Positions 1 to 64,000 of a stretch of 64,000 nucleotides of DNA are shown one piece after another. Numbering within the stretch: the first letter of the stretch is position 1; each line of letters opens with the position of its first letter. This stretch comes from Octopus vulgaris. Its lineage: Eukaryota. Made by a program: the position numbers and the translations under genes. A model generated the notes under the pieces. It was not told the DNA's origin and searched no databases. It saw nothing but the letters and a program-made list of their open reading frames with translations. The stretch covers positions 3,472,001 through 3,536,000 of the forward strand of contig CATOCA020000001.1 in the NCBI GenBank assembly GCA_951406725.2, read 5' to 3'.

Positions 1-512
1 TGTATCTGCTGAGCCTGGAAGGGCATTGTTTATTATGAGCTACTTCCATGAAGTCAGTCATTAAAATTCAAACTATTATTGTCCCCGATTTCATCAATTG
101 AAGGATGTAAATTATGAAAAACGTCCAGAACTGACTTACCGAAAGGACAACGCTAGACTGTACATTTCTTTGCAGACTCAGCAGAAATTGGTGCAGCTTG
201 GGTGGGATGTCTTACCCCCCACACCGTACTAACCTGACCTTGCACGTTCGGATTATCATTTATTGGGATCCTTGCAGAATTCTCTTAATGGGAAGAACTT
301 TGATTGTTTAAAAGAGTGTAGAAGCCACTTAGACAAGTTAATGACCCAGAAAGTTCTGGAAGGACAGGGTCATGAAGCTGCCTCAAAGATGGCGAAAGAT
401 AGGGGAACAAAATGGGAAATATTTGGTTTGAGTAAAGCTATGCACGGCAATCTAAAGACTATTAAAAAATTTTACTTACAAAATGCTAGAAAGTTTTTTG
501 CAAACCGAACAA
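1..512 (+). mobile_element. mariner-family (DD34D) transposase relic, 3' part
   Basis: Frameshifted translation gives WKGIVYYELL, QKLVQLGWDVL, a degenerate YSPDLAPSDYHLF motif (PY*PDLARSDYHLL) and SLQNSLNGKNF; mariner-like terminal sequence near 490-512. Confidence 0.8.
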
Positions 513-776
513 ACACAGACATACATAATATAACGGTATTCATGACACACACACACACATATATATATACACACATACACAAATACACACACATACACAA
601 ACACATACACAAATACACACACATACACACACATACACATACAAATACACACACATACTCACATACATACACACAGCCTGTTCATATTTGAAAACTATTC
701 TTTATTTCATTTACGGGATTATTATATATCCGGAAAGGCATTATTACCCTCTCATCTCATTCATCATCTCACCTTG

Positions 777-1215
777 TATTCTCCCGTTTAGAGGTGCCAT
801 AATCAACTGCATTTTATATTTCATTTATATTTAGGGGAACAGGACAATCGAAGGAGACTTTTGGTATCGCTAAGCCAAACAGAAATAGCAGTTGACAAAT
901 ATGCCAGGAAAAGATCGTTTGGAATTCGTATTAAAGATTTAGGACGAGAAATAGGGAAAGGGTTAGAATATAAGTTGTAGCTATGGGTATTCTCACATTT
1001 ACAGGTTCCATAATCAACTGCATTTGAAACTTATTTTAATAAAGTTTAGGGGAACAGGACAAACGAAGGGACATTTGATATGGCTAAACCTAAAGAAACA
1101 GCAGTTGACAAATGTATCAGAAAAAATTCTTTTATTAGGGATTTAGAACGAGAGAAGGGTTTAAAAGAGAGGCCAAGCGTTTGAGTTTTTAGGTTAGGGT
1201 TTAAGTTGTAGGTAT
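777..1215. repeat. two diverged direct repeats of ~211 bp
   Basis: ccataatcaactgcattt...tttaggggaacaggacaa...gcagttgacaaat occurs at 797 and again at 1008. Confidence 0.75.
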
Positions 1216-1267
1216 TGGTTAGGTTTAAGGGTTACGGTATACAGGTTAAGTTTAGAAATACGTGGGG

Positions 1268-1344
<77 letters not shown>

Positions 1345-1584
1345 GTGAACATATGAGAAAACAAATAAGGTTTTTTAAAAATAAAAAATAAAGTATTTTT
1401 GTAATATCCAATGAGTAAGATGTAGAATTGTGAAACGAATTGTGTGAATAAGATACAGCTTTTCTTCCACCCCCCCATATATATATATACATATATATAT
1501 ATATACACATATATGTATATATGTATGTATGCATGTATATAGTATATGTATGTATGTGTGTTTGTATATAGGTATGTATGTATA

Positions 1585-1851
1585 CTCTTTTACTTGACCG
1601 CGGCCATGATGGAGCGGTGTCTTTTGGTGAAACAAATCGACACCAGAAATTATTCTGTACTGGTGCAGTACTTATTTTATCGGTTCCTTTTGTCGAACCG
1701 CTAATTTACGGGGACACAAACACACCAACATCGGTTGCCAAGCGATGATGAGAGGACAAACACAGACACACAAACAAGGATTTGGTCATCCCGAGGCTAT
1801 AGTAGAGGTCATTTTGCCAAAGTGGCAAGCAATGTAACTGAACCCCGAACC

Positions 1852-1855
<4 letters not shown>
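1585..1855 (-). mobile_element. tRNA-derived SINE family A, degenerate partial copy
   Basis: Similar to the complete copies at 12658-13055 and 25990-26400. Confidence 0.75.
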
Positions 1856-1880
<25 letters not shown>

Positions 1881-1882
<2 letters not shown>

Positions 1883-2238
1883 CTCTTTTACATGTTTCAG
1901 TCATTTGATTGTGCCATGCTGGAGCACCGCCTTTAGTCGAGCAAATCGACCCCGGGACTTATTCTTTGTAAGCCCAGTACTTATTCTATCGGTCTCTTTT
2001 GCTGAACCGCTAAGTGACGGGGACGTAAACACACCAGCATCGGTTGTCAAGCAATGCTAGCGGGACAAACACAGACACACAAGCATATACATATATACAA
2101 CAGGCTTCTTTCGGTTTCCGTCTATCAAATCCACTCACAAGACATTGGTCGACACTTGCCCAAGATGCCACGCAGTGGGACTGAACCCGGAACCATGTGG
2201 TTGGTTAGCAAGCTATTTACCACACAGCCACTCCTGCG

Positions 2239-2240
<2 letters not shown>
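1881..2240 (-). mobile_element. tRNA-derived SINE family A (octopus-type, CORE-like central domain)
   Basis: Minus-strand head ggcgcaggagtggctgtgtggtaa...ggttccgggttcagtccc (A/B-box-like), then cttgggcaagtgtc; many near-identical copies in the window. Confidence 0.9.
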
Positions 2241-2295
<55 letters not shown>

Positions 2296-2299
<4 letters not shown>

Positions 2300-3403
2300 A
2301 CGGAATCCCCCGAAAGCTGCTACAGAATCCCACCTGCCGTCGCTCGAACTCGAACCCGGGATCCCAACAAGTCGAGCGACGACGATTGATCAGGCTCGAT
2401 TGATCGACGCAAGTTCGCCACGGAGCCCAGAGAGGAGAGAGACAACAACAACAACAACAGCAGCAGGAAGAGACACAGAGGCAATCGGCTTGCATTTAAC
2501 CTACTAGTTTATAACACTTTTTAATTGTTACAACATCAAATAAATCAAGATACATATCAGGTACATCAAAGAGGAAATACATGCAAGAACAACACATCAA
2601 AGCATTCGGATACAATAACGGTTCAGATTGATGCAATATACAGTCCGGAGACAACAGTTCTGTCTCAAATCACATTAACGTTACAGTTCAGAGGACAATT
2701 AACACATATACGTTCAATGTTCATTAAATTATTTTCAGACAACAACAGAGTCTTTCTTGTCTTTTTCCTTCTTTCTCTTTTTTTTGTAACACGTATCAAT
2801 ACAATTCTTTTTACATAATTCACATATCAACACAATTCACAATGTTCGATTGTTTAACATAATGTCTTTATACTGTCTCATTTCTTTTCACATTAAGTCA
2901 TTAACACATCAACAAGTCCTTTACTCCGCACAACAACTCTTTTACATTTCCTTAATTCACAATGTCTTTATACATTTCTTTAGCCTTTTCTTTATAACAC
3001 ATCAACAACATAAACAAAACATATACCGTAAGTTCTTCGTTTACAAACTCTCACTACAAATAGCCATGCCTTCTCGCCGTAATCTCTCCCAGTCCCTTAA
3101 TCTTCTCTGCCTGTCTTCCTCTGCCACAGCAGAACAAACCATTACTAACTCGCTGTATCATCCCAACTGTTGCCTGTCTCTCACAAACTCCCAACTGCCG
3201 ACTGCTTGCCTTGAATCCCAAATGCCGACTGCCTCTCACAAACTGAACTGCTCACTTAAGAGGGTAGCCCTCAAATGAACCTTAATTCACCTGAAAGGGT
3301 CGGGGGTTTCCCCAGAGCTAATTATCAACCCGCATCTGGCAGAACAATGGATTCATTCCCAAAAGTAGGTCGCCAGCTCTGTCCTTAAGTTGAACTCACA
3401 ACA
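2296..3403 (-). mobile_element. probable solo LTR (Gypsy/BEL-like)
   Basis: 1108-bp non-coding insert with TGTT...AACA termini, flanked by atat on both sides within a (TA)n tract. Orientation inferred from Inr-like cagttcagtt and attaaa on the minus strand. Confidence 0.65.
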
Positions 3404-3778
<375 letters not shown>

Positions 3779-3861
3779 GCGCAGGAGTGGCTGAAATCAA
3801 ATGGATTTATGGATTTCATCAGATAATTGCTTTTTTCCATTGTAACTTATATCAACACTGG

Positions 3862-4225
3862 TTACTCCCTCCACTTTAATGGCGCTTTTCTCTGAAGCAT
3901 ATGTATATTACGTTGTAAGATCGGGTTAGTAGTATTGCTATTCCTAAGCGAAATAAGAAAATATGTATCGCAAATGACAATAATGTGGTTGATCTGTTCA
4001 GTCTTGCTTTTGTACGGCCTACATTTGTTGTGTGTCAGTGTGTTTTGCCTTCTATTCTGTAGGTAGTTGGCGGAGATGTCTTGATTTTGAATTGCATGGA
4101 GATAGCTTTCAAAGTGGGATGTCATAAATTAATCGCTCCTCCATGCCTAACTTCTGACATGATCAATCCCTTCTATGGTTTGTGCGGAGCGGGCTTTTTC
4201 TTCTAGTCTTAATAAGGAACCTACC
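3862..4225 (-). pseudogene. RLE-type (R2/R4/NeSL group) non-LTR retrotransposon fragment
   Basis: TSHFESYLHAIQNQDISANYL...KCR...E.INHII..C resembles the CCHC-knuckle region that precedes an RLE domain (compare 39842-40063). Confidence 0.6.
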
Positions 4226-4870
4226 TTTTCTCTGAAAATGGTCCTTTCTAATATTTCTTTCCACACCACAGCTAACTCAGTCTTTGCTGGGTTAAGCAAT
4301 CTACACTAAGGTTTATTCTCTAAGTTTACTTTATGGTCCTTCACCGTTGGAAAAGAGGGTCGTGCGTGCCAGATAGTCTATCCTATCATCTATTTGTAGT
4401 TTTGTTGCAAACACTTTGGTTTCTAGATTAATAGATATATAAGCTCCATTTCTAGATTTCTTATAAATAAAGGAAGCCCTTTTATATATACAAACCCCTT
4501 GACTATGTATATTCTTTATTTTATCGTAGGAAACATGTAACTGATATGATTTGTGTCAATATATGAATTGTTCGTTCATCTTACATTGGAAGCTATTTGG
4601 CATCTGATGAAACATGAATCTTTTTTAAGATATTTAAAACACATTCTTTCACTTTCCCAACATCCATTTGTTATTCAGTTGGTATCATATTCTGAAGTCA
4701 CATTTTTTCATCTTTATATCACCCAGGCACTCCGCTTTCAAAACAATGAACACGCCAGCTCAATCGTCTTATAAAGCATTCTGTTTTTTGCCAACGTACA
4801 TTTCACGTAATAATTCGTCTCGAAATTGGAAGGTCCTTGGTCGAGAAATCGAATTGATGTTTATTCCTGA
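4225..4870 (-). pseudogene. Penelope-like reverse transcriptase relic
   Basis: Minus-strand FPTVKDHKVNLENKP*CRLLNPAKTELAVVWKEILER matches the PLE RT N-terminal motif (TLKDHK..F..KP.CRLINP.K.E.G). Confidence 0.7.
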
Positions 4871-4954
4871 TCAGACCGATTATATTGATCCGTCTTTGTT
4901 AAGTGCAAAACAGCAACTAAAGAAAGCTGAACATTTCATATATTATTTTATTCG

Positions 4955-5135
4955 TTTACTCTTTTACTTGTTTCAGTCATTTGACTGCGGCCATGCTGGA
5001 ACACCACCTTAAAGTGTGTTAGTCGAAGGAATCGACCCCAGGACTTATTCTTTGTAAGCGTAGTGCTTACTCTATCGTTTGTTTTACCGAACTGCTAAGT
5101 TAGTTACGGTGACTAAAACGCACCAACTTCGGTTT
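4955..5135 (-). mobile_element. SINE family A, 3' half
   Basis: tttcagtcatttgactgcggccatgctgg...gacttattctttgtaagc matches the family tail. Confidence 0.8.
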
Positions 5136-5378
5136 TTATAAATGTTCTCTTTTATAAACATTCTCTTTATAAATGTTCTGAAATCTTTCATAGCCTTGGA
5201 TTTTTTTTTATCGCATTCTGTGACCTTTTTTATATATACACATGCTGATATATGACCTACGTTGGAACCTCATTCCTATAATCATCGAACCTGGAGCTTC
5301 ACTATAGTCTGTCCATACCATTTACTCAGCATTACCTGACACCTTTGTGTCTTCTTGACACCATTACCTCTCATAACC

Positions 5379-5433
<55 letters not shown>

Positions 5434-5524
5434 CCACTTATGTATATCAGGTTCGAAAGAAAGACCTGCATTTGAATTTCAAGATGACAAAGAAACAGTG
5501 CCTGAAATAAATAGCAGCATTAAT

Positions 5525-5577
5525 CAGCAGCAGCGCTACCGCCGCATAGAATTACCAGGCCATAGCTGCTGCCTGCT
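5525..5577 (+). other. candidate rolling-circle origin stem-loop (CRESS-virus-like)
   Basis: TAGAATTAC at 5547-5555 (one mismatch to TAGTATTAC) between imperfect inverted arms gcagcagc(gc)ta...gcc and ggc...tagctgctgc, ~70 bp upstream of the capsid-like ATG. Confidence 0.5.
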
Positions 5578-5626
5578 GCCTATGACGTAATAGCCTGCAA
5601 CATCCTAGCAGTCGTCAGTCAGCATT

Positions 5627-6355
5627 ATGCTGTACAGGAGACGCCCACGCATTATAGGCAGGCGAAAGAGTTTTTTAGGAAGAGGAATGTATTACGTAAT
5701 CGGAGACGTTATCGACGCCGTCGGCAGTATCGTCGTCGCCGTAATGGAAGATACACTATTTATCCTCTACCCCCCCCGTGTTAGACAATCATCAGTTCAA
5801 TCTTTTTTTAAAGTGGAACAACTAAAAATTAAAGATGAAAAAACTCCTATGACAATATCATGTACATGGGCACAAATGAATGATTCAATTGAGAATGTAA
5901 AAGCTAACATATGGAGAACGCTATTCGATCAGTGGCAGGTTCTACGTTTCCGATATGTATTTGAAGTATATAAAAAACAAAAAGCTGGTGCAATTATCCC
6001 AAGACTATATTACACTTACGATCGAGATATTCAAGGCAAACATATAGATGACTCAGAAATATTTAACATATTAAGAGAAAACAGAAGAGTTAAAGTTTCC
6101 TATCGTCCAAGATGGACTTGGATTACACACGATAAAAGTAATGATGAAGGTGACCCTAACCCATATCCTAATACGATCGTTAGAGGTTCACAACGATGGG
6201 ATATGGCACCAGCTCCTTTCGGTGAAAATCCAAACAAAGCATTTCCTCAACATAGTTATAACGGTATGGCTATGGTTCTTCATGCTCAGCCTAACTCCAG
6301 TATACTTCTACGTAAATTTATTGGTCGAAGAGATACCCAAATTTACAAAAATTGA
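5627..6355 (+). CDS. endogenous CRESS-DNA-virus (circovirus-like) capsid protein
   Basis: 242-aa non-repetitive ORF with a basic start (MLYRRRPRIIGRRKS) and a -1-frame Arg-rich arm at 5677-5769. WRTLFDQWQVLRFRYVF, PRLYYTYDRD, KVSYRPRW and PQHSYNG resemble motifs of CRESS jelly-roll capsids. No TE motifs. Assigned by eye only. Confidence 0.7.
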   Translation: MLYRRRPRIIGRRKSFLGRGMYYVIGDVIDAVGSIVVAVMEDTLFILYPPRVRQSSVQSFFKVEQLKIKDEKTPMTISCTWAQMNDSIENVKANIWRTLFDQWQVLRFRYVFEVYKKQKAGAIIPRLYYTYDRDIQGKHIDDSEIFNILRENRRVKVSYRPRWTWITHDKSNDEGDPNPYPNTIVRGSQRWDMAPAPFGENPNKAFPQHSYNGMAMVLHAQPNSSILLRKFIGRRDTQIYKN

Positions 6356-6584
6356 CTAGTCTCATCGAGATGGGAAGACAATTATGGTTCAGTTGGTGAA
6401 TGTGAAGAAGAAAGAGATCCTGAGAGGAAAAGAGACTGAATATTATTTCAACTTACCGTTTACACGTGAAGAATGAACTAGAAACAATTTTCTCGCTGTA
6501 ACCGATCTTCAGTTTTAAATTTAATAAAGCAAGCGCATGCGAATTTTGGGTTAGAAAGATAGACACACATAGATATGTAGATGT

Positions 6585-6740
6585 ATACGATGGTCTTCGC
6601 CCCGTTTCCATCTAGCAAATCCACTTACAAGACTTTGTAAGGCTATAGTAGTAGGCTATAGTAGTAGACACTTGCCGAACATGCCACGCAGTGGGACTGA
6701 ACTCGGAACCATGTGGTTGGAAAGCCACGCCTGCGCCTAT
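6585..6740 (-). mobile_element. SINE family A, 5' half, degenerate
   Basis: gccacgcagtgggactgaactcggaaccatgtggttgg. Confidence 0.8.
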
Positions 6741-6744
6741 AAAT

Positions 6745-7015
6745 CATCTGTTTGGAAGCTAGTTTGTGAGGGAAAGCCTCTTGCTTTGTTAATCATCGTT
6801 TGTAATCATACAAATGTCTTACAAATTTTATAGTTCCGGATAATGGGTCTGAAAGAAAGATTTACATTCTCTCTTTAAGATTTCCAGTTCAGCCAAAATT
6901 CACTCCAGACTGGTCGGTACACATCCTCTTGCTCCAATAATACAAAGCTGAAAGTGTAACTTGGGGACTGGATTTGCAAACACCTTATCAATGTTTCATG
7001 AATGTCCGCTTTCTT
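6745..7015 (-). pseudogene. RLE endonuclease C-terminal relic of a non-LTR element
   Basis: Frameshifted minus-strand translation LIRCLQIQSPSYTFSF..IIGARGCVPTSL...LSGTIK resembles the P.IIGA.G motif at the end of RLE domains. Confidence 0.5.
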
Positions 7016-7039
7016 TTCTATTTTTTATACGCATATCGA

Positions 7040-7590
7040 TGTTGTGTATGTATGTATGTATGTGTATGTATGTATGTATGTATGTATGTATGTGTGTATG
7101 TATGTAGGTATGTATGTATGTATGTATGTGTGTATGTATGTGTGTATGTATGTGTGTGTGTATGTATGTGTGTGTATGTATGTATGTGTGTATGTGTGTA
7201 TGTATGTATGTATGTGTGTGTATGTATGTATGTATGTATGTATGTGTGTATGTGTGTGTATGTGTGTGTGTATGTATCTATGTATGTGTGTATGTGTGTA
7301 TGTATGTATGTGTGTATGTGTGTGTATGTATGTGTGTGTATGTATGTGTGTGTATGTATGTATGTATGTATGTGTGTATGTATGTATGTGTGTGTATGTA
7401 TGTATGTATGTGTGTGTATATGTATGTATGTGTGTGTATGTATGTATGTGTGTATGTATGTATGTATGTATGTGTGTATGTATGTGTATGTATGTATGTG
7501 TATGCAATTATGTATGTATGCGTGTATGCATGTATGTATGTGTGTGTATGTATGTGTGTATGTATGTATGTATGCAATTATGTATGTATG
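7040..7590. repeat. (TGTA)n/(TG)n compound microsatellite
   Basis: Direct reading; source of several spurious ORFs. Confidence 0.97.
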
Positions 7591-7597
7591 CATATTT

Positions 7598-8092
7598 CGA
7601 GTGCTACTGGTAACATGTAATCCAGTACAACCTGTTGTATGGTCGGGTCGTCAGCGACTAAACCGGCAACCTCACCAAGCTCGCTTGGTGAGGAGGGTGT
7701 TTATTGGACACCCTGCAGGATGATAAACAAAACCCGTCAAAGGGCGGAGGAACTCTTGTGAGTCAACGGCCATCCGATAAATGTCTTAAGGCTGTATCAT
7801 GCGCGGGGACATAGAAATAATCGGATTGAATACCCGATCGCGCAGTTAAACCATTGGGAGTGAAGGACTTCTAGCCATTGTTAGGGTATCCTTCTAGGAG
7901 AAGGTAATTCAGGTAACTGGGATAACTCCAATATAAAACCTGCGGCTCAGTGTTTACCGATGATGTTGACTTGTTCTTCTTTTCGGATTATGGCTGCTGT
8001 TGCTTAGTGAGTGGGATTGACTCAGTGCACAGCCTTTCCTCACTTTAAAAAAAAATCTTCTTGCACAGGCAGTGTACGATAACAACATTTAT
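7598..8092 (+). mobile_element. RTE-5'UTR-like non-autonomous element
   Basis: Contains ctaggagaaggtaa...taaaacc (RTE 5'UTR-type motif); reverse-complement homologues at ~44600-44745 and ~49900-50113. Confidence 0.6.
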
Positions 8093-9380
8093 TAAGTTGA
8101 GGGTTGGCATCGAGTACAGTGAAGAATTCCGGGTAGAGGTTGGGGTCCACCAAGGTTCAGTCCTCAGTCCCCTCCTATTTATCATAGTCCTCCAGGCAAT
8201 AACGGAGGAATTCAAGACAAGATGCCCCTGGGAGCTCCTCTATGCTGATGACCTTGCTGTAATTGCTGAGTCTCTATCAGAACTAGAGGGGAAGTTTCAG
8301 GTGTGGAAGCAAGGTTTAGAATCAAAGGGCCTTAGAATCAATCTAGCCAAAACCAAAGTCTTAATAAGTTGGAAGGTAGACAAATCACAAACGCCTTCAG
8401 CTAGATGGCCCTGCTCGATCTGTAAAAAAGGCGTAGGTAGAAACTCTATACGATGCATCAAGTGTAAGCTATGGACACATAAGAGATGTAGTAATGTCAA
8501 AGGAAGACTAACTAGGAAAATAGTTTTTATCTGTGGCAGATGCTCAGGAGCAATAAACACTGAAAATGCACAGAGACCAACTTCCGCCACATTCCAGGGA
8601 GAAAAACTAGAAATAGTTGATAGCTTCCGTTACCTAGGTGACCAAGTCAGTAGCGGGGGCGGGTGTGCTGAAAGTGTAACTGCTAGAGTAAGAATAGCCT
8701 GGGCAAAGTTCAGAGAGCTCTTACATCTGCTGGTGACAAAAGGCCTCTCGCTCAGAGTAAAAGGCAGACTGTATGATGCATGTGTACGTACAGCCATGCT
8801 ACATGGTAGTGAAACATGAGCTGTGACTGCTGAGGATATGTGTAAGCTCGCAAGAAATAAAGCCAGTATGCTCCAATGGATGTGTAATGTCAGTGTTCAT
8901 ACTCGGCAGAGTGTAAGTACCTTGAGAGAAAAGTTGGACCTAAGCAGCATCAGTTGTGGTGTGCAAGAGAGACGTTTGCACTGGTATGGTCATGTGGCAA
9001 GAATGGATGAAGATAGTTGTGTGAAAAAGTGCCACACCCTAGCGGTTGAGGGAACCTGTGGAAGAGGTAGACTCAGGAAAACCTGGGACGAGGTGGTGAA
9101 GCACGACCTTCGAACATTAGGTCTCACCGAGGAAATGACTAGTGACCGAGACCTTTGGAAGTATGCTGTGCATGAGAAGACCCGGCAGGACAAGTGAGAC
9201 CATAACCCGTGGCCTCTACCTGGGATGTAGCCAGTCCACTTGTGCATGCCTTTCCTTCTTGGGACACAAAACTCTACTTGTGAGGACCTGTTGAGGCAAG
9301 TGAAAATCGAAATTGATCAACATAAATGGAAATTGTAGTTGTGATACCAGTGCCAGTGACATGTAAGAGAACCATCTGAA
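8093..9380 (+). mobile_element. 5'-truncated RTE LINE (RT 3' half, PHD-like finger, partial 3'UTR)
   Basis: GVHQGSVLSPLLF, LLYADDL, RRLHWYGHV, GRGRLRKTW; premature stop at 8817-8819; close to the 36329-38428 ORF. Confidence 0.92.
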
Positions 9381-9384
9381 CGAT

Positions 9385-9612
9385 CACACACCAGCATCGA
9401 GGGGACAAACACAGACACACACACTTATATATATATATATATACATATATACGACAGGCTTCTTTCAGTTTCCGTCTACCAAATCCACTCACAAGGCATT
9501 GGTCGACCCGGGGCTATAGCAGAAGACACTTGCTCAAGATGCCATGCAGTGGGACTGAACCCAGAACCATGTGGTTGGTTAGCAAGCTACTTACCACACA
9601 GCCACTCCTGCG

Positions 9613-9614
<2 letters not shown>
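9385..9614 (-). mobile_element. SINE family A, 5' two-thirds
   Basis: Head ...ccacacagccactcctgcgcc at ~9594-9614. Confidence 0.88.
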
Positions 9615-9651
<37 letters not shown>

Positions 9652-9656
9652 TATAT

Positions 9657-9806
9657 ATAAAATATATACATACACTATTAGATATGTACGTATATACTCA
9701 AGGGTACTACATGAGTACCTATATCACTAATGATAGCGATATAGGTACTCATGTAGTACCCTTGTGTATATACGTACATATCTAATATTGTATGTATATA
9801 TTTTAT
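9657..9806. repeat. 73-bp inverted repeat with 4-nt spacer
   Basis: Arms 9657-9729 and 9734-9806; 3 mismatches counted. Confidence 0.9.
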
Positions 9807-9870
9807 TAATTTGCCCGAACGGCTGATAATTCGCTTACCACTTGTGATGGTATTTTAATAATGCCATCCC

Positions 9871-9924
<54 letters not shown>

Positions 9925-9931
<7 letters not shown>

Positions 9932-10120
9932 AATTCAAATAAATGGAAAAAATGATTTAAAAAAATATTGTGAGGACATGCATCACAGATGTATTAGCTT
10001 GACACTCTGTGAAAGGAGAGAGTTTGATGTTTCGAGCATAGCTCTTCATCGGAAGAGAGAAAAGGAAAAATCCAAAGATGGAAAAGAAACTGCCAACAGC
10101 ACATGTGTAGTTACATTGCT
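9925..10120 (-). mobile_element. short Penelope-related element with a degenerate minimal hammerhead motif
   Basis: Minus strand 10022-10055 reads CCGATGA-A-GAGC-TAT-GCTC-GAAACATC; adjoins (TA)n. Confidence 0.55.
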
Positions 10121-10442
10121 GATATGCATGCAGACTTATACACAGACAGACAAATAAAGAGATAGATAGATAGATAGATAGATAGATCTCTATGTGTATA
10201 TTTCTGCATGCATGTGCATGAGTGGGTGTATGTTTCCAGGGCCAAAGAGCATTGTGCTTGCCTCCAGTACCAAAAAATACTATCACCAAAGTAGGCTTAA
10301 TGTCCTATTAGCTATGCAAAATCACCAGTGTCCAAACAATCACATCCAATCATTTCATTCCAGTCAACCATAGACCTAACACAAATGCTTGCAACAGAGA
10401 AGATTCCTCTGCCAAGGCACCTAATATTCCAGGTAATCACTG

Positions 10443-10845
10443 CCATCATCATCATTTAACCCTTTTGATACCAACCCAGCTGAAACCGCCTCTGGCTCTG
10501 TAGTACAAATGTCTTGTTTTCATAAGTTTTCAAAATCTTCCACCAAACCTTAGCCACAATTTATGTTCCTAACACTAACTTAATGATTACTGAGTTATTT
10601 CACTAAATTCTTTGTTACATTTAAAATTAATTGAAAGAAACGCAGAGCACCTCAACAATAATACGGTAACGAAAGGGTTAACATGTTTTTCATGCATACT
10701 GGCATAGGTTGACCAGTTTGATATGAGCTGGAAAGCTGGAAAACCAGAGGGCTGTATCAGGCTCCAGTCCTTTTTTTTTTGGCATGGTTTCTATTGTTGG
10801 ATGCCCTTCCTAACACCAACCACTTTACAGAGCATACTGGATGCG
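10443..10845 (-). mobile_element. old RTE 3'UTR fragment interrupted by a MITE
   Basis: catcatcatcatttaa...ggatgcccttcctaacaccaaccac matches the RTE 3' end seen at 26790. Confidence 0.7.
10460..10677. mobile_element. piggyBac-type MITE
   Basis: TTAA target duplication on both sides; TIRs cccttttgatacc / ggtaacgaaaggg. Confidence 0.85.
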
Positions 10846-11614
10846 TAGTGGTGGTGATGTGAAATCAAGCGACAGATAAAATTTATCATCCGAGCTGGCC
10901 ACAGTAAGATTTAAACTCAGAATGCAAAGAGCCAGGATAATTTCTAGCAGGTATCTGGTCTGGTATTCTTACTGTTCTATTAATCCACAGCTTTAGACTG
11001 GTAACTTCTTTTATCAACCCCCAAAAGAATAAAAAACAATGTTGAATGAGATGGTCTTTGCAAATTTTTGAAGTATGACGGAAAGATGAGAGAGACAAAA
11101 GAGAAACATCCAAATTGAACTCAGAACATGGACAGATGCAAGAAAAACCTGCATGACGTTTTAGCCAACATCATTGTCATCGACATCATACTTATCACCA
11201 TTATTGTCATTTTCATTGAAGTCATCAACATCATAATTGATGTTGTTGTTATCACCATCATCTTTATAATTCTCATCACAATCATCCTCATCAGCACAAC
11301 CACAACCACCACCATTATCATCATCATCATCATCATCACAACCATCATCATCCTCTACATAATCTTCATCATCATTTTTTTTTCTCATGTTTTATCCATG
11401 CTAGTATGGGCTGAGACATTTTTTGGCAGTGCAACTGTATACCTTTTCTAATTCTACCCTTTTTAGTCTTCACAGTTATTTGAAAACTGAGATACCCTAG
11501 GTATAATGACTATTTACTCATCCCTTGATTCAGTAAAAAAAAACATAGACACAAACACACAAAAAAATTTGCTAAAACCAAAGTGTAAGGGCAGGCTCCT
11601 TTAAAATCATTTAC

Positions 11615-11818
11615 TTTGTTTGGCATAAGATCTGAAATTTTGGGGAAGGGCCAGTTGATTAGATCAACCCCAGTACGTAAATGGTACTTAATTTATCAAC
11701 CCCGAAAGGATGAAAGGCAAAGTTGACCTCGGCAGAATTTGAACCCAGAATGTAAAGACACGAAATACCACTAAACATTTCGCCTGGCATGCTAACATTT
11801 CTGCCAGCTCACCACCTT
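11615..11818 (-). mobile_element. tRNA-derived SINE family B (Meta-domain-like)
   Basis: Minus strand ggtggtgagctggcagaa...gggttcaaattctgccgaggtcaactttgcctttcatcctttcggggttgataaattaagtacc. Confidence 0.8.
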
Positions 11819-12490
11819 GCTGGATCTTGGACATTAGTTGGTAGAGACAGACAACTTTCAGTAGCTGGAGATGGGACTTGTGCCTCTCTGTTTCTACATC
11901 CAGTGGGAAATGTATTAGAGATCTGCAGGGAATAATTGATGGTTTGCAGGGTTGCTGGGATAGAGTTGGGTCAATTGATCAGTGTAGGGAAGTCGATACA
12001 ATCTGAGAAAAATCTGAGTTACAGATTGCTGCTAGCTTGAAATCAGATAGCATTGACTTTAACAACAATAACAGCAATAGCAACACGTACAGTGAAGCAA
12101 CAACAAAATCAAAAGCATTCATAATATATCCAAACAGGAACAACAGCTGCACGCACAAACACACACACACAAACACACACATGCACATACACACACATAC
12201 ACGCATGCACACACACAGATACACAGACACATGAATATCAGTCAGTTGTCCATAAGTTAGAAAAAAAAAGTCACACTAAAAAATTTTATGCAGTTATACT
12301 TTTATGTATTCAAGTAGTATATCCTTGGTTACAGCTATATATGGTCATATATATATATAAATATATATAAATATATATATATATATCAGACAAAAAGAGA
12401 TAACAAAGCCAAGGCTGTGAGGAGTTTTCAGGACGTTTATAAGGAAAGAGATAGAGATATAGTCTTACAGCTGTTTCTGGGATATTATGG

Positions 12491-12521
<31 letters not shown>

Positions 12522-12574
12522 TGTATGCATGCATGCATGCATCTATCTATCTGTCTGTCTGTTTGTCTGCCTAC

Positions 12575-12657
<83 letters not shown>

Positions 12658-13055
12658 GGCGTAGGAGTGGCTGTGTGGTAAGTAGCTTGCTTACCAGCCA
12701 CATGATTCCGGGTTCAATCCCACTGTGTGGCACCTTGGGCAAGTGTCTTCTACTATAGCCTCGGGCCGACCAAAGCCTTGTGAGTGGATTTGGTAGATGG
12801 AAACTGAAAGAAGACCATCGTATATATCTATATATATATGTGTGTTTGTGTGTCTGTGTTTGTCCCCTCAACATCGTTTGACAACTGATGCTGGTGTGTT
12901 TACGTCCCTGTAACTTAGCAGTTTGGCAAAAGAGACAGATAGAATATGTACTAAGCTTACAAAGAATAAGTCCTGAGGTCGATTTGCTCGACTAAAAGTG
13001 GCGCTCCAGCATGGCCACAGTCATATGACTGAAACAACTAAAAGAATAAAAGAGT
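12658..13055 (+). mobile_element. SINE family A, complete
   Basis: ggcgtaggagtggctgtgtggtaagt...ggttcaatccc...gactgaaacaactaaaagaataaaagag, between microsatellites. Confidence 0.92.
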
Positions 13056-13061
13056 AAAAGA

Positions 13062-13106
<45 letters not shown>

Positions 13107-13107
<1 letters not shown>

Positions 13108-13410
13108 CGTGCAAGTGGCTGAGCACTCCACAGACACGTGTACCCTTAACGTAGTTCTCGAGGAGATTCAGCGTGACACAGATTGTGACAAGGCTGGCCC
13201 TTTGAAATACAGGTACAAGAGAAACAGGAAGAAAGAGCGAGAGAAAGTTGTGGTGAAAGAGTACAGCAGGGTTCACCACCATCCCCTGCCGGAGCCTCGT
13301 GGAGCTTTAGGTGTTTTCGCTCAATAAACACTCACAATGCCCGGTCTGGGAATCGAAACCGCGATCCTCCGACCGCGAGTCCGCTGCCCTAACCACTGGG
13401 CCATTGCGCA
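13107..13410 (-). mobile_element. tRNA-derived SINE family C
   Basis: Minus-strand head gcgcaatggcccagtggttagggcagcggactcgcggtcggaggatcgcggtttcgattccc has clear A and B boxes. Confidence 0.82.
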
Positions 13411-13756
13411 TGGCTCAGTGGTGAGAGCGTCGAGCTTACGATTGTGAGGTTGTGAGCTCGTATTCCGGACCGAGCTGCATGTTGTGTTCTTGAGCAAGGC
13501 ACTTTATTTCACGTTGCTCCAGTTCACTCAGCTGTAGAAATGAGTTGCGACGGACGTCACTGGTGCCAAGCTGTATCGACCTTTGTCTTTCCCTTGGATA
13601 ACACTGGTGGCGTGGAGAGGAGAGGCTGGCATAGATGGGCGACTGCTGGTCTTCCATAAACAACCTTGCCCGGACTTGTGTCTAGGAGGGTAACTTTCTA
13701 GGTGCAATCCCATGGTCATTCATGACCGAAGGGGGTCTTTACCCTTCTTTACCCTT
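13407..13756 (+). mobile_element. tRNA-derived SINE family D (CORE/V-like body)
   Basis: Head gcgcatggctcagtggtgagagcgtc; body ttgtgttcttgagcaaggcacttt...ccagttcactcagctgtagaaatgag; tail tttaccct repeats. Confidence 0.8.
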
Positions 13757-13896
13757 ATATATATATATATATCTTTTATTTTTTATCTTTTACTTGTTTC
13801 ATCCAGTAAACTGGTGCTGTCATGAAAGACTCTTTTGTAGTCAAATGATATATATATACACACACATACTCAGATAGATAGACAAATAAACATGTT

Positions 13897-13946
<50 letters not shown>

Positions 13947-14390
13947 TACATATATATATATATACACACACACAAATGGAGCAGGAGAGAGAGACACAGA
14001 GAGAGGGAGGGAGGGTGAAGAAAGAGTGAGAAAGAGAGACAGACAGACAGATGGAGAGACATTTATATATAATATGTTTGTGCATGTATGCATGAGTGTG
14101 TGCATGTGGCTGTGTGTGTGTGTATGTATGTGTGTGTGAGTGTGAGTGTATCTTTTATTAACTAAGTGATGCTTTGCAACTGTACAGTTTTCTCAAAAAT
14201 TTTCTGTACTTCTTCAAAAGTTTGACCTGAAAATATATTTGGATCTATCATCATATATTCAGTCTAGCCTTTGAAGAAATGTAATATTCTATTAAATCAA
14301 TTGAACAGTAGTAAGGCACCACTTAGTTAAAAGAAATACCAACTCTGCTTCTCTAACATACTGAGTACCTTCTTATGTATGTATACGTAT

Positions 14391-14493
<103 letters not shown>

Positions 14494-14839
14494 ATATGTA
14501 TGTATGAATATATATATATATATGTATGAATATATAGTTATATACATATATATGTATTTATATGTATTTATATATATATGTATATATATATATATACACA
14601 CATATATATATATGTATAAATATTAATATACACACTCAATTGCCTGTCATTCCTGACTAATGGATTCTTAGATGATTCTGTGTGTGTGTGTGTGTGTGTG
14701 TGTGTTGGCTATGTCCAGGTCAACTGTTTAAAATTTTACCCAATGATGGTGGATTGTATATTATGATGTAATGTTTTTGACTACATTTAATAAAAGTCTA
14801 CCAAAACGAAATTTTAAATGTCCTTCGTGTTTACTATTT

Positions 14840-14884
<45 letters not shown>

Positions 14885-15086
14885 ATATAATCATAAAAAA
14901 AACGGAGAAAGAAAGACAACAAGAAAAAAACAACAATGTGGGGATGTTGTACATGTAAAGTGTTAATACGACACTCAGAGAAGGAAAGAGTGGTTGTTTT
15001 ACTTTTCGAGTAAAGCTCTTCTCCTGAAACAGGAGACATAAGAAAATCCACAAGAAAAGGAAGGTGGAAAAAAGTCGCCAACAGTC

Positions 15087-15090
<4 letters not shown>
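14885..15090 (-). mobile_element. short Penelope-related element with a degenerate minimal hammerhead motif
   Basis: Minus strand 14995-15031 reads tgttt-CAGGAGA-A-GAGC-TTT-ACTC-GAAAAGTA-aaaca, with a perfect 5-bp stem I. Confidence 0.55.
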
Positions 15091-15120
<30 letters not shown>

Positions 15121-15181
15121 AATCCATTAAACAAGAAAGAGAGGCACATGTATTGTCAATAGAGTGGGTGTATTAAAATCT

Positions 15182-15307
15182 GTAGAGGGTGACCATAAAG
15201 TCTGGATGCAGAGATGAAAATGACAAACTTATACTCAATCTGGAGATGTAAAAAACAAGAATATTAGTGACGTTTCCTAAATATCAAAACTCTATGGTCA
15301 CACTGTA
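15182..15307. mobile_element. Tc1/mariner-type MITE
   Basis: Imperfect TIRs tagagggtgaccataaag / ctctatggtcacactgta with TA ends. Confidence 0.6.
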
Positions 15308-15464
15308 AAGTATAGTATTATAAACTCATTTGAGCTGATACTATAGAACCATGTCAGCCCTTGAAACAAAGGCTGAAATTTTTAAGGTTTACTTCTAACC
15401 CTTGTTTGTGAAACCAATGGGTAAAATCAAATGATATAGATCTATTATATTGCAATGTATAAAT

Positions 15465-15660
15465 ATTGGTTTGAAATTTTGGCACAAGGTCAGCAATTTT
15501 TGGTAGGGTGTAAGTCAAGTACATTAACACCAGAGCTTGACTGGTACTCATTTCGTTGATCCCAAAAGGATAAAAAACAAAGCCAACCTCAGCAGAATTT
15601 GAACTCAAAACATAAATATGAATGAAATGCCACTAAACATTCTGCCAGCTTGCCACCTTA
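15465..15660 (-). mobile_element. SINE family B, degenerate
   Basis: ctcagcagaatttgaactc...ctgccagcttgccacc. Confidence 0.7.
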
Positions 15661-15799
15661 TAAGTATTGTATTTATTTTATGAGCATAAATCCACAATTC
15701 TGTATGAGTAACATAGAGGTGTGGGTTCAAGTCCCACATGCACAGAAAACCCTACTTTTTTCTGCTGAGTGCTTATAAGCCCTAATATTAGACAATTTT

Positions 15800-17197
15800 C
15801 TTTAGTCAATACACAGTGAGTGCTAATAAACTTTCAGCTTCTAAAAAACGACCCAATAGTGCAATTTGGGAGACTGCAGCAGTCCGACTTGCCAGGAAAG
15901 AACGCCGTAAGGCTGAACAGGATTACAAATTGCACAAATCAGAGATCAACAGGAAAAAGCGCAATAGGTCAGCCAACCACCTCAAGCAGGTGACAAAAAA
16001 GGCAGTGCTTGAATTTGAACAATGCATTGCAACCAGCCCTGACAGCAAAGTGTTCTGAAAGTATGTGCACTCAAAGCAGAGACCTCACTCTCCAGTTGGT
16101 CCCCTTCGCAATTCCCACACAGGACAGATTACTGGCAATCCCAAAGAATGTGCAGAAATCATTGCTGGATGCTATGCTGGCATCTTTACTGTCGAAGACC
16201 AAAATGCTCCATCTTCATCACCACTAACATCGAACTCTATATCTACTATGCAATTTACACCAGCAATGCTACAACGCTACCTTAAGAATAAACGCAACTA
16301 TGCCTCTCCTGGTCTCGATGGTGTTACATACCTGCTTCTCAAATGCGGTGGGTACTTTCTTCTAAGCCAGCTTTCTCTATTCTTCCAATTCTGTCTTGAC
16401 AATGGTGTTACTCCAGAGCAGTGGAAAACTGCCAGTCTTATCCCTCTGTTCAAAAAAGGTGACTGCACATCGCCTGTCAACTGTCGCCCCGTTAGTCTTA
16501 CTAGCTGCATCGCCAAACTGATGGAATCCTGTATCAGGGAAACCCTCTGGAACTTCTGGAAGTCTCACAGCCTCATCCAGCCGTCACAATTTGGATTTAT
16601 TCCTAACTCCAGCTGCTGTAATCAACTCATCGAGTTTCTTGAGGACGTTACCCAAATCACTGATCGTGGATCCTGGGTGGATGTTGTTTACCTGGACTTT
16701 GCTAAGGCTTTTAACTCTATGCCACACAAAAGACTTATGGTAAAGCTCTCTGCGTTGGGCATAAGAGACGAACTCTATAACTGGTTGAAGTCCTTTATTT
16801 TCGGCCGAAAAGAGGTTGTCACAGTTCTAGGACAGCACTCTTCACCCTATGAGATAACATCTGGTGTACCACAGGGATCTTTTCTTGGCCCCCTTTTATT
16901 TGTTGCATATGTTAATGACATAGATGCCAACTTAAAGAATGCCACAGTGCTGAAATATACAGATGACATCAAGCTGTACCTCGAAATAAAGAGGTCAGAT
17001 CCTGTACACTATAGATCTCTATTGCAAGCAGACCTGGAGACAATGCAGCAGTGGATCATGGGCTGGCAACTCAAGCTGGCTGTGGACAAATGTACCACCA
17101 TGTATTTTGGGAAGAGAAACCCAGCGTCCACCTATTCCCTCCACAACACTAATCTCAAACGTCTTCGTGTGAACGTGACCTCGGTGTTATTGTCCTT
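15800..17197 (+). pseudogene. CR1-clade LINE RT fragment, cut at its 3' end by a SINE A head (17198-17268, minus strand)
   Basis: ORF 16065-17285: SPGLDG, RPVSLTS, QFGF, YLDFAKAFNSM, SGVPQGSFLGPLLF, YTDDIKL. Confidence 0.9.
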
Positions 17198-18471
17198 GGG
17201 TAGAAGACACTTGCCCAAGGTGCCACGTAGTGGGACTAAACCTGGAACCATGTGGTTCGTAAGCAAGAACACACATTGGGTTTAAAATTTAAATAAGCTG
17301 TTTTGATAGAATTTTAATGATGCATTCAAAGATTGCATCATAAAATATCCACCATCTTCAGGTAAAATATTAAACAGGTATCAAACAGGTGAGATGCTTT
17401 GATCTTGATGAATCCAGCCAACACTTTTGAAGGTGGTAGTTTATATGTTATGATGAAAATCTCTGAATAGATCAATAAAATTCTACCAAAACTGGTGTAG
17501 AAAATTTTAAATAAAAGTTGTCTTCTCTTTATACCTACACCACACCTAGAACTAACCCCTGAGTCAGATCTACAGTTTAAATTGGATTTGATACATACCT
17601 ACAGTATCCTACCAACAGTTGATACCTTCATTGTTGTGCGACTTCACTGTGAACCCTATGTACCTCGCCATTTCTAGCATCCAACATGTTAATGTGCCTA
17701 AGTTCTATTGAAACATATAACTAATCTATCTATCTATCTGCATATATATAATATATATATATGTGTGTGTGTGTATGTGTGCGTATGTAGTGAATCTTGC
17801 ATGCATGAAGTGGATTCGACCCACCACAGTCAAATTTAAATTAGCACTGCTACAGAACTTTTACCACGATGGAACAATGGTTTTTTCTCTGACAGCAGTT
17901 TTTACATTTTCCAGATGCCTTTTAGCTAGGCCAAAATAATGTCTTCACCACTTGACCCTTTCTAACCTCTTCTACTTCACCAAAAGCTAGAATAGATAAC
18001 AAGACCACCAACTAAATCTATTGTTCTCAATGATATATCTATCCTTCTGGATCTTAGTATAAGCAAGCACATCCCAAGCAAAAATTAGTTAGTCACCAGC
18101 CGGTGACGACTCAACAAGGTCTGGCTGACCAACCTTGGTCAGAGGGAAAAATGAAGTTTACTGTCAGACAACACCCAACACTTCACTCTAGCTCTAATAC
18201 TGTTCTATTACAACATCATTCTATCTCTCTCTGAAATTGCTACTAACAATTTGTGTACACCAAACCAAGCACAAAATATTCTCCCACATCTAGCTTTTCT
18301 TTCGCATGCTTTTGGATTTATCACAACTGCCCGTAACGTAACGGTAAATAAAACATTTCCTTAAAACATTATGCATTGTCTAGCCTTCACAACTTAACAT
18401 CCTACAGTTTACCGTTATAACAACAAATCTTTATCAATATTTCTACCGTTACAATTAAAATCGCCGCCATT

Positions 18472-18518
<47 letters not shown>

Positions 18519-18967
18519 ACATTATATAATTAGGGCTTAGTAAAATAAATTACTTTGCCACATACTGAACTTTCTAGAAATAGCAGCCAAAAAGTTTCTT
18601 AGCCATTTCCACTACTTTAAGAAAATTTCTCTCAGATAATGTTTACTCATAAATAACTCACGAAGGTATGGAGGTAAAAGCAGAAAAATATCACAAGTAC
18701 AAAGATCATTTGAGAACGTTAACGTTTCTAGATTAGCCAAATAAACTCAGCATTTCAGAAACGTTAACGTTCTCAAATGATCTTTGTACTTGTGATATTT
18801 TTCTGCTTTTACCTCCATACCTTCGTGAGTTATTTATGAGTAAACATTATCTGAGAGAAATTTTCTTAAAGTAGTGGAAATGGCTAAGAAACTTTTTGGC
18901 TGCTATTTCTAGAAAGTTCAGTATATGGCAAAGTAATTTATTTTACTAAGCCCTAATTATATAATGT
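18519..18967. repeat. 211-bp near-perfect inverted repeat with 27-bp spacer
   Basis: Arms 18519-18729 and 18757-18967; one mismatch noticed (ttgccacatac vs ttgccatatac). Confidence 0.95.
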
Positions 18968-19060
18968 AATATTTTGAATTCGCCTTAAATGGTCCTTTTA
19001 CATACTGAACACTACTTGGTGAAATTTTATTAATAACTAATTAATTTTACCCTCAATTGT

Positions 19061-19124
<64 letters not shown>

Positions 19125-19129
19125 ATAAA

Positions 19130-19396
19130 AAATTAATAAATAAATAAAATATATGCATATATGCATACATATATATACGTACCTACCTCTACATGTATAT
19201 ATACATGCATATATGGGTACAGGACAACAAAAAAAAAAACGTCGAACACAATGAGAAACGAAAACATAAACACAAAACCAAGGAAATGGACATGTTTTTA
19301 AAACAAAGAAAAAATAGAGTACAGGACATACAAAACAAGGAAAATTCCCCTTCTTCAGTTGCCTTAATTTCATCTACTCCACCTTTCGAAGGTCAA

Positions 19397-19400
<4 letters not shown>
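19130..19400 (-). mobile_element. short repeat between (TA)n tracts, probably Penelope-related
   Basis: Purine-rich plus strand like the other short PLE-type elements; cttcgaaa...gta...ctgaagaagggg on the minus strand. Confidence 0.35.
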
Positions 19401-19443
<43 letters not shown>

Positions 19444-20619
19444 GTATATATGTATGTGTGTATATATATATATCAGCATCATCTTGTGTGTGTGTGTGTG
19501 TAGGCAGTTGATTGGTAGAGAGTAGTTAGAACATCAGATAGAGTGCTTTGTATTAATAGTAATCCTTGTAGCTTTCTGCATTCTGCCTTTCATCCTTTGC
19601 TTCAAATCTTTGTATTGGTGTGTATTGCAAGACGCAGCTAGGTTTCTTTTGCAAACATTTTACCTAATGTGTGAAAATCAAAATAGGAAGTTTGAATGAA
19701 GTATCTATAAAACAAGTTTTTAAACATCAAATGGTTGTGGGAGTCCACCAGAATAAAATAGTAATCAAAGGGGTCCATAGATAAAAAATGGTTGAGAACC
19801 CTTGATCTATAGAAACCACACCGAAGCTGACATTGGAGATTAACACCGCCCTGTGATTCACCAGATCTTGTCAAGCCATCCATTCCATATCAACATGGAA
19901 AATTGACATTAGATAATTATAATAATGATGATGTCAATGCCATCTGCACCACCTATGCTGCTGACGCCACCAATGTTAACAATATTGAACAGGGGCTGAA
20001 ATGCTGTTGTAAATTCCATACCCTTTGTAAAAGTAGCTCGGATGTGATTGTGGGATGTAAGAAAATGACAGACATTGATAAAAGTGCTCCAAGTATGAGA
20101 TTCACTTGATTGGCATTGGTGTAAATTAACCAATCAAATATATTGAAAATAGGAGCTCATTGGAGCCTATTTTGGAGACAGTGAATTTATATTAAGTCTA
20201 GTTTACTGCTCCCACATTTAGAGTTTGACAACCTCATCTGGCTGACAATTCCAGCAAGCATGCTTCAAGACAGCTCTTGTTTCTCTCTCATTCTAACCTC
20301 TTCTTTCTCATATACACATTTTCTTACATTGTACATACTTTTTTTTCTCAATTATAAAAACTATACAAGGACTTTTCATATATATTTTCCCCAGCTGAAT
20401 TTTCAATGTTTTCTGCATCTCCTGAATACTGAACTCTGACCAGCTGAATATTATAGCTTAATGTTAATAACATCTATATAAAACAAAGTTTTGTTTTTCG
20501 CAAGCAAATTAATACAGTTCATGCACTTTTGGTTACTTTTCTGAGGAGTTGTAGTGCACCTGAGCACTGTATACAATAAGTTCATTATAATTTAGGTTTT
20601 TCTTTTTACCTTTATTTTT

Positions 20620-23600
20620 CAGCATGACTGTGTGGTTTAGAAGCCCACTTTGCAACCATGAGGTTTTGAGTTCGGACCCACTGTGCAGCACCTTGGGCAG
20701 ATGTTTTCTGCTACAGCTAAGTTTTCTGCCTTTGGAGGCTATGGCTATGGCTCCCGCAACGAGGAGGGAACCAGGCTGCTGGAGTTCTGCGATGCAAATA
20801 ATCTTATGATTTGCAACACTAACTTCAGGAAACCTACCAGCCACCTAGTCACTTACCGATCGGGCCAACATACCAGCCAAATTGACTACATCCTTGCAAG
20901 GCAAAGGGAGAGATGGCTTCTTATAAATGCCAAAACCTTCCCAGGCGAAGAATGTACCCCACAACATAGACTGGTAGTTAGTGACTTTAGGATCAGGACT
21001 AGGAGGACAACCAGAAGACTAACAATATGGAGAAGAAGGATTTGGAAGCTTAAAGATCCTGCAAATGGACAGAGATTTAGGGACATATTACTTGAAGCCT
21101 TTGACGAAGTAGAAGGGGATAGAGCATCACAGGGGGTAGAAGACAACTAGACGTTTCTAAGGGACAACATGCTGAGAGCCACTGACCAGATCTGTGGCTG
21201 GTGCAAAAGTCCCCTCTCGACCTAGAATAACGTGGTGGTGGAACAATATTGTAGACAGGGCTATTAGAGAAAAGAGACAGGCTTGGAAGGTCTGGAAAAA
21301 TGGGGGTAGCAGGGAATTGTATCAGACTGCCAAAAGAGAAGCTAGGAGACAGGTTTATTTAGCCAGAGGGGAAGCAGATAAGAAAAAATTTGCCAATGTT
21401 CTGCACCGTGAGGACAAAAGACTGGAGGTGTTTCGCGTTGCAAGACAGTGTGTGAGAGAGAATCGTGATGTGGTAGGAGAGAAGTGTGTTCGCATGGAAG
21501 ATGGTTCACTTGCGCTAAATGAGGATGCAAAGAGAGAGGTTTGAAGACGCCACTATGAAAGGTTGCTGAATAAAGAAAATGAATGGGATAAAGAGAGTCT
21601 GCCAAATGTTGACCCAACAGAGGGACAAGCTATCTGAGTTGATAGTTCCGTGGTAGCTAAGACAATTAGAAGCATGAAGACAGGGAAAGCCCCAGGCCCA
21701 TCAGGAATCACTGCAGAGATGCTCAAAATGTCTGGTAGTGTCGGCTATAGCCTAGTCACCCGTATAGTTAATCAGGTAATACACAAAGGAGTCATACCCA
21801 ATGACTGGTGTAGCAGCATAATAGTCAACTGCTACAAAGGTAAAGGTGACGCCCTAGATACAAATAACTACAGAGGTATCAAGGTGTTGGATCAGGTGAT
21901 GAAGGTTACGGAGAGGGTCATAGCCCAACTAATTAGAGAGAGAGTTAGTTTAGATGAGATGCAGTTTGATTTTGTGCCAGGGAAAAGTACCACTGATGCT
22001 ATATTCCTGGTAAGGCAGCTGCAGGAGAAATACCTAGCCAAAGATAAGCCCCTGTACCTGGCTTTTGTTGACATGGAAAAATCCTTCGACAGGGTCCCCC
22101 AATCCATTATCTGGTGGTCAATGAGGAAACTAGGGATAGATGAATAGTTAGTGAGAGCTGTGCGGGCCATGTATAGGGACGCTGCTAGTAAGGTGAGGGT
22201 TGGCAACGAGTACAGTGAAGAATTCCGGGTAGAGGTAGGGGTCCACCAAGGCTCAGTACTCAGCCCCCTCCTATTTATCATAGTCCTCTAGGCAATAACG
22301 GAGGAATTCAAGACAGGATGCCCTTGGGAGCTCCTCTATGCTGATGACCTTGCTCTAATTGCTGAGTCGCTATCAGAACTGGAGGAGAAGTTTCAGGTGT
22401 GGAAACAAGGATTAGAATCGAAGGGCCTCAGAGTCAATCTAGCTAAAACCGAAGTCGTAATCAGTAGGAAGGTAGACAAATCACAAACGCCTTCAGGTAG
22501 ATGGCCCTGCTCGATCTGTAGAAAAGGTGTAGGTAGAAACTCTATAAGATGCACCAAGTTTAAGCTATGGACACATAAGAGGTGCAGCAATGTCAAAGGA
22601 AGGCTAACTAGGAAGATGGTTTTTGTATGTGGCAGATGCTCAGGAACAATAAACACTGAAAATGCTCTGAGACCAACTTCCGTCACTTTCCAGGGAGAAA
22701 AACTAGAAATAGTTGATAGTTTCCGTTACCTAGGTGACCAAGTCAGCAGCGGGGTTGGGTGTGCTGAAAGTGTAACTGCTAGAGTAAGAATAGCTTGGGC
22801 AAAGTTCAGAGAGCTCTTACCTCTGCTGGTGACAAAAGGCCTCTCGCACAGAGTGAAAGGCAGACTGTATGATGCGTGTGTATGAACAGCCATGCTACAT
22901 GGCAGTGAAACATGGGCCGTGACTGCTGAGGATATGCGTAAGCTCGCAAGAAATGAAGCCAGTATGCTCCGATGGATGTGTAATGTCAGTGTTCATACTC
23001 GGCAGAGTGTAAGTACCTTGAGAGAAAACCTGGACCTAAGAAGCATCAGTTGTGGTGTGCAAGAGAGACGTTTGCGCTGGTATGGTCATGTGGCGAGAAT
23101 GGATGAAGATAGTTGTGTGAAAAGTGCCACACCCTAGCGGTTGAGGGAACCTGCGGAAGAGGCAGACCCAGTAAAACCTGGGACGAGGTGGTGAAGCACG
23201 ACCTTCGAACTTTAGGTCTCCCTGAGGAAATGACTAGAGACCGAGACCTCTGGAAGTATGCTGTGCGCGAGAAGACCCGGCAGGACAAGTGAGTTCATAA
23301 CCCGTGGCCTTCTACATGGGATGGAGCCAGCCTACGTATGCATACCTTCCCTTCTTGGGACACAAAACTCAACTTGTGAAGACGTGTTGAGGCAAGTGAG
23401 GATCAGAATTGAAATCGATCAATGGAAATTGCAGATGTGTTACCAGTGCCGGTGGCATGTAAGAGAACCTTCCGTTTCGCGACCGTTGCCAGCGCCGCCC
23501 CGACTGGCCTCCGTGCCGGTGGCACATAAAAAGCACCATCCGTTCATGGCCGTATGCCAGCTCTGTCTGGTACCTGTGCGGGTGGCACGTAAAAAGCACC

Positions 23601-24020
23601 CACTACACTCATGGAGTGGTTGGCGTTAGGAAGGGCATCCAGCCGTAGAAACACTGCCATATTTGACTGGGCCTGATGAAGCCTTCTGGCTTCACAGACC
23701 CCAGTAGAACCGTCCAACCCATGCTAGCATGGAAAACGGACGCTAAACGATGATGATGATGATGAAGAATTTTGGTTGACAGAACTAAGTGGAAGCCCCT
23801 AATGTGTGTGTGTGTGTATACATATGTGAATGTGAATGTATGTGTGTATCTTCATTTTAGAGTTTTTCCTTCACTACCGCTTGTCAACCAGTGTTGGCTT
23901 TTTTTATGTCCCTGGAACTTAGTGATTCAGCAAAAAAGACTGATAGCATATGAACCAGACTTAAAAACAAGCACTAAAATCAATTTGTATAATCAAATCC
24001 TTCAAGGCAATCAAACAAAA
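20620..24020 (+). mobile_element. old SINE A split by an RTE insertion (head 20620-20730, body 23765-24020)
   Basis: gactgtgtggtttagaag...caccttgggcagatgttttctgctacagc resumes after the RTE tail as gaattttggttgacagaactaagtggaagccc. Confidence 0.65.
20731..23765 (+). mobile_element. 5'-truncated RTE LINE (EN C-terminus, RT, PHD-like finger, 3'UTR, (GAT)n tail) with multiple stops
   Basis: SQIDYIL, KAPGPSGI, NYRGIK, FVDMEKSFDRV, YADD; near-identical to 35869-39035. Confidence 0.95.
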
Positions 24021-24024
24021 AGTA

Positions 24025-24262
24025 AAGTTACCTTCTGAGTCATGTCAACTCATAAGGGCTGGTTTTTCAGTTTCCATGGCATATAAATACCCCCACATGG
24101 ACAGGACGCTGTTCAAGCACAGGATTACTTGTTTTTACCATCTGACTGGATCGAAGCAATGTGAAATGAAGTGTTTTGCTCAAGAACACGACATGTCGCT
24201 TGGTCCAGGAATCAAAACTACAATCCTATGATCATTACTTCAACATTGTAACCACTAAGCCT
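24025..24262 (-). mobile_element. degenerate tRNA-derived SINE with family-D-like core
   Basis: gtgttttgctcaagaacac...ccaggaatcaaaact...taaccactaagcc. Confidence 0.6.
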
Positions 24263-24594
24263 CCAGCATGGCTACAGTCCAGTGACTAAAATAAGTAAGA
24301 GATAAAACAGAGTTGCTCAACTGGTGAGATTAAGCTGCTGAATAATTGAACCAGTGTACAAGTTTATGAGTTCAAGTCATAGGCATTCATTATGTTGTGA
24401 ACTCCAAAGGAAAGAACTGTTATGTAGCTTGCTTCAGTAACACCAGGAAAGAAGTTAGAACCAGTAGTAGGAGTAGATCATCTAAGATTTTGTTGTTAGA
24501 ATTTACATGTAATAAATTGGTTATGCATCTACAATCCATAAACTATATTAACAACCCTTTTTTTTATACAATTCCTAATAATATTTCATTATTT

Positions 24595-25232
24595 AAGGTG
24601 GCGAGTTGACAAAATTATTAGCATAGACAAAATTGTTACCATGCAGGAGTGGCTGTGTGGTAAGTAGCTTGTTTACCAACCACATAGTTCCGGGTTCAGT
24701 CCCACTGCGTGGCACCTTGGGCAAGTGTCTTCTACTATAGCCTCGGGCCGACCGAAGCCTTGTGAGTGGATTTGGTAGACGGAAACTGAAAAGAAACTTG
24801 TTGTATATATGTATATATGTATATATGCATGTGTGTGTTTGTGTGTCTGCGTTTGTCCCCCTAGCATTGCTTGACAACCAATGCTGGTATGTTTAGGTCC
24901 CCGTTACTTAGCGGTTCGGCAAAAGAGACCGATAGAATAAGTACTGGGCTTACAAAAGGAATAAGTCCCGAGGTCGAGTTGCTCGATTAAAGGCGGTGCT
25001 CCAGCATGGCCGCAGTCAAATGACTGAAACGAGTAAGAGAGTATACTGATTGAAATGCTTTGTGGTGTTTCATCCATTTTCACATTCTGAGTTCAAATTT
25101 TCCCAAGGTCGACTTTACCTTTTATCCTTTCAGGGTCGATAAAATAAGTACCAGTTGAGTACTGGAGCTAATGTAATTGACTTAACCTCACCCCTGAAAT
25201 TACTGGCCTTGTGCCAAAATTTGAAATCAATA
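24595..25232 (+). mobile_element. SINE B interrupted by a younger SINE A
   Basis: Head ggtggcgagttgacaaaattattagca at 24597 resumes at ~25045 with gaaatgcttt...gagttcaaatt...ggtcgactttacc. Confidence 0.75.
24643..25043 (+). mobile_element. SINE family A, complete
   Basis: Full head, core and tail. Confidence 0.92.
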
Positions 25233-25269
25233 ATATTTAATTATAAAAATATAATAGGATTTTTTTTAA

Positions 25270-25489
25270 CCCTTTAGCTTTCAGATTACCCTGTCAAATG
25301 TAGTGCTTACATATTCACATCACTTTAAATTAATCATGCATTATTTCATAGCTTTGAGATTTTGATGATGTGATTGTTTATTTGCAAAATGACCCTGTAG
25401 GATAAGTGTAAAAGGCCAAATCTGGCCAGTCTGAGCATAAAACAGATTGAGTATTTGGACTGGATGTGGCAAGTTTAAATGCTAAAGAG
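25270..25489. mobile_element. piggyBac-type MITE, second family
   Basis: TTAA flanks; TIRs ccctttagc / gctaaagag. Confidence 0.8.
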
Positions 25490-25989
25490 TTAAACATTGA
25501 ATGGCTTCAAGGGTCCACCCAAGTGATGTAGGAATCAAAGAAGTCCTCAGGTCAAAGAAATGGTCAAGAACTGCAGATTTAGATCATGACAACTGTCCAA
25601 TCTATACCAGCATGGATAAAAAATATACGGCTGCAAGAATGATGGAGATGGTGAAACATACCACCACTGTCATCTCATAGTTGAGTGGTAGGAAAGACAA
25701 TTCTTTATGTTTTTCAGTAATAATTATACAGGGCCGTCAGCAGTTTGGAAATAAAAGGAAAGAAAAACAAGTAAAACAGATGTGAAGAAAATTATTTAAA
25801 AAAGAAAAAAAAAACTGAATGAAAAATTAATCGAAAGCTAAGAACTTGATCTTCTTTGATTATTATACCAAGAATTGTCTAGTTTGGTTCGTAAGTTCCG
25901 TAATATTGACAAATACATGTTCAATATTTGACACATGATCAATATTTGCTGTAAATTCAATGCCTTAGAAATAAAGTGAAATACGACAT

Positions 25990-26400
25990 ACTCTTACTCT
26001 TTACTCCTTTACTTGTTTCAGTCATTTGACTGCGGCCATGCTGGAGCACCGCCTTTAGTCGAGCAACTCGACCCCGGAACTTATTCTTTGTAAGCCCAGT
26101 ACTTATTCTATCGGTCTCTTTTGCCGAACCACTAAGTAACGGGGACATAAACACACCAGCATCGGTTGTCAAGCAATGCTACGGGAACAAACACAGACAC
26201 ACAAACACACACACGCATATATATATATACATATATACGACAGGCTTCTTTCAGTTTCCGTCTACCAAATCCACTCACAAGGCTTTGGTCGGCCCGAGGC
26301 TATAGCAGAAGACACCTGCCCAAGATGCCACGCAGTGGGACTGAACCCGGAACCATGTGGTTGGTAAGCAAGCTGCTTACCACACAGCCACTCCTGCGCC
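25990..26400 (-). mobile_element. SINE family A, complete
   Basis: Full copy with tandem tactctt tail repeats. Confidence 0.92.
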
Positions 26401-26789
26401 GACATATCAAATGAAAATAAAATAATGAAATAAAAGAGGCAAAAACGGGGAGAAACATACTTAAGTGCAAGCTGAGAATTTGTGCAGAATAAATAGACTT
26501 CACAGAATATATCTTTAATTGGAAAGAAATTGAAGGTTTATTGTCGGTAAGAGACAGAATTGTTTACGACATAGCTTTCTTATTCACCTCTGGCTCATAG
26601 CATTAAAAGAAAAAATGTGTGACTAACATTGAGGATCTCAGAGCAAATCTTTTGGAAACCGTTTTTTTTAAACTTATTTTATTTTTGCTTTACACTTTCT
26701 TGTTTCCTTTTCTCACTATTTTCTTTTTTTCAAAAATATCAAAAATTTCAAGACTTCAAAACAAGAATAAATACATACATACATACATA

Positions 26790-27568
26790 CATCATCATCA
26801 TCGTTTAACGTCCGCTTTCCATGCTAGCATGGGTTGGACGGTTCAACTGGGGTCTGGGAAGCCAGAAGGCTGCACCAGGCCCAGTCTGATCTGGCAATGT
26901 TTCTACGGCTGGATGCCCTTCCTAACGCCAACCACTCGGAGAGTGTAGTGGGTGATTTTATGTGCCACCGACACAGGTGCCAGACGAGGCTGGCGAACGG
27001 CCACGATCGGATGGTGTTTGTTACGTGCCCACAGCACGGAGGCCAGTCGATGCGGTACTGGCTACGGCCACGTTCAGATGGTTTTCTTATGTGCCACCGG
27101 CACTGGTACCACATGATACAAATTCCATTGATGTTCATCTATTTTGATTTGGTTTGATTTTGATTTTCACTAGCCTCAACAGGTCTTCACAAGTGTCCCA
27201 AGAAGGAAGGTATGCACAGGTGGACTGACTACGTCCCAGGTAGGGGCCACGGGTTATGGCCTCACTAGTCTTGCCGGGTCTTCTCACGCACAGCATACTT
27301 CCATAGGTCTCGGTCTCTAGTCATTTCCTTAGTGAGACCTAAAGTTCGAAGGTCGTGCTTCACCACCTCGTCCCAGGTTTTCCTGGGTCTACCTCTTCCA
27401 CAGGTTCCCTCAACTGCTAGGGTGTACCATTTTTGCACACAACTATCTTCATCCATTCTCATCACATGACCATACCAGCGCAAACGTCTCTCTTGCACAC
27501 CACAACTGATGCTTCTTAAGTTCAACTTTTCTCTCAAGGTACTTACACTCTGTCGATTATGAACACTA
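26790..27568 (-). mobile_element. RTE LINE 3' fragment
   Basis: ORF 27265-27537 RRLRWYGHV...GRGRPRKTW, plus 3'UTR and (GAT)n tail. Confidence 0.92.
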
Positions 27569-28470
27569 CACGTGTATATATATATATATTTAAATTTTAA
27601 TATTTTTTCATAAAATTTTTTTTGATGATAGCTTCTTAGTTGGTTTCTTTTGATGTTTTTTTATTCGAAAATACATTTTTATTCTTTCAATCATCATTTT
27701 TTTTTTCAAAAATAAATAAGGAAATACTCAAACCAAATATTTGACAGAAATATTCTCTCTACAACAACTAACATTACATTGATACTTGTTAATTTTGTTG
27801 TTGTTAATATTAATTAATAGCATTATATTATTGCTATTAGTAATTATATTATTAGTAATAGCATTATATTATTGGATTGACAAAATTGTCAGAGCATGAA
27901 ACAAAAATGTCTTACAGCACTTGAAATGGCACTTTATGTCCTGAGTTCAAATGCTACCAAAGCCAACATTACCTTTCATCCCTCCAGGATCAATAAAATA
28001 AAGTAGATTTAATTAAAACCCACTCCTCCAGAGAGTTAGGGTTAGGGCAGTGGAAGAAAAAGAAAATCACCTGTGATATTTGTTTTGGTTCTTGATATTC
28101 TGAATTCAACTGTGCCCCTCCCCTCAAAATTGTTAGTCATGTACCTGAACTAGAAACGGTTATTGTTGTTGCTGTTGTGATTATTATTAGAGGAATTAAG
28201 AGGCAAAATCATTAAGGTACATAAATACCTACTTTGCAATATTTAGTTATGTATCCTAATGTCCTGAGTTCAAATCCTGTTGGATTCAACTTTACCTTTA
28301 ATCCCTTTGAGGTAAAATAAAGTAAAGTTCAAATCAAGTTGTACTGGAGGTAATTTATCCACTCTAAAATTTGATACCATATCCCCATGGCAGTAACCAG
28401 TCTGAATTCAAATCCTGCGCAGATTGGCTTCATCTTTCCTAGGTCGATAAAACAGTCTTGAAGTACTTAT

Positions 28471-28515
<45 letters not shown>

Positions 28516-28604
28516 TATTAGGGAAGTTATTTCCGAGTCCACAGGGGAGAGAAGTTCAATTTAGTGGTACTAAAATGAATTACTCACTGTATTATATACA
28601 TATA

Positions 28605-29000
28605 AATAGACAGAATCACCCTCAAGCAAAAATCAAAATCGAAATCGAAATCGATCAACATCAATGGAAATTGTAGCTGTGATACCAGTGCCGGTGGCAC
28701 GTAAGTGAACCATCCGATTGTGACCGTTGCCAGCCTCGCCTGGACCCTGTTCCGGTGGCACGTAAAACGCACCATCTGACCATGGCCGTTTGCCAGCCTC
28801 GTCTGGCACCTGTGCCGGTGGCATGTAAAAAGCACCCACTACACTCACAGAGTGGTTGGCGTTAGGAAGGGCATCCAGCCGTAGAAACATTGCCAGATAA
28901 GACTGGGTCTGGTGCAGCCTTCTGGCTTCCCAGACCCCAGTTGAACCGTCCAACCCATGCTAGCATGGAAGGCGGACGCTAAATGATGATGATGATGATG
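28605..29000 (+). mobile_element. RTE 3'UTR insertion with an 8-bp target-site duplication
   Basis: tacatata at 28597-28604 and 29001-29008; (GAT)n tail. Confidence 0.85.
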
Positions 29001-29078
29001 TACATATAGGACTAAATATTAAAATTATCAAAATTAATACCTTCAATTCTTATTACAAATCATATACTTTACATTATC

Positions 29079-29181
29079 TAGACTACATGCGTTTCATGAC
29101 AACATATTCCTCGATATTGTTGAAATAGAATGTCTATACAATACCATATTAAAAAGATTATATTTCCAATCTTCAGGTCTA
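29079..29181 (-). ncRNA. type I hammerhead ribozyme motif
   Basis: Minus strand tagac-CTGAAGA-(long stem II region)-GAAAC-gcat-GTA-gtcta: intact core, 5-bp stem I, 2-bp stem III. Confidence 0.65.
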
Positions 29182-30513
29182 TCTAATATGAACTTATTTT
29201 GCTATTTACATCGTATATTAAGACATGAGGAACTAAAATTATATAACTAGAAGTTGTTGGAATAATTTTACTTTAGTAAATAATGAACAGAAATGTGGAA
29301 TAAAAGTAGGAAAAAGAAATGTTAACTTATATGAATGGTAATTTTCTCTCCATGAATTAAACATGGCTACCAGCAATTGTATAATCCAACATTGAGAGCT
29401 ACATTGTAGGGGAGATAATTCTTATTAACATTTAAAAGTTCTTAAATTTTCTATTATTTATAATAATAATAAATCAAGAGAAACCAGAAGTGTATGATGG
29501 GAATAGTCTAATTTTTTTCCTGGTTAATTTGATTTATTTTTATATTAACTTTGATAAATAATAAATTTCTAGGTTGGTAAACAGGTAAACTAAATTACTC
29601 AACATATAATTTTAGAATATTTTAAAATATTTTGAAATAAGTAAAAGTCAGTAAAATTAGTAAAAATCAGTAAAAATATAATTTTTTATTATTTTTATAA
29701 TTATAATACAATTAATATATATTGATTATACTATTATTCTTAAATTTGAGTTTCTAAATTGAGATTAAAAGTTTCAAATAATACCATCAAATATTATACT
29801 ATAGATTTTTATTAAGAAACTAAAATATCTGAAATTAGAAGTTAATTTAGTATTATCTGACATATATATAGAAATAATTAGTTATACTAAATAATAAAAT
29901 ATGATTATACATTATATCTAATTATTATGATTAAATTTTATTTGATTTAAAATTAGGGTTTTATTTATTTTCTAAAGAATCAAGCGTTATCTCATCTTAT
30001 TAAATAGGCAATTCAGTTTATGTTTACATTTATTTTTCATTCATCCTGGGTGTTGATTGGTGTTATTTTAGCTTTTAATATTTCCATAAATTGGAGTGTA
30101 CACAGAAGACAGAATTCCTTATCTATTCTATATGATTTCGTTTTACATATTATTTCCCATTTTAATTTATACTTTATATCTTTAGTTTTTAATTCCCATA
30201 TATATTTACTTAAGCCTGTCCAGTTCATCAATTTTTTTTTAAAAGAGTACAAATCTGAGCCACCCTTTGTTTAATTTTATTTGATGTCGATCCAATGTAA
30301 GTCACATTTTGATTTTCATTATTATTATTATTATTATTATTATCATTTACTTTTAATCTGCATGTTTGATGCAATCACCTGCCGGGGCACACCCAGCGCC
30401 CTAGGGCAAGTGAAGGTTAAGAGTTGTTGAAATATAGCTGAAAGCTTGGGGAGGGGAAGTAGAGAAATATCTCCATGTAATACAACACATTATTATTATC
30501 GTTATTATTATTA

Positions 30514-30544
<31 letters not shown>

Positions 30545-31854
30545 CATTATTATTATTATTACTATTATTATTATTATTATTATTACTATCATCACCATTA
30601 TCACTACCACTACTACCTACATTTAAGGCTACCACACATTTATTTACTACTTCACTTAAGTTACATTTATTATTAAATTTACATTACATTAATAAATTAA
30701 ATGGACTAAGTGCGTTTTAAGTGGCACAAGTACAGGCCAGGTCAGTTTGGCATGGTTTTTACTGCTGGATGCCCTTCCAAATGCCAGTCAGTTTACAGTG
30801 TGGATTGGATGCTTTTCGAGTGACCCGAGCACTGGCAGGGTCACCAAATAACTTGCAGGACAAAGATCTTTTGAGAGTGGAAGGGGATTTGGAAGAGGTG
30901 ATCTTGTGTCAGATGAGGAAAGGTTAGAGTGAGACAGAGAGACAGAAACAGGTATCTTACTGTAGGGGAGATACATGGTCTTAGAAATCACAATCATATC
31001 TCATTTTTGAGAAAGCAGGGAGTAAGGGGGAGATAAAATATCATTCCTTCTCCCGTTGAGTCAAAAGACAAATTTCTTTCTAACTTTGACTTCTGCTTAA
31101 TATAAACAACAACAACTAGTTGTACAACAACAACAACAGCTTCAGAAGCTGCATCTGTAGAAATAATAATAATGGTGTCAATGATGATGACTGGGATTGG
31201 GGAGGGGGTGTAGTGGCAGTTGTGGTTGTTGCGATGGTAATTGTAGGGATGTGTGGTTAAGGTGGTTGTAGTGGAAGAGCTTGGGATGGCAAAGTCGGTG
31301 AGCGGTGGTGGGGCTGGTGGACGGGGGGGATGGCAGTCAGAGATGATAGTAATATAGAGTGTAATTCACCTTTGAAATGTTAAACAAGCTTCATTAGAGG
31401 ATCATTAACTCATGGGAGGAGACAGCAAAGAATGGTAAGGGTTGTGGAGGGATTTGAATCTTTCAGTTATTTTCTTCTGATGAATCTGATGTTGTTAATA
31501 AATATATGCGTATATGTGTGTATATGTATTTATGCACATATGTCAGTAAATATATGTATTAGTATGTGTGTGTGTGTGTGAGAATATATATGTGTGTTGA
31601 TGTATACATGTGTGCATGTGTGTGCGTATGTACATGTATGGATGTGTGCGTGTGTGTGTGTTGATATATACATGTGTATACATGTGTGTGTATGTATGTG
31701 CATGCATGGACGTGTGTGTCTTGATGTATACATGTGTGCATGTGTGTGTGTGCATGTGTGTGTATGTATGTGCATGTGTGTGTGTGCATGTGTGTGTGTG
31801 CACGTGTGTGTGCACGTGTGTGTGTGTGTGTATGTGTGTGTGTGTGTCTGTGTT

Positions 31855-32230
31855 AGGAGATATGATGTCTTTGAGGAAAAGCAAGTGAAGCTTACTGCTC
31901 TGAAGTGTTGACTCCATGAGTGGGACCCAAATGCAGAACCTACAAAAACCACCAGGTATTGAAGTGCAATGTGTGTGGAGGATTCCTTTTCTCAAGAGCT
32001 AGGTTTGTCAACCATCTAAAGTCAGATGAGCCTGAGAGAAATTGAGCTGCTTGCGGAATGGTTCTACGATCATGCACACCACGGTATATTTGCACTGAAA
32101 AGAGAAATAAGTGTCACATCTATGGATGTTCTTGCACAACGAAAGCTGGGTTCGAACTCCACCTGTGTGCAATGTTCAATGAAGAAGTGGCACTCTTCAG
32201 ACAAGAAGTAGTAATCAGCATGTTGGGTTG
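31855..32230 (+). pseudogene. ancient RTE-type C-terminal relic with a C2H2-like finger
   Basis: [12 protein letters not shown] and KCHIYGCSCTTKAGFELHL in broken frames. Confidence 0.4.
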
Positions 32231-32254
32231 TGTGTATATGTTGTTGGGTCTATG

Positions 32255-32674
32255 CAGTGCTGGGTTAACCATTAAGCAAAATAAGCATGTGCTCAAAGCA
32301 TCGAGGGAAATGTGGCAGCACAGAAATGGTAAATAGCTTACAGCACAAAAGAAATCATTTTAAACTTTCTAAAATGATATTCAAAGTGGTTCTTATGATT
32401 GGAAATATGATTTTGAAGTGTTAATGGTGTCACAGTGAGGAACTGACCAAAAACTTGGCAATTAAAACAAGTAGGAGAAAACTTTTCAAATATAAAGTGG
32501 AAGTATACAAAGATAAACATTATTTTCCATCTTACTGTTAGTTTTGTTTCATTTTGGAAAATAAAAATTCATTCTATGGGTTATTATTATTTATGTTTTG
32601 AATTATGCATATATGGGGGTACCAAAATCTTTTCAGTTCTTAGGGCCTCTATGGTGGGTCCTAATCTGACCCTG
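32255..32674. mobile_element. hAT-type MITE
   Basis: CAG...CTG imperfect TIRs (cagtgctgggttaa / ctaatctgaccctg); 8-bp TSD ggtctatg / ggtatatg. Confidence 0.7.
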
Positions 32675-33134
32675 GGTATATGTGTATACCTGTTGGTTTA
32701 TATATCTTTGTATGTCTGTATGTGGATTGGTTTGTAGATGTATGTGAGTGGATAAATGACTAACAAGTTCACTTCTCAATCATGAGTCCTTGGATTGGAT
32801 GCTTTTCAGGGCAAGTTGGGCCAGTATCTTTTGCTATAGCCTCTCTTTCACCCTTGACTTGTAGATGAAAATAAGTGGACTGAAACAATGAAGAAGCTTT
32901 GTGAAAATCAAAGGGCCACTGTAAATCAAAGGGCCAGTCATCTCACACCCTGTCTTAAGTTGATTATATCTGAGAACTGGGTTAAGAATATATGTGTCTA
33001 TGGAATACACAACCATTTACATCTTAATTAAACAAGTGGGTAATTCAGTTGATCAAACAACTGGAATACTCATTACAAAGTGAGAGCCGTTTACTTATTT
33101 ATATATATATGTGTGTATATTAGTTTCTGTCGCC

Positions 33135-33388
33135 TTACTGGCACTGGAAAAAAACATTCGAGCGAGGTCGTTGCCAGTGCCGCTGGACTGGCCCTCATAC
33201 TGGTGGCACGTAAAAGCACCCACTACACTCTTGAAGTAGTTGGCATTAGGAAGGGCATCCAGCTGTAGAAACTCTGCCAGATCAGATTGGAACCTGGTGC
33301 AGCCATCTGGTTTGCCAGTCCTCAGTCAAATCGTCCAACCCATGCTAGCATGGAAAGCGGACGTTAAACGATGATGATGATGATGATA
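33135..33388 (+). mobile_element. RTE 3'UTR fragment
   Basis: taggaagggcatccagc...ccaacccatgctagcatggaaagcggacgttaaacgatgatgat. Confidence 0.85.
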
Positions 33389-33548
33389 TGAGTGTGTCAT
33401 TGCAAACATATGTCTGTAAGTGTGGGAACAATATTTACTTAGAGGTTGTAAACCCAGGTCTAAAAATGTTTATAAACAAAGTCAAATTTTTCAATCTTAA
33501 TATCAAAACACACAGATATCATAATAATAATAATTATAGTTCTTATTA

Positions 33549-33848
33549 AGGTGTTGAGCTGGCAGAATCATTAGCATGCTGAGCAAAGTGCTTAGCAGTA
33601 TTTAATCTGTTTTTTATGCTTTGAGTTCAAATTCCACTGAGGTCAACTTTGTCCTTCACCTTTTAGGGGTCAATAAAATAAGTAGCTGTTGAACCCTGGG
33701 GTCAGTGTAATTGACTTAACACCCAACCCCAAATTGCTGGCCTTATGCCAAAATTTGAAAGCATTATTGTTATTTTCTTTGTATCACAGGTTTTGTTGGA
33801 ACTCCTAGAATCTTGCATGCTACCTGCAGCCCACCGTTCCATACTATC

Positions 33849-33893
<45 letters not shown>

Positions 33894-34110
33894 ATTAAAG
33901 TGTTGAGCTGGTAGAATTGTTACCACATTTGGGAAAATACTTAGTAACATTTCATCTGTCTATACATTCTGAGTTCAAATTCCACAGAGGTCAAATTTGC
34001 CTTTCATCCTTTCAGGGTTGATAAATTAAGGATCAGTTGAGCACTTGGGTTGATGTAATCGACCTAGCCACTCCCCTGGAATTGATAGCCTTAAGCCAAA
34101 ATTTGAAAGC
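33549..34110 (+). mobile_element. two SINE B copies (33549-33762 and 33898-34110)
   Basis: Both read gtgttgagctgg...gagttcaaattccac..aggtcaa.tttg. Confidence 0.8.
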
Positions 34111-34112
34111 AT

Positions 34113-34260
<148 letters not shown>

Positions 34261-34610
34261 GAGTGAGAGAGCAGTTCATGCCATCAAAGTGACACTGGGG
34301 TAAAATATACGAAGCCCAGTATACCCATCATGACTACCTGTCTGATAAGGGTACACAAGGCACATGCATCACAACCATATGTGCGTGACATGGTGATCTT
34401 ATATCAAGATAAACAGCACATGACCTTGCAGGTGGGGCCCAGTTAGAATTTTCTTCAAGTCAAGTAGCCCATTCTGCTCAAAAGGTCCCTGAATAAGGGT
34501 TGTTTAAGGACATTGAATGAAACACCCATATTTCCAAAGGTGAATTACCCAAACATCAAGGAATTCCTCTCTACACATGGCTATGATGCTGCCCCACTAC
34601 TTCTTCTTAT

Positions 34611-34707
<97 letters not shown>

Positions 34708-35259
34708 ACCATCATCGCCATATATAAAAGAGCGATCGCATTATCGTTAACCCCACTCGCTTCAAAATATCTAAAGAAGAAATACGCACAGATCATGAAT
34801 GGCTAAAGCTAAGTGAATCGTTCAACCTCGCTACGACTACCTTCTATCTTTGCACTTATCATCTTTATTCTTTCACTATTCTTCAATTTCCATCTCATTG
34901 TATTGTTCCTCATTGTTTCAGTATTCCCTCATTACCCTGTCTAGCTCAAACATTTTTTTCGTTTAGTCTTGTCTCCCGGTTCATAGCCACTCTGATTTTT
35001 AAATTTTTTCGTTTAGTCTTGTCTCCCGATTCATAGCCACTCTGATTTATCAAACCCATTTGCTAGCTCATACGATTAACAGAACCTACGGTGCACCCGC
35101 CCTCCCACTCCCTCCACACATGCCGGAAGTTCCTATTCTTTGCCATTCCGGGGTTGCTTCCCATGAAGACTGCAAATGCTCTCACTATCCCTACCACTCC
35201 CTAGTCTCGACCTATGTAAGGTAATGTTCATACAGTGCAAAATATGAAAGGCTAGTGTT

Positions 35260-36285
35260 ATGCAGGTTGTACTGAAGGCTACTTTACTACTTCATTACTT
35301 GCACATGAATTCTGCCAAATGCGAGCTTTCTTTTCAGGTACACGAAGCTACTGTCCACCGTCCCAGGGTCCCTAGTGCCCATGCCTCCCACACCCTCCGG
35401 GTTGGCACCCTCAACGTTGGCACTCTGAAAGGTAGGTCTGGTGAGATAGTCGAGATGCTTGAACGGAGATGTGTGGATATATGTTGCATGCAAGAAATAA
35501 GGTGGAGAGGAGGATCAGCTAGGTTCCTCACAGGCAAGGAACGCAGGTACAAGATTTTCTGGGCAGGGAACACTGACGGGGTTGGTGGCGTGGGTATACT
35601 TATCGCTGAGAAATGGGTAGATAAAGTAATTGAGGTAATCAGAGTATGTGACAGAATACTTAAGATTAGATTAGTGCTTCATCATAGTTTAGCAACCATT
35701 ATATCAGCCTATGCTCCTCAGTCGGGGCTACCCGATGGACAGAAAGACCGATTCTATGACACTCTACTGCAGACTACCTCGTTGACGAATGACAGAGACC
35801 TTATCTTTGTGGCTGGTGACTTCAATGGTCACGTTGGACGACATGCTGGGGGCTTCCATGGCGTACATGGAGGCTATGGCTATGGCTCCCGCAACGAGGA
35901 GGGAACCAGGCTGCTGGAGTTCTGCGATGCAAATAATCTTATGATTTGCAACACTAACTTCAGGAAACCTACCAGCCACCTAGTCACTTACCGATCGGGC
36001 CAACATACCAGCCAAATTGACTACATCCTTGCAAGGCAAAGGGAGAGATGGCTGCTTATAAATGCCAAAACCTTCCCAGGTGAAGAATGTATCCCACAAC
36101 ATAGACTGGTAGTTAGTGACTTTAGGATCAGGACTAGGAGGACAACCAGAAGACGACAAATATGGAGAAGAAGGATCTGGAAGCTTAAAGATCCTGCAAA
36201 TGGACAGAGGTTTAGGGACATATTACTTGAAGCCTTTGGCGAAGTAGAAGGGGATAGAGCATCACAGGGGGTAGAAGACAACTAG
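35260..36285 (+). CDS. RTE apurinic-type endonuclease ORF
   Basis: VGTLNVGTL, CCMQEIRW, GVGIL, ISAYAPQ, AGDFNGHVG, SQIDYIL, QHRLVV. Confidence 0.9.
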   Translation: MQVVLKATLLLHYLHMNSAKCELSFQVHEATVHRPRVPSAHASHTLRVGTLNVGTLKGRSGEIVEMLERRCVDICCMQEIRWRGGSARFLTGKERRYKIFWAGNTDGVGGVGILIAEKWVDKVIEVIRVCDRILKIRLVLHHSLATIISAYAPQSGLPDGQKDRFYDTLLQTTSLTNDRDLIFVAGDFNGHVGRHAGGFHGVHGGYGYGSRNEEGTRLLEFCDANNLMICNTNFRKPTSHLVTYRSGQHTSQIDYILARQRERWLLINAKTFPGEECIPQHRLVVSDFRIRTRRTTRRRQIWRRRIWKLKDPANGQRFRDILLEAFGEVEGDRASQGVEDN

Positions 36286-36328
36286 ACATTTCTAAGGGAC
36301 AACCTGCTGAGAGCCACTGACCAGATCT

Positions 36329-38428
36329 GTGGCTGGTGCAAAAGTCCCCTCCCGACGTAGAATAACGTGGTGGTGGAACAATATTGTAGACAGGGCTATT
36401 AGACAAAAGAGACAGGCTTGGAAGGTCTGGAAAAATGGGGGTAGCAGGGAATTGTATCAGACTGCCAAAAGAGAAGCTAGGAGACAGGTTTATTTAGCCA
36501 GAGGGGAAGCAGATAAGAAAAAATTTGCCAATGTTCTGCGACTTGAGGACCAAAGACTGGAGGTGTTTCGCGTTGCAAGACAGTGTGTGAGAGAGAATCG
36601 TGATGTGGTAGGAGAGAAGTTTGTTCGCATGGAAGATGGTTCACTTGCGCTAAATGAGGATGCAAAGAGAGAAGTTTGGAGATGCCACTATGAAAGGTTG
36701 CTGAATAAAGAAAATGAATGGGATAAAGAGAGTCTGCCGAATGTTGACCCAACAGAGGGACCAGCTATCCGAGTTGATAGTTCCGTGGTAGCTAAGGCAA
36801 TTAGAAGCATGAAGACAGGGAAAGCCCCAGGCCCATCAGGAATCACTGCAGAGATGCTCAAAATGTCTGGTAGTGTCGGCTATAGCCTAGTCACCCGTAT
36901 AGTTAATCAGGTGATACACAAAGGAGTCATACCCAATGACTGGGGTAGCAGCATAATAGTCAACTGCTACAAAGGTAAAGGTGACGCCCTAGATACAAAT
37001 AACTACAGAGATATCAAGCTGTTGGATCAGATGATGAAGGTTACGGAGAGGGTCATAGCCCAACTAATTAGAGAGAGAGTTAGTTTAGATGAGATGCAGT
37101 TTGGGTTTGTGCCAGGGAAAAGTACTACTGATGCTATATTCCTGGTAAGGCAGCTGCAGGAGAAATACCTAGCCAAAGATAAGCCCCTGTACCTGGCTTT
37201 TGTTGACATGGAGAAAGCCTTCGACAGGGTCCCCCGATCCCTTATCTGGTGGGCAATGAGGAAACTAGGGATAGATGAATGGTTAGTGAGAGCTGTGCGG
37301 GCCATGTACAGAGACGCTGCTAGTAAGGTGAGAGTTGGCAACGAGTACAGTGAAGATTTCCGGGTAGAGGTTGGGGTCCACCAAGGTTCAGTCCTCAGTC
37401 CCCTCCTATTTATCATAGTCCTCCAGGCAATAACGGAGGAATTCAAGACAGGATGCCCTTGGGAGCTCCTCTATGCTGATGACCTTGCTCTAATTGCTGA
37501 GTCGCTATCAGAACTGGAGGAGAAGTTTCAGGTGTGGAAACAAGGATTAGAATCGAAGGGCCTCAGAGTCAATCTAGCTAAAACCAAAGTCGTAATCAGT
37601 AGGAAGGTAGACAAATCACAAACGCCTTCAGGTAGATGGCCCTGCTCGATCTGTAGAAAAGGTGTAGGTAGAAACTCTATAAGATGCACCAAGTGTAAGC
37701 TATGGACACATAAGTGGTGCAGCAATGTCAAAGGAAGGCTAACTAGGAATATGGTTTTTGTATGTGGCAGATGCTCAGGAACAATAAACACTGAAAATGC
37801 TCTGAGACCAACTTCCGTCACTTTCCAGGGAGAAAAACTAGAAATAGTTGATAGTTTCCGTTACCTAGGTGACCAAGTCAGCAGCGGGGTTGGGTGTGCT
37901 GAAAGTGTAACTGCTAGAGTAAGAATAGCTTGGGCAAAGTTCAGAGAGCTCTTACCTCTGCTGGTGATAAAAGGCCTCTCGCACAGAGTGAAAGGCAGAC
38001 TGTATGATGCGTGTGTACGAACAGCCATTCTACATGGCAGTGAAACATGGGCCGTGACTGCTGAGGATATGCGTAAGCTCGCAAGAAATGAAGCCAGTAT
38101 GCTCCGATGGATGTGTAATGTCAGTACTCATACTCGGCAGAGTGTAAGTACCTTGAGAGAAAACCTGGACCTAAGAAGCATCAGTTGTGGTGTGCAAGAG
38201 AGACGTTTGCGCTGGTATGGTCATGTGGCGAGAATGGATGAAGATAGTTGTGTGAAAAAGTGCCACACCCTAGCGGTTGAGGGAACCTGTGGAAGAGGCA
38301 GACCCAGGAAAACCTGGGATGAGGTGGTGAAGCACGACCTTCGAACTTTAGGTCTCACTGAGGAAATGACTAGAGACCGAGACCTATGGAAGTGTGCTGT
38401 GCGCGAGAAGACCCGGCAGGACAAGTGA
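36329..38428 (+). CDS. RTE reverse transcriptase ORF with a C4HC3 PHD-like finger
   Basis: 699 uninterrupted codons (GTG start in the track): QFGF, FVDMEKAFDRV, GVHQGSVLSPLLF, LYADDL, YLG, RRLRWYGHV. Confidence 0.93.
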   Translation: MAGAKVPSRRRITWWWNNIVDRAIRQKRQAWKVWKNGGSRELYQTAKREARRQVYLARGEADKKKFANVLRLEDQRLEVFRVARQCVRENRDVVGEKFVRMEDGSLALNEDAKREVWRCHYERLLNKENEWDKESLPNVDPTEGPAIRVDSSVVAKAIRSMKTGKAPGPSGITAEMLKMSGSVGYSLVTRIVNQVIHKGVIPNDWGSSIIVNCYKGKGDALDTNNYRDIKLLDQMMKVTERVIAQLIRERVSLDEMQFGFVPGKSTTDAIFLVRQLQEKYLAKDKPLYLAFVDMEKAFDRVPRSLIWWAMRKLGIDEWLVRAVRAMYRDAASKVRVGNEYSEDFRVEVGVHQGSVLSPLLFIIVLQAITEEFKTGCPWELLYADDLALIAESLSELEEKFQVWKQGLESKGLRVNLAKTKVVISRKVDKSQTPSGRWPCSICRKGVGRNSIRCTKCKLWTHKWCSNVKGRLTRNMVFVCGRCSGTINTENALRPTSVTFQGEKLEIVDSFRYLGDQVSSGVGCAESVTARVRIAWAKFRELLPLLVIKGLSHRVKGRLYDACVRTAILHGSETWAVTAEDMRKLARNEASMLRWMCNVSTHTRQSVSTLRENLDLRSISCGVQERRLRWYGHVARMDEDSCVKKCHTLAVEGTCGRGRPRKTWDEVVKHDLRTLGLTEEMTRDRDLWKCAVREKTRQDK

Positions 38429-39070
38429 GTCCATAACCCGTGGCCTTCTATATGGGATGTGGCCAGCCTACGTATGCATACCTTCCCTTCTTGGGACACA
38501 AAACTCTACTTGTGAAGACCTGTTGAGGCAAGTGAGGATCAGAATCGAAATCGATCAATGGAAATTGCAGATGTGTTACCAGTGCCGGTGGCATGTCGAA
38601 ACTCAACTTGTGAAGACCCGTTGAGGCAAGTGAGGATCAGAATCGAAATCGATCAATGGAAATAGATCAATGGAAATTGCAGATGTGTTACCAGTGCCGG
38701 TGGCATGTAAGAGAACCTTCCGTTTCGCGACCGTTGCCAGCACCGCCCCGTTTCGTGTCCGTTGCCAGCCTCGCCTGGCCCTCGTGCCGGTAGCACATAA
38801 AAAGCACCATCCGTTCGTGGCCGTTTGCCAGCTCTGTCTGGCACCTGTGCGGGTGGCACGTAAAAAGCCCCCACAACACTCTCGGAGTGGTTGGCGTTAG
38901 GAAGGGCATCCAGCCGTAGAAACACTGCCAGATTTGACTGGGCCTGATGAAGCCTTCTGGCTTCACAGACCCCAGTAGAACCGTCCAACCCATGCTAGCA
39001 TGGAAAACGGACGCTAAACGATGATGATGATGATGATTATTATTATTATTAATATTATTATTATTATTAA

Positions 39071-39107
<37 letters not shown>

Positions 39108-39123
39108 ATTATTATTATTATTA

Positions 39124-41018
39124 TTCTATGTTTGACTTTTGCTTTATGTCTGTACAAGTTGGCTCCAAGTCTCTCCCAGAGACCTCAAGAGACAACATGT
39201 TGGAAGTTCTGTGCCAAATATTTGGGGTTCTTTGGGGGGATTTTTTGGTGTTGTACTAGTGAATGTCTAATACATAAAAATAAAAAATAAAAAATAAAAA
39301 ATAAAAAAATAAAAAAAAGTTTGTTTTAAACCTTGGGATTACATAGAGAGTATTTTGCGTAGGATATGAGCAGTTCCCATGAGCACTATCTTTTAAATTT
39401 CTGCCATTTTGTGGTTTCCTGGTATCTGAGTTTGGTAGCAATCAGTCACTTTCGCTATCATTCCCAGGGCACCTATGACAACAGGTATTGTTTTAGTCTT
39501 CAGCTTCCACATTTTGCTGATTTCTATTTCAAGATCTTTATATTTGCTCAGTTTTTGGTAGGTCTTGACAGATACGTTTATATTGATTGGGACAGTCATA
39601 TCAATGAGGAGGCATGTTCTTTGTCTGAAGTCTTTCAATATGATGTCTGGCCTATTTGCATCTATCTTTCTGTCAGTTTGAATGGTGAAGTTCCAGAGGA
39701 GTGAGAGGTGGTCATTTTCAAGCACTGGAGGTGGATTGTGTTCCCACCAGTTTTTTTCATGGGGCAAATCCAGGTTTTTGCAGATTACCCAGTGAATATA
39801 TTGTGCAGCTCTATCATGCCTGTTGAGGTACTCTGTAGGCGCTAGAAGACTGAACTTGGCGACAGCATGATCAATGGTTTAATTTGTTGTTGACATACAC
39901 GACATGTTGGGCTACTGCCCTTCTTTAATATGTTGGCCTGGTAGTTTCTTGTTGGTAGGCATTGATCTTGAGCTGCTATGATAAACCCCTCTGTTTCAGA
40001 TTTTAAGCCAGAGGCCATTAGCCATTGATGGGTCAGGGCTTTGTCAACATCTGCATTATTCACTCTCTTTGGATATATGCCATAGAGAGGTTTTTCTTGC
40101 CATTTATCATTCAGAATATCTACGGCAGCTGTTTTAGCACGGCTTTCACGCGCTTAGCTTTTTCTGTGCTTGTTTCTTGTATGTCTATCTCTAATTCCGA
40201 AATTGGTTGTATTCGGAATTCACTTAGATATTCCTTTGCCTGTTTTGTTACTGAGTTTGATGCTTTCTTGTTTTCATGTTTTGAGACAAATTTTAACATC
40301 TAGTCCTCAGAGTTTTTCAGGTAGGTGTCTAGGCCAATTGTAGCAACCTTCATTGTTATTGCCAGTTGTAGAAGCCCACGCTTCCCTCTTGTCTTGGTAG
40401 ATAAAGTCGATCTATATCTGCCTTCGGGTGGTGCATTCTATGCATTGTCAACAGTTTTCGTATTTTTCTGTCAAGATTACATATTTCAGTAATTGACCAG
40501 TTAACGATATTGAAACTGTTAGTCACGACTGGTATAGCTAAAGCATTGATCGCATCGATCCTGCTTCTTGCATTCAGCTCTGTCTTGAGTATTGCTCTCA
40601 CTCTTCGATAACATTTTCTCCTGATCCTTTCCTTCATCTCTGAATGCCTTATTCCATCCCCTTCAATTACCCCTAGGTACTTGTAGCTCTCCGCTGGGTC
40701 TAGTTCTTTTATGACATTCTGCTGGTCGAGGTAACGTTAGATGTTTCTGTCACTTTTCCTTAGCTTTTGCACATTTCTCGAGGCCAAATTGCATTCTGAT
40801 ATCATCGCTGGATTGTTTAACAATTGTTAGTAAGCCCTTGAGTTGTTGGTCATTTTTTGCAAAGAGCTTTAAATCATCCATGTAAATGAGATGATTTATA
40901 TTTTTATCCTACATTTTATTATATCCGCACTGTGCCTCATTGAGCAATTTTGAGGGAGGTATTAAGGCTAAACAAAAGAGGAGTGGTGATCGTGAGTCAC
41001 CCTGGAAAATGCCACATG
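39124..41018 (-). pseudogene. R4/Dong-like RLE non-LTR retrotransposon, 3' half, frameshifted
   Basis: GIFQGDS.SPLLFC, HLIYMDDLKL, ETEGFIIAAQDQ, CRVC knuckle, NRPDIILKD...LIDMTVP...KYKDL...PVVIGALG; the 3' end abuts (TAA)n, the known Dong target. Confidence 0.88.
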
Positions 41019-41029
41019 AAGTATTTAAA

Positions 41030-41267
41030 TCACTAGCGTTTAGAAATTCATCGTCACTGTTCAAACTTAAAGTTGGTGCCCCTATAATGCTCATTAGAAA
41101 TTTGGTTCTCCCAAATCAATGCAATGGCACACGTTTGATCGTTAAGTCCTTATCTCCCACCATAAACTTATATCAATATTTGCCTGAATAATCATCATAA
41201 TTCAGTGCAATCATTAACAGTACTTTCAAGCAATTCAGCCCCGAGCAACGCCGGGCAATTCTGCTAG
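41030..41267 (+). mobile_element. Helitron relic: PIF1 helicase fragment and 3' terminus
   Basis: KLKVGAPIMLIRNL..PNQCNGTRLIVKSL; hairpin cccgagcaacgccggg at ~41240-41255, then CTAG at 41264-41267 followed by T. Confidence 0.85.
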
Positions 41268-43269
41268 TTGGTATATACATATACACATACATATAACATG
41301 CATACATACACTAATATACACATACACTCATACGCACAAACATGCATACAAAAGAAGCACATACATAGATGTATGTATGGATATCTATGTATGTGTGTAT
41401 GTGTGCATGAATGAATGTATGAATGTATATGTGTATCTGCGTATGATTGTATATAGGTATGTATATGTGTATGTATGAGTTTAACACACATAGACAAACA
41501 CAAACATTATACACACCTACCTACATACATACCCCTCTGCACACAAACATATATACATGAACACACATAGACACATATATACACATATACATGCATATAT
41601 AATTACATACATACACACATACATACATATATACATACACACATACACATACATACACATATGCCCGCAGACATATACACATCCGTACATACTCACATAC
41701 ATATATAAGCACTTACATATATACCAACATACTTGCATATATACACACATATATAGTCACATACATACACACATACTTACACACATACACACTTACACGC
41801 ATACATTCATACACACATGCATACTGATATACACACACACATACAAAATTACACACATATTTACATACACCCACATTCGCACATACACACACATACATAC
41901 ATACAGACATACAAATACACATACATAAATATATACATACACACATACATACATACATACTTACACACATACATACATACATACATACACACATACATAC
42001 ACACATACATACACACATACTTAATCACATACGTACAAACACACATACACACGCACATACACACAAACATACACGCATACATTCATATATACAAAAATAT
42101 ATACATACATATCCACATTCGTATATATGTGTGTGTGGATGCATGTATGCGTTTTTGTATCTTTGTAGATATTTCAGTATGTATGAATATATCTTTGTAT
42201 GTATATATGTATGTGTATGTGTGTATATATGTATGTGTGTGTGTATGTATTTATGCGTACACATGTATGCAGACAGACAAACTTGTGAACTTACACACAT
42301 AACATACATGCACACACACAAACACGCATGTACACATATATACATACACATATACTTACATACACACTTACTTAAATACACATACACACACTTACATACA
42401 TACACATACATACATGCATACACACACACATACATACACACTTACGTACACATATTCATGCTGCACACATACATACATCCATACACACGCATATACATAT
42501 ATACACACATAGGTACATACACACATGCATGAATGTGTTTGAGAATCTCTACGCCTTCCTCTAATTTGACCCCTCAACAACTAAAGTGTTTTTCGTTACT
42601 CAAAACATGTTTAGTAATCTCTCACCTATATACAGCTTCAGAACAGTTTCCCTTTGTTTTCTTTCTACATCCTCCTTTCCTTTTTGACACTAAATCCACA
42701 TTTTCCAAACAATTGCAGTGGCCTCATCGAACTTAAGAACCCCAATTTACTGATGTTCAAACGTCATTTTATATATATATATTCAACTTGTAAATTGTGA
42801 ATTAATTTGTATATCTAAATAAAGAAACTCTCACGAGCTTTAATAGGGTACACAGCTTTACAGCGTAACATCAATATGTTAATTTTAGATTTTAAAAAAA
42901 TCTTAATTATCATAATTTAGAGTACCATTTAACTTAAGGACAACGTGTAACATTTCATATTTTGTTGTTGTTTTTTTCCTCTTAAAATTCATTCTGAAAT
43001 CCCTAAAAAGCAATAAAATCACAGAGTCAGTATTTTGGGAACCCAAAATTACATAATTGAGCTTTGCATCTGCGAAACATACAAATGTTCAGAACATTTA
43101 TCACTGTTGCGCAGATTTTTCCCACTTTCGGCTAAAAATGTTTTTAAAATAATTCCCCTTATTCTTTGTCTTAATACTTTTCACAGCTCTACCCAACCAT
43201 TCTCAAGGATTTTCGATGGGTTTCAGCTCGGGCGACGGCGTTAGTCACTATATCAACCGAAATCTCTTA

Positions 43270-43635
43270 GGTATAATGTAATTTCTGAGTAGGTACCAGG
43301 TGACATTCGGGTGGTTGTCATGCTGGAAAGTCCAAATGCTTTCGGGCGTATGGAAGCATAGTATTATTCAATATTTCTAGATAGGACTTACTATCCATTC
43401 GAATTATAGAACTGACGTCTTTTCCAGACATACACCCTTACATCATCACACTTCCTCCAGAGTGCCTAATTGAAGGTTGAACGCATTTTGCATGGAATTC
43501 TTCGCCTATACGCCTTCTTACATACTTCCTGCCATCACTACCGAACAAGATGGACTTTGATTCGTCCGACCACAACACATTCGTCCAATCTGCTGGACTC
43601 CATTTCAAATGTTCTTTAACTCGCAAATCGATTTT
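43270..43635 (-). pseudogene. Tc1 (DD34E) transposase fragment, unit 1
   Basis: WTNVLWSDESK...GSDGRKYVRR...HSGGSVM...YLEIL...QHDN. Confidence 0.88.
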
Positions 43636-43746
43636 TCAAAAACACACAAACACACCTATATGCATAGACACTCATACATACATACATACATACATACATA
43701 CATACATACATACATACATACATACATACATACATACATTCATACA

Positions 43747-43782
<36 letters not shown>

Positions 43783-44255
43783 TACATACTTACATATATA
43801 AAAACATATATAGATACATACAGACATACTCACATACATACATACGGACATACACACACACATTACATACATACAAACATACATACATGTGTGTATGTAT
43901 GTACGTGTGAATGTACTTATGTATGCATGTATGCGTATATATATATCTGCGTGTACGTATATAGATATCTGTGTACATATATATATATGTCTATATATAT
44001 GTATATGTATGTGCGTATGTACATGTATATGTACGTATGCACTTATGTATGTCTGTAGGTACATAGATTCATACGTGCACACATTCTTACATCCATAAAT
44101 ACATTCATACATACATACATTCATATATACATTCAATTATGCATACATGCATAAATAAATAAATACATACATACAAACATATTTACATACATACATTCAT
44201 ATATACATACATACATACATACATACATACATACATACATACATACATACATACA

Positions 44256-44755
44256 TGGTGGTTGCCTACTCCTTATACAAAGTTTGAACAACTCCTTACC
44301 GACACCTTAGCACCATTATGGTGCCTGATGTGACTTTTCAAAAGAAAGAATATTCTGAAAAGACACCCACATAGATCGATCCTCCAATTTGGGCAACCAA
44401 GACCTGCAGATAAATTCTGCAGTTTGTAGGTCTTAAAATGTCGCTTGAGGCCTCCGTTGGATTTGCAATCTTCATAAGTTCGTCAGGTGATCATTCTATC
44501 CCTTCACCCCAATATTTGTTTTGTCTCTCCTTGCATCATCACCCCATTTTCTTTACCTTATATGGTTAATAAAGAAATTGACAGTTCAGGACTACATGCG
44601 CCGTTTCACGAGTCTTATTTTGCATCCAGCAGAGTGTCCAACAACACTCTCATCACCAAGCAAGCCTGGTGGGGTTGCCGGTTTAGTCGCCGACGACCCG
44701 ATCATGAAGCAGGATGTACTGGGTTACATGTTCCCAGTAGCACTCAAAGGAGACA
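44256..44755 (-). mobile_element. bipartite RTE-derived element with a (TGTA)n tail; copies at ~53537-54035 and ~62784-63285
   Basis: The 5' part matches 7598-7750; the 3' part encodes CKSNGGLKRHFK (C2H2-like) and ends ggcaaccaccatgtatgtatg. Confidence 0.55.
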
Positions 44756-44790
44756 TGCATACATACATACAGACAGACAGACAGAGAGAG

Positions 44791-45304
44791 ATGACGGCCG
44801 TCCATGAACATGTATCATACACATCAAAATGAAGCTGGTCCTCAGTGGATCACATCCCTTATCCACAACATAGTTGCTGTTTCTCTCAAAAGCAATGGTC
44901 TACCTTCGAATGACTGCATGTATCCCCGCCCGTGAAATTCCGTTGAGTGTTCTTTGAGCCATTTCTTCATTACCTCCACACTCACCAGATTTTGCACTTC
45001 AGACTATAATCCCTTCGGCGCAACAAAAGAGGGTTTGAGAGGCAAACATTATACCAGTGACGAGGAAGTAAGAACTGTGGTGAAGATGTGGCTCAAAGAA
45101 CATTCAACAGAATTTTACAGGGCAGGAATACATGCTCTCATTCGAAGAAGAAACATTGCTTTTGAGAGAAACGGTAACTATATTAAAGAGTAGGGATGTG
45201 ATCCACTGGGGCCAAGATTCATTTTGATGTATGATACATGTTCCTGTGTTGGTAATTCTACCTTTCCTAAACAAAATGACATTAGTTTTCGACGCACACT
45301 CGTA
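44791..45304 (+). mobile_element. mariner-derived fold-back element; copies at 54071-54582 and 63319-63830
   Basis: Transposase C-terminus SDY..FGATKEGLRGKHYTSDEEV...WL; 44806-44970 is an imperfect reverse complement of 45081-45243; ends ctcgTA. Confidence 0.8.
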
Positions 45305-45411
45305 CGTACACACATACATAAGTACGTACACACATACCCTCATATATACATATATACATACAAACATATATACACACATGCATAAACACATTCATACATA
45401 CGTACATACAT

Positions 45412-47133
45412 ACTCAAAAGGCGTATCGATTGAGGACCCTTATCAACAGTGTCAATTCTTTGCCGAGGCTTTTTCAACTATTTTCAAACAAGATGATGGT
45501 CGTGAACCCCCTCCATTTGATAGATCGGTACCTCCAATGCTCCGATTTGTCATCACGCGGGACGAAGTCAAACGTGTTATTCAAGGCCTCGATGTCAACA
45601 AGGGTCAAGGCCCTGACGGCATAAAACACACAGGTTATCAAAGCGTTGGCTCCGGTCATCTGCGAGCCCTTAACACGTCTATTCAATATGTCATTGGCGA
45701 CGGGTGTTATACCTGCGGACTGGAGAACAGCGATAATCTGCCCAATTTCGAAGAAAGGGAGCCGCGAAGGCCCGCTTAACTACCGACCGGTTTCCCTTAC
45801 ATCAATAATCAGCAAGATGTTCGAAACCATCCTTAAGAAAAGTATGATGCTCCACCTCCAAAACACAGCCTCTATCTCTGATTGCCAACACGGCTTCGTG
45901 CCGAAGAGATCATGCTTGACCAACTTACTGGTAATGGAAGAATTGGTGACGCGCATCCTCGATGATAGTGATGCTGTTGACATCGTTTTATTGGACTTTG
46001 CCAAAGCTTTTGACTCGGTAAACCACCGCCTATTACTTGTCAAGCTTCAAGCATATAGTTTCCATCCGGACATTGTACGATGGGTTGGTGCCTTCCTCTC
46101 AGATCGCTCCTTCCAAGTCGAAGTTAATGGTTCGCGGTCAGACGTCTCCAGTGCGAGCTGTGGCGTGCCTGAAGGTTCAGTGTTTGGACCCTTATTGTTC
46201 TTAGTCTTCATAAATGACTTGCCCGACGACCTCACGCAACACACCCTTCTATTAGCCGACGATGTCAAATTGGTCGCTCCTCGCGGTGATATAGAGGAGG
46301 ATGCCTCCACCAAATTTGGAGGTGGTCTAACGAATGGGACCTGTGTCTGAACGTGTCAAAGTGCTGTCATCTGCCTGTTGGCTCTCCTCCTGCAACTCAA
46401 ATTGATTTCGAGCTGGGCCGTCTACTTCTGGAGAGGACCGATCAGGTAAAGGACCTGGGTATCTTGGTGGATTCCTCCATTTCGCCTTCGGCCCAGTGCG
46501 TCCATGCTGCCAACAAAGCACGCGGAATTCTGTTCTTGATTCGACGGTCATTCGGAATGCTCACAGCAGCCATATTCCTACCACTCTATGTTCCGCTGGT
46601 GAGACCCATATTGGAGTACGGGATTCAAGCCTCTTCTCCTTATCTCTTCAAAGACATTCAGCATCTCGAAAGAGTCCAGAAGCTGGCTACCCACATGATT
46701 GATGGTCTCAAAAATTTGTCCTATGAAGAAAGGCTGAAGACGCTCGACCTTTATTCTCTAGAAAAACGCCGCCGCCGTGGGGATCTCATTCTCGCCCACA
46801 ACATCATTAGCGGAAAGTGTAACCTCTCGAAAGAGCAGTTCTTCACTCCTTCTCCAGAGCGTCGGCTGCGGGGTCATTCCGAAAAGCTGTACCTGCGACG
46901 ATTTCATCTCAATCGAAGGAGAGGAGCTTTCTCCGTCCGGGTTGCGGATCCGTGGAACAAGCTGCCAGACGAGATGGTGAAGATGCCGACGACCGCTTTG
47001 TTCAAAGCCTACCTTGACTTCAAGTGGCCTGAACTCTTTACATGAACACCACCCTGAACATAACTCCATGTCCCCCTACATGGCCTTGCTATTTGCTTTT
47101 GAGCCAAATTAACTAACTAACTAACTAACTAAC
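45412..47133 (+). mobile_element. 5'-truncated CR1-clade LINE with a (TAAC)n tail, unit 1
   Basis: NYRPVSLTS, QHGF, DFAKAFDSV, LADDVKL, RRRRGDLI, RLRGH, WNKLP; frameshifted. Confidence 0.92.
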
Positions 47134-47959
47134 ATACACACATATACATACATACACTCATACAAACAAAAATACATGTACATATACGCATATAAATATG
47201 TATATATACATATATGTACACATACATATATGCACACATACATACACATATACATACACACAGACATACATATACATACAAACGTGCATGCGTACATATA
47301 CACATACACACACACATATGTACACACATGTATACGAACATATATACGTACATACATATAAGCTTGCATTCATACCTACATACATTCATACATACATACA
47401 TGCATACACACACACATACATACACACTTACGTACACATATTCATGCTGCACACATACATACATTCATACACACTCATATACATATATACACACATAAGT
47501 ACATACACAGATGCATAAATACATAAATATATACACACAGACATACGTACGCACCTACATAGACACGTACATAAAACCATACGTATAAACATGCATGCAT
47601 AAACACAATCATGTATATATACATACATACGTACACACATATACATGTACATACGTGCATACTTACATACATACACACATACATATGTACGTAGATGCAT
47701 ACATACGTGCATACATACATAGGCACCTACATGCAAGTATGCAACTATACCTATATACATACGCGCATGGAATATGTACATATACACACGTACATACTTA
47801 CATAACTACATACATCAGTACACGCACATACATGCATGCATACGTACGTACATACACGCGTAGAAACACACATACATATATACGTATGTATATATATATA
47901 TATGCGAGCATATATATATATACATACACACATACATATATACATGCATGCATACATTA

Positions 47960-48009
47960 CAAACTCCTGTCTGAGCCATTCCGCATCGTGCGTTCCGTCC
48001 CTCAAGGGT

Positions 48010-48046
<37 letters not shown>

Positions 48047-49200
48047 ATCTCCTCCCTTCTGTATGTACTGACTATTGAACCATTTACTGCGGAAGCTGGG
48101 GGCGTTGATGGGTGTCTCGCGTGATCTAGTATCTGAGAGAAATGTATCTGCTTACGCTGATGATGTCACCGTCATAGTGTCGAGCCACAGGCATATAGAC
48201 CTGACAGTCGAAACACTACAGGAATATGAAGCGAAAACAGGAGCAAAAATGAACCCGGAAAAGTCAGTGGACTTGCAGCTCGGCACATGGAGAGGCAAGG
48301 CCATGCGGTCCAACAGCGTCATGCTGCGCTGGACAGACGGTCCCAACAAGTTGCTCGGAGTCTGGTTTGGACCGGACGTCCAAGTGGAGAAGAACTGGGA
48401 CGAAGTGACGAGAAGGGTAGCCAATCTCACCCAGAAATAGACCAAGAGGAAGCTGTACCTGAAAGATTGGGCGGAGGTGACGAACGCGTACATGGCACCC
48501 ATCATCTCCTACCGCTTCACTGTCGTCCCTTGTCCCGTTTCCTGGTTGACCAAGCTTGTGCGCTTACTCTTCCGTTTTCTGTGGAAGATGCGCATTCCAC
48601 TGGTCAGGCGCTCTATCTGTTGTCAATAGCTGCTGAGTGGAGGAGTGGGCATGCCCTGGTTACTGATGCGCAGACGTGCGCTGAGGTTGCGTCATCTCCA
48701 GCCTTTCCTTGACGGTGAGCAGGTGTGATCACCGTTTGTAAGAGGCACTTTTCCACAGCTCGTCTTTTTGACTGAGCGGCAATCCTGGACTGGGCGTAGT
48801 CCGAAGAAGGGCGCTTGGCACCTTGAGTGCCGTCAAGCACTCACAGTCCTCCACCAGGCGGGCAATACGGTCGGTAATACTTCCACTCTAAATTTCTAAA
48901 GAGTGCTAGTGAAGGGAAAGTGCGACGACGTCCTCAGGGAAACTCTGGGTGTCGATGAAGATCAACTAACCGATCTGTTTCGCAGCACTTTCGGGCCTGA
49001 GCCTATGGATAACTTCAAGAAATCCCTTGCCTGACAGTGCTACCGAGGGGCGCTGACTGTTTGGGATAAAATTTATAGGCACGGAAATGCCGTCAGCCGG
49101 GCCCACGTGAGGTGCGCCCAGAAAGGTGAAACTGTTCTGCACACCCTAGTCCAGTGCCCGAGTATTGCTGACCGGTGGGTTTATGTCGAACACCTACTGC
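47960..49200 (+). pseudogene. L1/Tx1-clade LINE RT fragment, unit 1
   Basis: RSVPQGCSLS (interrupted by (CT)n), SAYADDVTV, GAKMNPEKS, LLGVWFG, ETVLHTLVQCP. Confidence 0.8.
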
Positions 49201-49464
49201 ACACACATCTCCACTGTCAAAGCATATCTGATCAACAAAAAGCAATAAAATCGCACGGTCAGTATTTTGGGCATTCAGAATTGCTTCTTACAGCTTTGTA
49301 CAGATACTCACATACATACACACATACACACAAACAGATACATACATACATACATACATACATACATACATACGTACATACATTTATTCAAATACACATA
49401 CATTCATACATACAAGAATACATACTTAAACAGATACACGTACACATACGTAGATACATACATG

Positions 49465-49516
<52 letters not shown>

Positions 49517-49850
49517 CATAGATACAGTCATAGATTCATACAGACATAGATGAATGCATACATACATGCAAGCATACCTCCATACATGCACAAATTCATG
49601 CACACATATATACACATTAACACACATTCACACCTTCATTCATGTATACATACATATATATACACACACATGCATACATACATACGTGCATACATACACA
49701 CATACATACATATATACATGTGTGTATGTGTGTATTTGTTTACGTACATATGTATGTGTACGTATGTATAAATGTATGCGTGTATCTATGCATGTGTGCA
49801 TGTATATACAAACATTCATATATACCCACGAGCATACGCACATACATACA

Positions 49851-50113
49851 TGGTGGCTGCCCCCTCGTTATCGAGTATGGCCATTGCGCAAAAGCTTAAT
49901 CAATGTTGTTATCGTGCAATGCCTGTGCAAGAAGTTTTTTAATGTAAGGAAAGGCTGATCACTGAGTCAATCCCACTCACTAAGCGACAGCAGCCATAAT
50001 CCGAAAAGAAGAACAAGTGAACATCATCGGTAACCACTGAGCCGCAGGTTTTATGTCGGAGTTATCCCAGTTACCTGAGTTAACTTCTCCTAGAAGGATG
50101 CCCTAACAAAGGC
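49851..50113 (-). mobile_element. 3' part of the RTE-5'UTR-like element (same family as 7598-8092); copy at 59136-59398
   Basis: Reverse complement of ~7875-8090, continuing to ggcagccaccatgtatg. Confidence 0.75.
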
Positions 50114-52559
50114 ACAACAAATACACACACATACACATATATACACATACACATGCTTATATAAATACATGCATACACACATACATACATATATACATGC
50201 ACACATAATACAGACATACATACATATACACATGCACACATTATACAGACATACATACATATATACATGAAGACATACATACACATATACAAACGTACAC
50301 ATATTCATACATACATACACATATATATTCATACACATCCATATATAGGTATATACATACACACATATATATAACATGCATACATACACTAATATACGCA
50401 TACACTCATACGCACAAACATGCATACGAAATAAGCACATACATACATGCATAGCTATTTAAAAACACACACGAAAACATACGCACATATATACATGCAT
50501 ACATACACACATGCTTGCACACATACATATATATCCACTTACACACATGTGTGCATGTAGGTGTGTGTTTGGATATCAATGTATGTGTGTATGTGTGCAT
50601 GAATGAATGTATGAATGTATATGTGTATCTGCGTATGATTGTATATAGGTATGTATATGTGTATGTATGAGTTTAACACACATAGACAAACACAAACATT
50701 ATACACACCTACATACATACATACCTCTATGCACACAAACATGCATGCACACAAACATATATACATGGACACACATAGACACATATATACACATATACAT
50801 GCATATATAATTACGTGCATACACACATACATACATATATACATGCACACATATATACATACACATATGCCCGCAGACATATACACATCCGTACATACTC
50901 ACATACATATATAAGCACTTACATATATACCAACATACATGCATACATACACACATATATAGTCACATACGTACACACATACTTACACACATACACACAT
51001 ACATACACACATACACACAAACATACACAGTTACACGCATACATTCATACACACATGCATACTGATATACACACACACATACAGAATTACACACATACTT
51101 ACATACACCCACATTCGCACATACACACACATACATTCATACAGACGTACAAATACACATACGTAAATACATACATACACACATACACACACATACATAT
51201 TTCCATACTTAATCACATACGTACAAACACACATACACACGCACATACACACAAACATACGCGCATACATTCATATATAAAAAAATATACATACATATCC
51301 ACATTCGTATATATATGTGTGTGGATGTATGTATGCGTTTTTGTATCTTTGTAGATATTTAAGCATGTATGTATGAATATATTTATGTATGTATATATAC
51401 ATGTGTATGTGTATATATATGTATGTGTGTGTGTATGTATTTATGCGTACACATGTATGCAGACAGACAAACTTGTGAACTTACACACATAGCATACATG
51501 CAGCACACATACACGCATGTACACATATATACATACACATATACTTACATACACATACAAATAAATACGCACATTTATACACATACGCACATACATAATT
51601 ACACAGATACATACACACACATATATATAAGAACACTCAAAAATACACACATACACACTTACTTAAATACACATACACACACTTACATGCATACACATAC
51701 ATACATGCATACACACACACATACATACACATTTACGTACACATATTCACGCTGCACACATACATACATTCATACTCACGCATATACATATATACACACA
51801 TAAGTACATACACACATGCACAAATGTGTTTGAGAATCTCTACGCCTTCCGCTAATTAAACCACTCCACAACTAAAGTGTTTTTCGTTGCTCAATACTTG
51901 TTTAGTAATCTCCCATCTATATACAGCTGAAGAACAGTGTCCCTTTGTTCTCTTTTTACATCCTTCTTTCCTTTTTCACACTAAATCCACATTTTCCAAA
52001 CAATTGCAGTGGCCTCATCGAACTTAAGAACCCCAATTTACTAATGTTCAAATGTCATTTTTTATACATATATATTCAACTTGTAACTTGTGAATTAATT
52101 TGTATATCTAAATAAAGAAACTCTTACGACCTTTAATAGGGTATACAGCTTTACAGCGTAACATCAATATGTTAATTTTAGATTAAAAAGAAATCTTAAT
52201 TATCATAATTTAGAGTACCATTTAACTTAAGGACAACGTGTAACATTTCATATTTTGATGTTTTTTGCTCTTAAACTTCATTCTGAAATCCCTAAAAAGC
52301 AATAAAATCACAGAGTCAGTATTTTGGGAACCCAAAATTACATAATTGAGCTTTGCATCTGCGAAACATACAAATGTTCAGAACATTTATCACTGTTGCG
52401 CAGATTTTTCCCACTTTCGGCTAAAAATGTTTTTAAAATAATTCCCCTTATTCTTTGTCTTAATACTTATCACAGCTCTACCCAACCATTCTCAAGGATT
52501 TTCCATGGGTTTAAGCTCGGGCGACGGCGTTAGTCACTATATCAACCGAAATCTCTTAG

Positions 52560-52925
52560 GTATAATGTAATTTCTGAGTAGGTACCAGGTGACATTCGGG
52601 TGGTTGTCATGCTGGAAAGTCCAAATGCTTTCGGGCGTATGGAAGCATAGTATTATTCAATATTTCTAGATAGGACTTACTATCCATTCGGATTATAGAA
52701 CTGACGTCTTTTCCAGACATACACCCTTACATCATCACACTTCCTCCAGAGTGCCTAATTGAAGGTTGAACGCATTTTGCATGGAATTCTTCGCCTATAC
52801 GCCTTCTTACATACTTCCTGCCATCACTACCGAACAAGATGGACTTTGATTCGTCCGACCACAACACATTCGTCCAATCTGCTGGACTCCATTTCAAATG
52901 TTCTTTAACTCGCAAATCGATTTTT
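52560..52925 (-). pseudogene. Tc1 transposase fragment, unit 2
   Basis: Same as 43270-43635. Confidence 0.88.
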
Positions 52926-53019
52926 CAAAAACACACAAACACACCTATATGCATAGACACTCATACATACATACATACATACATACATACATACATACAT
53001 ACATACATACATACATACA

Positions 53020-53053
<34 letters not shown>

Positions 53054-54689
53054 CATACTTACATATATAAAAACATATATAGATACATACAGACATACTC
53101 ACATACATACATACGGACATACACACACACATTACATACATACAAACATACATACATGTGTGTATGTATGTACGTGTGAATGTACTTATGTATGCATGTA
53201 TGCGTATATATATATCTGCGTGTACGTATATAGATATCTGTGTACATATATATATATGTCTATATATATGTATATGTATGTGCGTATGTATGTTTTATGT
53301 ACATGTATATGTACGTATGCACTTATGTATGTCTGTAGGTACATAGATTCATACGTGCACACATTCTTACATCCATAAATACATTCATACATACATACAT
53401 TCATATATACATTCAATTATGCATACATGCATAAATAAATAAATACATACATACAAACATATTTACATACATACATTCATATATACATACATACATACAT
53501 ACATACATACATACATACATACATACATACATACATGGTGGTTGCCTACTCCTTATACAAAGTTTGAACAACTCCTTACCGACACCTTAGCACCATTATG
53601 GTGCCTGATGTGACTTTTCAAAAGAAAGAATATTCTGAAAAGACACCCACATAGATCGATCCTCCAATTTGGGCAACCAAGACCTGCAGATAAATTCTGC
53701 AGTTTGTAGGTCTTAAAATGTCGCTTGAGGCCTCCGTTGGATTTGCAATCTTCATAAATTCGTCAGGTGATCATTCTATCCCTTCACCCCAATATTTGTT
53801 TTGTCTCTCCTTGCATCATCACCCCATTTTCTTTACCTTATATGGTTAATAAAGAAATTGACAGTTCAGGACTACATGCGCCGTTTCACGAGTCTTATTT
53901 TGCATCCAGCAGAGTGTCCAACAACACTCTCATCACCAAGCAAGCCTGGTGGGGTTGCCGGTTTAGTCGCCGACGACCCTATCATGAAGCAGGATGTACT
54001 GGGTTACATGTTCCCAGTAGCACTCAAAGGAGACATGCATACATACATACAGACAGACAGACAGAGAGAGATGACGGCCGTCCATGAACATGTATCATAC
54101 ATCAAAATGAAGCTGGTCCTCAGTGGATCACATCCCTTATCCACAACATAGTTGCTGTTTCTCTCAAAAGCAATGGTCTACCTTCGAATGACTGCATGTA
54201 TCCCCGCCCGTGAAATTCCGTTGAGTGTTCTTTGAGCCATTTCTTCATTACCTCCACACTCACCAGATTTTGCACTTCAGACTATAATCCCTTCGGCGCA
54301 ACAAAAGAGGGTTTGAGAGGCAAACATTATACCAGTGACGAGGAAGTAAGAACTGTGGTGAAGATGTGGCTCAAAGAACATTCAACAGAATTTTACAGGG
54401 CAGGAATACATGCTCTCATTCGAAGAAGAAACATTGCTTTTGAGAGAAACGGTAACTATATTAAAGAGTAGGGATGTGATCCACTGGGGCCAAGATTCAT
54501 TTTGATGTATGATACATGTTCCTGTGTTGGTAATTCTACCTTTCCTAAACAAAATGACATTAGTTTTCGACGCACACTCGTACGTACACACATACATAAG
54601 TACGTACACACATACCCTCATATATACATATATACATACAAACATATATACACACATGCATAAACACATTCATACATACGTACATACAT

Positions 54690-56412
54690 ACTCAAAAGGC
54701 GTATCGATTGAGGACCCTTATCAACAGTGTCAATTCTTTGCCGAGGCTTTTTCAACTATTTTCAAACAAGATGATGGTCGTGAACCCCCTCCATTTGATA
54801 GATCGGTACCTCCAATGCTCCGATTTGTCATCACGCGGGACGAAGTCAAACGTGTTATTCAAGGCCTCGATGTCAACAAGGGTCAAGGCCCTGACGGCAT
54901 AAAACACACAGGTTATCAAAGCGTTGGCTCCGGTCATCTGCGAGCCCTTAACACGTCTATTCAATATGTCATTGGCGACGGGTGTTATACCTGCGGACTG
55001 GAGAACAGCGATAATCTGCCCAATTTCGAAGAAAGGGAGCCGCGAAGGCCCGCTTAACTACCGACCGGTTTCCCTTACATCAATAATCAGCAAGATGTTC
55101 GAAACCATCCTTAAGAAAAGTATGATGCTCCACCTCCAAAACACAGCCTCTATCTCTGATTGCCAACACGGCTTCGTGCCGAAGAGATCATGCTTGACCA
55201 ACTTACTGGTAATGGAAGAATTGGTGACGCGCATCCTCGATGATAGTGATGCTGTTGACATCGTTTTATTGGACTTTGCCAAAGCTTTTGACTCGGTAAA
55301 CCACCGCCTATTACTTGTCAAGCTTCAAGCATATAGTTTCCATCCGGACATTGTACGATGGGTTGGTGCCTTCCTCTCAGATCGCTCCTTCCAAGTCGAA
55401 GTTAATGGTTCGCGGTCAGACGTCTCCAGTGCGAGCTGTGGCGTGCCTGAAGGTTCAGTGTTTGGACCCTTATTGTTCTTAGTCTTCATAAATGACTTGC
55501 CCGACGACCTCACGCAACACACCCTTCTATTAGCCGACGATGTCAAATTGGTCGCTCCTCGCGGTGATATAGAGGATGCCTCCACCAAATTTGGAGGTGG
55601 TCTAACGAATGGGACCTGTGTCTGAACGTGTCAAAGTGCTGTCATCTGCCTGTTGGCTCTCCTCCTGCAACTCAACTTGATTTCGAGCTGGGCCGTCTAC
55701 TTCTGGAGAGGACCGATCAGGTAAAGGACCTGGGTATCTTGGTGGATTCCTCCATTTCGCCTTCGGCCCAGTGCGTCCATGCTGCCAACAAAGCACGCGG
55801 AATTCTGTTCTTGATTCGACGGTCATTCGGAATGCTCACAGCAGCCATATTCCTACCACTCTATGTTCCGCTGGTGAGACCCATATTGGAGTACGGGATT
55901 CAAGCCTCTTCTCCTTATCTCTTCAAAGACATTCAGCATCTCGAAAGAGTCCAGAAGCTGGCTACCCACATGATTGATGGTCTCAAAAATTTGTCCTATG
56001 AAGAAAGGCTGAAGACGCTCGACCTTTATTCTCTAGAAAAACGCCGCCGCCGTGGGGATCTCATTCTCGCCCACAACATCATTAGCGGAAAGTGTAACCT
56101 CTCGAAAGAGCAGTTCTTCACTCCTGCTCCAGAGCGTCGGCTGCGGGGTCATTCCGAAAAGCTCTACCTGCGACGATTTCATCTCAATCGAAGGAACGGA
56201 GCTTTCTCCGTCCGGGTTGCGGATCCGTGGAACAAGCTGCCAGACGAGATGGTGAAGATGCCGACGACCGCTTTGTTCAAAGCCTACCTTGACTTCAAGT
56301 GGCCTGAACTCTTTACATGAACACCACCCTGAACATAACTCCATGTCCCCCTACATGGCCTTGCTATTTGCTTTTGAGCCAAATTAACTAACTAACTAAC
56401 TAACTAACTAAC
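54690..56412 (+). mobile_element. CR1-clade LINE, unit 2
   Basis: Near-identical to 45412-47133; a third copy begins at ~63940. Confidence 0.92.
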
Positions 56413-57239
56413 ATACACACATATACATACATACACTCATACAAACAAAAATACATGTACATATACGCATATAAATATGTATATATACATATATGTACAC
56501 ATACATATATGCACACATACATACACATATACATACACACAGACATACATATACATACAAACGTGCATGCGTACATATACACATACACACACACATATGT
56601 ACACACATGTATACGAACATATATACGTACATACATATAAGCTTGCATTCATACCTACATACATTCATACATACATACATGCATACACACACACATACAT
56701 ACACACTTACGTACACATATTCATGCTGCACACATACATACATTCATACACACTCATATACATATATACACACATAAGTACATACACAGATGCATAAATA
56801 CATAAATATATACACACAGACATACGTACGCACCTACATAGACACGTACATAAAACCATACGTATAAACATGCATGCATAAACACAATCATGTATATATA
56901 CATACATACGTACACACATATACATGTACATACGTGCATACTTACATACATACACACATACATATGTACGTAGATGCATACATACGTGCATACATACATA
57001 GGCACCTACATGCAAGTATGCAACTATACCTATATACATACGCGCATGGAATATGTACATATACACACGTACATACTTACATAACTACATACATCAGTAC
57101 ACGCACATACATGCATGCATACGTACGTACATACACGCGTAGAAACACACATACATATATAAGTATGTATATATATATATATGCGAGCATATATATATAT
57201 ACATACACACATACATATATACATGCATGCATACGTTAC

Positions 57240-57286
57240 AAAGCTGTCTGAGCCATTCCGCATCGTGCGTTCCGTCCCTCAAGGGT

Positions 57287-57325
<39 letters not shown>

Positions 57326-58480
57326 ATCTCCTCCCTTCTGTATGTACTGACTATTGAACCATTTACTGCGGAAGCTGGGGGCGTTGATGGGTGTCTCGCG
57401 TGATCTAGTATCTGAGAGAAATGTATCTGCTTACGCTGATGATGTCACCGTCATAGTGTCGAGCCACAGGCATATAGACCTGACAGTCGAAACACTACAG
57501 GAATATGAAGCGAAAACAGGAGCAAAAATGAACCCGGAAAAGTCAGTGGACTTGCAGCTCGGCACATGGAGAGGCAAGGCCATGCGGTCCAACAGCGTCA
57601 TGCTGCGCTGGACAGACGGTCCCAACAAGTTGCTCGGAGTCTGGTTTGGACCGGACGTCCAAGTGGAGAAGAACTGGGACGAAGTGACGAGAAGGGTAGC
57701 CAATCTCACCCAGAAATAGACCAAGAGGAAGCTGTACCTGAAAGATTGGGCGGAGGTGACGAACGCGTACATGGCACCCATCATCTCCTACCGCTTCACT
57801 GTCGTCCCTTGTCCCGTTTCCTGGTTGACCAAGCTTGTGCGCTTACTCTTCCGTTTTCTGTGGAAGATGCGCATTCCACTGGTCAGGCGCTCTATCTGTT
57901 GTCAATAGCTGCTGAGTGGAGGAGTGGGCATGCCCTGGTTACTGATGCGCAGACGTGCGCTGAGGTTGCGTCATCTCCAGCCTTTCCTTGACGGTGAGCA
58001 GGTGTGATCACCGTTTGTAAGAGGCACTTTTCCACAGCTCGTCTTTTTGACTGAGCGGCAATCCTGGACTGGGCGTAGTCCGAAGAAGGGCGCTTGGCAC
58101 CTTGAGTGCCGTCAAGCACTCACAGTCCTCCACCAGGCGGGCAATACGGTCGGTAATACTTCCACTCTAAATTTCTAAAGAGTGCTAGTGAAGGGAAAGT
58201 GCGACGACGTCCTCAGGGAAACTCTGGGTGTCGATGAAGATCAACTAACCGATCTGTTTCGCAGCACTTTCGGGCCTGAGCCTATGGATAACTTCAAGAA
58301 ATCCCTTGCCTGACAGTGCTACCGAGGGGCGCTGACTGTTTGGGATAAAATTTATAGGCACGGAAATGCCGTCAGCCGGGCCCACGTGAGGTGCGCCCAG
58401 AAAGGTGAAACTGTTCTGCACACCCTAGTCCAGTGCCCGAGTATTGCTGACCGGTGGGTTTATGTCGAACACCTACTGCA
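57240..58480 (+). pseudogene. L1/Tx1-clade fragment, unit 2
   Basis: Near-identical to 47960-49200. Confidence 0.8.
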
Positions 58481-58734
58481 CACACATCTCCACTGTCAAA
58501 GCATATCTGATCAACAAAAAGCAATAAAATCGCACGGTCAGTATTTTGGGCATTCAGAATTGCTTCTTACAGCTTTGTACAGATACTCACATACATACAC
58601 ACATACACACAAACAGACATACATACATACATACATACATACATACATACATACATACATTTATTCAAATACACATACATTCATACATACAAGAATACAT
58701 ACTTAAACAGATACACGTACACATACGTAGATAC

Positions 58735-58801
<67 letters not shown>

Positions 58802-61800
58802 CATAGATACAGTCATAGATTCATATAGACATAGATGAATGCATACATACATGCAAGCATACCTCCATACATGCACAAATTCGTGCACACATATATACAC
58901 ATTAACACACATTCACACATTCATTCATGTATACATACATATATATACACACACATGCATACATACATACGTGCATACATACACACATACATACATATAT
59001 ACATGTGTGTATGTGTGTATTTGTTTACGTACATATGTATGTGTACGTATGTATAAATGTATGCGTGTATCTATGCATGTGTGCATGTATATACAAACAT
59101 TCATATATACCCACGAGCATACGCACATACATACATGGTGGCTGCCCCCTCGTTATCGAGTATGGCCATTGCGCAAAAGCTTAATCAATGTTGTTATCGT
59201 GCAATGCCTGTGCAAGAAGTTTTTTAATGTAAGGAAAGGCTGATCACTGAGTCAATCCCACTCACTAAGCGACAGCAGCCATAATCCGAAAAGAAGAACA
59301 AGTGAACATCATCGGTAACCACTGAGCCGCAGGTTTTATGTCGGAGTTATCCCAGTTACCTGAGTTAACTTCTCCTAGAAGGATGCCCTAACAAAGGCAC
59401 AACAAATACACACACATACACATATATACACATACACATGCTTATATAAATACATGCATACACACATACATACATATATACATGCACACATAATACAGAC
59501 ATACATACATATACACATGCACACATTATACAGACATACATACATATATACATGAAGACATACATACACATATACAAACGTACACATATTCATACATACA
59601 TACACATATATATTCATACACATCCATATATAGGTATATACATACACACATATATATAACATGCATACATACACTAATATACGCATACACTCATACGCAC
59701 AAACATGCATACGAAATAAGCACATACATACATGCATAGCTATTTAAAAACACACACGAAAACATACGCACATATATACATGCATACATACACACATGCT
59801 TGCACACATACATATATATCCACTTACACACATGTGTGCATGTAGGTGTGTGTTTGGATATCAATGTATGTGTGTATGTGTGCATGAATGAATGTATGAA
59901 TGTATATGTGTATCTGCGTATGATTGTATATAGGTATGTATATGTGTATGTATGAGTTTAACACACATAGACAAACACAAACATTATACACACCTACATA
60001 CATACATACCTCTATGCACACAAACATGCATGCACACAAACATATATACATGGACACACATAGACACATATATACACATATACATGCATATATAATTACG
60101 TGCATACACACATACATACATATATACATGCACACATATATACATACACATATGCCCGCAGACATATACACATCCGTACATACTCACATACATATATAAG
60201 CACTTACATATATACCAACATACATGCATACATACACACATATATAGTCACATACGTACACACATACTTACACACATACACACATACATACACACATACA
60301 CACAAACATACACAGTTACACGCATACATTCATACACACATGCATACTGATATACACACACACATACAGAATTACACACATACTTACATACACCCACATT
60401 CGCACATACACACACATACATTCATACAGACGTACAAATACACATACGCACATACACACACACACATACACACACATACATATTTCCATACTTAATCACA
60501 TACGTACAAACACACATACACACGCACATACACACAAACATACGCGCATACATTCATATATAAAAAAATATATACATACATATCCACATTCGTATATATA
60601 TGTGTGTGGATGTATGTATGCGTTTTTGTATCTTTGTAGATATTTAAGCATGTATGTATGAATATATTTATGTATGTATATATACATGTGTATGTGTATA
60701 TATATGTATGTGTGTGTGTATGTATTTATGCGTACACATGTATGCAGACAGACAAACTTGTGAACTTACACACATAGCATACATGCAGCACACATACACG
60801 CATGTACACATATATACATACACATATACTTACATACACATACAAATAAATACGCACATTTATACACATACGCACATACATAATTACACATATACATACA
60901 CACACATATATATAAGAACACTCAAAAATACACACATACACACTTACTTAAATACACATACACACACTTACATGCATACACATACATACATGCATACACA
61001 CACACATACATACACATTTACGTACACATATTCACGCTGCACACATACATACATTCATACTCACGCATATACATATATACACACATAAGTACATACACAC
61101 ATGCACAAATGTGTTTGAGAATCTCTACGCCTTCCGCTAATTAAACCACTCCACAACTAAAGTGTTTTTCGTTGCTCAATACTTGTTTAGTAATCTCCCA
61201 TCTATATACAGCTGAAGAACAGTGTCCCTTTGTTCTCTTTTTACATCCTTCTTTCCTTTTTGACACTAAATCCACATTTTCCAAACAATTGCAGTGGCGT
61301 CATCGAACTTAAGAACCCCAATTTACTAATGTTCAAATGTCATTTTTTATACATATATATTCAACTTGTAACTTGTGAATTAATTTGTATATCTAAATAA
61401 AGAAACTCTTACGACCTTTAATAGGGTATACAGCTTTACAGCGTAACATCAATATGTTAATTTTAGATTAAAAAGAAATCTTAATTATCATAATTTAGAG
61501 TACCATTTAACTTAAGGACAACGTGTAACATTTCATATTTTGTTGTTGTTCTTTTGCTCTTAAACTTCATTCTGAAATCCCTAAAAAGCAATAAAATCAC
61601 AGAGTCAGTATTTTGGGAACCCAAAATTACATAATTGAGCTTTGCATCTGCGAAACATACAAATGTTCAGAACATTTATCACTGTTGCGCAGATTTTTCC
61701 CACTTTCGGCTAAAAATGTTTTAAAAATAATTCTCCTTATACTTTGTCTTAATACTTTTCACAGTTCTACCCAACCATTCTCAAGGATTTTCGATGGGTT

Positions 61801-61849
61801 CCAGCTCGGGCGACGCCGTTAGTCACTATATCAACCGAAATCTCTTAGG

Positions 61850-62215
61850 TATAATGTAATTTCTGAGTAGATACCAGGTGACATTCGGGTGGTTGTCATG
61901 ATGGAAAGTCCAAATGCTTTCGGGCGTATGGAAGCATAGTATTATTCAATATTTCTAGATAGGACTTACTATCCATTCGGATTATAGAACTGACGACTTT
62001 TCTAGACGTACACACTAACAGCATCACACTTTCGCCAGGGTGCCTAATTGAAGGTTGGATGCATTTTGGATGGAATTCTTCGCCTATACGCCTTCTTACA
62101 TACTTCCTGCCATCACTACCGAACAAGATGGACTTTGATTCGTCCGACCACAACACATTCGTCCAATCTGCTGGACTCCATTTCAAATGTTCTTTAACTC
62201 GCAAATCGATTTTTC
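61850..62215 (-). pseudogene. Tc1 transposase fragment, unit 3
   Basis: ORF 61896-62204; a more diverged variant of units 1 and 2. Confidence 0.88.
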
Positions 62216-62547
62216 AAAAACACACAAACACACCTATATGCATAGACACTCATACATACATACATACATACATACATACATACATACATACATACATACA
62301 TACATACATACATACATACATACATACATACATACATACATACATACATACATACATAAAAACATATATAGATACATACAGACATACTCACATACATACA
62401 TACGGACATACATACACACATACAAACATACACACACACATTACATACATACAAACATACATACATGTGTGTATGTATGTACGTGTGAATGTACTTATGT
62501 ATGCATGTATGCGTATATATATATATGCGTGTACGTATATAGATATC

Positions 62548-62578
<31 letters not shown>

Positions 62579-64000
62579 GTCTATATATATATATATGTAT
62601 GTGCGTATGTATGTTTTTTGTACATGTATATGTACGTATGCACTTATGTATGTCTGTAGGTACATAGATTCATACGTGCACACATTCTTACATCCATAAA
62701 TACATTCATACATACATACATACATACATTCAATATACATACATACATACATACATACATACATACATACATACATACATACATGGTGGTTGCCTACTCC
62801 TTATACAAAGTTTGAACAACTCCTTACCGACACCTTAGCACCATTATGGTGCCTGATGTGACTTTTCAAAAGAAAGAATATTCTGAAAAGACACCCACAT
62901 AGATCGATCCTCCAATTTGGGCAACCAAGACCTGCAGATAAATTCTGCAGTTTGTAGGTCTTAAAATGTCGCTTGAGGCCTCCGTTGGATTTGCAATCTT
63001 CATAAGTTCGTCAGGTGATCATTCTATCCCTTCACCCCAATATTTGTTTTGTCTCTCCTTGCATCATCACCCCATTTTCTTTACCTTATATGGTTAATAA
63101 AGAAATTGACAGTTCAGGACTACATGCGCCGTTTCACGAGTCTTATTTTGCATCCAGCAGAGTGTCCAACAACACTCTCATCACCAAGCAAGCCTGGTGG
63201 GGTTGCCGGTTTAGTCGCCGACGACCCGATCATGAAGCAGGATGTACTGGGTTACATGTTCCCAGTAGCACTCAAAGGAGACATGCATACGTACATACAG
63301 ACAGACAGACAGAGAGAGATGACGGCCGTCCATGAACATGTATCATACATCAAAATGAAGCTGGTCCTCAGTGGATCACATCCCTTATCCACAACATAGT
63401 TGCTGTTTCTCTCAAAAGCAATGGTCTACCTTCGAATGACTGCATGTATCCCCGCCCGTGAAATTCCGTTGAGTGTTCTTTGAGCCATTTCTTCATTACC
63501 TCCACACTCACCAGATTTTGCACTTCAGACTATAATCCCTTCGGCGCAACAAAAGAGGGTTTGAGAGGCAAACATTATACCAGTGACGAGGAAGTAAGAA
63601 CTGTGGTGAAGATGTGGCTCAAAGAACATTCAACAGAATTTTACAGGGCAGGAATACATGCTCTCATTCGAAGAAGAAACATTGCTTTTGAGAGAAACGG
63701 TAACTATATTAAAGAGTAGGGATGTGATCCACTGGGGCCAAGATTCATTTTGATGTATGATACATGTTCCTGTGTTGGTAATTCTACCTTTCCTAAACAA
63801 AATGACATTAGTTTTCGACGCACACTCGTACGTACACACATACATAAGTACGTACACACATACCCTCATATATACATATATACATACAAACATATATACA
63901 CACATGCATAAACACATTCATACATACGTACATACATACTCAAAAGGCGTATCGATTGAGGACCCTTATCAACAGTGTCAATTCTTTGCCGAGGCTTTTT

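What the first reader, a model, noticed from the sequence alone, without database searches (positions are those of the whole stretch)
5430..6550. Candidate endogenous CRESS-DNA virus segment (capsid gene plus origin) in an octopus-type genome
Seen: the only long non-TE, non-repeat ORF in the window (5627-6355), in a ~1.1 kb island bounded by microsatellite and SINE sequence. It has a basic N-terminus, an upstream nonanucleotide hairpin and AATAAA at 6523-6528. Established: circovirus-like capsids are about 230-300 aa, with an Arg-rich DNA-binding arm followed by a jelly-roll containing F/Y-D-x-Y/W, Y-x-x-x-D-x-D and (F/Y)-R/K-P motifs; most reported CRESS endogenous elements are Rep rather than Cap. 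Inference: germline integration of a ssDNA virus, which would implicate a cephalopod as host. The open core suggests recent integration or retention.
Basis: partly seen in the sequence, partly recalled or inferred. Interest (0 to 1): 0.9.

Follow-up and report, generated by a model that had tools for sequence, protein, structure and literature searches.

The report
Fossil DNA virus capsid in octopus
A 1.1-kb stretch of the common octopus genome holds a broken gene predicted to encode the coat protein of a small circular DNA virus, next to a hairpin like a viral replication origin, and with a dozen related fragments elsewhere in the genome it shows that such viruses likely infected octopus germ cells.

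Summary
Largely confirmed, with corrections. Window 5432-6552 is an integrated piece of a CRESS-DNA virus in Octopus vulgaris. The core (5780-6352) is predicted to fold as a single jelly-roll with circovirus capsids as best matches. The hairpin nonamer (TAGAATTAC, 5547-5555) aligns with TAGTATTAC origins of sister elements. Contigs from three other runs cross the right junction (one crosses both), and a paralogous host segment on contig C4 lacks the virus. There it has about 2.5 kb of host repeats and an intact SINE, so the insertion replaced host DNA. Searches found 13 related loci (6 Cap, 9 Rep, 2 with both), including a more-than-unit-length ori-Rep-Cap-ori element. The nearest named Rep is from Anicreviridae (Mulpavirales), not a circovirus. 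It is a decaying fossil, not a retained gene. An end match 1,099 nt apart hints at a Cap-only half-size circle (about 30%). I found no paper reporting octopus CRESS elements, but one key survey was unavailable.

The parts
5432..6552 (+). Endogenous CRESS-DNA virus segment (origin + capsid gene + 3' non-coding region); left edge uncertain within 5425-5450
   Evidence: Matches only its C31 duplicate over full length; absent from the C4 paralog; held as one contig in runs X6, X8, X9
5382..5424 (.). Host (AT)21 microsatellite ending a host repeat; left junction lies in or just after it
   Evidence: C4 paralog matches up to 5424 and then differs
5450..5465 (+). 16-mer matching the right junction (6549-6564) at 14 of 16 letters, 1,099 nt apart; possible trace of a 1.1-kb circle joined by microhomology
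   Evidence: D8; 3 of 3000 shuffles reach 14 of 16. Not a target-site duplication: only the part from 6553 is host DNA
5525..5578 (+). Origin-like stem-loop
   Evidence: 82% identical over 65 nt to the C12 element's hairpin; 18 nt of it are missing in the C31 duplicate and in runs X6, X8, X9
5547..5555 (+). Nonanucleotide TAGAATTAC (8 of 9 to TAGTATTAC)
   Evidence: Aligned with TAGTATTAC in the C12 and C15 elements; hairpin pattern found 2 times in 2.8 Gb, reversed control 0
5627..6355 (+).
5680..5772 (+). Arginine-rich capsid arm, in a different frame from the ORF
   Evidence: tblastn of related capsids hits this stretch in frame 2 and the core in frame 3
5770..5777 (+). C8 run at the frame break between arm and core; length varies among copies
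   Evidence: (window, duplicate), table 4 (runs X6, X8, X9)
5780..6352 (+). Capsid core, predicted single jelly-roll; lacks about 7 residues near 6066 and about 5 in the last strand near 6320 compared with relatives
   Evidence: alignments; fold; ESM Atlas
6523..6528 (+). Polyadenylation-type signal AATAAA
   Evidence: no converging signal on the other strand after the stop codon
6537..6552 (+). Short 3' intergenic motif shared with the C11 and C12 elements; last viral bases
6553..6745 (+). Host SINE, cut at its 5' side by the insertion
   Evidence: The C4 and C1 copies carry the uninterrupted upstream part

Best explanation
This is an integrated, broken copy of part of a small circular single-stranded DNA virus (an origin-like hairpin plus a gene predicted to encode a circovirus-type capsid), likely captured when a chromosome break in an octopus germ cell was repaired and likely decaying without function since. 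Shown: viral-type sequence joined to host repeats in several runs; a paralogous host segment without it; sister elements with Rep, Cap and canonical origins; lesions in this copy. Inferred: a replicating viral DNA was ligated into a double-strand break by end joining, with microhomology at the right junction, and replaced up to about 2.5 kb of host DNA including the head of a SINE. A later 15-kb segmental duplication made the second C31 copy. Insertion falls between the split from the C4 paralog (3.8% substitution divergence) and the C31 duplication (0.5-1.0%); with a recalled octopus rate of about 0.0036 per site per million years that is roughly 1-5 million years ago. Repeated independent insertions (12 after merging the C31 pair), plus a related Rep in O. 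bimaculoides, imply a virus lineage that infects octopuses. By Rep it is a monopartite, two-gene virus near Anicreviridae (Mulpavirales).
For: Fold: AlphaFold2 with 35 sequences, pLDDT 70, pTM 0.66. Top PDB hits are BFDV and bat circovirus capsids (Foldseek E 4e-5, TM 0.54; VIA Z 10.1, rmsd 4.0, 158 aligned). The named top BFVD hits are CRESS capsids (E 6e-9, TM 0.66). ESM Atlas top hits are Circo_capsid clusters (0.95, 197 of 256 features). HMMER found 20 relatives, 4 of 20 with sub-cut-off PF02443; 1 of 7 further ones passes the cut-off. Origin. Family: 6 Cap matches, 10 Rep matches at 8 loci, 1 Viral_Rep domain; C15 element is ori-Rep-Cap-ori with nonamers 2,144 nt apart. Integration: single contigs over 5442-6692 in X6 and X8 and over 5325-6710 in X9; 19 of 24 listed runs hold half or more of the words, holders in 10 studies; host state on C4 and C1. 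Decay. Rep tree: octopus Reps on one branch (SH-aLRT 93) inside a clade with DflaCV-10 (96).
Against: No direct Pfam match for the ORF and no single-sequence homologue. The ESM recognition value 2153 is under the 2300 guide. The fold model depends on added distant sequences (pLDDT 36 with 6 sequences), and Z 10 stands only about 1.5 above plant-virus jelly-rolls. No Rep lies at this locus, so its link to the Rep lineage rests on capsid similarity (36-44% to the Cap of Rep-bearing loci) and the shared origin. The left junction is crossed by one run only (X9). No free virus of this lineage was found in IMG/VR or JGI metagenomes. The tree is a quick tree with 146 columns and a single classified reference.
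Confidence: 0.87

Rival explanations
1. The sequence came from a virus of an octopus parasite or symbiont (for example a coccidian or dicyemid) and entered the octopus germline by accident, so the octopus is not the host.
For: Several CRESS lineages turned out to infect gut protists (PMC9615429, passages seen). No free virus has been tied to octopus tissue here.
Against: At least 12 independent loci with diverged Caps and Reps, both origin polarities, and a close relative in a second Octopus species (88% aa). That frequency is hard to get without replication in octopus cells. The octopus Reps group together.
Confidence: 0.07
2. The ORF is a co-opted, expressed host gene (for example an antiviral decoy capsid), or the locus is kept as a source of antiviral piRNAs.
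For: A 242-codon frame is open in both assembled copies; the two indels between them are in frame; a poly(A) signal is present; several runs guessed to be RNA hold most of the words.
Against: The arm is out of frame. Structured parts of the core are deleted. In 3 of 3 runs covering it, the C run differs from the window by a number not divisible by three. 0 of 5 substitutions between duplicates are synonymous (expected share 0.21, P 0.32, so no sign of purifying selection but little power). A small-RNA role was not tested.
Confidence: 0.05
3. Assembly chimera with a contaminating virus.
For: None from the calls; the left junction lies in a microsatellite, where assemblies can err.
Against: Present twice on C31 inside a 15-kb duplicated host segment, in runs of 10 studies, contigs cross the junctions, and it carries lesions a live virus could not have.
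Confidence: 0.01

Closest known systems
CRESS-DNA endogenous elements of molluscs (Modiolus, Mytilus, Biomphalaria, Conus) in Dennis et al. 2018, PMC6069186 (passages and supplements searched)
   Same: Germline fossils of divergent CRESS viruses in mollusc genomes
   Different: All new elements there were Rep-derived, none Cap. Octopus bimaculoides stands in the list of screened species but I saw no hit for it (one supplementary file could not be searched). Here Cap, origin and a more-than-unit-length genome are preserved in a cephalopod.
Dragonfly larvae associated circular virus-10 (Manawavirus kapowais; Anicreviridae; Mulpavirales)
   Same: Nearest named Rep to the sister elements: 49% identity over the helicase region, same supported clade, taxonomy
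   Different: Octopus Reps form their own branch and are closer to unnamed metagenomic Reps (up to 57%, leaving aside P0004, which groups with the octopus Reps). Its capsid was not among the hits of this capsid. Known from environmental samples, host unproven (recalled).
Circoviridae capsids (BFDV 5j36/5j09, bat circovirus 6rpl)
   Same: Best solved-structure matches; Arg-rich arm followed by single jelly-roll; stem-loop with TAGTATTAC in sister elements
   Different: 5-12% sequence identity; no PF02443 match for this ORF; the associated Rep is nearest to Mulpavirales
Half-size defective DNAs of gemini- and circoviruses, and monocistronic nanovirus components (recalled)
   Same: About 1.1 kb, origin plus one gene plus poly(A) signal; the C12 sister element keeps origin and Cap but has lost nearly all of Rep

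Membership tests
Endogenous Cressdnaviricota (CRESS-DNA) element | Single jelly-roll capsid of circovirus type | tested here: met
Endogenous Cressdnaviricota (CRESS-DNA) element | Arginine-rich N-terminal arm | tested here: met
   Present in the DNA at 5680-5772 but in another frame than the core; arm as a general feature: PMC11945456, passage seen
Endogenous Cressdnaviricota (CRESS-DNA) element | Stem-loop origin with NANTATTAC nonamer | tested here: met
   8 of 9 here, 9 of 9 at the aligned place in C12 and C15
Endogenous Cressdnaviricota (CRESS-DNA) element | HUH endonuclease plus SF3 helicase Rep in the same element | tested here: not met
   No Rep match on C31. Met in sister elements with homologous Cap and origin: C15, C11 (helicase), C14 (endonuclease, PF02407 81 bits)
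Endogenous Cressdnaviricota (CRESS-DNA) element | Joined to host chromosome in the germline | tested here: met
Endogenous Cressdnaviricota (CRESS-DNA) element | Circular source molecule | tested here: inconclusive
   C15 sister has a 175-nt terminal repeat 2,144 nt apart; this segment has only the 14 of 16 end match
Circoviridae | Rep groups with Circovirus/Cyclovirus | tested here: inconclusive
   Nearest named Rep is Anicreviridae; no curated circovirus references in the tree; one distant hit is named 'Circoviridae sp.'
Circoviridae | Capsid matches PF02443 at cut-off | tested here: not met
   0 families for the ORF and for 3 sister Caps
Anicreviridae (Mulpavirales) | Rep falls inside the family clade | tested here: inconclusive
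   Clade with DflaCV-10 at SH-aLRT 96, but only 1 classified member among 114 rows, quick tree
Anicreviridae (Mulpavirales) | ICTV genome-organisation and identity criteria | not testable with these tools
   The defining paper was not in the library; only 2 papers mention the family
Nanoviridae-like multipartite virus component | Rep and Cap on separate circles | tested here: not met
   C15 and C11 carry Rep and Cap convergently on one molecule
Defective or satellite Cap-only circle | Origin plus Cap, no Rep, closed circle of about half genome size | tested here: inconclusive
   No Rep remnant, no converging poly(A) signal, end match at 1,099 nt; a simple fragment of a full genome is not excluded

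The most novel reading that the evidence does not exclude
Octopuses host their own lineage of Mulpavirales ssDNA viruses with an uncatalogued capsid family, and this locus is the fossil of a 1.1-kb capsid-only circle: a helper-dependent satellite or second component that keeps the family origin but encodes a capsid only 36-44% identical to those of the Rep-bearing genomes. That would be an animal counterpart to the one-gene circles of nanoviruses in the same order.
Probability: 0.2. Interest if true: 0.8.

Novelty: new member of a known kind. Interest (0 to 1): 0.6.

Why it matters
Most CRESS viruses have no known host, and fossils in genomes are the main way to assign one. This set would tie a Mulpavirales lineage near Anicreviridae to cephalopods, a farmed and much studied group with few described viruses (my knowledge; one search listed RNA viruses and nodavirus reports, no ssDNA virus in the listing). 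It preserves capsid genes and origins, which mollusc elements reported so far lacked, and a near unit-length genome that shows gene order. The capsid family is missing from Pfam and from the viral collections scanned, so it gives new probes for screening octopus hatcheries and cephalopod assemblies. The locus is also a clean case of insertion with an empty paralogous site, so it can be dated.

Tried and rejected
Pfam on the ORF: 0 families. Single-sequence homologue search: 57 candidates, none significant. Folding with 6 sequences: pLDDT 36, not used. PDB by sequence profile: only E 1.3 and 2.7, the latter on the Arg-rich arm of BFDV. IMG/VR scans with Cap alignment and with Rep: 31 and 7 pattern matches, 0 confirmed. 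JGI metagenomes with the Cap alignment: 142 matches, 0 confirmed. Expression: no listed holder is on record as RNA. X9, guessed to be RNA, covers the flanks as deeply as the element; X19 has low-depth pieces over 5780-6266 and 6325-6622. Neither shows transcription. The organism labels A, B and C were not used as proof of several species: the X6 and X8 contigs differ from the window at only 3 letters. Target-site duplication for the 16-mer: rejected, the host state has different sequence before 6553. Retroposed viral mRNA: unlikely, the origin lies upstream of the ATG, there is no A tail, and host DNA was lost. Uncollapsed haplotype for the second C31 copy: unlikely, similarity stops at the ends of a 15-kb block that also occurs on C4. 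P0144 (S-layer protein) was dropped from the 20 HMMER hits as spurious; P0134 and P0142 were left out of alignments A3 and A4 for aberrant tails. The Rep tree is the quick one; the careful search did not finish. Literature: searches gave 0 papers; one search gave 1 unrelated paper; searches listed none on octopus CRESS elements by title or abstract start. 'Octopus' occurs 0 times in the main text of PMC10193959, PMC9615429, PMC6069186 and 0 times in the two supplements of PMC10193959. Zhao, Lavington and Duffy 2021 (doi 10.1111/jeb.13927) is not held and may list the O. bimaculoides Rep. Earlier findings of this scan: none.

Full report
Observation. The ORF at 5627-6355 exists (242 aa) and is the longest ORF in the window that is not from a transposon or microsatellite. 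None of 1000 shuffles of the 1.1-kb island gave an open frame of 190 codons. The island lies between (AT)21 at 5382-5424 and a SINE from 6553. AATAAA is at 6523. A hairpin at 5525-5578 folds at -14.3 kcal/mol, matched by 4 of 200 shuffles, and carries TAGAATTAC at 5547-5555. Only the first 15 or so residues are basic; residues 16-50 are not arm-like, while a neighbouring frame over the same bases has 16 arginines in 51 codons against 8. Related capsids hit that stretch in one frame and the core in another. The ORF is thus a patchwork with breaks near 5670 and at the C run 5770-5777.

The protein. Pfam and a single-sequence search found nothing. A profile of the six copies in this genome found 20 proteins among 1.84 billion; 4 of 20 match Circo_capsid below the cut-off, 1 was spurious. 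A second round gave 7 new ones, 3 with Circo_capsid, 1 over the cut-off. The ESM Atlas ranks Circo_capsid clusters first (0.95; 197 of 256 features), though the recognition value is below its guide line. With 35 sequences AlphaFold2 gave a beta-rich model at pLDDT 70 (36 with 6 sequences). Its best PDB matches are BFDV and bat circovirus capsids (Foldseek E 4e-5, TM 0.54; VIA Z 10.1, rmsd 4.0 over 158 residues, next non-circovirus Z 8.7), and the named best BFVD matches are CRESS capsids from aquatic and other samples (E 6e-9, TM 0.66). The core is a circovirus-type jelly-roll of a family without its own Pfam model. Against relatives it lacks about 7 residues near 6066 and about 5 in the last strand.

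A family in the genome. The window is G000:C31:3472001-3536000 in a 2.8-Gb assembly. Rep proteins of two sister loci are identical to records named for Octopus vulgaris. The core matches 6 places: itself, a 97% copy 3 Mb away on C31, and C12, C15, C11, C6 (44, 36, 44, 68%). A Rep helicase query matches 10 places at 8 loci and PF02407 one more on C14. That is 13 loci, 12 after merging the C31 pair; counts are lower bounds, and the two weakest Rep loci (E 1e-6, 1e-4) may come from other lineages. The C15 element reads origin-Rep-Cap-origin with TAGTATTAC hairpins 2,144 nt apart and a 175-nt terminal repeat, the form expected from a circle; its Rep has motif I and III but a gap between them. C11 has Cap and a Rep helicase in convergent order. 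C12 has Cap, an origin 82% identical over 65 nt to the window's, a Rep-like start and only the last codons of Rep. The aligned origins share the loop and inner stem, and a pattern for the hairpin occurs exactly twice in the genome, here and on C12, with 0 for the reversed control. The nonamer lies on the Cap strand here and on C12 but on the Rep strand on C15.

Taxonomy. The nearest named Rep is that of Dragonfly larvae associated circular virus-10 (49%), filed under Anicreviridae, Mulpavirales. In a quick tree of 114 helicase regions the two O. vulgaris Reps, an O. bimaculoides Rep and one unnamed record form one branch (SH-aLRT 93) inside a clade with that virus (96). With one classified reference, family membership is open. 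The O. bimaculoides protein (LOC106882589) is 88% identical to the C11 Rep over 258 residues; orthology could not be tested.

Integration. 19 of 24 listed runs hold at least half of the element's words; holders come from 10 studies. Of 4 runs laid, X6 and X8 have one contig over 5442-6692 and X9 over 5325-6710, so three cross the right junction and one the left. The element sits in a 15-kb block duplicated on C31. A third copy of the block near the start of C4 has no virus; between the same flanks it has about 2.5 kb of host repeats, and the SINE that is cut at 6552/6553 in the window is whole there and at a C1 locus. The insertion therefore replaced host DNA, as expected from repair of a double-strand break (inference). 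Substitution divergence is 126 of 3317 (3.8%) to C4, 33 of 3319 (1.0%) between C31 flanks and 6 of 1103 (0.5%) inside the element. With a recalled rate of about 0.0036 per site per million years, the insertion is roughly 1-5 million years old.

Decay, not retention. The C run at the frame break has five different lengths in the five copies seen (two assembled, three runs), and in all three runs it differs from the window by a number not divisible by three. Contigs may mix the two copies, and homopolymers are error-prone, so this is supporting rather than decisive. 18 nt of the hairpin are missing in the duplicate and in those runs. All 5 substitutions between the duplicates in the core change the residue (expected synonymous share 0.21; P 0.32). 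Together with the out-of-frame arm and core deletions, the open frame is best read as chance. Expression was not shown either way.

Fragment or Cap-only circle. No Rep lies on C31, no converging poly(A) signal follows the stop, and bases 5450-5465 match the right junction at 14 of 16 letters 1,099 nt away, which 3 of 3000 shuffles reach. This is what a 1.1-kb circle opened and joined by microhomology would leave, and the C12 element shows that Rep-deleted molecules occur in this family. A plain fragment of a full genome, or a local template switch, also fits. I put a Cap-only circle at about 0.3 and a true satellite or second component at about 0.2.

Known or new. CRESS elements are reported from mussels and snails, all from Rep; O. 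bimaculoides was on the screened list without a hit that I could find (PMC6069186, passages and 4 of 5 supplementary files). Ten literature searches found no paper on octopus CRESS elements. Automatic database names already call two octopus proteins Rep-like, and Zhao et al. 2021 could not be read, so the Rep side may be listed somewhere. Verdict: a real, ordinary-in-mechanism endogenous viral element that is new in host and lineage; novelty 'new member of a known kind', interest 0.6.

Noticed in passing
L028 2804-5122 (G000:C15:38111804-38114122): More-than-unit-length CRESS element, origin-Rep-Cap-origin, unit 2,144 nt, two TAGTATTAC hairpins; terminal repeats about 90% identical; Rep has an internal gap and Cap has breaks. 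Its Rep part is annotated as a hypothetical octopus protein (CAI9733846.1).
   Followed up: partly
L005 1489-3048 / L029 (G000:C11:25.61 Mb): Cap and Rep helicase in convergent order; the Rep frame is open for 266 codons and 88% identical to O. bimaculoides LOC106882589. Possible orthologous or co-opted helicase. A 7-transmembrane receptor fragment (PF00001) abuts it on the other strand (L005 2867-3382).
   Followed up: partly
L003 1107-2025 (G000:C12:6.092 Mb): Element with origin, Cap and a Rep reduced to its start and last codons; looks like a defective, Rep-deleted molecule.
   Followed up: partly
L061 1420-1790 (G000:C14:64.338 Mb): Rep endonuclease domain with motifs I-III and its leader inserted into an IS1595/Merlin-like transposase (PF12762, weak).
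   Followed up: partly
G000 C3:10.37 Mb, C30:3.38 Mb, C1:220.8 Mb, C17:60.8 Mb, C15:76.3 Mb, C1:162.0 Mb, C6:7.17 Mb: Further degraded Rep (six) or Cap (C6) fragments.
   Followed up: no
window 1-9382 and 5.5 kb upstream; G000:C31:6447233-6465324; G000:C4:71389-95159: A 15-kb host block present at three places with nearly the same ends; may be a large mobile unit or a duplication hub.
   Followed up: partly
window 42352-64000: Tandem segmental duplication with a period of about 9.3 kb at 95-98% identity, containing LINE and Tc1-like remnants.
   Followed up: no
window 35248-38428, 20662-23460, 8049-9197: Copies of one LINE (endonuclease plus reverse transcriptase), the first nearly full length with a 705-codon open frame; 92-97% identical to each other.
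   Followed up: no
window 1192-1240: Short telomere-like tandem repeat (GGTTAG-type units).
   Followed up: no
P0008, P0011, P0018: Related Reps on long ENA contigs (0.2-5.4 Mb), possibly endogenous elements of this clade in other eukaryotes; sources unnamed.
   Followed up: no

Follow-up and report, generated by a model that had tools for sequence, protein, structure and literature searches.

The arm of the Circoviridae capsid acts as an NLS and DNA binder. For CRESS viruses of marine invertebrates, the available part of PMC4498126 reports a nonamer stem-loop origin in 23 of 27 genomes, the sizes of which range between 1,063 and 2,469 nt. According to the same part, many of the Caps encoded by these viruses have no database matches, and the Cap N-termini are disordered, which is perhaps driven by Arg and Lys. 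Related sequences have also been described as endogenous elements. As far as the accessible sections of PMC6069186 go, the endogenous elements found in molluscs and arthropods are derived from rep, none of the new ones is derived from cap, and divergent caps may escape homology detection. The portion of PMC6186406 at hand gives general background only. The literature searched, which held few subscription papers, contained nothing relevant on ssDNA elements in octopus, on cap-derived elements in molluscs, or on compensatory frameshifts in endogenous viral elements.

The locus described here carries an open reading frame of 242 codons, of which the first part is read in one frame and makes best sense, over most of its putative arm, in another. 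In the initial annotation, it was proposed to be a capsid gene with an Arg-rich arm hidden by two compensating indels at homopolymers, either as consensus errors that mask an intact cap gene or as real frameshifts that replaced the arm. The frame that was called annotated in that proposal is merely the longest ORF; the locus carries no annotation. We give an even chance to the reading that the locus is a decaying cap-only endogenous CRESS-like element with two real offsetting frameshifts.

Genomic Setting

The window, i.e., the whole stretch of 64 kb that was analysed, consists of animal-type nuclear DNA with 158 tandem-repeat rows, LINE reverse-transcriptase (RT) frames and interspersed repeats. 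This repeat landscape may resemble that of octopus genomes. Within the window, host DNA is found on both flanks of the element in the form of microsatellites, interspersed repeats and LINE RT frames. The approximate limits of the element and the positions of its features are collected in Table 1. A 16-base unit in three tandem copies (5134–5180) lies directly to the left. No paralogue of the element was found within the 64-kb window, and a search of Rfam returned microsatellite-driven matches only, all below threshold.

The repeats of the window include two nearly complete LINE copies (35248–38428 and 20665–23289), which are 97.4% identical over 2,729 bases and have an equal frame offset between their endonuclease-side and RT-side frames. 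A third, partial LINE copy is located at 8049–9197. The region 42352–64000 is a tandem segmental duplication with a period of approximately 9.3 kb (97.7% identity over 12.4 kb) and contains broken RT frames.

Table 1. Features of the element and its flanks, with positions in the window.
Feature	Position	Strand	Basis
Second interspersed repeat, left side	4937–5134	.	Repeat comparison
Microsatellite (AT)n, rough left boundary of the element	5382–5424	.	Tandem-repeat list
GC-rich imperfect hairpin, 17 pairs, 14-nt loop (5544–5557), candidate viral replication origin	5525–5578	+	
Nonamer TAGAATTAC in the hairpin loop, capsid-sense strand	5547–5555	+	One mismatch (position 4) from TAGTATTAC
Open frame of 242 codons, AUG to stop	5627–6355	+	ORF list, homologue alignment
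Basic lead peptide read from the AUG, 7 K/R in 14 codons, in-frame first part of the arm	5627–5668	+	
T6 run plus A, inside the 5' break interval (placed by composition only)	5671–5677	+	
Arm rich in Arg, read in the alternative frame, K/R at 15 of 24 codons	5677–5748	+	
Best-supported 3' break interval	5749–5764	+	P0004 scores; anchored-diagonal test
Conserved core of an unannotated protein family, putative capsid body	5765–6352	+	40–69% identity to 10 fragments
C8 run, longest C or G run of the window, probably long-frame and not the break point	5770–5777	+	
About 7 residues missing relative to homologues, frame kept	6044–6068	+	Multiple alignment
5 residues missing relative to homologues, frame kept	6293–6323	+	5/5 spanning homologues
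AATAAA, possible polyadenylation signal, about 170 nt past the stop	6523–6528	+	Motif only
Host interspersed repeat, right limit, six further copies in the window	6555–6725	.	Repeat comparison

Two Frames Across the Arm

The long open frame extends from 5609 to 6355 on the plus strand, with its AUG at 5627, and reads a hydrophobic stretch across the arm. The alternative frame, counted from 5677 on the same strand, contains 15 Arg in 31 codons between the T6 and C8 runs. It is part of an open stretch without an AUG (5566–5781) that closes at 5782–5784. The elements of the initial annotation were thus reproduced as far as the letters are concerned: T6 at 5671–5676, C8 at 5770–5777, an Arg-rich frame between them and a hydrophobic stretch in the long frame. 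Over the 24 codons of the arm, K and R together number 15 in the Arg frame and one in the long frame.

The count of 15 Arg is the highest among all stop-free windows of 31 codons in the six frames of the 64 kb, the runner-up having 12. In three null models with 20,000 runs each, at least 15 Arg arose three times when the long-frame codons were shuffled, and never when the bases were shuffled or the long-frame peptide was redrawn with synonymous codons. Since such shuffles and redraws almost never reach this number, the possibility that the Arg tract is a by-product of a selected hydrophobic frame was ruled out. An Arg/Lys-rich N-terminus, with seven K/R in 14 codons followed by 15 in 24, is therefore spread over two frames. 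The proposal that frameshifts replaced the arm consequently holds for most of the arm, which is shifted, but not for the whole of it, as the first 14 codons of the AUG frame retain their seven basic residues.

Homologues and the Ancestral Frame

A full HMMER scan gave nine matches, two of which (P0007, which is repetitive, and P0008, a beta-helix protein of 4,499 residues) were dropped as spurious before alignment. A profile search added three homologues, so that 10 were kept; a second profile round yielded nothing new (five already-known matches among 512 candidates). The search covered forms of up to 424 residues. A word-index search with the whole ORF as the query found no match among 57 candidates. 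The 10 homologues are unannotated and 50–181 residues long, and they share 40–69% identity with the ORF in local alignment. Several of them begin at an internal Met or end in unalignable tails, like broken or truncated copies. The six for which contig data exist come from contigs of 1,132–2,502 bases. P0004 spans the N-terminal part of the family and P0012 the C-terminal part. The longest contig is 1,799 bases for each of the two, which may be fragments of a single broken gene.

GTDB genomes, phages and plasmids were searched and yielded no relative. One homologue, P0010, is labeled as a 'hypothetical protein' of Erwinia amylovora and lies on a contig of 2,467 bases. As no relative turned up in GTDB genomes, P0010 is probably derived from a small viral contaminant of the Erwinia amylovora assembly. 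The Atlas gave no usable match for it.

Of the 10 homologues, P0004 alone extends into the arm. Lys and Arg make up 16 of its first 30 residues, which are in frame with the core, and its match to the long frame begins at 5765. In a plain pairwise test, the alignment of the 31-residue arm with P0004 was non-significant (E 3.4), which is expected of low-complexity sequence. The gapless diagonal that the core forms with P0004 is more informative about the junction: on it, the Asn-Gly of the Arg frame aligns with Asn-Gly at 5743–5748, and the Leu-Tyr-Pro of the long frame aligns with Leu-Tyr-Pro at 5765–5773. When scored against P0004 on this anchored diagonal, the long frame throughout gave −11, the Arg frame throughout +2, and the best switch from one to the other +22. 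The score of the 12-residue junction was matched by 18 of 20,000 shuffles. The K/R-rich N-terminus of P0004, in one frame with its core, agrees with the Arg-arm reading. Conservation of the hydrophobic frame in homologues, which had been named as speaking against that reading, was found in none of the 10, and the hydrophobic stretch has no match in any of them. At the level of sequence comparison with the one homologue that spans the arm, it is thus supported that the Arg frame is the ancestral arm.

Position of the Breaks and State of the Gene

When the break (X) was placed at 5749–5764, the score against P0004 was 234–237, compared with 221–224 when it was placed at or beside C8. Because the former interval outscores the latter, the 3' break lies probably upstream of C8 and away from any long run, the longest run in the interval being three bases. 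C8 was rejected as the 3' break on the same scores. The placement is probable rather than certain, since it depends on one homologue with approximately 40% identity and since Tyr-Pro is encoded in both frames. The two Tyr-Pro sites lie seven bases apart (5761–5774) and may reflect a short duplication at this break. For the 5' break, composition alone gives an interval of about 5669–5677, T6 included. The homopolymers had been taken as the break points in the initial annotation; T6 still qualifies, as it lies inside the interval placed by composition, but C8 probably does not, as P0004 puts the break before it. That both runs are break points is an interpretation and not an observation.

The core carries two further lesions. 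The deficit at 6044–6068 was seen against all four spanning homologues in the multiple alignment; in pairwise alignments, the gaps were 7, 5 and 2+5 residues for three of these homologues, and the local alignment of the fourth ends early. The stop of the ORF falls at the position where P0006 and P0012 end. Judged from the alignment, the two in-frame core gaps mean that the capsid-like gene is degenerate, not intact, whatever reads give at T6 and C8. Beyond the stop, an acidic stretch of 27 codons continues in the same frame (6356–6436); it has no Pfam match and could be viral 3' sequence.

The view that two errors mask an intact cap gene is not supported, given the two in-frame core gaps and the low local indel rate. 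A milder version would be that both shifts are consensus errors and that the arm is in frame with the core in the true allele, in which the core gaps remain. T6 indeed lies within the 5' break interval, no other C or G run of the window is as long as C8, and the Arg frame is undecayed. Run-length differences also occur in this DNA: the only indel that distinguishes the LINE copies falls at an A5 run, and the 52 gaps in the 12.4-kb duplicate pair include two T-run length differences. However, the 3' break interval contains no run longer than three bases, and a comparison of the two LINE copies over 2,729 bases shows 71 substitutions and only this one indel. At such a rate, by our own arithmetic, two indels in approximately 90 bases would occur with a probability of about 0.0005. 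Moreover, losses of 21 and 15 bases are impossible as homopolymer slips, so the gene would still not be intact. The frame offset of the LINEs is common to both copies, and six runs of 5–7 bases within the core agree with the frame of the homologues. Consensus error at both sites is, on balance, improbable, and we infer that the two offsetting frameshifts are real.

T6 and the following A also form the heptamer U UUU UUA, a retroviral-type slippery sequence. It has the phase of the AUG frame, and the ORF contains only one other slippery-type site in phase. Given that the Arg frame is intact, dual coding can be envisaged, in which a slip at 5671–5677 and the stop at 5782–5784 would give a protamine-like peptide of approximately 50 residues next to the long product. 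It is very improbable that the locus works in this way. Four pseudoknot-free folds gave no stimulatory RNA structure downstream of the heptamer, all of them being weaker than the shuffles (z between +0.80 and +1.91), the 7-mer occurs 20 times on the plus strand of the window, and P0004 has its arm and core in one frame.

A Candidate Origin and the Affiliation of the Element

The hairpin at 5525–5578 precedes the AUG by 72 nt on the strand that encodes the ORF and has a DNA folding energy of −14.3 kcal/mol (z −2.35). It was overlooked in the initial annotation, and its stem contains CAG/CTG repeats. The nonamer in its loop matches the canonical NANTATTAC in eight of nine positions and departs from it at position 4. 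Sites with one mismatch number 19 in the window versus 33.6 expected, so that the motif alone is not enriched. Their location is more telling, as one of these 19 sites, and none of 303 sites with two mismatches, is found in the loop of a strong hairpin. Shuffles of 5430–5626 reproduced the loop nonamer once in 20,000, with thresholds that were fixed after the hairpin had been seen. A literature search on the nonamer variant gave no CRESS title among the matches listed. On these observations, the origin-like hairpin may independently indicate a CRESS-type virus.

Searches of Pfam, PHROGs and PDB sequences returned nothing meaningful for the ORF or the family, and no capsid was present among PDB sequence or profile matches with E values up to 10, whether the ORF or the profiles were used. 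Two AlphaFold models had pLDDT values of 35.0 and 36.9 and were unusable; a fold search of BFVD with these low-pLDDT models gave no match at E up to 0.001, and the best fold-search match obtained from them had a Z of 2.7 and an rmsd of 4.7 with 99 aligned residues. The spacing of motifs in the core may resemble that of CRESS jelly-roll capsids. Rep was sought in several ways. No Rep family was detected among 84 six-frame ORFs of at least 30 residues in 2300–7050, 10 flank pieces held no Rep remnant, and regexes for Rep motifs gave two isolated matches far from the locus. A Rep remnant in the flanks was rejected after these ORF, flank and motif searches, but a cap-only fragment need not carry Rep. 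We infer that the ORF is of capsid identity, and its CRESS membership rests on the Arg arm and the hairpin. Membership of the Circoviridae is not supported by the sequence, since there is neither Cap similarity nor Rep.

A reading outside the CRESS viruses would assign the ORF to an unrecognised family with a basic N-terminus that originates from another small virus, a mobile element or the host. It would account for the failure of sequence, profile and fold searches to return a capsid, for the lack of a Rep, and for the one homologue that is labeled as a bacterial hypothetical protein. We nevertheless consider it distinctly unlikely. The origin-like hairpin is on the same strand at a short distance upstream, the Arg arm is followed by a core of about 195 residues with the motif spacing just mentioned, and GTDB genomes, phages and plasmids gave no relative. 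In addition, the contigs of the six homologues with contig data are of the size of CRESS genomes as given in the available part of PMC4498126.

The Hydrophobic Patch and the Question of Selection

No selection is needed to explain why the frame is open across the arm: of 20,000 synonymous redraws of the Arg peptide, 15,694 (78%) contained no stop when read in the shifted frame. The hydrophobic look of the patch results from the CGT/CGC codons of the arm, which are read as Val/Ala out of frame. When the arm's own Arg codons were permuted, the hydrophobicity was unchanged (mean 1.41, observed 1.29). Two of the 14 Arg codons in the arm end in A, as opposed to 13 of the core's 16 (p = 0.0007). Compared with redraws that have core-like third bases, the patch is in the top 1–2% of hydrophobicity, and it is more hydrophobic than all 9,118 open redraws that use the Arg codons of the lead and the core. 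A repeat-like expansion of the arm may account for both the codon bias and this tail, as expanded codons are not independent of one another. Post-shift selection is a less likely cause, given that neither the Arg frame, which has no stop, nor its CpGs (observed/expected 1.58) have decayed. A function of the patch as a membrane anchor was rejected: despite a best 19-residue hydropathy of 1.8, its longest uncharged run has 10 residues, which is not enough to cross a membrane.

What speaks most strongly against plain decay is the preservation of the frame by all four lesions, with no stop. In simulations, a random offsetting pair of shifts stayed open in 30,086 of 200,000 trials (15%), and 5% of substitutions yield stops. 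By our own arithmetic, the joint neutral chance of four frame-keeping lesions without a stop is about 0.001–0.005, if the chance of opposite sign is taken as one half and that of two in-frame gaps as one in nine, with 10–40 substitutions. This argument is weakened, though not abolished, by ascertainment and by the gaps that may have been inherited from the source virus.

The same argument is the main reason to consider co-option, in which the host keeps the 242-codon frame as a capsid-derived protein with its arm cut to the basic lead and the hydrophobic patch. The stop at the homologous place, the presence of an AUG and an AATAAA, and the position of the patch in the tail of the codon-use nulls are consistent with it, and intact, apparently selected CRESS rep insertions in invertebrates are reported in the accessible sections of PMC6069186. 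However, the locus was picked in the initial annotation for its long ORF, and the core gaps may stem from the source virus. The stop-free Arg frame and the retained CpGs leave little time for remodelling, the uncharged run does not suffice for a membrane span, and the hydrophobic frame occurs in no homologue. Taken together, co-option is unlikely. It is improbable, too, that the locus is a domesticated CRESS capsid in which the arm was recoded by the shifts, the core was reshaped by the gaps, and the heptamer possibly yields the Arg peptide. The element is presumably neutral.

Proposed Origin and Comparison with Known Systems

As a decaying cap-only element, the locus would have arisen when a piece of a CRESS-like virus, with the origin hairpin, the capsid gene and the 3' end and without Rep, integrated into the germ line of an animal. 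The viral gene would originally have had its Arg-rich N-terminal arm and core in one frame. Frameshifts near 5669–5677 and at 5749–5764 would then have displaced about 25–30 codons of the arm from this frame. As displaced Arg codons are usually stop-free, and CGT/CGC become Val/Ala, selection would not be needed to obtain a hydrophobic patch within a long open frame, and the two further in-frame gaps in the core would mark the copy as degenerate.

If this reading is true, the host animal was infected in its germ line by an undescribed CRESS-like lineage, and the locus is a fossil that derives from cap and retains an origin-like hairpin, a kind that is missed by screens based on Rep or known Caps. 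The 10 unannotated homologues may serve as a probe for this lineage, for which the element provides a hint of a host. Caution is also advised with long ORFs in general, as a hydrophobic N-terminal stretch can be a shifted Arg arm. Should the frame prove to be conserved and translated, the locus would be a rare case of a co-opted ssDNA-virus capsid.

Like Circoviridae capsids of the PCV2/BFDV type, the present ORF has a length of about 250 codons and an Arg-rich N-terminal arm followed by a core; unlike them, it gave no match to Pfam or PDB with E values as high as 10, nor did its profiles, and no Rep was found. The layout agrees with that of the marine-invertebrate CRESS viruses in the available part of PMC4498126. 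In contrast to those viruses, the element is situated in host DNA and has no detected Rep, a shifted arm and a gapped core, and its nonamer differs from NANTATTAC at position 4. The endogenous circoviral/CRESS elements in the accessible sections of PMC6069186 are likewise partial, are flanked by kilobases of host DNA and have open frames in some cases. Whereas the new elements described there are all rep-derived, the present one is too divergent for known Cap probes, is cap-like only, and keeps an origin-like hairpin.
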